Below the pieces are notes generated by a model, which saw only the letters and a list, made by a program, of their open reading frames with translations, searched no databases and was not told the DNA's origin. A DNA stretch of 64,000 nucleotides. Source: Eledone cirrhosa. Its lineage: Eukaryota. The DNA lies in the NCBI GenBank assembly GCA_964016885.1, contig OZ024745.1, positions 74,276,001-74,340,000 on the forward strand, in the 5' to 3' direction. Shown one piece after another: positions 1 through 64,000 of this stretch. The position numbers were made by a program, and so were the translations under genes. Every line of letters starts with the position of its first letter. Positions within the stretch are counted from its first letter, which is position 1.

Positions 1-230
1 GTTAGCAACTCAATAACTTTTTCAAGTCCCTTTTTAGGAGAAGCCATTTTAAGGCATTAAAGTGAAAAATATTCATTGAAGTTAGATTTAGAAAGTAGTA
101 CTCTAGGAAATTGATTCTTGCTTTGCCAAAAACTCATCTTTTACTGGAAAGAGTTCTATTGAGATCTTTTACACATAACAGAAATCTCTCCAAATTTCTG
201 TTGTGCTTTTCAATCGAGTTACTAGATACA

Positions 231-325
231 ATAATTGTTTCTACTTTTGGCACAAGGCCAGCAATTAACCAGTGCATTACTGGTACTTTATTTTATCGAC
301 CCCGTAAGGATGAAAGGCAAAGTTA
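231..325 (-). mobile_element. SINE family A, 3' part (tRNA-derived, Nin/Deu-like core)
   Basis: Reverse complement of the ACTTTGCCTTTCATCCTTACGGGGTCGATAAAATAAAGTACCAGTAATGCACTGG...GTAGAAACAATTAT segment seen in fuller copies at 8179, 23067 and 34449. Confidence 0.85.
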
Positions 326-2999
326 TGTCACCTAAATATGAATAAGTTGATTTAAAGCTATTTATTCTGTAAGATATTTGGTTCACTTGTTAAAAGCATG
401 TCACAGCAAACCTAAGGTCAAATGGGAGTCTTGTGTACTGACAGAATTATCCCAAGGCTTGAAAGGTAAGATAAAGATGACATTTAGTGGTGGTTGATGA
501 TAGATATGTTTTATAATAATATCATTAAAATATCAATGTTACAATTTAGTATGGATTAATTTGTCAATAATAAGCACTGTCGATAATAATTTGTTGATAA
601 TAAGCACAAGAAGAATGTAAGTTTTGACAGTGGCTAAGAAATCAATGACCAGGTGTCGTTTGTGAATTTCATTTGTCATACTACAACCTGATCTCTCAAT
701 AGTGAGTTACTTGTTTCTATGTGGCTTTCTTTAATTAGGTAGTTTACTCTCTATCTTATGAATTTGCAGATGTCCACAGTATTACAGTATTACATACAAT
801 TAGAGACTGCTGTTTGTACAAATATTCTGTATATCAAATGTTAACTTTGCATATTCCCATAATTCAGGAACTAAGTTGTATTGATGTCACAATAGTTTAA
901 TGACTAAATCATTCTACTTGACAGTATTAGCTTTGATAAAGTTATCAGCACTTTGACTGTCAACTAAAGCTTGTATTGATTAATTTCTAAGCACAGTATT
1001 GATTGTTCAAGACAAAATATGTCCTAATAAAGATAAAAAATGTGAGAATGTTGAAGAAATGAATGTATTGGAAAATTGGTTTATTACATGATTTACACAC
1101 TAGAGAAAAATTGACTTTTTTCTCACATTTGGGATGTATGGGATCATTGTCTGTGGTCATCTCTATACCCACACCATACACACATGCATGCATGCAATAG
1201 CTGCTGAAATACCTTCCTGTTTAGTGTCCACCTTTGTATAAACATGAGCAAATATTGGTTTAGGGTACTGCTGTTTTCAAGTAGTCTGAGCCTTATAGCT
1301 GTCAACGTTATTCCAGAAATAAATAAAAACATTAATTATCAAATTTAGTTTGTAAATTGTTCAGATGACACAGCCTTGAAGTTACATTCTTTAGCTAAGT
1401 GTATTAAGACTTAGAGAAATCTATTCAATATTTCTGTTGACTGTTACTTGTGAGTTACAAGTTGTTGACTCACAAAACCTAATTTGCTTGTTTAATGCTA
1501 ATAGCCATTAGAACATTTGTTGCATCCTAATAGTTGTCAAAATCTGCAATAAATTTAAATATTTTATGAGATATGAAGTTTGAGAGAGTGTGTAATCTGT
1601 TGAAATCAGAAATACTGACAGGAAAATTTTAAAATATGTATAACCAGTATTTGAATTCAGAATATGCAAATACTAATTGAGAGGGAATTCATATTGAATC
1701 ATTTAGGCAGTGGAACATTGTCCATATTTGATTTGGTGAATAATCTTTGATAAGAAGTAAAGATAATACAAACTGTATACCAAGACTTTATTTAATTGAT
1801 CATGTTATAACTCATTATCTAATTTAAGCAAAGGAACATACTTGCACATCACTTGTTAGGCCATTAAAGGAAAGTAGAATCACAATAATATGCATTTTGG
1901 TTTAACAACTGAAATGTATGATCTTTCCACCTTTCTAAAGGTTAAATAGTAATAAATATTTTGTTACATAAGCATAAAGGCCTGGATTTATAGGGGATGA
2001 GAAATGTAAAGTTAAGATGTTCCTACATTTCAATAAAGAATGAAAAATTACAAACAAAACGAAATTATTGAGAACATCTACTTTGTTTAACCTGCTCACT
2101 ATAGTTGTCAAATGTCCTTCATCAAAGTCTTTCTTGATTTTAACCCTTTTGATACTAAATCGCCTGAAACCACACTTTGATTTATGATACAAAACAAATA
2201 ATTTTAAAGTGTTTATATTTATCTAAACATATTCTATTATAATTTTATGTAAGAACTTTTGTTAAGTTATGTTCCTAACAGTAGTTTAACAATCATAAAG
2301 TTAGATATATTACTAAATTCATCAAATTCTTGATTATTTTGAAAATGATTAAAAAATTATAAACATTATCTTTCAAGACAAATATAGTAACAAAAAGGCT
2401 CAAGTAACTAAAGCCATCTTAGGACAGCTTACTCATAATATAGACCAGCCATTCCTCACAGTTTAACAATGCACCAATAGTTAAAGATACACTGTAAAAA
2501 ACAAAACATTGCTTATCAGACAGATAGTAATGGAGGGTTGCATCTTCTCCAGTATAGAAGTAATATATAATATGATGTAGCTCAGTTTTGAAATGATCAT
2601 TTAATATTCACTCTCTTTGATATATTTTTGAGTGTGTTGAAACTGGGTTTTCAAGAAAAATTTATTAAAGACAGATCTAATATATATCAATTTAGACAAT
2701 ACTATCTATGCATCACCACAATATAATATTGGTAAAATTGCCATACAGCTCTTGGATTACCCAAGTGTCAGGTTTTTCTTTTTGGCATTACAATTATAAT
2801 TTATATAAAATATATCTGGTTGCAGGTCAACTATAGTTAAATGTCTTGTTTTCTCCATAATTTGCTCTCTTTCTCTCTCTCTCATATATATATATACAGT
2901 ATATATATATTCATTATTAGTACAGATTAAAGTTTAAGCAAAGAATTTCTGCTTTCACCCTATTACGGGATCTTCTGAAACTCAGCAACGAGGGGAGCA

Positions 3000-3540
3000 A
3001 CACAACCACTTTACAATGGGGACTGAGGCTTTTATCTCATCACCAAAACGACCTCCTTACAGTAAGGACTTGGCACTTTTTGTCATGTTTTCAACATGAC
3101 CACTTTACAGGTTGGGCTGGGTTCTTTTTTTCTATTAGAACTACTTTACAATGTGGGCTGGGCATTTATTGTCGTGCTGTGTCACTGACACAACTACCCT
3201 ACTGGGTTGGCTGGGTGCTTTATTGTGTCACGATCACAACTACGACCACCTTACAGGGCAAACTAGGTGCTCTTGCCATGTCACCAACCTAGCCTTTCCA
3301 CAGGGCAGATCGGGCGCCTTCTGTCATGCCATCAATATAACCACTTTACTGAACGGGCTGGTTGCCTCATGTCATGTCGCCAACATGACCACCTCACAAA
3401 GTGAACTGGGTGCTTATTTATCATGTCACCAGTACAACCACCTTGCAGGGAGAGTTAGGTGCTCTTTTTTCATGACACCATGAGCACTTTATTGTGTCAC
3501 CAGCATGACCACCTTACCGGGTGGACTGAGAGCTCTCAGT
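3000..3540 (-). repeat. Degenerate tandem array of the ~41-bp internal unit of SINE family C
   Basis: About 13 diverged units of ACCACTTTACAGTGGGCTGGGTGCTTTTTGTCATGACACCAACATG-like sequence; the same unit lies inside SINE C copies at 18330 and 35375. Confidence 0.75.
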
Positions 3541-3732
3541 CATTTCAGCAGCATTGTTAGGGAGCGTGTTCAGCTTTCCATACTTGTATACATGGGTTAG
3601 TCAAGTGAGGTGGAAAGTGGCAGTGAGGTACTTAGCTGGTGAGGGGTGGTCTGATTAAGATGTGGGAGGAGTATGGAAGGGTGGAGGGGGAAGTGGTGCA
3701 GTGGTGCATACTAGAGACCACTAACTGTTACA

Positions 3733-3936
3733 TCATCCTGTGCACATGAGAAGGTTGGCCTTTTGGAATAATGCATAACACCAGAGATCATGGTCCTGTG
3801 TCATCACCTTTGAGAAGAACAATTGTGTGAGGTCAGTTTTTATTACCTTATCCCAAATTTTGCTAGGTCTTCCTCTGCAATAGCTACCATCAACTTCGTG
3901 CACCCTGCACCTTTTTATATGGCTGTCATCCTTCAA
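3733..3936 (-). mobile_element. RTE-clade LINE 3' fragment
   Basis: Translation DDSHIKRCRVHEVDGSYCRGRPSKIWDKVIKTDL...DHDLW fits the RTE ORF C-terminus pattern GxRxRGRPxKxW...DRxxW. Confidence 0.75.
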
Positions 3937-5811
3937 TAATATTTATAGTGAAATGTCTTGTTTCTCTATAATTCACTCCCTCTTTCTCTCATATATCATT
4001 AATAATTCTTATAGAAGAATGAAGTTTCATAATTATATACTTAGTTTCCTCTGATTTTGGCAATTAAAAATCATAACAAGCTAATATTTATTTTACATTT
4101 GTAGTGTCATGAGTGCACTACACTTATTTTCAAAGACCTTTGTAAATATAACTGTTAAGACCAAAAACAGAGCCAAGTATTAGAATTGTATCTTTTAGCA
4201 TTGTATGTAGAATTGTAGTAATTGGTTATTAAACATAGCAATACACTTGTTATTTTTCCTAACTTCTCTGCATATGTGAATGTTGGTATCGAATGATTTC
4301 AACTGGAATATGTGTGTGTTGGTATATTGTATTATTTCAATTGGAATATGTTAACTGTTGGCTTGTTGATAAATGGGAAGTAAAAGTGTGACTTTATTAG
4401 GAATGTCTCATTTTTCATCTGCTTCCATCCTTAATAGGATTTCCTTTCTTTTTCTCTTTTGCAAAATTGTGTTTAATGACAAACGTTCTTGATTTGGTTT
4501 CTTTGTTTGTTTGTATCTAACTTAAGTGAATAGAGATCTATGCAGTATGAATAAGGTTTGCTCTCTGAAAGTGCCTGCAGAGAATTGTTTGCTGGAAGCT
4601 TCCATTGTTTGTGTTGGTGGTTAAGATATGACCTTGTGTTGTGATTATGTTGTAACTTTAGATTAAAAAGAAAATTACCTGGTAGGAGGCTTTTTCCCTC
4701 ACTCACTAGATGCAGTGTATGTACGTATGTATGTCTGAGAGAGAGTTATTGTGCATCAACTGAAATGTTCTTCCAACCTGGAATATATTTGTGTAACAAT
4801 CATTTTAGTGTTTATAATATACCATGACTAAAAAAACATTAGTGTCTACCATGTAATTACCTTTCTATGTTTCTATGACCTTATTTCTGTTGCATAGAAT
4901 TGATTCAGTCATTGTACAAACATACCTAGATACAGACATGTTTTCAAACAAACCCAAACACATACTCTAATCTCACTCCACCTGATTTAATAAGATAAAA
5001 ATAATTCATTTATCAATGGATTTATCAATGGATGAGCATCCATATTAACTTAAGAAAAGATGGAATGAGATTTTGTGACATTCATGTCTTTCCTGAGAGC
5101 ATTAACAATAAAAAGATTAGATCTACAACTGGGAATAAAAAGCTAAAGGACAACTATGAACGTATTTTGGTCTATTAGATCTCATTCACATATAATCTAC
5201 TCAAACCTGCTTCGTCTGCTGTCAAAGATTTTTACATAACAAAAAAAAAGTTATAAATAATTTTTGATCAGTATGATTTGCATAATTAAAAAATAAAATG
5301 AGTCAAATAAAATAACTAAAATCTCCTCCTATATTATAGATAACATATCATTCTTATTTTATTTGCCAGTGTGTGTGACAACATTAATATTCTCAGCTGT
5401 TTCCTATACATGAAAATTCCAACTGTTATTTATTATTGATAACAAGACTAGTTAATGATAAAAGTAGTTTAGGTACCATCCCCTATGGGGAGCCTCTTTT
5501 TCTCTCTTCCCTGCAGCTCTCTACCTACCTTTTACTACAGTTTCTATTGTTCCATGTGTCTTTTCTTGCTCTTCTAATCAGGCTAACTTGACTTCTGGCT
5601 GTTAATCAAATAAAGTGTATTCTAGTGAGATTAGATTGCTTCTTGTGGGGATAATTAACATCACTCCGCTACCTTTTACATCCTTCAGTGTCTGTACATC
5701 ATCAAGGGGAAGTGTGGAGAGGATATCTAATCTCATTTATATGTCAACTTCTTCAACAAGGTGAAAGTAGGCCTGCTCTTGGTTTACTATTATTCAATAA
5801 AAAAAAAACTG

Positions 5812-6152
5812 ATATTGTCTTAGTTTACTGTAATTGTTTACTGTAAAAGTGACTGGTCTTAGTTCACTGTAATTATAGTGACTGGTCTTAATTTACTGTA
5901 TACAGTGACTGGTCGTAATTTACTGTAATTATATACAGTGACTGGTCATAATTTACTGTAATTATATACAGTGACTGGTCGTAGTTTACTGTAAATATAT
6001 ATACAATGACTGGTCTTAGTTTACTGTAAATATATATACAATGACTGGTCGTAATTTACTGTAAATTCATACAATGACCGGTCGTTATTTACTGTAATTA
6101 TATACAGTGACTGATCTTAGTTTACTGCAATTATACAGTGACTGGTCTTAGC
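5812..6152. repeat. Minisatellite, ~27-35-bp unit TACAGTGACTGGTC(T/G)TAGTTTACTGTAATTA(TA)n
   Basis: About 11 visible tandem copies with a variable TA linker. Confidence 0.9.
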
Positions 6153-6544
6153 TTAATGTTATTAAATTGGAATTATATGGTCTTAGTTTCCTGTTAGTAG
6201 GATGTCATAGTTTAAAGATATTGTGTCAAAGCTAAAATATTTATAGTCTGCAAAAAGCTAATGTGGTCTTAATTATGTGTTAATGAGTGGATGCTGATTG
6301 AATTGATAATTGGTATGTTTAGACCACTCTGCTAACATTACAGATATCTCCTTAGGTTAAGTTCATTGATTTATTTACTTCATTCCATGAAAGAAAATCA
6401 CTTGTTTTAGAAATGCTTGCATGTATCTTAATTGAACAAGTATGCCATCCATAGAAACAAAGGTATGTATATGTATGGTTGACATTTCCTCTTATACTTC
6501 CACTACCATCATCATAAACTCTGTGTCTTTTTCCATGTAGGCAT

Positions 6545-6803
6545 GGACTGGATAAAGGCTGGAGCATATCCCAGTTTCATGTAACATTAAGCAACTAAGA
6601 ATACAAGACACCTTGAATGGGATACCAGTTCTCGCAAGATTAACCCCACCTGTTGCTGGTAGTTATTTTCAGTTGAGTGGACTGGAGCAATGTGACATGA
6701 AGTACTTCATTCAATGACATAACATGCTGCTTTGGCCAGGGTTCAGACTCATGACCATGTAACCGTGAGACCATCACTCTAGTAACTAAGCCACATGCCT
6801 TCT
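6545..6803 (-). mobile_element. SINE family B, diverged copy
   Basis: Reverse complement of the 48541 element: head GAAGGCATGTGGCTTAG and core TTCATGTCACATTGCTCCAGTCCACTCAACTG. Confidence 0.7.
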
Positions 6804-6954
6804 CATATTTACTTTCATTTACTATAAGTTAGCATATCCAGGTTGCTCTCTGCAAATTTGGAGGTTAACATGGGAATTATTGGAACAAGAAATTTTATAG
6901 CTTTTAATTAGATATAAAGAGGTATCTGTGCCAGATGTTTCAATTCACAATTAG

Positions 6955-7350
6955 ATGAAATCAAGCAGAGTAGTGAAGGTGTTGGACTTACAATCATAAT
7001 GTTGTGAGTTTGATACCTGAGCTGGGTTGTGTATGTTCTGGAACAAAACACTTCATTTCACATTGCTCCAATACACTCAGCTGAAACAAAAATGAGTACC
7101 AGCAATGGCTGGGGATTTAACTCTGCAATGGAATGGCGTCCTGTCCAGGGGGGAGATCTTGTACTCGCAGTTGCTTCACGCCATGGAAACCAGGATAATC
7201 ACCAGCCTGATAAGCCTCAGGGCTTGAGACAGACTTTAACCTACAATGGACTGGCGTCCTGTCCAGGACGGCGTTTTGTACTTTCATTCGTTTCACACCA
7301 TGGAAACCGGGATAAGCAACGGCCTAATGAACCTCCAAGCTCGAAACAGA
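6955..7350 (+). mobile_element. SINE family B (tRNA head, CORE/Meta-like domain) with tandemly duplicated 3' end
   Basis: B-box-like GAGTTTGATACC and core ACACTTCATTTCACATTGCTCCA; the 3' segment ATGGA(A/C)TGGCGTCCTGTCCAGG...GGAAACC occurs twice (about 7128 and 7246). Confidence 0.8.
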
Positions 7351-8178
7351 AAAGAAAAAGCAGACTAGTGTAATACATCTGATTTTGAATGATATTCTAA
7401 TGACTGAAAGCATATTTTCAACTTAAGATTTTTGTGGACAACAATCCAGCTCCTTAACTTCAAAGTAAAGAAGGAAGCCTAGAGTGAATTTAATCAGTAA
7501 ATTAAGACTAGGAGGAAATTGTGTAATTTATGCAGACATTAGATGTCTGGCTTGGTGAAGATGTCAGTTTAAATTCTATCAATATTACTAATGTGTTATT
7601 GATTGTAACCTCCTCCTGGCCAAAAAGAATACATTCAATGATTCAACTGTATTCGAGTATTATTATTTTTATTATTATCACTGTGATGCACTGGGTAATT
7701 ACTGGCCTTGTGCCAAAAGTAGAAACAATTATTTTTTATTATTATCATCATCATCATTGTTGTTGTGAATTATGCAAGAAATAATTAATTGGATTATGCA
7801 AGTAATAATGAAATTGGACTATTAACCTCATTTTGTGCGTTATGGTAATCACTTTTAATTACACATATTGTTTCAATGTGTAGAAATCTCAGTTGCTGTT
7901 ATGATAACTATTTCTTTAATATAAACAATACCTAAGAAACCATATTAGTGAAAGAATAGAAGGACAAAGGAAAGAAAGAAAGAAAGAACTATGAGTCTCA
8001 GGGTTATCAGCTTCAACAATTTAATGATTCTTCAGAGATAAAAATAGAATGTCTAGGAAAATCAGTTTAAAGCAATTTGAAAGTTGAATTTCTGAATAGA
8101 AATATAATTATTTCTATAAAATCTATGTCTCATATGGTTTACTATTCTTCATTGATATAAAATGTAGTTGCATTATAT

Positions 8179-8364
8179 GTGAATTGGCAGTATCAGTAGA
8201 GGGTTGGACGCCATGCTTTCTAGCATAGTTACGTCCCTTTACGGTTTGAGTTCAAATCCCGTCGAGGTTAACTTTGCCTTTCATCCTTACGGGGGTCGAT
8301 AAAATAAAGTACCAGTAGTGTACTGGGTAATTACTGGTCTTGTGCCAAAAGTAGAAACAATTAT
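8179..8364 (+). mobile_element. SINE family A, near full length
   Basis: Pol III A-box TGGCAGTATCAG, B-box GAGTTCAAATCC, core GCCTTTCATCCTTACGGGGGTCGATAAAATAAAGTACCAG and AT-rich tail. Confidence 0.9.
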
Positions 8365-8640
8365 ATGTGTGTGTGTGTATGTATGTGTGTGTGTACTATG
8401 TATGTGTATGTATATATATGAGTGTATGTGCATGCACACCCATGCATGCATGGGCCTTTGTGTATGGATGTGTGTATCTAAGTGTATGTATATACGTATA
8501 TGTATGTATCTATGTATGTATGTATATCTGTATGTATATATGTGCATATGTATGTATATATGTGTATGTGTATATATATATATGTGTATGTATATATGTG
8601 TGTATGTATATATACATGTGTATGTATATATGCACATATA
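8365..8640. repeat. Degenerate (TG/TA)n microsatellite
   Basis: Direct reading; it is the source of the overlapping YICV-rich ORFs. Confidence 0.95.
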
Positions 8641-8894
8641 CTCCATTACTCTATTGCATGTTCCAGCTGAATGGCTAAGGTCATGCTGGGGCACCACCAT
8701 GTATATATAAATATGTATACACATGCTTATCATCATCATCAGTTTTACATCAATTTTCCATACTGGCATAGGTTGCACAGGATGGTTTACTGAATGTTTA
8801 CAGCTGGATGCCCTTCCGATTCTAACCCTTTTAGTCACCTCATATGACATGCAGGAATATGCTGTACCTATTGTAAAACCTGGAATACACACAG

Positions 8895-8899
<5 letters not shown>

Positions 8900-8975
<76 letters not shown>
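8900..8975. repeat. (TA)n microsatellite
   Basis: Pure TA run of about 75 bp. Confidence 0.98.
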
Positions 8976-8977
<2 letters not shown>

Positions 8978-8979
8978 TT

Positions 8980-9163
8980 CTGCACTGTAAATGTGGTTGG
9001 TGTTAGGTAGGGCATCGAGCTGTAAAAAGAAACTCCAACCAAAATACAGTTCCATTTGACCAAGGTACGGTGTGTCCAAATGGCCAGACTTGCTTCATAG
9101 TGTGGACGACCGGTCTGACCCATTCAAGCATGGAAAATAAGATGTTAAACGATGATGATGATG
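8980..9163 (+). mobile_element. SINE family C 3' part, (GAT)n tail
   Basis: CACTGTAAATGTGGTTGGTGTTAGGTAGGGCATC...AGCATGGAAAATAAGATGTTAAACGATGATGATG. Confidence 0.85.
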
Positions 9164-9172
9164 ACATATATA

Positions 9173-9440
9173 CCATCGTTTAACATCCATCTTCCACGCT
9201 AGCATGGGTTAGATGGGTTTGTCCCATTTAGAGGCAAGTGGAGTTGGGTGACAGTGTCTCGCTCATATAGGACAGTTTCTGGCTGGTTTTCTACGACTGG
9301 ATGCCCTTAACACGAACCACATTTACAGTGTGTACTGGGTGCTTTTTACCGTGTCTTTTACATGACCACTTTACAGTGTTCTGGGTGCTTTTTGTCATAA
9401 CACTTACAGAGTGGGCTGGATGTTTTGTGGTACCAATGTA
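9173..9440 (-). mobile_element. SINE family C 3' part, tail-to-tail with the previous copy
   Basis: CATCGTTTAACATCCATCTTCCACGCTAGCATGGGTT...GGATGCCCTT...CCACATTTACAGTG followed by 41-bp units. Confidence 0.85.
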
Positions 9441-9536
9441 AGGTACACACATTATATATATATAAAAGTACCAGTAATGTACTGAGTAATTGATGGCCTT
9501 GTGCCAAAAGTAGAAACAATTATATATATATATATA

Positions 9537-10423
9537 CGAGGTGTGTCAGAAAAGTTCCAGGACTGATGTCATAAAAGATTTATTTCAAACCCAAACTTCA
9601 CACTAGGAGTTTTCTCCTTCAAAGTAATCTCCCTGGAGTATGTAACTGTAATCTTAGCTCTCTGCAGCGATCAAACTTTTTTCTTCATAATTTTATATAC
9701 ATGTCCTCTGTTTCAGGTCGTCAAGCAATGAGCACAGAGCAACGAACAAGCTTGAAGTTTCTGGTACTGTTGGGGAAAACTCCGTCAGAAGCACTGGGAT
9801 TGCTGCAGCAAGTGTATGGAGATGAGACGATGTCACGCTCACGTGTTTTTGAGTGGTGCAAGAGGTTTAAAGAAGGACGCGAGCATGTGGAAGATGACCC
9901 CAGGAGCGGAAGACCCTCAACAACCAGGACTGAGGTCAACATTGAGCGCATCACTGTTCGACTGATGGCAAATGAGCTGGGCATAAATCGGGACAGTGTC
10001 TGGAAGATTCTCACTGAAGATTTGGACATGCGGAAAGTCTGCACGAAGATGGTGCCAAAACTGCTGAACGATGACCAGAAGGGTCGACACTTGCAAGTGT
10101 GCCAGGACATTCTCGAGCATCTTGAAACCGAACCAGACTTGCTAGGGACAGTCATCACCGGTGATGAGTCATGGATCTTTGAGTACGACCCGGAGGGGAC
10201 CCGTTTTGAAGACGTGGACGACATCAAAAAGGCCGTGATGACGGAACTGTGGAGGATCCCAGAAGAATCCTTCCAGGAGTGCATGCAACCGTGGCAAAAA
10301 AGGATGGAAAAGTGCATTAGACTCCAGAGGGATTACTTTGAAGGAGAAAACTCTTAGTGTGAAGTTTGCGTTTGAAATAAATCTTTTATGACATCAGTCC
10401 TGGAACTTTTCTGACACACCTCG
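9537..10423 (+). mobile_element. Tc1/mariner superfamily (mariner) transposon, internally deleted, ~103-bp TIRs, TA target-site duplication
   Basis: TA|CGAGGTGTGTCAGAAAAGTTCCAGGACTGATG... at the left end and ...CATCAGTCCTGGAACTTTTCTGACACACCTCG|TA at the right; TIRs 9537-9639 and 10321-10423 differ at about 4 positions. Confidence 0.97.
9701..10357 (+). pseudogene. Mariner transposase with in-frame internal deletions (DNA-binding region kept, catalytic DD34D incomplete)
   Basis: HTH region (LGKTPSEA...VFEWCKRFKEGREHVEDDPRSGRP), linker MVPKLL (WVPHEL-type) and first catalytic Asp in ITGDESW, then a direct jump to GTRFEDVDDIK. The HDNA and YSPDLAPxD motifs are absent. The C-terminus CIRLQRDYFEG is typical of mariner. 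Confidence 0.93.
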
Positions 10424-10459
10424 TAAACATATATATATACACATATATATCATGATAGT

Positions 10460-10543
10460 GGAGGCACATGGCCTAGTGGTAAGGGTGTTGGACTTACGAT
10501 CATAATGTCATGAGTTCGATTCCTGGATTGCGTGTTATGTTCT
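10460..10543 (+). mobile_element. SINE family B 5' head (tRNA-derived), truncated
   Basis: GGAGGCACATGGCCTAGTGG (A-box) ... GAGTTCGATTCC (B-box); matches the 48541 head. Confidence 0.8.
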
Positions 10544-10545
10544 TA

Positions 10546-10662
10546 TATCTATCTATCTAAGGCGGGTAAAATTCCCGAGATCCATAGACGAGTTCTCTCC
10601 AGCGGTCTCTGTCCCTCATTATCGCTGCCATGTCCTGCGTCTCCAACAGACCAGTTAGGGTT
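10546..10662 (-). mobile_element. RTE-type LINE extreme 3' fragment with (GATA)n tail
   Basis: Minus strand reads TGLLETQDMAAIMRDRDRWRELVYGSREFYPP* followed by ATAGATAGAT. Confidence 0.7.
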
Positions 10663-10671
10663 CTTATATAT

Positions 10672-10882
10672 ATATAAAGGTTAAACAAGGTTCAATGAAT
10701 AAATCAAAGAATGAGTTTTACAATGACTGAATCTTAACCATCTACTATGTCAGGGTATGTCATGCATCATCTTCTTTTATCTGATGAGGACGTACTGTTG
10801 AAGTTAACTCAGTACCTCTGAAATATGTATAATAAAATATACTTGATCACAAGAATATCTATTTTGTTAATATTTTGAATTT
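10672..10882 (+). mobile_element. Penelope-like pLTR-type fragment between (TA)n tracts
   Basis: Carries a hammerhead motif; shares upstream AGGGTATGTCA and downstream TTGTTAATAT with the 11.9-kb and 46.5-kb arms. The Penelope assignment is inferred, since no RT or GIY-YIG ORF is seen. Confidence 0.6.
10775..10837 (+). ncRNA. Minimal type-I hammerhead ribozyme motif
   Basis: Stem I UUUUAU/AUAAAA; CUGAUGA 10781-10787; stem II GGACGUACUG/CAGUACCUCU (9 of 10 paired); GAAA 10820-10823; stem III UAUGUA; predicted cleavage after AUA at 10831. Confidence 0.85.
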
Positions 10883-11260
10883 ATATATATATATATATAT
10901 AAAAGAAAAATTACTCAGTCATATACATTACATCTCAATGAATAATATTTAACCTGAACATAATTCAGAGAAGCATATAAATACAAATATACATCTATCT
11001 TAAACATTTTAAGGTACTCTAATATGATCATCCTTATAGTTAATTCTGAGCCTTGTTTAAGAGAAATGTGTATTTATATATATATATATATATAGTTCCA
11101 GACTCTGGAACTAGCTGTTGAAACGGTAAGAGCTCAGCCGTCAGGGTCCTGACTCATTCATATAACCATACACTACTACCCCAAGCATCGAGTACTCTGG
11201 TGAATAATGGTCTAACCAGTTTCTTACTGTATCCATCTTGATTTATATAAATATGCAAGC

Positions 11261-11295
<35 letters not shown>

Positions 11296-11337
11296 CAATA
11301 TATTAACAAATGGAAACTATATTTATAAAACCATATT

Positions 11338-11403
11338 TATTTCATTATACATATTTCAAGGGCCACCAAGGTAAACTATGGTGCGTTTTCATCAGATAAA
11401 ATA
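11338..11403 (-). ncRNA. Minimal type-I hammerhead ribozyme motif (left arm)
   Basis: Minus strand: UAUUUUAU CUGAUGA AAACGCACCA UAGUUUACCU UGGUGGCCCUU GAAA UAUGUA UA AUGAAAUA. Core intact, base of stem II weakened. Confidence 0.75.
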
Positions 11404-11438
11404 TAATATAGGTTAGTTTTATAAATAAATATTGACAT

Positions 11439-11759
11439 TGGCCTTGCAATCAAAAGGTTGTGAGTTCAATTCTCAGACCGGGTGATGTGTTGTTTCCTTG
11501 AGCAAGACACTTTATTTCACATTGCTCCAGTTTACTCAGCTGTAGAAATGAGATGATAGGGATTGGGGTCCATATCACTCCACTGCAAAGTGGTCGTGGA
11601 GGTGCCATGGCAAAAAAGCACCCAGCACTCACTGTAAATGAGGTTGGTGTTAGGAAGGGCATCCAGCTGTAGAAATCAAGCCAGAATCAGTTCCCGTCCC
11701 ACTCTTGCAAGCAGGGAAAAAGCGGACGTAAAATGAAATGATGATGAAATTATGATGAT
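11439..11759 (+). mobile_element. Chimeric SINE (family B head/core plus family C tail) inserted in the palindrome arm
   Basis: Splits TATTGACAT|ACCCTTAAA, which is contiguous in the other arms. Contains GAGTTCAATTC, CCTTGAGCAAGACACTT, GGAAGGGCATCCAGC and a GATGATG tail; near-identical partial copy at 25545-25788 (-). Confidence 0.88.
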
Positions 11760-11943
11760 ACCCTTAAAAAAGGCAACCGTTCTGGTTGGAATCTCCTGGA
11801 TAGTGGAGTTATTAGATTTTATTGTTGGTTTATAATAAACCAACAATAAATCTAATAACTCCACTATCCAGGAGATTCCAACCAGAATGGTTGCATTTTT
11901 TTAAGGGTATGTCAATATTTATTTATAAAACTAACCTATATTA

Positions 11944-12009
11944 TATTTTATCTGATGAAAGCACACCATAGTTTACCTTGGTGGCCCTTGAAATATGTAT
12001 AATGAAATA
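11944..12009 (+). ncRNA. Minimal type-I hammerhead ribozyme motif (right arm)
   Basis: Stem I UAUUUUAU/AUGAAAUA; CUGAUGA 11952-11958; stem II AAGCACACCA/UGGUGGCCCUU; GAAA 11990-11993; UAUGUA-UA; predicted cleavage after 12001. Confidence 0.82.
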
Positions 12010-12587
12010 ATATGGTTTTATAAATATAGTTTCCATTTGTTAATATATTGTATATTTATTCCAATAATTTGTTGAGTGCTTTATATCAGTTATAAAAATA
12101 TTTTGCTTGTTGTATCCCAACAAATTAAATATAACCTCTACATATATATATATATATAAATATGCATGCATGTTTATAAATATTGATATATACAGGCTAC
12201 ATCTGAGCTTGTAAGAAGAATATGAACAGAAAGGAAATTTCAGATCATTACAGTTCCAGCAAGGAATTAATGATTGAGCATAGTGTTTAGTATAGAAAAT
12301 GAGGATGGACCAAAATAAAGATGGTATGCAGATACCAAATTCAGAATAGTAGAATCCATTGTCATAATAGATTATAAATATTGATTTATTTCTATTATCC
12401 TCCCTTGGAAGTGTTGCTGGTAGGAAGAACCGTTGTTCTGTGGTGGATTGGAAAGTCTGTCCTGATGTGATGTCATGTAACATCAGGATTTCTTTGACAT
12501 CATCAATTCACTTCTTCCTTGGCTGGTCTCTGGCTTTACAACCAGACATCTTTATGTTATACTTACCATAATGTAATTCTCCTCTTC

Positions 12588-12715
12588 TATACCTAGCATA
12601 ATTTATCCCTACGTCTCTATATTTACCATAATTTATCCCTACGTCTCTGTATTTACCATAATTTATCCCTACGTCTCTGTATTTACCATAATTTATCCTT
12701 ATTCTTCTATACTTG
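12588..12715. repeat. 30-bp minisatellite TACCATAATTTATCCCTACGTCTCTGTATT, about 4 copies
   Basis: Direct tandem copies with 30-bp period, next to a decayed RTE-like fragment at about 12390-12590. Confidence 0.85.
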
Positions 12716-13082
12716 CCATGTTTTGGTCCTCCTACACTGCTTGCTAAATTGGTTTGACAGAAAAATGTTGGGCTCTTTTCTTCAGTTGATATATAAAATA
12801 AAGTAATAATTGAATTTGGTTAAAGCTATTGGGATACTCACATCTAGGTCATAAGTTCAAATCTTGCTGCAGGCATTGATTTGTGCCCATAGACAAGGCA
12901 AGATAAGATTTCTTACCATAGTCAAACTAGCTGAAAATATTTACCAGTTTCATTTCATGGTTGAATGAATTGTGTTAGAAAAGACATCGAACCATGAAAT
13001 GCCTGCTTCAGCAATTCATGTAAATATTCAAATTTGGAAAACCATTCATTCAATGCTACCACAGAAAAATTGATATGAAAAA

Positions 13083-13398
13083 TGTATTTGTGTATCTTTC
13101 TATGCATATTTGTGTATTTGTCTATGCATATATGTGTGTATATTTGTGTATGTGCCTGCATATATGTGTATGTATCTATGCATATATGTGTATATATTTG
13201 TGTATGTGTCTATGCATATCTGTGTGGATATTTGTGTATGTGTCTGCATATATGTGAGTATATTTTTGTATGTGTCTGCATATATGTGTGTAGATTTGTG
13301 TATGTATCTATGCATATGTGTATGTATAGTTGTGTATGTGTCTATGCATATATATCTGTGTATATTTGTATATGTGTCTATGCATATATGTGTGTATC
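13083..13398. repeat. ~26-28-bp TG-rich minisatellite (TATTTGTGTATGTGTCTATGCATATATGTG-like)
   Basis: Tandem copies read directly. Confidence 0.85.
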
Positions 13399-15397
13399 AC
13401 CCTGATGTATTCAAAACTAATCATTTATTCATCTCTAATCAATTTCTTTGAAAATATGAAAAGAATAAGTCATTTATTCCATATTACTTAATATTTGTTT
13501 TTCGCTTTTTGATGCTATTATTACATATGTTTATATAAATCTATAATTTCTGTATAACAAATCAGACACCAATTTGCTGATGAAATATTCTGCTGCATAA
13601 AACTCGAGTCACTAGAGAGAATAACTCTGTACCAGTGATTCTAATGTGGAGCACACACAGGGGAACAATTTGAATATTTAAGGGAAGCAATTTGAAAATG
13701 ATGTTAATGAGAACAAACTTCAGGTTTTACCTACTTACTTTTACACCAAGACAACTTTGGTACACATTACTCTTTAGTTACACAAATCTCTCTAGGGCTG
13801 CTACCATGATAAAATGTACTCATTACATTCTGTAAAGTTGTCAACATCAGGAAGCACATCCAGCCTTAGAAATCATGTCAAAAAGAGCAAAGAGAGCTCT
13901 TCAGCCACATCAAGGACATAATATTCTTTGTAATGATAGTGCTATGAAAGAATGCACTCAGTACACTCTGTAAAATTGTTGCTGTTAGGAATGGTGTTCA
14001 GCTATAAAAACCATACCAAAAATAGAACATATTGAGATGTGGTATCCTAACCACTCTAATGGGATACTAGCACCAATAAAATACTGGCCAGTTTTTTTAT
14101 TTTCTAGGAATTTGGTAATGTAAATGTTGATGTAATTGGGGATGTTGGTGAGTGCAATAATTTCTCTGGGCCCTAGCTCCTTTAGATGTATGCTTGTGAG
14201 TTTGTGCTAAAAAAGAATCATTAAGTGTAGCAGCAGTTGTTTAAAAAGAATTATTTTTATCAGTTTTATTTCACTTATTAAAGGAGCTCTTTTGCTTAAT
14301 TTTCATTATGTAATATTTTGTGTGTTTGTACTTTTTTTTTATATTTTACTTTATATGCAAATTTCTTTTCAAATAATTTGCTGAGAGTTTATTCTTTGAA
14401 AGCTGAGCTACAAAATATGAAAAGGTGGTTTATGAAACATACAAAAATATAAAATAAATGAAATAAACTTCTTTGAACTGAGTTAAATGATTGGAAACTT
14501 GGCTTGTTATCAGTTTAAACTTGAAACTAAGTAACATTACAGAGCTGAAGGTTATAGCTATTCACAAAGCATGGAATGATGCCATGGAATCTCTGCAGAG
14601 CTAATGCATTCATTGTCAGCTCTCACTTCAAGAAGACCAGCTGTGTGTATTGCACACAATCTCACACCAATATCTGTGCATTATTAGAAAGAACTGATAT
14701 ATTGTTTTGTATTGTGTGTTTGTGTTATAATTGGCACCCTGTCTCATTAAAATATCCAAGAAAGCTATGATGCAACCTCATAGATGGCCAGCTAAATTCA
14801 CATAGGTGGGAGCTGTAGCAACAATTATATATATGGGCCTCAAAACCTAAGGTCGCGCATACATGTTAAGTGTATGAAATGTTATTTATATTAAATAAGC
14901 TCTCTTGCAATAGATTGAGGATTGTTTTCCTTAACTGTTTACCTATGGATATCCTGCAGTATTGAGTACTTTGGTGCGTTATGGATATACCCTAAGTATT
15001 GAGTACTTTGGTGCGTTATGGTCCACCTGGTTCCTTATCACATTTCCTTCGTTATATATATATATATATATATATATCATCATCATCATCATCATCATCA
15101 TCGTTTAATGTCCATCTTCCATGCTATCCCATATATGTATGTATGTATATGAATGTATATATTTATGTGTGTGTGTTTGTATATATGTATATATATACTT
15201 TATTAAGGCCAAGTTTAAGTTTTCTTACTCTGGTGTTTCTCCTGTGCACTCAGTCATTATTCCAGTGAGTACACAAAGTAACAAATTCTGCCTAAATAAA
15301 GAATATATTTATCTTTATTATCCTATTGAGTACTCATTCTTGTGACCACCAATACAAAGCAAATATCATTTTATGTTCATTTTCCATGCTTGCATGG

Positions 15398-15450
<53 letters not shown>

Positions 15451-15909
15451 AATTCATATTTATATATATGTATAATATACTTATATATATATATATGGAA
15501 ACATGATAATCACTGATGATGTCATAGATATGTGTGAAAGAACTTTGAGAAACTATATTTATATTTATATTTTTAGCAGTTAATCAATCAATGATGAACA
15601 TTGATTGCCAGCTAAATTATTTATAGGAATATAAAAATATACTGAAGCAAAAACCAAACCAAACAGTGTGTTTTACTATATTTTTCTGGCAATATTAGGA
15701 CAACATGACCCTCCCCAAATATAACTAAATGAAAAATAGATTTAAACCATAACTAAACATATTTTCTGTGTTATAGGGAAACTGTAATTTTAATTTTTCT
15801 TTTTTATAGTGGAAAATATCTTATAACACCTTTAGTATTTTTTGTCGGATCTGATGATTTTTATGATTGTTTTCCATACTAAATCTTGAAGCTAGAGGTT
15901 GACTGACAT

Positions 15910-16245
15910 ACTCTTGTGTCCCAAATAGTAGTTGGGGGAATAAGCGAGGGAGCTGGAATAAGTGGAGGGGGGGGGGGGGGTGAAAAATCAGTAATTTTTC
16001 TTGGTTCTCTCTGTTGAATTTTTTTTTTTAAACCAGGATTAGTTGTTTAGCTTACATATTGAGACCCCAACCCATCCTATTTATTTTATAACATATAAGA
16101 TTTCTAGTAATGTACTTTTTTTGTCATGCATAATGTTTTTAATGTCTAAAGAAAATTAAAATAAAATTTCGCCAGAGATAGATTAGCAAAATTTAAATAA
16201 GCATCGGGGTTAGAAAAATTCTGAAAAATGAATAGACGGTGATGT
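15910..16245 (+). mobile_element. Non-autonomous DNA transposon or MITE, decayed (second copy at 42665-43012)
   Basis: Shares GGAATAAG...AAAATCAGTAATTTTTCT...CCCAACCCATCCTAT...GCCAGAGATAGATTAGCAAAAT with 42665-43012; remnant ends TACTCTTGTGTCCCAAATAGT here and ACTATTCAAGATTGGAGAATA in the other copy. Confidence 0.7.
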
Positions 16246-16630
16246 GATATAATCAATCAAATCTGTTGATTATAAATTATTGTAATGACAATCCTTTTTC
16301 CAAGCACAATGATTTATTGGGCCATTGCTCACTTCTAGTTTGTTTCTTTCAAAGATGGTAATCAATATTGTAGAATCATTCTATTCAGATATCTTATATA
16401 AGACATCTTATATGCTTAGTGTAAGTGAATGGGGGAGCAACAGTACTCATATTTTGTTGCAGACCTTTCTAGAATACTGACATTGATGATGTTCGTATTC
16501 AGTTTGAACTTTTGAAGGTGATGTTTGCAGGAAAAGCATGGGCATGGAAGAAATGTGGATGGTAGTAATTTTTATGAGGAATGGTTGGGGAGGTGTTTAC
16601 AGAGTACTATGGGAGGTGAGATATAATTAA

Positions 16631-16863
16631 CCCTTTCATTACTATATTTCTAATGAAAGACACTGCCTGTAATGATTTTCATAATAATCAAGAATTTGAA
16701 GGGATTAAAAAAGATATCTCATTATTAAGCTGCTGTTGTCCGGAACAAAAAGTTCTTACATAAAATTATGATGTAAGATTTGTATATAAATATAAGCACT
16801 TTAAAATAAATAGCTTTGTGAAATAGAATCAGGGCATTTTCAGGTGGTTTGGTATCAAAAGGG
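16631..16863. mobile_element. piggyBac-like MITE (TTAA TSD)
   Basis: TTAA|CCCTTTCATTAC ... GTATCAAAAGGG|TTAA; related copies at 49397-49858 (interrupted) and about 40755-40830 (partial). Confidence 0.8.
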
Positions 16864-18049
16864 TTAAGGTAACAGAAAGTGGAGAAACAGACTAGTCCCT
16901 GAATGGAGAATATTATGTAGCAAGCCAGTCAGTATTAATAAAGGAAGAAAAGATAGGAAACTGTACGTCTATGAACCAGTAATGACAGTGTGTTGGTGAG
17001 TAAACCAATCAGTCAATCAACTGAATGGATGCAGTCAAGGATGATATGTATGTGTGCATGCACACGTGCTCAGTTGTATTTGTACATATACCATAAAATC
17101 TCTTGGCTCTACTTGTTTACACTGTTGTCACATTGTATTCTGTTTCCATCCAGAGTTTTACATCAGATCTTCCATCGGTTTAATATTTCCACTAATTTGT
17201 AGGTTTTTGCATGACTTGTTCAAGCAAATTAGTTGCCTTCCCTTTCTATTTGTTTTATTTATTAATTTATTACTTAGCTGCAAAGCTATCAATGTTCAGT
17301 AATGTTAATCCACCTATGAAACCAGAGCATTAACTATTTATTCTAAAAGGCTTTTTTCATGCACACGCTCATTCACACACTCATGCATACTATTTTACTG
17401 GTTTCAGTCATTGGCCTGTGGCCATGCTTCAAGGTTTAACCTATCATATCAACCCCAGTATTCATTCATTCCAGTCTGGTACTTATTTTAGCAATCTTTC
17501 TTTGTTGAACTGATAAAGGGAACAACACTGGTTTTTAGACTGTAAACAGAAACACACACAAATACAATGTATACACACACACACATACACACACACTCAC
17601 ATATATATATGTGTGTGTGTGTATACACATACACAATGGGCTTCTACACTACACAGTTCCTATCTGCCAAATTCCATTCACAAGGCATTGGTTAACTTGA
17701 GGCTATGGTAAAAGTAACTTGACCTCTAATTCCATAATATACAACATAATAGTCATTAAAGTATTTGCAGTCTGGTTTAAGTAGCAATTTGTATACCACT
17801 CCAAGAAAGCTTTCATGGTATATTACTTAATTTTATTTCTAATTTGATTAATCCCTATCAGAGATATGAAGGGTTTATATCAACTCTTTGGGGAAATTCC
17901 TTAAATGGGCTAGATAGTTCTTACTCAAATTAGTGGTTTTATACTTTAATATACGCACATACACATACACACTTTCTCACACACACTCTCTTGCACACAT
18001 ACACACACTTTCATTCTTTCTCTCACACTTCCATTCTCTCCTTCATTTC

Positions 18050-18051
<2 letters not shown>

Positions 18052-18146
<95 letters not shown>
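18052..18146. repeat. (CT)n-(CA)n microsatellite
   Basis: Direct reading. Confidence 0.98.
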
Positions 18147-18328
18147 TTTCCTTTTCTTTCATTTTCTCCCACTACTCTTTCACTTCCCTTCTCTATCCCC
18201 CTTTTGTTTTACTCTAATATATATAGGAATCTAGTTATTAATTCATAATTTCATTTCTTAGAGTGATGGGGATCGTGTAAAAGAAAAAAAAACATGTTTT
18301 AAAATACCTAGTTTTACGTCTCATCTTA

Positions 18329-18728
18329 CCATCATCAATACTATTTAACATCCATTTGTCCATGTTAGCATGGGTTAGACGAGTTGTTCCATTGTGAGAC
18401 AGGCCAGGTCAGATGGTCATGTCTTGCTGATAAAGAATTTATTTTGGCTTGGTTTCTATAGTTGGATGCCGTTCCTAACGCCAACCACATTTACAGTGTG
18501 TACTGGATGCTTTTTTTCATGACATCAACCCAACCACTTTACAGTGTGGACTGGGTGCTTTTTGTCATGACACCTACATAACCACTTACAGTGTGGACTG
18601 AGTGCTTTTTGCCATATCACCTATACGACCACACTACTGCGTGGGCTGGTTGCTTTTTGTCATATCACCAACGTGACTACTTTACAGTGTGGACTGGGTG
18701 TTATTTTTCATGATACCAACACAACCAT
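18329..18728 (-). mobile_element. SINE family C with about 6 internal ~41-bp repeats
   Basis: CAT tail, CATGTTAGCATGGGTTAGAC, GGATGCCGTTCCTAACGCCAACC, then repeated ACCACTTTACAGTGTGGACTGGGTGCTTTTTGTCAT. Confidence 0.88.
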
Positions 18729-21700
18729 CTATAAATATGCATACATCACTTTAACTTGATCTATCTTTAATTAGTATTGTCTAGAACATGTATGTTAGTT
18801 TTTCTCTATGTAGGTGTATCATGTTTAATCTTATATAGAATAAATAAAAAATGGGATATTAATTCATGCAGTTCTTGTTATTGATAAACCCTGTTCCATT
18901 GCTTAATCATTTCTAAACATTTGAAATATCATTAATTTCACTACAAATTATATTCTTGAAGGCAGTGCACCAGCATGGCCACAGTTCAAAGACTGAAACC
19001 AGTAAAAATGAATGTCTATTTTCTTTTAATGTTTTTACATAAATTTTAAAATAATACAATTTAATTTAAATTCATCACAAAAGAAAATGGGAATATATTC
19101 TCGTTTCCTATCTTCTTGTAGACAGCAGCTAGTTACGCCCCTTACATTTTTATACTCATTTTAGTCACACATTTGCAAACTTTACTCAGTATATTTTCTT
19201 CTCTTTCTACTCTCCTTGTTCTATAGTTTCATTTCAAAATAGCTCTTTATTCTAAAGTGCCTCACATGCAATACTTATAGTGCAAGTTTGCTTTTCCTAC
19301 AAGCATTTCAATTCAAGCTTCTTGCACTCTTGACATTCATTCCATCTACCACCATATAACTGTGACCACATATAAGTGACATCATGTTGTATGATAATAA
19401 ATCACTATTCTCTAGGTGGTTTAGTTGTATTATATTTTTAGACTTGGGCAAAAGCTGTTTCACCTCAGGTGTTTAGTTTGTTTTTTTTCCCTTCATTTTG
19501 GGAAAACTTGCTCACCATCACCACTAATACAATAAACAATAATAAACAGCAGTAGAATACTGCAGTGAAGTGAATAAATAAATAAATGGGTAGCCAATCT
19601 ATTGTGTGGGTTTTGTGTAAAACCTGCCATTTCTTTTGTCTGTCTAATAATACCATTTTAATTGGAACTTTCACAGCGCTCTGTTCTGGTATTTTGGACA
19701 CCATACCATTCCTCTTCGTGCTTCTATATGTTTTTAGACATGGTTTTCTTTCATTTCTTCTTTATGTTTACCATTGTTTGTTTATTTATTTAGATGTGTG
19801 GTTTAATGTATATATGTTGTATTTTCAAAGATGTATATATAAATGTACACACACAGTCATATGCACACAGACACATGTGCAAACACACGCACATATGTAT
19901 ATATATAGTGTGTGTATCTGTTATTTGTGTGTAAAAGTGTTATATTTTTTTAATGTTTTATATGTAATGCTTGTTGTGTATATATATTTTGTTTTAAATC
20001 AGAAAAATTGTATTGTTTCCATTTGGCTATAAGGGAAAATTTTATTTAAATATGGAAGCTTCTGCCAAGAAATATAATTATTTCAGATTTGGTTTTCCTT
20101 CTATTAATATTTCTCTTCTTTTTTTTCTACAATTTCTATTGGGTTTATACGAAAACTGTTTTTAGTAGTAAAATACTGTTCTTTCCTGTATATTAGTAAC
20201 TAACGGGTTTTTTCCACTGCATTAACTGGAAGAAAATCAGTTGGTGTACTAGAAATAATAATGTACTAAAAAAATACCCATTGACTTTTCTACCAAAATA
20301 TGAAGCTTAGAGTGTCACTACTATTTCAAACATTACTCCCTGAAGAATTTCTGGTAGTAATTTTATGAAACTTGAAACAATGACAATTTCAGTTAACTTA
20401 CTCTGATTTCTGAAATATTAACTCAATTCATTGAGACACAAATAATCTTGTTTGTAATTTGTTGTTGAAGGTCGTAAGTTGACAGAATCATTAAGGTGTT
20501 AGGTTAAAAACATCTCTATTTTTTCCAAAATACTGTGGCCCTGCATTGAAATCCCATCAAAGTCAACTTTGTCTTGCATCCTTTTGAGGCTGGAAAGTAA
20601 ACCATTTGTCCAATACTGGGGTCAATTCTTTCTCTATTTCACTTCATTAATTTCTCTTTCTGTTTCTCTTCTATCACTAGAAGACATCAACTGTATTACA
20701 ACTGGGAGAGAGAGATGGGCCCCACTAAGTTTTAAATGCCATGTCTCAGGAATGCACCCCTATTACTCCATCAATAATTAAGGGACCATTTTTTTTCAAT
20801 TTAGTATTGAGAAGAGGAAAGAATTGATATAATCCATGCTGAATCTGATAATGTTCTTAGTTCTGAGCCAGATTTCTGGCTCAGAACTAAAAACATAAAA
20901 TAATGTAACAATAAGAACCAGTATTGATATTATATATTTTCTATAGTTCTATAATAAATATGTCTTGGTAGTCTTCATTATAATATTTTGATCAACAAAA
21001 ATAATTGATTCTCTTACCAACTTAAAAGCATTCTGCTACCAAATATAGTATTGTAGATTTTCTTTTAAATAAACTCAAGCAGCATTATTGGTGCCATCTT
21101 CAATAAAGAAAACATTATTGTTGCCATCATCAATACACATTTGTAATGCATCAATTTTGATTTTTTTTTTCTTTAAAATCTTTCTAATATATGAAAAACA
21201 TCATAGACTTTGGGTATTACTTTTGATACGACTTAATCTAGACTTGCAGAGCTAACTGTGGGGTCTATTTAGCAAATATCAACCTTGTTCTAGTAACCAA
21301 AGCCTCATGACATTGACTCTATTAAGTATCAATCTCAATCTCTGACATAGTCAGTATGGTAATTGCCAACCTTCACTCAATAACCATGTTATGGTCCATC
21401 TTTTTGTTTTCTTTTTCTCTTTGTTTAGAGGATAGTATATCCAGAACTAGTCAAATGACTCCATGATTTTTTTAATATTCTATGTGTGATTTACAAAAGA
21501 TTTGGCTGCTATTTCTAGCTGGTTGAATTATTACACAGTTTCTTGTGTTGGTTTTTGGCAAAAATATTGATAGCGATTAAGGTAGGAACACTCAAAGTTC
21601 CCCACAGATCTTTGTCTTTTGTAGCATTTCCCTTGTTCATTTAGATAGTATTTAATCATATAACAAATACTTCTGTCTGGATGCTAGGCCAGTTTTTTTC

Positions 21701-23066
21701 ATGAAGTGATGACCAATGTGAGCCTTACTTAATATATATGTCATTCATACCAAACAAGTGAGAGTAAAGATAAACCAGCTATTTGAATTCAGACCACTAA
21801 GTCATAGATTGAGATACTGTATAGCTTTTAAGTTTGACTTGCTACTAACTGTGTCAACCCCCTTCCACCTCTCTTCAAATAACATATCACAGATTATTGA
21901 TATGTTGTCACGGATTAGCTTCATGGGTTAATTTTCTGGGGTTTTGTTAAATAGCTTATAAATACAATCCTATTTGAAGTCATGTGTTCTGTTAGGGCAT
22001 AGGGTTGTTAGCCAACAGTATCCCTCTACCACGGGAGCTATGGTAACCAAAAGCTGGGAGCATGAGACTTGATATATAGTATAATTTTCTGAAAAAAAAT
22101 ATTACAAAATCCTTATGATTTTCTTTCCTGTTCTATTCTCAGTTTTCTGTATGTAATGTAAAACCAAGCTTGTGGCATCTTTACAAGTCATACTGGCACC
22201 TAATAGTAGAACTTGTGATAAAGATGATTTTGACAATGTAGAATAGTGGGTGTCCTTTTGTGGGGCCAGGAAATAAAAAAAAAAATGAAAGCATATTATG
22301 TTAGGGTCCATTTCAGTGCTAAGTTGTTGTAGTTTAGCACCAGTTCAGCTCTGATTAAACAGACCTATAATCAAAGGTGTTTAAGCTTTGACAAACATAT
22401 CTTATTTATTTAGGACCACAATATCCTGTGTCCTTTCTTTTTAAGATAGTAGAATGTGATTTGAGGGAGAGTTCACAGCTATTTCTAGTAAATTGAGTGA
22501 TCATGCAGAAGTCCTCTCATTGATTTTGTAGCTAACATTGTTATCCATTCTGGATTAATATATGGGAGTGAGGTGATAGGGGGCTGGGTTGATCTTTGTA
22601 GTTTTGTAGTGAATTAATTATTGTGATGATTATAGTAAGCTGATGACGTTGGATGGAATTTAGTCTATTATGACATGAGAGTTATCCAGCGTTCACCTTT
22701 TCTATTATCATGTGATGGTGCCTTACTAAAGAACCTCATTCTGTGATAATGTCAGGTTACAAGACTAATAATTTATTCTTTGAATATTGCTGTAATCCAG
22801 GAGACTATGACTATGTAGTAGGTTATTGTTGGTGGTGGTGGTGGTGAAGAAAGGCCCTAGTTGGATGTTGTTTGCAAGTATAGTGGATTGATATCCAAAT
22901 AGTGTGTAATGGGAATATATTGAAAAATAATGCTTAGAGAGTGAGATGATATTATACATTGTAATTGTAAATTGTACTATAGAAGTAAATCTATTGTTGT
23001 GTTATAAATTTTACTGAAAGCATTTCACATTGAAGTTTGTGATAATATACATGAAGTAATATTATT

Positions 23067-23250
23067 TTGGCAGTATCGGTAGAGGGTCGGATGCCATGCT
23101 TTGAAGCATAGAGTTACCTCCCTGTATGATCTGAGTTCAAATCCCGCCGAGGTTAACTTTGCCTTTCATCCTTCCGGGGTCGATAGAATAAAGTACCAGT
23201 AATGCACTGGGTAATTGCTGGCCTTGTGCCTAAAGTAGAAACAATATTAT
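23067..23250 (+). mobile_element. SINE family A
   Basis: A-box TGGCAGTATCGG, B-box GAGTTCAAATCC, core and tail as at 8179. Confidence 0.9.
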
Positions 23251-24575
23251 TAGATGGAGTTTTTCTTATAATTCAGCTTTATGGTATAACTATAGTAGTG
23301 TGTGTTTGATGGTAGTGATGGTGGTGGTATGCTGTTATTTAGACCCAATTTGGCCCTAATTGAGCAGACCTATATAATCATGAGCATTCTAGCCATGGTC
23401 TTTCTGTCTTTCTTTCAGGAATAATGCATCCATAATTACATTATGTAGTAATATGCCAATGTTCAAGATGGTATGGTGTAGTTTGAGGGAGATTTAGCTG
23501 CTATTTCTAGCAGGTAAAATGACCTCATAGAAGTTTCCTCATTGTTATGTTAATAGTGTTGGTGACAACAGATGTCAAATAACATAGCCTCTTGCAACAA
23601 TATCAAGAAACTGGATTAAACAGATGTTTTAATCACATCAAAGTATATTCTTCTTTTGAAGAATGTTCTGTTTCAGTCATGTGACATTAAGAGTTTAAAT
23701 AAAAACAAGACAAGTAATCCTAAAGTTTTCTTATTTTCAATGTCTGACATCTTTTTTTTTCTGTTTTTTTTTTTCTTAATCTCTTTCTTTTTACAAAATT
23801 CCACTCCAGCTAACTATTTGCATTTATATTCTTTTTTTGTTCTATTTTTGGAAGTCAAGCTGCTTCCTGTAACTGAGAAATCTAATATACTCTATAGTGG
23901 TCCTTTGACCTAACTTTATGGGGTGTGGTTTCAATGTTTCTTAATTTTAATTTTTATAATGTATTACCATCATCATGAGGGTGAGTCTTTTCCTCTCTAT
24001 CTAACCTTTTGTAAGGCTTGATTATCATAGATAAGATGAATTTAGATTCAAGGCTAATGTATCAAAAGCTTTTGACATGTTCTAATGGTTTCTACTAGGT
24101 TGTCTCTCCATGAACTTTCACTTCAAGTTCTGCCACCATACCTTGACTGGGACTAAAATCTAATTGTTAGCCCTAGTTTCTCACCACATATTGGCACAGC
24201 ATATGAGAAAATACCAGCTGCTCATTAAACTCTGCTTCTGCTTATATATATCTATATATATATCTATACAGTGTGAAGGTAAACGCTAGCTGTTAACTTA
24301 ACCTTCCTTTCTATGAGCTATCCTTATCATCTTAACACCAAATATTAAACGTTTGCTTCAATATATTAATAATAATCATGGTATATAATGAAATGAAGTT
24401 TGCATCTCACATCTATGCAGGTTTAGCTGGCTTCCCTCTAGGTTGCCTCTTATAGATGGTTTCTCATGTGTTTTAATGATAGGGAGCATATATATATATA
24501 TATATGTTTGTAAACCGTAAAACGGTGATGATGATGATGATATATATGTTTGTGTTCTCTTTTCTACCTTTTCTA

Positions 24576-24622
<47 letters not shown>

Positions 24623-24888
24623 TGTTTGCTTTTCCATACTTGAATGCATCAAATGGGACTTTTTGAGACTGTCTTATGATCAAGTGGTCAGGTGCCCTTC
24701 CTAATACCAACCCTTTTAGCTTCTTACAATACACAGATTACACTGCACTTATTCGAAAAACCAGAATACGTACAGAATTATATATATAATATATATATAT
24801 ATATTGAAATTAAATGAGAAAAAACTTTGTCTGGGGGTATAAACAAGATAGACAAAAAAAAATATTCTATCTAACGTCACTTATAGAT

Positions 24889-24965
24889 CTCCCTCCCATG
24901 GTTTTGGTATGAATTATTATTGGAACCACCAATAATTGAAGAATCCTCCACTCTCTTCAGGGGAG
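24889..24965 (-). ncRNA. Decayed minimal hammerhead motif of a different subfamily
   Basis: Minus strand: CUCCC CUGAAGA [long stem II region] C-AAAA CCAUGG GA GGGAG. Stem I CUCCC/GGGAG and palindromic stem III CCAUGG are intact; GAAA reads AAAA and UH reads GA. Confidence 0.55.
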
Positions 24966-25544
24966 TTTAATTATTCAAGTCTCTGGGAGATTTATTTCAT
25001 TGTTTAAATATTAGAGACTAATTAACTTTTAATTAATATATACACACAATCAATTTACACTCCAAAGAATACAAAGAACTCATAATTAATAGGACATGTG
25101 TTTCAATGACTATAGCCATCTAGCCATACCTAAAGATTAAGACAGTTGCTACTAATTTACCTACATACTGAAATATCTTGATAGTATCCACACATGTAAA
25201 TGCTCCATTAGGAAATGACAACTGATAAAAATGATAAGGATGCAAATAGAATTACTGTATATATTTGTGTAAAAGTTGAATTTCTTTGACCATTTTTTAA
25301 GGTTAAATTTATGGTGTTGACTATTACATGGACGTTACTTTTGAGGGGCTTGAAATTCATGCTAGAATCCAAAGTACTGTATCAGTAGCAGAAGCAGAAA
25401 CTCAACTGATTTCTAAACAAATAAAAATTAAAAGAATGAATTATAGGAATATTACCAATTCTCTGCATCAAAATACACTTCCTAGTAAATAACAACATTT
25501 CTCACCATGTAAACAGACATTGAGACAAGCACTGATGCATGTTA

Positions 25545-25788
25545 TCATCATCATCATTTCATTTTACGCCCGCTTTTTCCCTGCTTGCAAGGGTGGGACG
25601 GGAACTGATTCTGGCTTGATTTCTACAGCTGGATGCCCTTCCTAACACCAACCTCATTTACAGTGAGTGCTGGGTGCTTTTTTGCCGTGGCACCTCCACG
25701 ACCACTTTGCAGTGGAATGATAGGGACCCCAGTCCCTATCATCTCATTTCTACAGCTGAGTAAACTAGAGCAATGTGAAATAAAGTGT
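25545..25788 (-). mobile_element. Chimeric SINE (B core plus C tail), 5' truncated
   Basis: Near-identical reverse complement of 11507-11750. Confidence 0.88.
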
Positions 25789-25909
25789 CTATTGTATTTA
25801 TTGCATGTGTCTATTGTATTTATTGCATGTGTTTATTGTATTTATTGCATGTGTCTATTGTATTTATTGCATGTGTCTATTGTATTTATTGCATGTGTTT
25901 ATTGTATTT
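25785..25909. repeat. 22-bp minisatellite (C/T)TATTGTATTTATTGCATGTGT, about 5.5 copies
   Basis: Tandem copies starting at the truncation point of the adjacent SINE. Confidence 0.92.
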
Positions 25910-27749
25910 GGAAATGAGGGTAAATTTTTAGTTTCAGACATGCTATAATATACATTTACCTTAAAATTATGATGATTTTGTAAGTGTTATTTCTACATAC
26001 AGGATGATACCTTGACACATAAATGTTGACTTTTATACGACGAGGTCTTTGGAAAATTCTAGATTTTTTTTTTACATGAGATCAAGTATATATGATATTT
26101 CTTGAAGTTACTAATAAAGAAAATAGAAACAAACCAAAAGAAATATCATAGTATACTTCTAAGCCAATTTTTTAAGGCAGAATGTAAAAGCAACAACACT
26201 AAGATCATTTGGTTAACACTTTTGATTTTCAGTGACATTCACCTATTTTCTGAAGCTTTTCATCTCAGTAACTTTTAGAGTAGCATAAGCCATTATTTTG
26301 TACTCCTTCCCACCCTGTTTCATTGATAATTTGGGATAAGGTACATAAGTAATGTCCTAAAACATATTAGGTTGTTGGAACATGAATAAAGATTTCATTT
26401 CCATGGGAAGATATACTGGAGTGTTTTCACATGTTCTTCTCCACACCTATGGGAGGAGTTGAGCTGCATAGTTTAAAATGTATTTAGGTTAAATGTTAGT
26501 CTTTGTAGATGTTGATGGGGGGAAAACCCTGTAGAAATAAGCAAATGTAAAACAGAAAACAAATGGATGATCATGAAAATGATGATTACTCAATATACAC
26601 ACATTCATTGTCTTCTCATGAGTAAGTGAAACTTGTTTTGAACATGAAACCAGCAACACTTTTTCTTTCTTTGTTTTTTTTCTTAGAACCCATGCCAGCA
26701 TGTAAAAATAGATATAAATGTTGTTGATGATGGACATGTTAGAATTTCGGGTAACTGGTTTCTGGCAGGTGCAAAGCATCAAATTTATAGGGAAAATGAA
26801 ATGAGAGATTGTCTAACATTCAGGCTTTTTAAAAAATATTAGTTATAATATGGCAATAGCTACAACTAGGAGCCAAAAATCTAAATAGCACTTTACTTTC
26901 ATGCTGGTCTACCTACTCAAACCTCTGCTTTACTGAAATACTGACATCTTCATCTATTCATCTATATATAACTGACCTACTGACCTCTTTGTTTAAAAAA
27001 CCAGCTTTCAAGAAGGAATGTCCTTTTGAAGACATATAAATAGCAATGTTAAAAGCTGTATGGAAGGGATATCTGACCCCATCTTTTAAAATACAAAATG
27101 TGTTTCTGTCGCCTCTTTCCACCACTCATTTCCTTACTCTCCCATTTCTCTTTCTCTCCCCCTCAACTTTAAGTTTTCAAAACTCACATCGTACTCAGCC
27201 CACTTTCCACTAACATCTATTTTATTTCTATAGGAAGAAAACTTAGCTTAGATAAAATATGTTTTAATAGAATCCTTTCATTCTTAAGATGAATTGTGTT
27301 TTGGGGAAGGCACATGTGCATATGTACACATACACATAAACACATGCATGCAATATTTTCTTAAGCTGAATTGTCTTTGAGAAGAAACACAGACAGCCTC
27401 ATCCCCTCCTCTATCTCACTTTCACTCTCCTTCTCTTTTATTCTTTCTCTCCTTGAGTAGATTGTCTTTCAGAATATACACACACACACACAGCAAAAAT
27501 CCACTTTACATCCAAAGTAGAGTTTTATCTTATCAAAAGAAAACAGAAAAATAATCCTCATATTTGATGTTTATATCTTGTTTGTTTCTATAAAATTATT
27601 TCTGCCATAGCCATCTTACATGCACAATGTCCATCTTCCCCACATAATAAATTTTCTTCTTCCAAGCAAAAACAAAACAAAACAAAACAAAAACATAAAA
27701 GATATAACTAAGTAAATAAATAATTGACAAATAAATACATAAATCCAGC

Positions 27750-27785
<36 letters not shown>

Positions 27786-28324
27786 CATAGTGGTGGTAGT
27801 GGTGGTAGTGATGGAGAAGGATGATGATGATGGTGGTGATGATAATGACAACAGCATTAACAATGATAATAATAAATCTATAATGTTTCCTCATTTCAAA
27901 AGATTGGAAGTTCTTCAATGAACAGCTTGACTTTATCTTCTCCGCTGACAAGCAGTTGTTTCCTCTCCTTTTACACACATGTATACACATATGTGTACAT
28001 GTACATATACACACAATATTTCTTTTCATTTTTAATTTTTTTCTTTCTTTCTTTTTTTTTTGTTCTTAATATTAGTTAAGCACTACCCCTTTGAAGAATT
28101 CCTCTCCTACTCTTTTCCAAAACTGCCATCACCATCAAATTATTTACCACTCCAAGCTCACCTTTATTTCTGCTTCATCATCCTCATTGCTATTATTATA
28201 GCAATATAATTACAGAAATAACGGCTCTAAAGAAAAAAACTGTACAATATGTAGTTTTGCCCCTCAACTATTGAGTTCAACTCCTACTGTGTCAGCTTAA
28301 CCTTTCATATACTGGGCTGAGATT

Positions 28325-28542
28325 GGTGGATTGGCAGTATCGGTAGAACATCAGACAACATGCTTTATGGTAAAGGGTTATGCTCCTTCATGATTTGAGT
28401 TTAAATCCTGCTGATGTTAGCTTTGCCTTTCATTCTTATGGGGGTCGATAAAATAAAGCACCAGTAATGCACTGGGGTCAATTTAATCAACTTTCCCCTC
28501 CCCCAAAATTGTTGGCTTTGTGCCTAAATTAGAAACTAATAA
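28325..28542 (+). mobile_element. SINE family A, longer-tail variant
   Basis: A-box, B-box, core GCCTTTCATTCTTATGGGGGTCGATAAAATAAAGCACCAG and tail with CCCCTCCCCCAAAATT. Confidence 0.85.
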
Positions 28543-28644
28543 TATTCTGGGCTGATTTAATCAACTGTGCAACTCCCTGAAAATCTTGACTTTGTGATTT
28601 ACTTCGAAATCATTATTATCATTGCTTTATAATCATACATACAC

Positions 28645-28675
<31 letters not shown>

Positions 28676-28809
28676 TCTACTGTTGTGTATAATCAATCAA
28701 ACTATTTTATGGATATCTAATACTGTTTACCTTACATATGACAGATATACACTCACTCACTCACATACACTCTCACTTCTTCTTTTTCTTATTCTTCCTC
28801 TTCTTTTTA

Positions 28810-29030
28810 CTTCTTTTTCTTCTTCTTCTTCTTCTCCTCCTCCTCCCACTTATTCTTGAGAGGGTCGTGAGGGCAGAGTGCTCAAACACTCCTTCCAGCT
28901 GGTCCTGTCAGAAGCAACTGTTTCCAACTGATCCAGCTGGATCCCCAAGTGGGACCAGCTGAGCCTGCAAAATTTTGCTCAGAGTCTACCCCTGGGTCTC
29001 CTGTCAGTTGGTTTTGCTCATAAAATCTGA
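28810..29030 (-). mobile_element. RTE-clade LINE 3' fragment with (GAA)n tail
   Basis: Shares GGTCCTGTCAGAAGCAACT...GCTGGATCCCCAAG and GTCTACCCCTGGGTCTCCTG with 59486-60045. Confidence 0.8.
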
Positions 29031-31329
29031 AATAACCTTCTCAAATTAACCTAAGACTACACATTTATAAGGGACATGTCTTGTCGAAATCATTCACTAC
29101 ATAACATTACTACTACATCTTTTAATCAACCTTTTGGGAAGAAAATTGAAAGCTAACTTCACCAGGATCTGGACTTAGAACTTAATTAAAGGTTTCTATC
29201 ATTTCTGGCTTCTATCATTTCTTTTACTTTTATCATATCTTGCTTTCTAGAAATAAATGCCAGCCAAATTATAATTGATAATTTCAGATGAGAACAAAAG
29301 AATGCAATAAAAGCTACAAAGTTCAAATTAACTTCTTGTCTTTGCAGATATATTTTTAAAAGCATTTTTGATTAGTTTAATCACTCTTTCTTTTTTTCCC
29401 TTTGCATTTTCTTTTAATCATCATAATCATCGTCATCATCGTTGTTGTTATTGTTATTTAAGGACCAAGTAATCTCAAATTAATTTTAATGCAACATTGC
29501 TATTTCTTCATAGGGGTTAGCTTGTCATGAATTTTAAAATTTAGCTTTTCTACAGAGAGCTAAAATCAAAGAATTCTGCTAGCAGCAGCTGCTGCTGGCA
29601 CATGAGGTAGAAAATGTAAAGAGAAAACAAGCCTTTCTAGTATGGAGGATTTATTATATGCTATTTTGAATCTTGTAAAATGTCTCACAATATTTATTTG
29701 TCTGGGCTTGTTAATTTGTTTGTGATAAGTAATATGTGGGCTTTGAAATTGTTCATATGCTACAGTGTTTTTGTCCTATAGGTTTCTATTGCTCTTTTCC
29801 ATCAACACTATCAAACAAACACCCACTATAGTGTATGTGTGTATTTGTGGGTCTCTGGCTATCTTCTTTCTCTCAACCCTATCTATTTCTGAAAGAATAC
29901 CATAAAATTTAGGGAAAAATTTTAAGTAATTTAATTTTATTTCTTATTTTATTTCCTTTCATTAAATTGCCATTTTGGCAATTTTAAATTGTCTTTTTTT
30001 TTTTCTTTTCTTTTTCGTCTCTCTGAGCATGATATTTTACAGGCCTTATTTTTTTTATTAAATCTAATCTAAAATATACTCTAAGATCAAAGTCATTCCA
30101 AAATCTCTCATTTTTGTTTTTCATCATTACCATCATCGCTACTTAAAGTAATCTTTTGTATTGGCACATGTATTTGCTGAACATAAGAATTTCACAGAGA
30201 ATTATCATTTAAAATGCTTTTATCATTGGATGTATTAAAAAGAAAAAAAAATGTTGTTTGTTTTCTGATCTATAATCCAGTTCAAAGAATATCCATTCTA
30301 GGTGTCAATTTTTAATGTGAAATTTATTAAAATAAACAGGCATCAAATAGATTTCAAGTCATTTTCATTTTGTAATTGGTGGTAGAAATCACAAAATAAA
30401 ATTTGGGTAGAAGAGTAGAGAATTCTTGTTAACACAAAAATGAAATCTATAAACAGACATGTCCCTGAATTTTTTTTATTCTATTCATTTAATTTATCTA
30501 TTTTATATTTTGTCCTCTCAAAAAAAAAAAAAAAAAACTTTTCAAAAAAAAAAAAAATCTTTATGACTAAATAATTATCAAAAATGAATTATCAAGACAA
30601 TATATATATATATATATATATTTTTTTTCTTGAGAGAGCAGAGTATCAAAACAACCCTAGACTATCAATTGTATAGTTTTAGATTTTGTCTTTGGACAAG
30701 ACAATAAACTCTACTAATTTTCATGATTACTTCATAAAGTATTAACATCATTGATATTGTTGATCTTTCACTAAATCAATACAGCATTGTCTTTCATCAT
30801 TCTGTGATAGGTTGGGGCTGGTTAAAATAACTAGCAGCCAAATGCAGTGATTATCATCATTTAATGTATGTTCTCCCTACTAGCAAGTTATCAAATTAAT
30901 CAATAAAACCTTTCCCCCAAAATGTGTGCTTATGTTAGAAATTATCGTTGTTATAACTCATAATAAAACCCGTTTTGGGCTATTATGACCCTCTGACTCA
31001 TACCCTCATAGAAAGCCAATGCAAAATTATTATTATTCCTTATGGCCTGAGCTGTATTAACCCATAGCTTGATCTGTAGGTTTTCAGCCATATTGAGCCC
31101 CTTCACTACAGCAAAAAAACAAACAAGAAAGATTGATAGAAAGGTGCTCTGCAGTACATGGTCACCACTCACTGATAAAGATTTACATTTCATTTCTATC
31201 TCATTTTAAAATGAACTTTATATGCTGCAGTTTATGGTAACCATTTTATTCCCTGCTGTAAACTATGGTTGTTGGTACAACTTGGAGTAGATCTGTCCTC
31301 TATTCTGTGGATATCTAATCTCCCCAACA

Positions 31330-31990
31330 CAAATGCTTTGCATACTTGTTTGACCAGCACTATCTGGCATGTTTCCATTCTGCCTCCCATTTACATAGCA
31401 GGGCCTGGCTGAACACAGTCAACTGATACCAAGCTGGACACTGGCTGTCTCTGTATTGATGTTTCCCTGGGGCTCAGTCTCTGAATGTGTGAGCAACACA
31501 AATGCCATTGTAGATCCATGGTAGATGCTTTTGGTCTTTATCTGCTGTCTTGCTACCTCAGTGCCAGTCACCTACCATGAAATATTGGTCTCAATGAGAC
31601 TAATAAGTGCAGCTTGGGTGCTACTGGCTTCCCATTGCAACTCAATCTGATGAGGTTAGACCAAGAGAACAGCCAAGTGCTAGATGGTGGTAAGCACCTC
31701 ATTTGTGATGTGACATGCAGTGATACTTTCTCCAGCAGCAGTCAGATGAATTCAGCAATAGATCCAGGTTTCATTTCCCAACAACCAAAAGGTTGCTGTA
31801 CCAGCTGCTCTCCAGTAAGCTTATCATTGAGCTTATAAAAGTAGAATCTTATAGCAACCTGGGTCCCCAAAACTATCTCCCTACTCACTGCAATCAGGAT
31901 AGATTTGGTCACCCATAAGAACAAGCCCCATGGGTCAGGATTGATATTTCAGCACATCTTCTTTGCTATCTTCCTGAGTAATGCCTCTTC
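31330..31990 (+). mobile_element. Decayed CRE-like (restriction-like endonuclease) non-LTR retrotransposon, C-terminal region
   Basis: Frameshifted motifs in the expected order: AWLNT (GAWL), CHCRSMVDAFGLYLLSC (zinc knuckle), LNETNKCSLGATGFP, GKHLICDVTCSDTF (GKxLxWDVTCxDT), then LIFQHIFFAI (LxQRLSxAI). Confidence 0.65.
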
Positions 31991-32579
31991 AATTCTGTCT
32001 GTTGGGACCATGAGGCAACATCCACCTGAGGTTCTGCAAGTCTGAGAAGCAGAACAGGCAAATGAAGGAATGTGACAACCTTACATTGGCTGATTTGTAC
32101 TGTTACCTTTGCCCACTTCACACACACACATAAGGGTAATTTCTCCACAGGCAATATGTGAACATTAGTATGTATGAATTCACTGAGAATATATTTAAAT
32201 ATTTATTTTAAAACTTGTGATTATATATGCATGATAGAACTGGAAACCTCCTGTGCAATGCAACCTTGAAGGAGGCCAAGCTAAACCTACATAAGTGTGA
32301 GCTGTAACAACAACAGCCACCAGATTATATACACCTATGAATATACATACATATATATGTACACACATGCATATGAATGTTTAAAATGCCTGACAGAAGA
32401 AGCAAGTACAAAAGATGTTCAAAGAATTCCTACTTTGGCCAAGATGGAATGTGCTAACTACATTTTAAGTAGACACTTAAAGATATAAAAGTTAACATTA
32501 GATTCTTCACACATCTACCACATTGCCAAACTTCCTCAACTTTTCTCTATAGATTATTTTAGTGTGTTTATATCCTTTT

Positions 32580-32760
32580 CCTTCTTCTTCTTCTTCCCAC
32601 AAGGGCTGAAGAGGCACAATCCTCAGAACACATTCCAAAAGGTGGTGCTGTCAGAAGTAATTATCTCTATATGATCCAGCTGGATCCTGAAGCCAGATCA
32701 ACTGAAGTTATGAATGTTACCCAGCCATCTTGCTCATGGTCTACCTCTGGTTCTTCTGCT
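32580..32760 (-). mobile_element. RTE-clade LINE 3' fragment
   Basis: (CTT)n followed by CTGTCAGAAGTAATT...GATCCAGCTGGATCC...GGTCTACCTCTGGTTCTTC, as at 59.5 kb. Confidence 0.7.
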
Positions 32761-34448
32761 TTGAAAATGTAAACAAATGGAAATATATTATTACTATTCC
32801 CCAGCCGTAGAAAACCCGCCAGACAGTCCTATACGAGCAAGACAACCAATCTTGCCTCAAGTGGGAAATTCCTGTCCAAACCCATGCTAGCATGGAAGAT
32901 GGACGTTAAACGATGATGATGTTGTTGATGATGATGATGATATTCCCCCCATACACAGAAAAATATTGGGATCACCTATACATGTTTCACAGCTTATTGG
33001 CATCAGAAAAGAAGTGCCTTTATTTTTTGTCCACTAAAAGAATTATATCAAACCAAGACTCAACTGAAATAGCTAGTCTAATTAGCATGCCAGGCATTCA
33101 GTAGCTACATGATTAATTAGATAATGAATATTATATTGAAAAGGCTTAAAACAAGTAGTCTATTTTGTTTAATGAAAGGAAATAATCCAAAGCATTCTGC
33201 TAGATTTATAGAAAAAATGACAAGCTATTCTATTGTTAATGTGACTTCCACATGTGATCTCTTTGAAAACTTATAACTTAAAGTCATAATCTTCACAATA
33301 TAAATTCTGTCTACTGATTGGTCAGTTATTTGCTTTCATTTATTTATTTTGTTATATTGTGGGAGGAAGGAATGTCACTTATGAACTTGGAGGTCCTCCC
33401 AAACTCATAAGGTCAAGGACATTAGCAACATAAAAGTCAAGGACCTAGCAATATAAATGTCAAGAGCATTTGCAACATAAATGTGACATAGACTTAGTAC
33501 AGGGGTAAGGGGGGAGTGTATTAACTCTATGTTCACCCTGTAAATAAGGCATTCTTATGTAAACTCAAGGTCTCAAATTTATAGAATATGAGAAAAACTG
33601 AATTACTAGAATTTTAGAATTGATTTTACAATTTTCTTTTTAATCCCATCCTATTATTACTAAAATTTACTGCTGCTAGTGCTTGTTAGTATTTAAGATA
33701 CGTTAAAGGTGGAAGGTCATGCTTCCTATCAAGCTATAGGGCAAAAAAAAACTAATCAGGAAACATTGCCTTTTGACATTTCAACTTCCTTGATTCTTTC
33801 TTTCCCATTCCTCTCTCCTTCCTTCTCTGATATTCTTTCTCTTTGTCCATTTTCGTTCTCTCACTCTAAATTACATAGACAAATTTTAATTTTAATAATA
33901 GTGAATTAATAATACACCTTGATATTAAGTTGTGTAATTATATTTTAGATGTAACCAAAGTATGGATATTACTTAATAACTATTGTATAGCATCCCACAC
34001 AATAGTGTAATAAATGCTGTAGTAAAGCAATACCCCATAGATCACTGCACTAAAATATACAATAGTAAGTTTCACAATTTCAATGCTACATGATATATGT
34101 GTGAACCTGTCTCTACAGGAAGAGTTGTAGGGGTACTGTAGTGCCATACCCTGTTTCTTGATCATTTTAAACCTTCCAGATCCCATCCCTCTCCAGGTCT
34201 GAACACAACTGATTTCTTCCAGAGTGATAGAGAAGAAGTGAGAAAGGGATATAGAGGAAGAATCAACCCCAGCACTGAACTGGTATTTTTTGTTTATCAA
34301 CCTTGAAAGGATGAAAGACAACATTGATCTTGACAGGAATTAAACATAGAATGCAAAGAGTCGACATGAACTCTGCAAAACATTCTATCCAACATTCTAT
34401 TGACTCTGCCCATTCACCACCTTATAAGCTTCATTATATTTTGCCATA

Positions 34449-34635
34449 GGGCGGTGGATTGGCAGTATTGGTAGAGGGTCGGATGCCATGCTTTGATGTA
34501 TAGTGTTACGGTCCTTGCCATTCTGAGTTCAAAACCCGCCGAGGATAACTTTGCCTTTCATCCTTACAGGGTCGATAAAATAAAGTACCAGTAATGCACT
34601 GGATATTTGCTGGCCTTGTGCCAAACGTAGAAACA
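34449..34635 (+). mobile_element. SINE family A, full length, 16-bp TSD
   Basis: ATTATATTTTGCCATA at 34433-34448 and 34636-34651 flanks a copy beginning GGGCGGTGGATTGGCAGTATTGG. Confidence 0.93.
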
Positions 34636-35374
34636 ATTATATTTTGCCATATTGCACAATAATATATCACTTCACTGTGCAGTAATATTCCAAAGTACTT
34701 ATATCTTATAATACCATTCTACCTCATATGGTTAGGTACATCATACATGACACCAAGCTATGATATATTTAACACCCACCATACTTTATCATGCCAAACC
34801 ACACCACATAATTCTACATTATATCTTTAGGTGTTTGAAATGAATACTGTTCTGGTGGCAGGTGGGGATTAAGCAAAAGGTTTAGTGCGAAGTTTAGAGG
34901 ATAAGAGATAGTAAGGTTAGTGTAAGATGGGGAGACATATACAAGTCAACTTTCTATGTATCATTTTTCATTCTTTTTTGTTTACTTTTCTCTATATATT
35001 TATGCATATTTACTTCTATTTTATCATTATCTTATATATAAAGAAGAGGTGGCAAATTGGCAGAGTCATTAAAATGTCAGAGAGAATCCTTTGTGGTATT
35101 TGTTCCAGTTTTCTGCTTTCTAAATTCAACATTGCTTTTCATCTTTCAAGGTTAAGAATAAAAATACCAATCTTGTATTGGGGTCAATTCTTCTATATCT
35201 TTTCTCAATTCCCCTCTATCACTCTCTCTGCTCTGGAAGAAATCGGCTGGAGAAGGGATGGACTCCACCAGGAATAAAACATCCAAGAAACACCATATGT
35301 TACTATGGTGCTCCCACAACTCCAACAGGAGTTATGGGTCCAAACATACATATATAAAGGAAAAAAGAAAAAAT

Positions 35375-35848
35375 GCAGATCATACTGTAAAGTGGTTGTT
35401 AGGTGTCGTGACAAAAAGCACCCAATCTACACTGTAAAGTGGTTGTTAGGTGTCATGACAAAAAGCACCCAGTCTACACTCTTAAATGGTCATGTAAGTG
35501 TCACAACGAAAAGCACCCAGCCCACACTGTAAAGTGGTCGTGTAGGTGTCACAACAAAAAGTGCCTGGTTCATCCTGTAAAGTGGCCATATAGGTGTCAT
35601 GACAAAAAGCACCCAGCCCACACTGTAAAGTGGTCGTGTAGGTGTCACAACAAAAAACACCCAGTCCATGTAAATGTGGTTGGTGTTCGGAAGGGTATCC
35701 AGCCGTAGAAACCGAGCCAAATTCAGTTCTGTATGAACAAGACACGATCACCTGATCTGACTTGTCTCACAACAGGACAACTTGTCAAACCCATGCTAGC
35801 ATGGAAAAATGGACATTAAACAGTGATGATGTTGATGATAATGATGAT
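35375..35848 (+). mobile_element. SINE family C with about 7 internal ~41-bp repeats
   Basis: Repeated AAAAAGCACCCAGCCCACACTGTAAAGTGGTCGTGTAGGTGTCAC, then GGAAGGGTATCCAGCCGTAGAAAC and a GATGATG tail. Confidence 0.9.
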
Positions 35849-36856
35849 TATATTTCACTTCTTAGATTTTATACTGATTAGTTTTCTGGCCGCCAACTGT
35901 CTGCAATGTATTCTTAAGGTGCTAGTACAGCAATCCACATTGAAGAGGTGCTATTAAACAGTTATTAAATATGCATTCCAAACATCTCATCTTGTCATCA
36001 TGCTGAGAACACTGCACATGCTGCTATAGCAGTAGACAAGAAGGTGAATGTCATATTGCTTTAACAATGGGCTGTTACTGTACAGTTCTCTTACTTCAAC
36101 AATACAAACATAAGCTGAATACTTGTATTGCTCTGAAAATAAGCCATGAAGAACACCTCATGTTCATCTTGCTGAAGATCATAAACTCTGTGTATGTGAG
36201 TGTAGGGAAGTGGCAAGGGGGTAAAAGACACATACAATATATATATGTGAATTTGATATAATATCCTACACACTCTACCACAAGCATGTATTGGGCACTT
36301 TAGTGCCTATACTTATAAATAAAACACATCACACACACACACACTCACAAATACACACACACAGTAATGATGTGTATTATATATTGGTATATATTTTACA
36401 TTAGTAAAGTGTTATCTGATATAGAATTCCATATAAAATATAAAAGATGGCAGCTTCAACTCTACAACAGGCAGATCCTCCAAAGGCAAGACTTATAAGT
36501 AATGGTCACTTTTTGTTATATAATTTGTGTGTGTGTGTGTGTAAATGAGTCTCATGTAGTTTTGCCAATGTATGTTCGAGTTATTTGAATTAGCATGTAT
36601 GTGACTGAATTTTCCATAGACATACATACCTTTAACAGAATTCCCTGGGACACAGTCCATTTGATGGGCTTGTAACACAGTTTCTGTCTCCCCTATTTCA
36701 CTTACATGGTTTAGATTTGACCAAGGCTTATGGTAAGATATTTCCCAAGATGTCATGCCCTAGGATCAAACCCAGGACCTTATCATTGCATAGCAAACTT
36801 TTTAACCATTTAGATATACCTGCAAACTCTGAGTGTATCCTGAATCAATAAATATT

Positions 36857-36997
36857 TTCTTCTTCTTCTCCTTCATCCACTTATTCCTGAGAGGGTCATG
36901 GGGGCAGAGTCTTCAAACACTCCTTCCAGCGGGTCCTGTCAGAAGCAACTATCTCCAATTGATCCGGCTGGATCCCCAAGCGAGACCAGCCCAGCTC
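36857..36997 (-). mobile_element. RTE-clade LINE 3' fragment
   Basis: Same family as 28810 and 59486 (CCAGCGGGTCCTGTCAGAAGCAACTATCTCCAATTGATCCGGCTGGATCCCCAAG). Confidence 0.8.
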
Positions 36998-37460
36998 AAT
37001 GCTGGTGCCCCAACATGGCCTCAGCCTGTTGGCTGGAACATGTAATAGAGTAGTAACACATTAATGATAGTAGATAATAAAATGAAAAGACCACCTTGTA
37101 ATTCTTGGCAGTTTGAAGTATTTACATTATGAATCCAGATTTTGTTGGGGGGTTAACATTATTTTTCACCATTTAATAAGTATTGAAAATGGTGGTGTAG
37201 TTGAGAGCAGCAGACTTACATTCTGAGTTGAGAATCTTTCTACGGTCAACTTTACCTTTCCTTTCTAAAATTAGCAGCAGACATTCATTGGAGTTGATTC
37301 ATTCATTTTCTTTGACTACATTTCTCTCTTTACTAATTCATGGACTTAAGCCAACATTATCAATGAATAAATGTTTAGTGTATAAATAGCACTAAAATGA
37401 AGCTGCAGTTGTGATAATTCATCATAGTTGTTGTTTTAATATAACAAAAATGACAGGCAT

Positions 37461-38284
37461 AATATAATCTGACCACATATCCCTTTACCACCAATATAAT
37501 CTAACAACACATCCCTTTACCCACCAATATCATGTAACAACACATCCCTTTACCCACCAATATCATGTAACAACCCATCCCTTTACCCACCAATATAATC
37601 TTACAACCCACCCCTTTACCCACCAATATCATCTAGCAACATATCCCTTTACCCACCAATATAATCTTACAACCCACCCCTTTACCCACCAATATCATGT
37701 AACAACACATCCCTTTACCCACCAATATAATCTAACAACACATCCCTTTACCCACCAATATAATCTAACAACACATCCCTTTACCCACCAATATAATCTT
37801 ACAACCCACCCCTTTACCCACTAATATTATCTGGCCACATATCCCTTTACCCACCAATATAATCTAGCAACCCACCCCTTTACCTACCAATATAATCTGA
37901 CCACACATCCCTTTACCCACCAATATAATCTGGCCCCACAATCCTTTACCCACCAATATAATCTGGCCACCCATCTCTTTACCCACAAATATAATCTGAC
38001 CACACATTCCTTTACCCACCAATATAATCTAGCAACCCACCCCTTTACCTACCAATATAATCTTACAACCCATCCCTTTACCCACCAATATAATCTTACA
38101 ACCCATCCCTTTACCCACCAATATCATCTCGCAACATATCCCTTTACCCACCAATATAATCTGGCCACATATCCCTTTACCCACCAATATAATCTTACAA
38201 CCCACCCCTTTACCCACCAATATAATCTAGCAACATATCCCTTTACCCACCAATATAATCTGACCACACATCCCTTTACCCACA
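37461..38284. repeat. 33-bp minisatellite, 25 copies (AATATAATCTNNCAACNCATCCCTTTACCCACC)
   Basis: Counted unit by unit; constant 33-bp period except a 32-bp first unit. Confidence 0.97.
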
Positions 38285-38346
38285 AATTATGTACAATTGT
38301 TATATGATCTGAGTTTTAGTAGTAAAAAAAAATTTATAATTTTCCT

Positions 38347-38435
<89 letters not shown>
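38347..38435. repeat. (CT)n-(TA)n compound microsatellite
   Basis: Direct reading. Confidence 0.97.
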
Positions 38436-38437
<2 letters not shown>

Positions 38438-38765
38438 TCATCATCATCGTTTAAAGTCCATCTTCCACGCTAGCATGGGTTAGACGGGAGTTGTCCCACT
38501 TGAGGCAAGGTTGGTCGGGTGACAGTGTCTCACTCATATAGGACTATCTGGAAGGCTTTCTATGGCTGGATGCCCTTCCTAACACCAACCACATTTACAA
38601 TGTGGGACTGGGAACTTTTTACCGTTTACCTACACGGCCACATTACAGCGTGGACTGTGAGTTTTTTTTTTTTTGTTTTTGTATTTTTTTGTCGTGACAC
38701 CTACACAATCTCGATCTCATTATCTCATTTATTTGGACTGGATGTTGTGATACCAACTTTACAGA
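38435..38765 (-). mobile_element. SINE family C
   Basis: (CAT)n CGTTTAAAGTCCATCTTCCACGCTAGCATGGGTTAGAC...GGATGCCCTTCCTAACACCAACC. Confidence 0.88.
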
Positions 38766-38869
38766 GAGAGGGTGGTGTTGGTGGGAGTGGGAGGATGGAG
38801 TAGGGGTAGTGGATTGGCGTGTATATTTGGTTAAGAGGTGCCTACTGACTATAGGTTTCGCTTTGTTCA

Positions 38870-39018
38870 TAGGCAAGGCGGGTCTTCTGTATTACTGCGT
38901 AGCGCCTTAGATCTCGGTCCAGTGACATTGTCTTAGAGAGGTGCAAGTGTGTAAGGTCAGAATTTATCAAGTCATCCCAGGTTTTGCTGGGTCTACCTAC
39001 TCCGTAACTTACATCAAT
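38870..39018 (-). mobile_element. RTE-clade LINE 3' fragment
   Basis: IDVSYGVGRPSKTWDDLINSDL...DRDLRRYAVIQKTR; same family as 3733 and 63835. Confidence 0.75.
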
Positions 39019-39353
39019 TTTGTATATATATTTATATGTGTGTATGTGTGTGTGTATATATGTATGTTTGTGTATAGCAGGTTCTGTTCTCTCTGTCAGC
39101 AATTAGTTTTATTTCACATGGTTTAATCTAATGTTTAGTAGGAACACAGATTTGCAGATACACATGCACAGAAAAAATACTTGTGCACAACAATGATATT
39201 GCAAAATCATGAATTCATCAAATTAACATAAGCAATCTCAATTTCCTTACAAAGCTTGTTTAGCATCATAGTGGTGGTTTTCATACACTAGTGTTCACAG
39301 TTGCATTGAAACAAAAGTCCTGCTTTGTTATGTCAATATATCTTTACATTTAA

Positions 39354-39567
39354 CCCTTTAGCATTTTCATTACTCTATATTTACTATTGTATTTGTATTT
39401 TCACGGTAAAGGCTTTATCTCACATAATATCGAATCTATGAAATTTTGATATTATTTATTTTGAGAACAATACTTTAACATCAGTATGAGTGGCTAGTTA
39501 CAGCCAGTTTGAACAGAAAGAGGTGAGAGAATTCTGGCCGGATACAGCCAGTTTAAATGCTAAAGGG
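39354..39567. mobile_element. piggyBac-like MITE with 13-bp perfect TIRs and TTAA TSD
   Basis: TTAA|CCCTTTAGCATTT ... AAATGCTAAAGGG|TTAA. Confidence 0.9.
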
Positions 39568-40353
39568 TTAAACCTACAATATGGATCATACGCATGCAGT
39601 GTTAAATATAGAATAGAGAATTGTCATCACCATTGTTTAATGCCTGTTTTCCCTGTTAAGAAGCATTAGAGGTGTCATCACAGACCAGTCAGTAATTTAG
39701 GGAGCCTCTGACCCCCAGGTGGGCCTGACATATGATCCTGTATGCTACCAACTGTACTTCATCATGGCACTAACAGGAGAGAATGTGTCATGTCTTTCCT
39801 GCTTTTTGTTTGGCTGCTTTTCTATGGGTGAATGGGTGTCCTTCTTATCACCCATCACTTTACAGAATGTACTGCATGTGTTTCTCAGGTAGGTCACCAA
39901 CACTAAGGAGCTTTTCATATCTATGGCACAGGTGAAGAGTTCATAATTCTTTTGTTCATAGTGAAAATGAAATAGAATATATTGGAGTGCTTTCATGGAA
40001 TAAAACTATTGTAAATGAATAGGTGCTGTTAATGCCATACTCATTAATGTATACTTATACATTTTATATATACCTGTCCTAGAATATGTGCAAATTCTTT
40101 TTCACAAACTTTTTATGGTTTATTTTAAAATAGTAAGTGTTGTACTGCTCTGCTGATATTCTATAATCTATATGATGTGAAAGATTTGATCCCAGACCTT
40201 AAGCAATGTGATGTAACATAATGATCAGATACTATAAATGACGTGTGACGTTTTAGTCACATCTCACCAGTTCCATGGAAACCATAAATGTGTAATAGAC
40301 TGATGGTAGACCAAAGATGAGATGATGCATCACTGTCATACAGATCTTCTTCT

Positions 40354-40404
<51 letters not shown>

Positions 40405-40905
40405 CATACCCCTCTCCCTGTCTCCCTTATCTCTCTCATTTAGGTATCCTTACAACATCATCAGGAGATCAGGACCCATGAAAGTATGGGATTTCTATGA
40501 TGCCTATAACTTCCCATTTTACCCTCCAAAAACATCTCAGGCTTTTTTCACTTTAAAAGTCAAAGCCCTTACAACCATCTCCATATGATCCAGCTGGTCT
40601 CCCAACCAAGACCGACTAAGGTCATAGATATTATCTAACAATCTTGCTCATTGTCTACCTTTAGGTCTCCTTCTGGTTATCTTTTCCCATAAAATCTGTC
40701 CTGGTTTCTTTTCTTAGACATTCTAAATACACTTAATAATGAAATAATTTTATTATACCCTTCCAAATGTTTCATTAAATAATTCAAATACAATGTATTT
40801 TATTAGAAATGTGGTAATGAAAGGATTAAAGCCATAACAAAATTGCCATTTAAGATGACAAATCAGCTGGCCCCTCAGTTGTCTATGCCTATTATAAAAA
40901 ATAAT

Positions 40906-41061
40906 TGTTTCTACTTTAGGCACAAGGCCAGCAATTACCCAGTACATTACTGGTACTTTATTTTATCGACCCCGTAAGGATGAAAGGCAAAGTTAACCTC
41001 GGCAGGATTTGAACTCAGACTGTAAAGGGACGTAACTATGCTAGAAAGCATGGCGTCCAAC
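40906..41061 (-). mobile_element. SINE family A, 5' truncated, 18-bp TSD
   Basis: CCTATTATAAAAAATAAT on both sides; body matches the 8179 copy. Confidence 0.92.
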
Positions 41062-42123
41062 CCTATTATAAAAAATAATGAAACTAGTTTGTACTCCCTA
41101 TCAACCGCTTCAGAAGCAGATCCTGTTCTTATATAGGCATAATCAAGATGTTCTAGAACAGCCAGTTTCAGCCATATTACTCATTCTATCTTGGTAAACC
41201 TTTCACTAGTGAGGCTTGAAAAGAGCTACTTAGACTGAGCAATCAACTATGCTTGTCACTGGATCATCATAATCCAGTTTTTGATTATGCAGGACACAAT
41301 TAATCCCTAAATAAGGGTGAATTCTGCCTGATAGTGCTCCTTAGCCTCCCACTCCATGTGTTTCTGTCCACTGGTCTCACTTGGACCAGGCCAAGCTTAG
41401 CTTGATCCTGACAGACATCCTCCATCCAAGTCCTTTTTGGTCTTTTTAGGCCTCTACTGCCTCCTGGATTGACATTCCTTAAGGAAACTATACTTCCAAT
41501 GAAACTTTACTAGTTAAAAGTTCTTATTTTATCTGGTGGAAGTGTGAAAGTAAAACATAATTTTGATCAGTTGGAATATGTAATAGCTAATTTCCCTACA
41601 TTTGTATTTGTGTACACCAGAGATGAGTCGAGCCAATTTATACTGTGACAGTGATTTCAGCTTTCTAGTGACAAATTCAAATAGGTTGTACATCAAATAC
41701 TTCTATAATAATTTTATGTTTTTATATTGTAAAAAATAAAGATAAGTATGAACATCCTAGTATTAGAGAAAAGTATTCTATGCTTGACTGAAACTCAACT
41801 TGTTCTGGTCTCTTCTAGCAATCTGATTACTACAACAAACACAGGGAAGATGATAATGTCATCAGAAGTTAGGTAAATCAATTGAAATAAGGAAGGAGTC
41901 TGAAAAAAATTCATTATTATGTCTCAAAGCCAATTGTGTTGTTGGCATTTACTATATATTTTATTCTATTTATGAAAATAAATTGAATTTAGTGGAAGAT
42001 TTAAAAAATCTCAGCTGTTAACAGCTGGGATTAAGTCCGTTTTGTTTTATTGTTTTTGTTGAATAGCTTCAGTGAAGTCTGTATGCTCAGAGATATATAG
42101 CTTCCTTGTTGACAATATTTATA

Positions 42124-42309
42124 CAGGGTGTATCAAAAAGAATCATCCAATCTTATTTACAATTTTTACAAATACTCATTATGTAAATAACTTTTATAAA
42201 AAAATAAAATTTATCATCAGCCATTTATTGTACAAGTTGCCACATGATTATATGATCATTTGTTTAAACAATATAGCCTTTTGAAAAATAGTCATTTTGA
42301 TACACCCTG
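42124..42309. mobile_element. Tc1/mariner-type MITE, 15-bp TIRs, TA TSD
   Basis: TA|CAGGGTGTATCAAAA ... TTTTGATACACCCTG|TA; 186 bp, no ORF. Confidence 0.92.
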
Positions 42310-42664
42310 TACTTAGCATTTCAAACTCAATATAGTCATGGTGTTCTCAGCATTTTTCTAACATTTTATATTGGCTTAGTAAACTAAGATTTGGCTCTTG
42401 GAAATATGTAGTCCTGACACTGAACATTATAATATTTAGATTGCTATATTAGATAGTGTTGGTTGACTGGAACAGTTGACACCTCTCACTTGTAAAATGT
42501 CTTTTTGCTGCAAAGCTTAGCTGCAGTTAAATGAAGATTTGGAGAGAGAATTAATAAATATTATAGGAATGTTGCACATTAGAATCCAAAGAACTTTCTA
42601 GTGATATTAAATAATAATTAAACAAGCTTTGTAGAATATAAAGTTATTTTTTAACGACTCCGCT

Positions 42665-43012
42665 TCTTCTCAGGTCTTAAATAATGGGGGTGGTTGGAAT
42701 AAGCAGGGTGGGGATGGAAAATCAGTAATTTTTCTAAGTTGTCTCCATTAATTTCTTTTAAAAACCAGAATTAGTGGTTTAGTTTAAATATTGATCCCCC
42801 AACCCATCCTATTCATTTTATAACTTATGGGATTTCTAGTAATGAAATTTTTTGGTCATGTGTAATGTTTTTGAATGTATAAAGAAAGATTCTGCCAGAG
42901 ATAGATTAGCAAAATCTAATAAGCACAGGGGGAGGGGGATAAAAGCAGGGGAGTTGGAAAAAATCTGAAAATTTAATAAACGAGAGAGGGGACTATTCAA
43001 GATTGGAGAATA
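42665..43012 (+). mobile_element. Non-autonomous DNA transposon or MITE, second copy of 15910-16245
   Basis: Collinear similarity to 15910-16245 over about 300 bp. Confidence 0.7.
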
Positions 43013-43917
43013 GTTTCAGGTAGTTTCAGTTCATACTTGTAGGTTCACTTGTGTATCACATTGGCCGATAATGTTGTTTGACCTCTATTGGTTTCAACAA
43101 TTGTTCCAGTTATTTGTGAAATTAATATGCAAGTGACAAAGCATTCCGCAGACACGTGTATCCTTAATGTAATTCTCAGGGAGATTCAGCATGACACATA
43201 GAGTTACAAGGCTGGCCCTTTGAATTACCTGCACAACTAATGTTCCCAGTTGAGTGGAATAGAGCAACATAAAATACTATGTTTTGCTCAACATTACAAC
43301 TCACAACCAAAGACCTTAACCACTAAGCTACATGCCTTCACTAGGTGATAATACCATTGGAAAATCAATGTCACAACTCTCATTTTACTCTGGCCCTAAA
43401 GTCATTGAAATTGATCTTCCCTATGTTATTACTATGCTATAGAAAGTTTCCTTTTCTTGTAGTGTACTAACAGAAAATATAGCTCATAATGTATCACATA
43501 TTTATATATAAGAATATATATATATAAACATGAAGTACTAGTCAACAGGTTATATATATAGCACCATCATCGTTTTTATGTCCACTTTTCCATGCTTATA
43601 TCTATATGTGTGTGTATGTGTTGGTGTGTGTGTGTGTTTCTGTCCGTAGTGTATTGTATGACTGAATTATATAAGTTGTATTGTGCAATATTTTTGGTAC
43701 TACTACTGTCAATAATGACAATAATGGTGATGATTTATTTTTGCATTAACAGCATGTCTTATATTTATTTATATATATGAGAGTAAAATAGGAAGGTAGG
43801 ATATTTTTGTTTTGCCAAGAATGTGGTATTGATTTATGTGATGTCCAAACTAAGTTACAGAAAACTTTACACCGCACCAGTAACAACAGACAATAATAAT
43901 AATTATTATTTCTACAT

Positions 43918-44272
43918 TTGGAGGATTGGCAGTATTGGTAGAGTGTCGGACAACATGTTAGGCAGCATAGAGTTAGGTTCTCAGTTCAAATCCCGCTGAG
44001 GTTAGCTGATCATGTAAAATGGAGAAGACTGATTGCCCAATATGCCCCAGGGCATTAGACGACCTAAGACTAAGACTTATCCAATATATTTTTTCATTTC
44101 CAATCTACTGCCCTAAACTAATTCTGCAATAATATTAATAATGGTTTCTTATTTAGGCACAAGGCCAGCAATTTGGGGGAGGGGAAAATCAATTGAATCA
44201 ACCCTAGTGCGTGACTGGTACTTTATTTTATCGACTCCCGTAAGAATGAAAGGCAAAGCTAACCTCAGCAGG
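43918..44272. mobile_element. Rearranged SINE family A (5' half +, 3' half -)
   Basis: Head at 43918-44007 ends in CTGAGGTTAGCT; the core and tail at 44137-44272 are inverted and overlap the same 12 bp. Confidence 0.75.
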
Positions 44273-44485
44273 TATTGTAGTCCTAGATACACCATCGACT
44301 TGCTAAGAATAGCTGCCAATTTGTATGGTGGGATTTAAGGGAGATTTGGCAACTATTCTTAGCAAGTCAATGGTGTATCTCGGACTACAATATTCAATTT
44401 GTATGATGTGACTCGAGGGAGTATCTAAGTCTTAGATATACCACACTAGGTTAGACATTACTAAAATGTCTTCCATTATAGCTAG

Positions 44486-44590
44486 CATGGGGCAAACAAC
44501 AACAACAAAGAAACAGAATATGATAATGGAGACTTGGGGTCTCCACTGGGAACGTTGCAAGAGAATACAGACGTATTCTTACTGACTCAA
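44486..44590 (+). CDS. Candidate 105-nt internal exon of an unidentified host gene (HGANNNNKETEYDNGDLGSPLGTLQENTDVFLLTQ)
   Basis: Non-repetitive island; ACTAA branch-like motif, TCTTCCATTATAGCTAG acceptor, open phase-0 frame, CAA|GTGGGT donor, length divisible by 3. No homology recognised. Confidence 0.35.
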
Positions 44591-45065
44591 GTGGGTGTTG
44601 TTAGGGTTAACTTGCTTTGCTTCTCATTTTGATGGCATTGTCTTCTATTATATATATTTATTTATTTATATATCAAAATATATTTTAGAAGAAAAACGAA
44701 AGTGGGACAGCAGTTGTTTTTTTTTTATTTATTTATTTATTTATTTTGTTGTTTTTTTTGGTAAAATTTGTTTAAAAAAATTGAAAAGGCATCAATTAAA
44801 TGTTTCCAAAATGGTTTTAGTAGACTAAACAATTTCTATATCCACACCCACTACTCCATAACCTTGGATAATTTCTTTTATTTATTTCTCCATATTTTAA
44901 ATTGTTCCAAATGTTTTGTATCTTTGTACTGAATCTATCCTCATAGGTCTTTGGCCTTAAATCTTTGGGGTAGAGTGTTTGTTTATTGTATGTATGCATA
45001 TGTGCATGCCTGTCTGCCTATGTCTCTATATTTATTTTGTAAACTACATGTTTGTATTCATAAAT

Positions 45066-45512
45066 ATGTATGTGATGTGTGTGTCCATGCATCATGTATA
45101 TATGTGTGTGTTTGTGTGTATGTGTAATGCGTCTGTGTGCATGCATCATATATATATATATATGTGTGTATGTGTGAGGTGTCTGTGCATGCATCATATG
45201 TGTGTATGTGTGATGTCTGTGCATGCATTGTGTGTGTGTATGTGTGCATACATCATATATATATATATATGTGTATGTGTGAGGTGTCTGTGCATGCATC
45301 ATATGTGTGTGTGTGTTTGTATGTGTGATGTATCTGTGCATACATCGTGTGTGTGTATGTGTGCATACATCATATATATATATATATGTGTGTATGTGTG
45401 AGGTGTCTGTGCATGCATCATATGTGTGTGTGAGGTGTCTGTGCATGCATCGTATGTGTGTTTGTATGTGTGATGTATCTGTGCATACATCGTGTGTGTG
45501 TATGTGTGCATG

Positions 45513-45520
<8 letters not shown>
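45066..45520. repeat. Complex TG-rich satellite (GTGAGGTGTCTGTGCATGCATCATATGTGTGT variants)
   Basis: Tandem and higher-order copies read directly. Confidence 0.9.
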
Positions 45521-45545
<25 letters not shown>

Positions 45546-45549
<4 letters not shown>

Positions 45550-46664
45550 GAAGTTCTATTTAAATTGTTGGGATACAAGAAGCAAATATTTTTATAACTG
45601 ATATAAAGCACTCAACAAATTATTGGAGTAAAAATACGATATATTAACAAATGGAAACTATATTTATAAAACCATATTTATTTCATTATACATATTTCAA
45701 GGACATCAAGTTAAATTATGGTGTGCTTTCATAAAATATAATATAGATCAGTTTTATAAATAAATATTGACATACCCTTAAAGAATGCGACCATTTCAGT
45801 TGGAAGCTCCCGGATAGTGGGGTTATAAATTTATTTATACTATTATGCAAATTAGTGTCGGATATTTTAAAATCACAGTAGATTTAAAATAAGGGGTATG
45901 GAGAAAGGGAAAGAGAAAAAAAGAAAAAAGAGAAAAAAGCAAACTTTAAGAGGAAAATAAGAAAACAAGAATGTGTAGGTATTTATATATATATATATTT
46001 ATATGTATATGTATATATATGAATATATTCTTTTAATAATATATGGGTTTTAATAATATATAGATTTTTTAATAATATATAGATCTCAACTTTTAATGTA
46101 TAGATCTCAATAATTTAATTGATAATTTAATTGATAAACTAAACATTTAATCATATTTAAACACTGGTTAAAATTCATTTTCCACTCACGCTTATTTTCC
46201 ATTCACGCTTATTTAATTTACTCATCCAAAAAATATTTATTTTTTCACTTCATCTTAAAAGTTATGCTAATACAACAACCTATCACTTAGGACTTTCTCT
46301 TTCTCTTTCCTCTTTTCTTTTCTTTCCCTTTTTCTTGTTTTCTTATTTTCCTCTTAAAGTTTGCTTTTTTTCTCTTTTTTCTTTTTTTCTCTTTCCCTTT
46401 CTCCATACCCCAACGGCTTATTTTAAATCTACTGTGATTTTAAAATATCCGACACTAATTTGCATAATAGTATAAATAAATTTATAACCCCACTATCCGG
46501 GAGCTTCCAACTGAAATGGTCGCATTCTTTAAGGGTATGTCAATATTTATTTATAAAACTGATCTATATTATATTTTATCTGATGAAAGCACACCATAAT
46601 TTAACTTGGGTGTCCTTGTAATATGTATAATGAAATAAATATGGTTTTCATTTGTTAATATATC

Positions 46665-46668
<4 letters not shown>
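45546..46668. mobile_element. Second fold-back hammerhead-bearing element (Penelope-pLTR-like)
   Basis: Left arm 45546-45971 and right arm 46332-46668 are reverse complements around a ~360-bp AT-rich spacer. Homologous to 11291-12141 and flanked by (TA)n. Confidence 0.9.
46572..46637 (+). ncRNA. Hammerhead motif with core mutation (GAAA to GUAA)
   Basis: UAUUUUAU CUGAUGA AAGCACACCA...GGGUGUCCUU GUAA UAUGUA UA AUGAAAUA. The mirror copy at 45679-45739 keeps GAAA but lost 5 nt that break CUGAUGA. Confidence 0.7.
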
Positions 46669-46694
<26 letters not shown>

Positions 46695-46695
<1 letters not shown>

Positions 46696-47446
46696 CTCTA
46701 GCAGAATGGCCCGGCATTGGTCGGGCTTCTAAACATAGATTGGCATGTTTATCCCTCCTTTCTAAAACAGTACAGAGAAGTACGGAATACCTCAGCCTGG
46801 GGATGGTGTCTACATTTTGTGCTTATAAAAAAAATTTGTCGTAGATTACCAGCGGTTTAACTTAATTAGGTGCCTGAGAGTAAAATGTTCAACCCACAAA
46901 AGCCAAGACGATAGTGTTAAGTAAAAAGGCATTCAACAAACCGAACATGTATTTGATGTGCTATGGTACAATGAAAGTTACAGAGCAGTAAGCATGTGGG
47001 ACTGCAGTGGTGGAGAGCATGAAGGAATTTAGTTTGATACTTTTAAGGTTGCAAAATTCTACCCAATCTGATATAGACTGAACTGTTATATCGGATGCCG
47101 AACGCTTCGGAGTTACAATTGGGGTCACCATCAACAATTTCAATTGGTGTACATTTTTAACTAGGGATAGGGATAATATAGTCTATAAAGAGAGGTAACT
47201 CTTTCAAAATACTAAAGAGTTGTCTCTCTTGAACATTGTAGACAAAAAGGGCTTAAAGTTTTAGTGAAAAAAATGCCTTTAACAACAGAAAATTGAAAAA
47301 TAAAAGCTGCAGTTAATATCTTTAAACCGCAAGGAATATATAAATGCAAGTTTGAAGTTAATCGGAGTAGAAATGTGGATTTGTATAGACTTTCCAAAAT
47401 TAGGGGACACACACAGACAACTTCAGTTTTATATATATGTATAGAT
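46695..47446 (+). mobile_element. Non-autonomous Helentron/HINE-like rolling-circle element
   Basis: One end CTAGCAGAATGGCCCGGCATTGGTCGGG (short hairpin), other end ACACACAGACAACTTCAGTTTTATATATATGTATAGAT; no TIRs or ORF. The layout resembles DINE-1/HINE elements. Confidence 0.65.
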
Positions 47447-48540
47447 ATATACATATTATGAGTCTGTGCATGCATGGGTTTGTATGTGCCTGTGTGTGAG
47501 TACATATTTATAAATATGTGTTTATGTGTGTATCTGTATGTGTGTATGTGGAATGCTGTGTGACTACATATTACAAACACAAATTAATTCATAAAATGTT
47601 AAAGCTTTTATTTCTTCTTTTCTTTTTGTTTGTTTGGTGGCGGTGCAAACATTGTTTTCTTTTAATCTAATTCATTGGTTGTTACAATGATGATGATGTT
47701 CATGTTATTATTGTTATTGTGGTAACAGCGTCTATGTGTCTGTTTTTAGTCAGTCAACTTTAGACACTTGCAACAGACTCTAGCATCCCGTTTTTTTTTT
47801 TGTTTTTTGTTTTTTGTTTTTTGTTTTTTGTTTTTTGTTTTTGGGGGGGAGGGGGGGTCCCTTTCTCCACCAACCTCCCACAAGTGCAATTTCAATTACT
47901 AACATGCTGCATTTGTCTTATAATCATAATCTACTCTCTATTCTCTCCCCTCCCCCTTCATTGCCTGCCCTGTCTTTCTCCCCCTTCCACTCTGTGTCTT
48001 CCTTCCTGTCTCTGATTTATCTATCTATCTGTCTATTTACTTCTCACTTTTTGGCTCTGACTTTTTAGTTCATAATTATGTTCATCTCTCTCTCCCTTCT
48101 TTTGGGGGTCTCTATGAACCCCTAAGAAGGGTTCCAATGTCATGTGCCACCACCCATCCAGCCACACACACACACACACTCCACTTCTCTTATATTAATA
48201 TTTGTTTACACATAGGTATTAGCAAACTTAATGTTTTGATAGCAATATGATATTCATTTACATACACATACACACACACACTGTATAAGTGAAGAAAAAA
48301 AAGATGCATACACATATTAAATAATGCAGTATACAAACATGCAAAATTTGAAACAATAGTCACTTGTTTGTGTTTTCATATGTGCATGTGCAAGTATGTG
48401 TTTGTGTTTTTATGTGTGCATGTGCAAGTGTGTGTTCGTGTTGCTATCTTTGTTAATAATTTATTGTTTACATATATAATTAGTGAAAGATGGCAGAATT
48501 GAGAGAGTATCAGATATTGTATCTTGTAGTATTAAGTTCA

Positions 48541-48831
48541 TGGAGGCGTGTGGCCAAGTGGTAAGGGTGTGGGACTTACGATCATAATCTCATGGGTTTG
48601 ATTCCTGGGCTGGGTTGTGTGCTGCGTTAGGGAACAAAACACTTCATTTCAGATTGCTCCAGTATATTCAGCTGAAAATAAGTACCAGCAATAGCTGGGG
48701 GTTTAATCCTGCGATAGACTGGAGTCCTGTCCATGGGGGAGTTTTGTACTCTCAGTTGCTTCACACCACAAAACTGGCATAAGCACTTGCCTGACAAGCC
48801 ACCTAGCTTGACACAGACTTTAGACTAGACT
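48541..48831 (+). mobile_element. SINE family B, full length, nested in an older family-A copy
   Basis: GGAGGCGTGTGGCCAAGTGG A-box, GGTTTGATTCC B-box, (AGACT)n tail, imperfect TSD TAGT(A/G)TTAAGTT. Confidence 0.88.
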
Positions 48832-48939
48832 TAGTGTTAAGTTATATCTCTGTAAAATCAGTGTACAAATCCTGTTCAGATACTTGTACACTATATCTTT
48901 CATCCTTTCAATATTGATCTAATTCTATTTACTAGTGAT

Positions 48940-49283
48940 GGCAACACTGCAAAAAATGCCCAGCCCACATTGTAAAGTGGTTGTGATGGTGACACGGCCA
49001 AAAGCACCCAGTACACACTGTAAAGTGGTCATGTATGTGTCACACCAAAAAGCACCCTGTCCACACTGTAAAGTAATGTATGTATCATGACAAAAAGCAC
49101 CCAGTACTCACTGTAAATGAGGTTGGCATTAGGAAAGGCATTCAGCTATAGAAACCAAGCCAAAGTCAGTTCTGTATAAGCAAGACATGGTCACCTGACT
49201 TGGCATTGCTTACAACAGGATAACTCATCTAACCCATGCCAGCATAAAAAAATGGACGTTAAACATTGATGATGATGATGATG
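48940..49283 (+). mobile_element. SINE family C with internal 41-bp repeats
   Basis: Same structure as 35375-35848. Confidence 0.88.
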
Positions 49284-49396
49284 AGTCAAGTACTGGAGCA
49301 ATATAATCAACTATATGTCTGAAAATTGCCCAATAATTGAAGTCAGTAAAATAATAATAGAATGTAATTTAGAGTTTGTTAGACATAAAATCTTGC

Positions 49397-49858
49397 TTAT
49401 CCCATTCATTATCATATTTCTAATTAGAGACAGTGTCTATAATTTTCAAGAATTTTGAAAATAATCAAGAATTTGGAAGAATTTAATAATATAACTAACT
49501 TTCTCATTATTAAATTGGTGTTTAGAACATAATTTAACAAAGGTTCTTACATAAAATTATGATGGAAAGTTTTTAGATAAATATAAGCTTAAGGGTGAAA
49601 AAGTGCCAAGAAATGTCGGTGGAGGGAAGCTGCAGTTGAGGGAGGTCAAAAAAGACCTAGACAGGTTGTGGGAACTAATCTCAAATTGCTGAAGCTCACA
49701 GAGGATAAAACAAAGGGCTGCAACAAGTGGAAGGATACAAGCATGGAAAAGCAGACATAAAGTAATGATGATGATGATGATGATAAGCATTTTAAAATAA
49801 ACAATTTTGTACAGACACACAGAGTGATTTCAGGCAGTTTGGTGTTAAAAAGGTTAAA
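49397..49858. mobile_element. piggyBac-like MITE interrupted by an RTE/SINE-tail fragment (about 49590-49785)
   Basis: Both halves are collinear with 16631-16863; ATAAGC is repeated on each side of the insert. Confidence 0.7.
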
Positions 49859-51419
49859 TCCTGAAAAAATATGATGACAGTAGTTTTTCTTCTATTGAAT
49901 AAAATATGTAAAAAGAAATAACTTAACTGGTGACATGGTTCTAGATGATATCATAATGGGAAACATTTGAACAACAAAGCTGCTGTTCAAATACATCTTC
50001 ATCATCATCATCATTATCATTTTACGTCCGCTTTTCCCTTCAGTCTTTAAAAAATGTGGCACAGATATACATAAGTCATAAATTAAGTCAGTTAGTCAGC
50101 CAAAAAGTGCTCAGAATTGTGTATGCCTATATATATATATATATGTATGTATATATATAACCTATGTTAGCATGGAAGTTAGACATTAAACAATGATGAT
50201 GACATATATATATATCCTCATCATCATCATTTAACCTCTATTTTCCACATATATTGCACCTCTCAAAGGTGATGACACAGGACCATGATCTCTAGCCTTA
50301 TACAGTCGTACTGAAAACATGCCTTCCCATGTGCACGAGTTGAGGCATACATCTAGTATGCACCACCTTCCCCTCCATCCAGCCACAGAAACCAAGCCAT
50401 AATCAGTTCTGTGTGAGAAAGACATGGTAATCCGACCTAGCTTGTCTCACAACAGGACCGCTCATCTAACCCATGCTAGCATGGAAAATGGATGTCAAAC
50501 GGTGGTGATGATGATGACATGTATACACACACACTTAATGAAAATAATGTAGAACAGTGAATACTATTTAGTCACGCATCATTTAAGTCTTATTATCTTA
50601 TTAGTGCATTAGTACTCATACTATGATAAAATGCACTCAGTACACTCTATAAATTGGTTGGCATTAGGAAGAGTATTTAGTCATAGAACCCATGCCAAAA
50701 CTGGAATATATGAGCGAGCCATGGTCCTCCAATCCATTTTGTAGAGCAGTAATTCCAAATAAGAACTGATTTGTACTGTGAAAATCCTCCAACCCCCGCC
50801 AGCATGAAAAGCAGACATAAAATAATGATGATCATGATGATGAGTCCTCCTAATTTAGGATATTTTTTTCAAATCTCCCTCAAACTTTTTACCTGGAGTG
50901 ATACAAATCTTTAAAACGATTTTGAAATGATGAGACATAGAGTAAAAAATGTTGCTTATTATTATTTTTTCTTTTTTTTTTCAATATATTGATTTCTTCC
51001 TTTCTTATCTCCTAACAATGTTTTTAGTAAACATGTTTCTAATTTGATATTTGTATTGATTGAAGATAGCTATACTGCTATGTAATTTGATAACCATTTT
51101 CAATGGATATGACACATACACACAAACACATGCAACACTGAATTCTAAATAATATTCAAAATACAGTAAATTTACTATTTTATTTATTTTATTTGAATTT
51201 TAAGAAAATATATAAGTAGAAATTTTTTAGATTTAAAAACTCAAAACTCTGTCTTTACTGAATCCTTATAAGCTTCTATTGAATTAATACTGCAGTAAGG
51301 TTATGGTGATATTTTGAGCTACAGGCATGAAACATCCACATTATAGATACTTATTTATTTGGTATAATAAGATGACTACTCTTACAGTATGTTAACTAAA
51401 ATATAATTTACAAAAAAAA

Positions 51420-51597
51420 ACAGCAGGAGACCCAGGGGTAGACCCCTGAGCAAGATTGTTGGATAACATCCATGAGCTCGGATGGTCTCACTTGGGGATT
51501 CAGCCAGATCAATTGGAAACAGTTGCTTCTGACAGGGGAGTGTTTGAGGACTCTACTCTATCGACCCTCACAGGAATATGTGGCTGAAGAAGAAGAC
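51420..51597 (+). mobile_element. RTE-clade LINE 3' fragment with GAA tail
   Basis: CAGCAGGAGACCCAGGGGTAGACCC...GCTTCTGACAGG...GAAGAAGAAGA; same family as 59486. Confidence 0.8.
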
Positions 51598-53115
51598 TTT
51601 TCATGCTATATTTAGCGTAAAATGAAGTATGCAAACCTACTGGTTAAGGGGTTAAGTACGACAGTTTAAAAGCCAGAAACTCAAAACCTGGTATAATTAC
51701 ATTGCTTCATTACATTTTCACCTTCTTCATTTCTATCTATAAAACAGATACTGCTCCCACACTTCACAGTTGAGTGGTGAGGAAAGGTCAGTCAGTCATA
51801 AACATACTTCATTGATTCATATATAACACTGTTCAATGAGGATTATATATTTGAATCCACTGCCCATAATAATACTGTAGTTACTGTATGCCTAGTTTCT
51901 GAATAGAGGTTGGTAGTTAGTGGCTTAATTTCTTGCAGATCTGTGCAAGAGAGCATTAATCATGTTGACTATTGCTATGCATGTACACAGAAATGCATGG
52001 ATATTTGCATCTCTTCTTGACTGGGTGCACATTTTCTTATGTGTGTGTACGGGGGAGAGAGGGTGTGTTACAGACACATGCAAACAGATACATATATACA
52101 TATATTCCAGTGAAGAACTTCATAACCTCTCTAGGATTGGTGCTATGATAGAAAGCACCTAGTACATTCTGTAAAGGTGTTGATAATCAAATGGAGACAA
52201 TGTAAGGTAGAGAGGATTCTTCAGTTTTACCATGTACGTGACAATCTCTCCAGTACTGGTGTCATGATAAAATGCTCCCAATAAAGAGGTTGGCATTAAG
52301 AAGGACATCCACCTATAAAAACCATCCCAAAATATGGAAGTATGAACAAGATGTTGTCTCTCCAGTCCGTCTCAGCCTATAACCATCCATCCAACCCATG
52401 CCAGCTTGGTAAACAGACATTAAACGATGATGATGATGATGATAATTTCATTAAATATAACCCCCCAAATAAGATCACTTCAACCCCAAATTAGCTTGAA
52501 GAACCAAATAGAAATAAAGTTAACCATTGTGTAAGTGTTTGGGCAGAGGAATTGTTGCTGTGGTAGTTAAAGAATAAATATGCTCCAAGTATAAGAAGAG
52601 CAACACATTTTTTTTTCTTGTTTTCTTTGTTCCAAACATAATATTAACTCTTTTATTCTAGCAGTGATGTCATTTTATTTAATGCTTTCTGAACAAGCAG
52701 CCAAATAACAATGCACATGTTCTAAACTTTTCTCTTTCCGCCCTTCCTTCTGTCTTTCCTTCTTTCTTTCTCTCTTTCCTTCTTTGTTTCCTTCTTTCTT
52801 TCTCTCTTTCCTTCTTTGTTTCCTTCCTTTCTTTCCTTTTTTCTCCCTTTCTTTCCTTCTTTGTTGTTTTAATAAACTGCAACTACATCTTCTGAATACC
52901 TGAAACAGTTACAGCAATGTTCGGAATACAATATCAACCATTAATGACATTCAGTGCTTTCCTTCTTTCATTGAATATTGCAACTAAATATGTTAAATTC
53001 AAAGAAATTTAAAAAAAAAGAAATTTTATAAAACTATAGTTACAGTGGTTAAATTTATGTTTATAAATATATATATATATGTATACACACACACATACAT
53101 ACATGCATATACACA

Positions 53116-53157
<42 letters not shown>

Positions 53158-53510
53158 ATATTTTCATAATAATAATATAGATAATAATGATATTTTTCAC
53201 TGAGATTCCAGTACCACCATCTTAATATCATAAGCATAATGGTAATAAAATTCTAAAATATAGTGGAATTTTGCTATTCAGTTCAGGAAACCATTTTTTC
53301 AGTATTATATTATTATTTTTCAGGTAGCAATGAACATTTTTTTATAACTCATTTCTATTTTCCATGTATTTACATAAACAACATAAAAACAATGGATAAA
53401 ATCAACACAAACTAGCAAACAAAAGTGTTTACTCAAACCTACAAAGATTTTTTAAAGATTTTTGCTGAGCTGTCACAAATAATAATACCTACTATTAACT
53501 TTTAAAATAG

Positions 53511-53627
53511 CAAGATCGGAACGTCAGCAGCTCATCTGAGGAAGGAGCCCCGCGAGGTGGGGTGACTGTTCCAGCAGGTGTCACTGGCCATTGTCTGCAG
53601 GAATGCTTTTGCGGTCTTGTCCATTGA
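53511..53627 (+). CDS. Candidate (terminal?) exon of an unidentified host gene
   Basis: GC-rich, CpG-containing unique island after ACTATTAACTTTTAAAATAG. Phase 0 reads QDRNVSSSSEEGAPRGGVTVPAGVTGHCLQECFCGLVH*; phase 1 reads xRSERQQLI*. Frame and strand are not settled. Confidence 0.3.
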   Translation, partial: QDRNVSSSSEEGAPRGGVTVPAGVTGHCLQECFCGLVH

Positions 53628-54133
53628 GTGCAGCCCCAATACCCCCACACCCTAGGCCCAGTGCCCATCACCCTTCCCCTTTGCCCCTCCCATTCTTCTG
53701 TGACCCTAGAGCCCTTGCCTTTCCCTTCCTTTTCCATTTTCATAACCACAAATGACATTTTCATTTTTTACAAGAGTAAATTAGCTGGGGGTGGGGGTGA
53801 GTTCTCTCTCTCTTTTTTTTCTTTTTTATAATAAACTTAGGTCCATGGCCTTGTGGTTAGATTGTTGGACTCAGGATCATAAAGTCATGGGTTTGACTTG
53901 GATCAAGCTGTGAGCCAAATTGTGCATTGTGTTCTTGTGCGAAATACTTTATTACACATTGCTTCTTCTTCCAGGAGTTGCAACCAGTTGATAGCACCAG
54001 CAATGGAAAAAACCAATGGAAACATTGTTTCCTTGGTCTAATCATGTAAACTATCCATGAAGTTATTGTTTGCTTATCCTTAAAATAAAACAGACCATAA
54101 CATGAGCAAAACCAAAAATCAACTGTTACTATC

Positions 54134-54799
54134 CTTGGATATGTATAGTTACCATATATACTCAAATATAAACTGACACCTTATTTTATGTCTGAGAAAC
54201 AGGTAAAAATCCAGACCCTGTGTACAAGCTGAGGCAGCTAATCAACATATTATATTTAGATGGTGTGGTTTTGAAATTCTCATGGTATTTATGAAATTTA
54301 AATAATGTGTTATTTAAAATGTTTTAAGTGTCGTTTAGAGTATAGTTTTTCTTTCACAACTACATTATGTAATGATTGTTTACCAATTTCCAACCATTTT
54401 GAAGGCTATATTCATTCAAATCACATTAAAAAGAGTAGGAAAAACAAATTTCACCTCCAAAGTGAAAATAATTTAGCACCTCATTAACATAGAATTTGTA
54501 TATAGTGAAAATCGGCAGAATATAAGTCCTATTTTAACATCGATTTTTTTTTTTTTTTTTTTTTTTTTTTGTGTCATATTTCTCGGTCGAGTTTTTACCT
54601 TTCTTTATATATATAAACCCATGCTAATGTGGAAAATGGATATTAAAAGGTGATGATGATTATACAACCGTATGTGTTTGATGGCAGAGAGAAAAGAGTA
54701 CTTAGTACTAGAGTAGAGTTTTAATATTCAATTTTTTTTTAGCCTTAATAATGCATATATATATAACACCATATTTGCAGGCTGTCCCCAAATCAAATT
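54134..54799 (+). repeat. Copy 1 of a ~665-bp local inverted duplication
   Basis: Reverse complement of 57819-58485; the ORF track shows the same MCYLKCFKCRLEYSF peptide on opposite strands. Confidence 0.95.
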
Positions 54800-56354
54800 T
54801 TCTATTATCTATTTTTTTTTCTCTATCTCCTGTCTTCCATTCTGTTTAGGTTTAACATAATTCTGCAAATAACACCTGATGAAATCGCCTTGTTTTGCAT
54901 CATAATCAAATGATAGGGCTGGGCCATCAAACTAATTCACAGAATTAAAATTCTAAAGTAAATTTTCCAGTCCGGCCTTCTGTTGTTGTTTTAATGAATA
55001 CTTTACTCTGTTCCTGCACCAACCGCTGGATACCACATCCATGATGGATGATTTGCATAACCTTGAGTGCTTTGACTGATTTGTTGCATCATCGTTTACC
55101 AACCCGAACCACTGGTTCTACCTATTAGTAAATAGCTTAACATAAATCATATATATAATCACCATCATCATTGTTTAACATCCATTTTTCCAAGCTAGCA
55201 TAGGTTAGACAAGTTGTCCCATTGTGAAACAAGTCAGATCAGATGACTGTATCTTGCTCAAACAGAATTGTTTCTGGTTTGGTATCTATGATAGGATACA
55301 CTTTTTTATTATGGCACCAACATGACCACTTTACAGTATGGACCGGGTGCTGGGGGTGGGGAAGTTGCATGTATGTAGGGTGGAGATTGGAGCGGTATTT
55401 CTAGGATGGGGCACTTAGCTGGTAATGAGTGGAGTGTTAGGACATTGGAGATATGCCTACACATATTCACACCCAAATATACTGCGTATACACATCCATA
55501 TATGTGTGTGTGTATGTGTACATACACACAAGTACCATATATACACATTATTCCGCACACATGAAATAGAGAAGTTTGTCAGTTCTCAGATCTATTTGAA
55601 TTAAAATTCACCAAAGGAATATTTACTGTATACTTCATCAATGTAGATAGAGTGAAAACTAATCTATCTAACCATTGCCCATCTCTTTAACCTTTCTGGA
55701 TTGACTTTAGATTACTATTTTTGGTAATGAAATTCTCACAAGGGCAGTTTAGTTACGCATCCAATCTATTAAAGTATTCTCCATAAATAAATAATTTGTA
55801 TACTTTCCAACAAAATCCCTCACTAAATTCATCTTCTGAAGAGGAAGACTATGGTACTTAATCTATAATGTTATTTCACTCAAGGGGATACTTAAAACTA
55901 TTGAATAAGTCCTTTCTGATGTTGGGTTATAGGTAAAATATAATAGCTAATTTGAAATATTGATTCCTGTCTCTTTTAAAAACAGACCATTAATGGTGTA
56001 TATAATTGTTTTTCTACTTCAAATAGTTTGTAAGACTTAAATTATGACAACTTTGCTGGCTTACCAGCACTCACTTCTTCTGACTAAGACACAGATGCAT
56101 ATTTTGTTGTAGGCATGAAAATTTAATATTCTCTGACTTTAATTCTTAATTTCTTGATATCATCTCCCCTTTTCTTAGAGAATCACTAACCATTGCCCCT
56201 ATGATTTTGTTTTCTTTTGCCAACTAAGAGGCAAATTTAAAATCCTTTATTTTCCATCTACCTAATTTCACTCACAAAGCTTGGGTTGACTTGAGGCAAT
56301 GGTAAATATAGTTGCCAACTCAGCCATATATGTGCCCACTGCACACACATATAT

Positions 56355-56642
56355 CATCATCATCATCATCATCATCACTGTTTTACGTCCGTTCTTCCAC
56401 GCTAGCATGGGTTAGACGGGTTGTCCTGTTGTGGGCAGTGTCTGGTCGGCTGACCATGCTTTGCTCATACAGGAACTGATTTGGCTTGATTTCTACAGCT
56501 GGATGCCCTTCCTAACACCAACCTCATTTACAGTGAGTGCTGGGTGCTTTTTCGTGGCGCCTACACGTCCACTTTACAGTGTGGGCTGGGTGCTTTTTTG
56601 CCGTGGCACCTCCACGACCACCTTGCGGTGGGGGGTGTGGGG
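56355..56642 (-). mobile_element. SINE family C, young subfamily
   Basis: Near-identical to 63512-63785 and 63036-63325. Confidence 0.9.
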
Positions 56643-56939
56643 GCATATTGTCTATATATATATATGCTGGTGCCACAATAAAATGCACCCAATACATGCT
56701 GTAAAGTGTTAGTGTTGGTACCATGATAAAATGTATCCAGTACACTACGATTCAGTGTGACAAGGCTGATCCTTTGAAATACAAGTACATCTCATTTATA
56801 TATGTCATGTATGTATATATATGTTGTTTTGTTTCTTTTTTACTGTATAGTTAGAAAAGGAAAGTTAGCACCTATGAAGCTTTTCAGGGCTTCCAACCCA
56901 GAGTCGCCTGGTGTAATCCTCAGAAATGTAACCTAATAG

Positions 56940-57005
<66 letters not shown>

Positions 57006-57509
57006 ACCTCTCTCACACTCTCACCCTCTCACCCTCTCTCTCACTCACTCACCCTCTCTTTCACTCACCCACTCTCTCTCTCTCTCTCACTCACCCACTC
57101 TCTGTGTTTCTACATCATAGGTCCTAGAAGCCTACAAAAATCATGCACACCCCCTCCTCTAACTACTTTATATCAAAAAAGGTGAGGTGACCATATTGAA
57201 ATGTTACTATAAAAACAAACTCCAAACAGTGACTAGTTAAGAAGTGTGGCTCACTGCATGCATGTTCATTCATAACACAAAACATCAACACTTCACATGA
57301 AGCCTATAACTATTATTATAAAGAAAAAAACTTTTCATTGAAATGTCAACAGAGAAACGCCTAGTTGCTTCAAAATTTCAAATAATAGCTGTAATAACTG
57401 TCAACTATAGTATGTGTGAGTGCATACATAATGTGTAATACATATATAACATACTGTGCACATTTGTAATGTATATATATATATGTTTGTGTGTGTAGTA
57501 TATATATAT

Positions 57510-57770
57510 GTTTCATACACTTAATATGTATGTGCGACCATTGGTTTTGGAGTCCAGTTATGGCTACCAATGTATATTGGAATATTGGAGGAGGCTCTTC
57601 CAAGCTGACCCCCTCATCAAGCACAAGGACAAATAGGAACTTCCTTTTTTGTATATTTGACCCCATGCCAGATGATAGGTGAATTTAGAAGAACCTCCTC
57701 CAATATACAGTGGTGGCCTTAACTGGACCCCAAAACCAATGGTCACACGTACATATTAAGTGTATGAAAC
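57510..57770. mobile_element. Short fold-back element in a (TA)n tract
   Basis: Arms 57510-57603 and 57685-57770 are imperfect reverse complements; a related single arm lies at about 14836-14880. Confidence 0.75.
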
Positions 57771-57818
57771 TTTATACTATATATATATATATATATAAGC
57801 CTCTGGAGTTTCATGCCC

Positions 57819-58485
57819 AATTTGTTTTGGGGATAGCCTGCAAATATGGTGTTATATATATATGCATTTTATTAAGGCTAAAAAAAAAATTGAATATTAA
57901 AACTCTACTCTAGTACTAAGTACTCTTTTCTCTCTGCCATCAAACACATACGGTTGTATAATCATCATCATCACCTTTTAATGTCCATTTTCCACATTAG
58001 CATGGGTTTATATATATAAAGAAAGGTAAAAACTCGACCGAGAAATATGACACACACAAAAAAAAATTGATGTTAAAATAGGACTTATATTCTACCGATT
58101 TTCACTATATACAAATTCTATGTTAATGAAGTGCTAAATTATTTTCACTTTGGAGATGAATATTCCACTGGTTTCACTTTGGAGGTGAAATTTGTTTTTC
58201 CTACTCTTTTTAATGTGATTTGAATGAATATAGCCTTCAAAATGGTTGGAAATTGGTAAACAATCATTACATAATGTAGTTGTGAAAGAAAAACTATACT
58301 CTAAACGACACTTAAAACATTTTAAATAACACATTATTTAAATTTCAAAACCACACCATCTAAATATAATATGTTGATTAGCTGCCTCAGCTTGTACACA
58401 GGGACTGGATTTTTACCTGTTTCTCAGACATAAAATAAGGTGTCAGTTTATATTTGAGTATATATGGTAACTATACATATCCAAG
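57819..58485 (-). repeat. Copy 2 of the inverted duplication
   Basis: Reverse complement of 54134-54799, differing by a few substitutions and ~20-bp indels. Confidence 0.95.
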
Positions 58486-58632
58486 TGCATTACTGGTACT
58501 TTATTTTATCGACCCCGTAAGGATGAAAGGCAAAGTAAACCTCGGCAGGATTTGAACTCAGACCGTAAAGGGACGTAGCTATGCTGGAAAGCATGGCGCC
58601 CGACTCTCTCTACTGATACTGCCAATCCACTG

Positions 58633-58636
<4 letters not shown>
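58485..58636 (-). mobile_element. SINE family A lacking its 3' tail at the duplication breakpoint
   Basis: Head ...GCCAATCCACTGCCC and core are intact; the sequence stops at GTGCATTACTGG where duplicated DNA begins. Confidence 0.88.
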
Positions 58637-58689
<53 letters not shown>

Positions 58690-59485
58690 ATGATGTCTGA
58701 CTATTTATCCATCCCACTTTTTGTAATAAAATATTTTTTCATCACCATGGTAATTGAAAAAAAGCGATGTATTGTGTTTGCCAATAAAATGAAACTGTTC
58801 CAACTATATATAAAGCATTTTAATTTACTTCATTCACTAGTGTATAGTTTTCTGAGATATCAATCTGTTTCAGTTTTTCACACATTGACATGTGTATATC
58901 TGTCTGTTTGACAGTTCTCACATAGTGAGGGGGGGGGGGGGGGTTCACATCCAATGCAAATAGATTACATTTAGCTTGAGCTAGTGTTTGTTTTGATACA
59001 CAGTGAAAGACTTTTATTCTATAACCTGTCAATTGAATAGAAGTACATATTTTGTGACCAATGTATATATATATACATATATATATATATAACTCTACAT
59101 TTTTGTAACTTACTTAAAGGCCTAACTTGTCTCTACCTGTTTTATGTCCCAATGTGCACTGGAATGAATTGTCTCAACCTCAATTTACTGAAACCACAGT
59201 AATTTCCAGAGGTTGACTGAGATGGGACTGTCCGTCTTTTTGTTGATTTTTTTTTATTGTCTTTGTCCTCTGCACCCCCTTCCCTATTTTGAATTTATAT
59301 AATAAAGAAAGGTGTATTCCAAGTAGTAGTTGTTTGATGTATATCTAAACCAAGAGTCATTTAAGGACATTACTCAGAAAAGAAAATAGATTACATTATT
59401 GAAGAAGTCAACTTTGATATATATAAACCTTATAAATCACTGGGACTCCTAGGGGGAGTGTTTGAAATTTGAAAATGTGAGAATC

Positions 59486-60045
59486 CTAATTGCAGGAAAA
59501 AAAACTGTAATAACTATTCCAGCAGGACCTGTCAGAAGCAGCTATTTCCAACTGATCTGGCTGGATCCCCAAGCAAGACCAGCCAAGCTCATGGATGTTA
59601 TCCAACCATGTTGCTTGGGGTCTACCCCTGGGTCTCCTGCTGGTTTGTTTTGCCTCTAAAATCTGTCCAGCGATTCTTTCCTGGGACATTCTAAACACAT
59701 GCCCATAGTATCGGAGCTATGATCTCTCAATTTCGAGAAGTAGTGGCTCTACCTTGAGCAACTCTATGATCTCCAAGCTCTGCTCTCTATCAATTAATGT
59801 TACTCCAAACACCCTTTGGAGGAACCCCATTTCGGTTGCTTGTATTCGCGATTGTATTCTTTCGATCATTACCCAAGACTCATGACCATAGGTAAGGGTT
59901 AGCATTAATACTGAATTGAATATAGCGAGTTTGACTTTTACACCTACCTCCCTTCTTCTGATTACTAAATGCTGAAGCTGGCAAATTACTGCACCAGCTC
60001 CTGTAATTCTTGCACTTAATTCAGCCTCCTTTCTTCCATCATGAT
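59486..60045 (-). mobile_element. RTE-clade LINE, 3' part of RT ORF, decayed
   Basis: LTYGHESWVMIERIQSRIQATEMGFLQRVFGVT...VEPLLLEIERS*LRYYGHVFRMSQER...RRPRGRPQATWLDNI...DRSCW, the typical RTE C-terminal region, with a premature stop. Confidence 0.92.
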
Positions 60046-62149
60046 GTAGATAATTCTACATCCAAATATTTTCATGTATTATTGGAACAGTATTCTATCC
60101 CTAACCCAAACAACTCAACCTGTTTTCAATAGATGTGTTATCTGATTCTAACTAGATTGACTGAGAAAAATCAAAGAATGTGCTTTATCTAAGAATAGTA
60201 TCATAAATGATTGATTGAACCTGTTTTCTTTTTACATAGAATTTATGTCCAAACCAAACAGTGTTTAACTATCCTCTGTTTATTGTTATAACTACTTTTT
60301 CACTCTGTTGTCAATGTTCCCAAGTTCTATAGAGCAATTAAATTATAGCCCAATTATTACATATTGTTGAGTTGATATGTGCACTGTTTGATGCATACCC
60401 CTCCCACAATTGTAAGAACCTATTTCTCAATCTCATAACCTATCCACTGGGCTATATCAATGATATACAACTTACTAAATTAGCTTTTATTTTGAAAAGT
60501 TCTTCATGACCTTTGTACATTAATAGAGAGTATTGTATAATCAATATAATGATTCTTGTTCAATAAACTTAAGTTCTTGGACAAAGAAAAATAAAGAACT
60601 TCTAAGAAATTGTGATATCAGAAATATCTGATATCACAATGACACCTAAATATGAAACTGTCCACATGTCTACGTGGAAGCCATCACTGACTATTTAAAG
60701 GAATCCTGTTTTTAACAGTGGCTGTTTAAGCCCACCAGACATGTTTTTTGCAGGCCTTACAAGCAAAACTATATATGTACACATCAGTATGCAAAAGTGT
60801 AGTCTAATATAAAGCACTGTGTCTTTTTAATCCATCGATATATTTGTAGAACTTCCCACAATATTACACAATTGCCATGAACTTACTCTAGCCAGTCTTA
60901 AAAAGACATGATTGCAAATCTCACAGTTAAACAAACCTATCTACTACTTTCATTTCTGTTCCTTCAACTAAGCTAGATAATTTCAGGCAGGTTTCTGGGA
61001 GCAAAGTGGAACATTGCTAATTCTGAGTTCAAATAACTTACAAGATGCAGAAATATAATCCATAAGAATGTGCATATCTTCAGCAGTATCTGCATAAAGA
61101 CCTAAAAAATTGAAAGGCTTTCAAATTGAAAATACACGTTGACATTGACCAATGCTTCTATTTCACCATGAAATAATTTAATTATTGACATAAAGTGATT
61201 TAAACATACGCACATATTGTATGCACATGCATACATATATGTTGAATTGAACCCAGAACCATGTGGTTGCAAAGCAAACTTCTTAACCATGCCTGTACGT
61301 ATGTGCCCTATGTTTTAAGACAGTAAGTTGTGATTTAGCAATTTCCTCGGGTAATGAAAACAGAAAATAATAATTATAGTGGCATAAGAGGTAATGTTTA
61401 GGAAGCAATCAATATTTTCACAAGAACTTTTAAGTGAGATTCATAATGCATGACTTAAATTGAACCCATGTTGTCATAATATTGTTTTTAGCATCCTTTA
61501 CATTGTAGAAATTCTCACCATTGTGTCTCCACTACAAAATTATTAATGAACTAATATTTGTCAGAATTCCAGTGTATTGTAAAACTCTATTCAGATAATA
61601 CAATGAACAGTGATTAAGATATGATAGATACTAAAAGGCAGTAGGCAAGGCCACAATCATCAGTTATTGAACTGGACATCAAATGATAAATGTTAGGATT
61701 GTATACTAGCATAAGCTTGTCTATGACCAAATACTGTAAATACTTAAATAAATTGAGTCTTTTCTATTTAAAATGTATTCAAAACTTAAAAAATTAACTT
61801 ATGTATCAAGTCAGTTATAAAGAAACAACAAATGTCTATATGAGCAATATCAAAATTTTATCAAAAATTGCTGTATTTCATTATTAATTTCATTTCACAT
61901 TTCCATCAAGGTCATAATCTAATGGTATTAAAAAATTAAACACATATTATGAAATACAAAAGAAATACTGGTAAGTGTTTTTTATTGATGACATTTTGAT
62001 AGCATCAATTTCTATGTCAGAGCATGCTAATAAACTACAAGTAATGCCAATATTGAAAACCAATGGGCTTACACTTAATAGAGAAAAATATAAATTGATT
62101 CTCTAAGTATCATGTCTCTGAACAGACATGCCATGTTATTACACATAAT

Positions 62150-62328
62150 AATAATTGTTTCTACTTTTGGCACAAGGCCAGCAATTACCCAGTGCATTAC
62201 TGGTACTTTATTTTATTTGAAAAGCAAAGTTAACCTCAGCAGGATTTGAACTCAGATCATACAGGGAGGTAACTCTATGCTTCAAAGCATGGCGTCCAAC
62301 CCTCTACCGATACTGCCAATCCACCACC
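62150..62328 (-). mobile_element. SINE family A with internal core deletion
   Basis: Matches the 23067 copy but lacks about 15 bp of the core; imperfect TSD TTACACA(T/C)AATAATAAT. Confidence 0.88.
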
Positions 62329-62481
62329 TTTACACACAATAATAATGAATTAAGTCAATTGTTTTTGCTAGTTTGCAACTAAAATAGTAGAGGTGAAGAA
62401 TTGGCAGAGTTGTTAGAATGTCAGATAGAATGTTTTGTGGTATTCATTTCAGCTCTCTGCTCTATCAGTTCAAATCTTGCT

Positions 62482-62670
62482 CGGGGTCTACCCCTGGGTC
62501 TCCTACTGGTTGGATTTGTCCATAAAATCTGTCCAGTGATTCTTTCCTGAGACATTCTAACCACATGCTCATAGTATCAGAGCTGTGATTTCTCAATTCG
62601 AAGCAGCAGTGGCTCTACCTAGATTGACTCTCTGATCTCCAAGCTACACACTCTATCAAATATCGTTACG
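62482..62670 (-). mobile_element. RTE-clade LINE fragment
   Basis: Collinear with about 59617-59805. Confidence 0.82.
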
Positions 62671-63035
62671 CTAAGACAGTTAAACAAAAGTAGCAACACA
62701 GTTATTTGCAGCTGGCAAGGTGTGAGATAACAATTTTTGCTAAGGTTGTCATTGACATCATTATCATCTTTGCAGCAACTTTCTGCCTTAGACTTGTTAA
62801 GTTACACAGATGTAAATTTATTTTTGAACCATGAAAAAAATAGAATGGACTAAACTCTATTTTCTAGAAGCATTGAGTGGATATGTATTTATTGAAAATT
62901 AACTTAGTATAAATATACATTGAAGCTTCTATGAAAAATAGTCTAATGAATTGGGCATGAAAATCCAGAGGCTTCATCATCATCATCATTTTACGTCCGC
63001 TTTTCCCTGCTTGCAAGATATATATATATATATTT

Positions 63036-63785
63036 ATCATCATCATCATCATCATCACTGTTTTACGTCCGTTCTTCCACGCTAGCATGGGTTAGACGGG
63101 TTGTCCTGTTGTCGGCAGTGTCCGGTCGGCTGACCTTGTCTTGCTCATACGGGAACTGATTCTGGCTTGATTTCTACAGCTGGATGCCCTTCCTAACACC
63201 AACCTCATTTGCAGTGAGTGCTGGGTGCTTTTTTTCCGTGGCGCCTACACTTCCACTTTACAGTGTCGGCTGGGTGCTTTTATTGCCATGGCACCTCCAC
63301 GACCATTTTGCAGTGGGGGGGGGGTATTTTCTATATGCTTCAGCTTCGGCTTGTACCCGTAGGGGGTTTTGGTAAAAACAGAAGTAAGCAGGAGAAAGCT
63401 CTCTACATTTGTAGTGTGTAGTTACTATGGAAATAATTATAATGATTAAACGATTTATGTAACATCAGCATATTTCTTAATGACATGCTTATATGTATAT
63501 ATATATATAATATCATCATCACCGTTTTACGTCCGTTCTTCCACGCTAGCATGGGTTAGACGGGTTGTCCTGTTGTGGGCAGTGTCTGCTGACCATGCCT
63601 TGCTCATACAGGAACTGATCTGGCTTGATTTCTACAGCTGGATGCCCTTCCTAACACCAACCTCATTTACAGTGAGTGCTGGGTGCTTTTTCGTGGCGCC
63701 TTCACGTCCACTTTACAGTGTGGGCTGGGTGCTTTTTTGCCATGGCACCTCCACGGCCACCTTGCGGTGGAGGGGGGGGGGGGGC
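63036..63785 (-). mobile_element. Two tandem young SINE family C copies (63036-63325 and 63512-63785)
   Basis: Both begin (CAT)n...TTTTACGTCCGTTCTTCCACGCTAGCATGGGTTAGACGGG and end in a G run. Confidence 0.9.
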
Positions 63786-63834
63786 ATATTGTTTATATGC
63801 TTCAGCATGTACCCATGGGAGGTCGGGTACCCTG

Positions 63835-64000
63835 TATTACTGCGTGACGCCAGAAGTCACGGTCGTGTGTCATTGACTTTGAGAGGTGTAGTTGGGTAAG
63901 GTCGGCTTTTATCACCTCATCCCAAGTCATCTTGGGTCTCCCCACTCCGCGGTTTCCATCAACTTCTAGTGCTCTGCACCTTTTTATGCAGCTGTCATCC
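63835..64000 (-). mobile_element. RTE-clade LINE 3' fragment, cut by the window edge
   Basis: Minus strand reads DDSCIKRCRALEVDGNRGVGRPKMTWDEVIKADL; same family as 3733. Confidence 0.8.

Follow-up and report, generated by a model that had tools for sequence, protein, structure and literature searches.

Structure of the palindromic element

The window analysed here is a 64,000-nt stretch of Eledone cirrhosa contig OZ024745.1, and all positions are counted from its first letter. At 11291–12141, it holds an element in which two copies of the same sequence meet head to head (Table 1). The best inverted match within these limits scored 251 bits, against a maximum of 37.4 bits in 50 dinucleotide shuffles, and the palindrome is centred on the single base 11834. 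With an insert in the left arm removed, the arms are 222 nt (left) and 221 nt (right) long and align with 216 matches, four substitutions, and three one-base gaps. Both ends of the element abut (TA)n, a microsatellite target in which no duplication is visible. A near-perfect palindrome with a 1-nt centre, inserted in (TA)n, had been described in the first-pass annotation, and both points are borne out. Its figure of about 220 bp per arm likewise agrees with the measured lengths, but the break in the left arm and an 82–86 nt tail, found on the right arm only and with no partner on the left, went unmentioned. Its numbers agree with the element as it stood before the SINE-like insertion; without the insert, the element is 530 nt long.

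Table 1. Features of the palindromic element and positions of the other family copies in the window.
Feature	Position	Strand	Remarks
Solo copy, related subfamily	10677..10881	+	68% over 117 columns, E 6e-11
(TA)n target tract, left flank	11271..11290	.	Arm boundary ambiguous by a few bases
Outer part of inverted tail-less arm	11291..11438	-	97% match to 11909-12059
Type I hammerhead, left arm	11338..11403	-	Core 11395-11389; predicted cut after 11346
SINE-like repeat in left arm, 321 nt	11439..11759	+	97% identical over 243 nt to 25548-25790
Inner part of inverted arm	11760..11833	-	Inverted match to right arm
Head-to-head junction centre, 1 nt	11834..11834	.	
Right arm: 5'-truncated 3' end, pLTR-like, non-coding	11835..12055	+	About 91% identical to 46475-46668
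Type I hammerhead, right arm	11944..12009	+	Core 11952-11958; predicted cut after 12001
Tail, one end only, 82-86 nt	12056..12141	+	
(TA)n target tract, right flank	12142..12157	.	
Second family copy, inverted pair	45549..46668	.	Tailed arm 45549-45971 (-), tail-less arm 46332-46668 (+)

The longest stop-free frame in the right arm is 47 codons. The outer part of the left arm terminates at what we refer to as the short 3' end of the family, an end also seen in the tail-less arm of the second copy and among the loose ends of matches in sequencing runs. The insert splits the left arm, so that contiguous pairing around the centre covers only 74 bp per side and about 560 nt separate the hammerhead core from its pairing partner.

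The insert itself is a dispersed repeat, portions of which recur many times within the window. It has a short tandem 3' end and overlaps its target by at most 2 nt, and its head carries what we take to be a B-box-like motif; this motif and the tandem 3' end are our basis for calling it SINE-like. A search with an A-box pattern gave matches at chance level in the window, none of them in the insert. The repeat likely entered the left arm later than the element itself arrived. The copy at 25548–25790 is 5'-truncated against a short tandem repeat.

Other copies of the family in the window

A profile search of the window returned five hits, corresponding to the two arms described above, a second pair at 45.5–46.7 kb, and a single arm at 10.7–10.9 kb, which gives a count for these 64 kb of two inverted pairs and one solo copy. 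The second pair shares both of its outer ends with the 11291–12141 element, differs from it by 8–9%, and shows two substitutions in 320 positions between its own arms. These arms are parted by a 360-nt spacer that opens with a (TA)-rich stretch and has no other match within the window, bringing the whole copy to 1120 nt. A pyrimidine-rich tract of the tail-less arm continues into the spacer and stops abruptly on the tailed side; in this one copy, whose spacer is of unproven origin, the tail-less arm would thus seem the longer of the two. Both hammerheads of this pair are broken, one missing five core bases and the other carrying an altered GAAA.

The solo copy sits between (TA)n tracts and terminates at the short end. 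Its hammerhead motif is intact, with the core at 10781, and among the five arms it has the best-formed helix II. The three loci reach inward to differing extents, indicating variable 5' truncation, and no full-length copy of the family, which if active would be expected to show a partial tandem of direct pLTRs, lies within the window.

Hammerhead ribozyme motifs

The two hammerhead motifs of the element, at 11952–12001 on the forward strand and 11395–11346 on the reverse strand, face outward as had been claimed, and the pattern used to locate them occurs three times in the window and in none of 100 shuffles. In the right arm, helix I comprises 8 bp and the GAAA lies at 11990–11993, while helix III (11993–12000) is a self-complementary octamer that closes only about two pairs intramolecularly. 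Helix II contains a C.C mismatch across the family. It covaries: six of its nine pairs are changed on both sides, a count reached by none of 500 shuffles, with the reservation that the alignment has five related rows (two arms here, two from the second pair, and one from the solo copy) and that the solo copy contributes most of the signal. At its base, helix II is closed by A-U or G-U, a pair weakened in both arms of this locus, and a G-C at this place has been called highly conserved (PMC4209133). The element carries a type I hammerhead motif near its 3' end on the sense strand, as Penelope-like elements do.

No Rfam family matched at its gathering score, and no hammerhead model was among the 68 matches up to E 10, most of which were microRNA models fitting the hairpin or simple repeats, and were set aside. 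The central hairpin of the palindrome (11790–11877) scored 51.0 bits against the mir-7 model (cut-off 51.8), so that a transposon palindrome nearly produced a false microRNA call.

Probable assignment to the Penelope-like elements

We assign the element with high confidence to the Penelope-like group, as a truncated insertion with an inverted copy of itself. This is the origin first proposed for it, and it is supported by the published layout and by the ribozyme type. In endonuclease-bearing (EN+) Penelope-like elements, an inverted 5'-truncated copy lies at the 5' end, a 30–40 bp tail is found at one end, and insertion is biased towards (TA)n (PMC8557442). The two inverted pairs in the window each have such a copy at the 5' end, as well as a tail at one end only, giving two kinds of 3' end. 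Together with the junction palindrome and the hammerhead near the 3' end, the head-to-head layout and the one-sided tail match the descriptions of EN+ insertions (PMC8557442, PMC3846280); the element departs from them in its 82–86 nt tail, its lack of coding sequence, and its SINE-split left arm. Neither a reverse transcriptase (RT) nor a GIY-YIG domain (Pfam) was found in 232 stop-to-stop frames of the window, namely 231 of at least 55 a.a. that passed a complexity filter (shorter and low-complexity frames being excluded) and one that was added, and truncated copies would be expected to lack such frames. As no such protein was found, membership is argued from layout and ribozyme type. Exact-pattern scans for the family in metagenome contigs, prokaryote genomes, and viral contigs returned nothing.

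Within the group, the Hydra clade (Penelope-13_HM and Hydra-1_Obim) has in common with our family a (TA)n target and a 3' hammerhead (PMC8557442). Penelope-13_HM, a (TA)n element, also carries an inverted truncated copy, and its hammerhead is listed on both strands (PMC8557442, supplement). The Hydra-clade hammerheads listed there, however, have hairpin helices III of 3–4 bp and sequences unlike those found here, and an exact search of the supplement with four short family motifs gave no match, although line breaks can hide matches in such a text (PMC8557442). Neptune elements share a microsatellite bias (PMC8557442). Across Hydra and Neptune, only the (TA)n preference is shared with our family, and assignment to a clade would require the protein. 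Naiads were dismissed as candidates, since a hammerhead with a covarying helix II is present here and Naiads are reported to lack a canonical one (PMC8557442).

The hammerheads resemble the metazoan minimal type I motifs with a palindromic helix III in their topology, their long helix II, and a self-complementary helix III suited to dimers, and they differ in their helix II, with A-U or G-U at its base in place of G-C and a C.C mismatch, and in a 12-nt loop (PMC4209133). Pairs of such hammerheads lying 100–700 bp apart on opposite strands have been described in Schistosoma (PMC4209133). The non-LTR retrozymes are similarly non-coding, carry a type I hammerhead, and are related to Penelope pLTRs, but they are arranged as head-to-tail tandems in which a single strand carries two hammerheads, whereas the copies here are head to head or solo (bioRxiv 10.64898/2026.07.22.740005). 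We therefore rejected this assignment, as the five profile hits in the window form two opposite-strand pairs and one solo copy, with no same-strand tandem.

The closest biochemical parallel is Poseidon_Ac (PAc) of Anolis, whose purified protein, a predicted dimer, cuts both DNA strands, extends each of them, and initiates at two sites flanking the tail (PMC11167929). As in our family, two 3' ends bound the tail and the target is AT-rich, and extension of both strands in PAc would yield two arms (PMC11167929). In PAc, the hammerhead contains the start of the reading frame, which also takes in the tail (PMC11167929), whereas no frame begins in the hammerhead of our element.

Abundance of the family in sequencing runs

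Four of 23 listed runs (X1, X4, X21, and X5) were aligned on positions 11720–12320 only, at 82% likeness. No RNA run was among those listed for the sequence, which says nothing about expression. Matches numbered 5720 contigs in X1, 531 in X4, 24,891 reads in X21, and 52 contigs in X5, which is from another organism; the family is very abundant. Summed contig depth in X1, which does not represent copy number, was 969,082 at 11951–11971, 1,017 at 11825–11845, and 5.5 in the flank. In X21, read counts fell inward from 1799 at 11909–11929 to 116 at 11846–11866, 22 at 11825–11845, and 1 at 11804–11824. Such a steep inward drop is typical of 5' truncation, and subfamilies that have diverged upstream may be a partial cause of it. 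At the short end, loose ends of matches continue as (TA)n in 77 contigs of X1, in 5172 reads of X21, and also in X5. Eight of the 15 joints listed switch strand, at eight different pairs of places, with the provisos that eight further joints and 373 loose ends lie outside the listing, that a centre identical to 11834 would not register as a joint and that RAD libraries can create chimeras.

Two letters set this element apart from most of its family. Position 11935 is C on both arms and T in 87% of X1 contig depth and in 1594 of 1774 X21 reads, and position 11971 is G on both arms and A in 91% of X1. The sharing of these family-rare letters indicates that both arms derive from one source. Separately, we noted in X21 (at 11986–12097) a very abundant sister subfamily that matches from about 11990 onward; judged from loose ends, its helix II differs and its helix III is perfectly self-complementary.

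Origin of the inverted arm

We interpret the locus as a dead, heavily 5'-truncated, hammerhead-bearing Penelope-like insertion in which two 3' ends, one of them tailed, lie head to head in (TA)n, and assign this reading a probability of roughly 0.75. That the two arms arose from two primers, the route we favour, rather than from the folding back of a single product, we place at about even odds. In a two-primer route, the RT-endonuclease of an unseen autonomous relative would cut both (TA)n strands, and each DNA end would prime reverse transcription from a common RNA template, at the tail end (12141) for one arm and at the short end (12055) for the other, so that the two arms would differ by the tail. 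Both ends recur in the second pair, and the short end recurs in the runs, which supports this step. Both cDNAs would then stop early and join head to head, the site of joining setting the centre, in keeping with centres that differ between copies (1 nt here versus 360 nt in the second pair). Head-to-head identical strands could anneal only at inverted microhomologies, so a single self-complementary site would leave no spacer and two separate sites would leave one. The SINE-like repeat would have inserted into the left arm after this. Two observations count against this explanation of the locus. The tail, at 82–86 nt, is more than twice the published 30–40 nt, and chance would seldom halt two independent cDNAs at one and the same base, so that the 1-nt centre equally fits fold-back or the later loss of a spacer.

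Fold-back is possible, if less probable, and would require a cDNA (or an antisense template) to have snapped back at the AT-rich hairpin 11827–11841 and been copied outward to the short end. A 1-nt centre and rare letters shared by both arms are expected of such a hairpin intermediate, and the palindromes at head-to-head junctions of known elements have been read as self-priming (PMC3846280). Starting from a tailed arm, however, a simple fold-back cannot give a tail-less arm that is the longer, as seems to be the case in the second pair, an objection that draws on one copy whose spacer is of unproven origin. We consider it rather unlikely that a later loss of spacer, by deletion or template switching, perfected the palindrome: the second copy's upstream region does not match the 10 nt on either side of the centre, and the arms had time to acquire four substitutions, three gaps, and the SINE-like insert, but no direct sign of such a loss was seen. 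Long palindromes are, moreover, generally thought to gain, not lose, central asymmetry.

The first-pass annotation had favoured a non-autonomous, spacer-less fold-back retro-element that moves as a palindrome and keeps its antisense arm to silence its ribozyme. The predicted masking is indeed complete on both strands (see below), and inverted pairs make up two of the three hammerhead-bearing insertions in the window. As a type for the whole family, this does not hold, given the 360-nt spacer of the second copy, the existence of a solo relative, and the strand-switch joints, those listed lying at other places, and we regard it as improbable for the locus as well. Centres differ between copies, X21 depth at 11804–11824 is about 1/100 of that at 11846–11866, and both hammerheads of the second pair are broken; hammerheads of this kind are near-inactive as monomers (PMC4209133), and the hammerhead is dispensable for insertion in vitro (PMC11167929). 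It is less probable still that the element is a DNA transposon of MITE-like kind, flanked by long terminal inverted repeats in a TA target and carrying the hammerhead as a passenger. The inverted arms, the TA flanks, and the similar outer ends of the two copies are what such a transposon would present, but the ends are unequal (the tail being one-sided), the lengths disagree (530 nt without the insert versus 1120 nt in the second copy), one arm occurs solo, depth falls steeply inward, and a covarying hammerhead lies in the sense of each arm. An artefact of assembly or of library fold-back is the least probable of all: no listed read or contig of X1, X4, X21, or X5 crosses the centre at 11834, yet the arms differ by four substitutions, three gaps, a 321-nt insert, and a one-sided tail, the same layout occurs at a second, independent locus, and the right flank of the element is present in X1 with one difference.

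Taken alone, the locus is of little significance, as another truncated Penelope-type insertion. The family to which it belongs, being abundant and having two sharp 3' ends and variable centres, is material for testing the origin of inverted pLTRs, and a genome-wide census of spacers relative to arms could decide between the two-primer and fold-back models.

Predicted masking of the ribozyme by the antisense arm

A read-through transcript of the whole element is predicted to fold with about −433 kcal/mol on the forward strand and −418 kcal/mol on the reverse strand, with the insert looped out. On either strand, every core base is predicted to pair with the other arm (unpaired probability ≤0.003). 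As a matter of fold prediction, this agrees with the earlier claim that transcription from either side would trap the ribozyme in a long hairpin. The further claim that only transcripts starting near the centre would self-cleave fares less well on two counts. Any forward transcript starting between about 11400 and 11950 would escape the antisense arm, and a lone arm would itself be expected to cleave poorly, because its helix III consists of a short self-complementary octamer, as in dimer-type motifs (PMC4209133). Nor is the hammerhead fold reached by a lone arm in folding models, which give a probability of 1e-4 to 1e-7 for the active monomer fold, values that carry little weight as they come without a positive control. 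A transcript initiated by Pol III within the insert was also considered as an unmasked source and rejected, since T runs at 11817–11820 and 11896–11902 precede the hammerhead and would likely terminate it.

Published data are consistent with low activity: a single minimal motif showed no cleavage and dimers showed low cleavage (PMC4209133), and in PAc, the one Penelope-like element to have been reconstituted, the hammerhead did not cleave without protein, its mutants having no effect on insertion (PMC11167929). The motifs of an inverted pair lie on opposite strands, so that no dimer can form within one RNA and little activity is left to silence. For the built-in silencing that had been proposed, we found nothing that shows selection, the hammerhead mutants cited above spare insertion (PMC11167929), and the inverted arm varies between copies. 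It is thus very likely that masking is a by-product of a known layout and not a built-in switch. A survey of titles and the openings of abstracts, with most subscription papers outside its scope, turned up no report that Penelope hammerheads are masked by an antisense arm or by the tail.

If the element is transcribed, the more likely fate of its duplex, by analogy, would be siRNA production, as siRNAs match the inverted regions of rearranged Penelope copies (PMC3681739). As the last step of the two-primer scheme above, any read-through RNA is predicted to form a long duplex that buries the hammerhead, and such a duplex would be more likely to undergo small-RNA silencing or editing than to act as a regulated ribozyme.

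Predicted pairing between the tail and the hammerhead core

A further pairing was noted within the tailed arm. A segment of the tail (12076–12101) shows partial complementarity to the hammerhead's 5' half, covering helix I, the core, and the start of helix II, and single-arm RNAs that include the tail are predicted to fold with the core paired to it. The duplex of the hammerhead 5' half and the tail is estimated at −17.7 kcal/mol, a value equalled by three of 1000 shuffled tails and by 30 of 2854 other windows, the tail region having been picked after the fold was seen. The tail is also colinear with the reverse complement of the hammerhead, which seven of 2000 shuffles do as well. When the whole hammerhead is set against the tail, 80 of 1000 shuffles match it, and the whole 3' end folds no better than shuffles (z −1.2); GC content is 24%. 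No covariation was seen for the tail–core pairing. Both tailed copies are identical over 24 nt of the pairing region, which is unremarkable as they are diverged by 6–8%; depth in X1 and X4 peaks at 12077–12097.

These observations bring up the doubtful but conceivable idea, resting on folding models, that the long tail is a built-in anti-ribozyme, which would shut the hammerhead in tailed transcripts until the element's protein, binding the tail for reverse transcription, freed it. If this were true, the pairing would explain in structural terms why Penelope hammerheads are protein-assisted and would offer a testable cause of the poor stand-alone activity of these motifs, and the tail would represent an old, fixed fold-back of the hammerhead module. 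The stretch between the hammerhead and the short end was also tried as a conserved blocker of helix I and rejected, 425 of 1000 shuffles equalling it for the right arm and 61 of 1000 for the solo copy.

Other repeats in the window

Two further palindromes in the window have no hammerhead core. One (57499–57785) lies in (TA)n and has arms about 73% alike, with ends that match 14834–14885, and the other (44273–44392) is an imperfect palindrome of 120 nt, part of which matches 23471–23518. A Tc1/mariner-like element at 9521–10439 has 119-nt inverted matches (95%, TA flanks included) and a 260-codon transposase frame that is apparently internally deleted, with a Mos1-type HTH above the Pfam cut-off. 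On the reverse strand at 59717–60055, a 112-codon frame without a Pfam match resembles the C-terminal end of an RTE-type LINE protein. Finally, a minisatellite with a unit of about 33 nt at 37468–38307 reads as long His/Thr-rich open frames.
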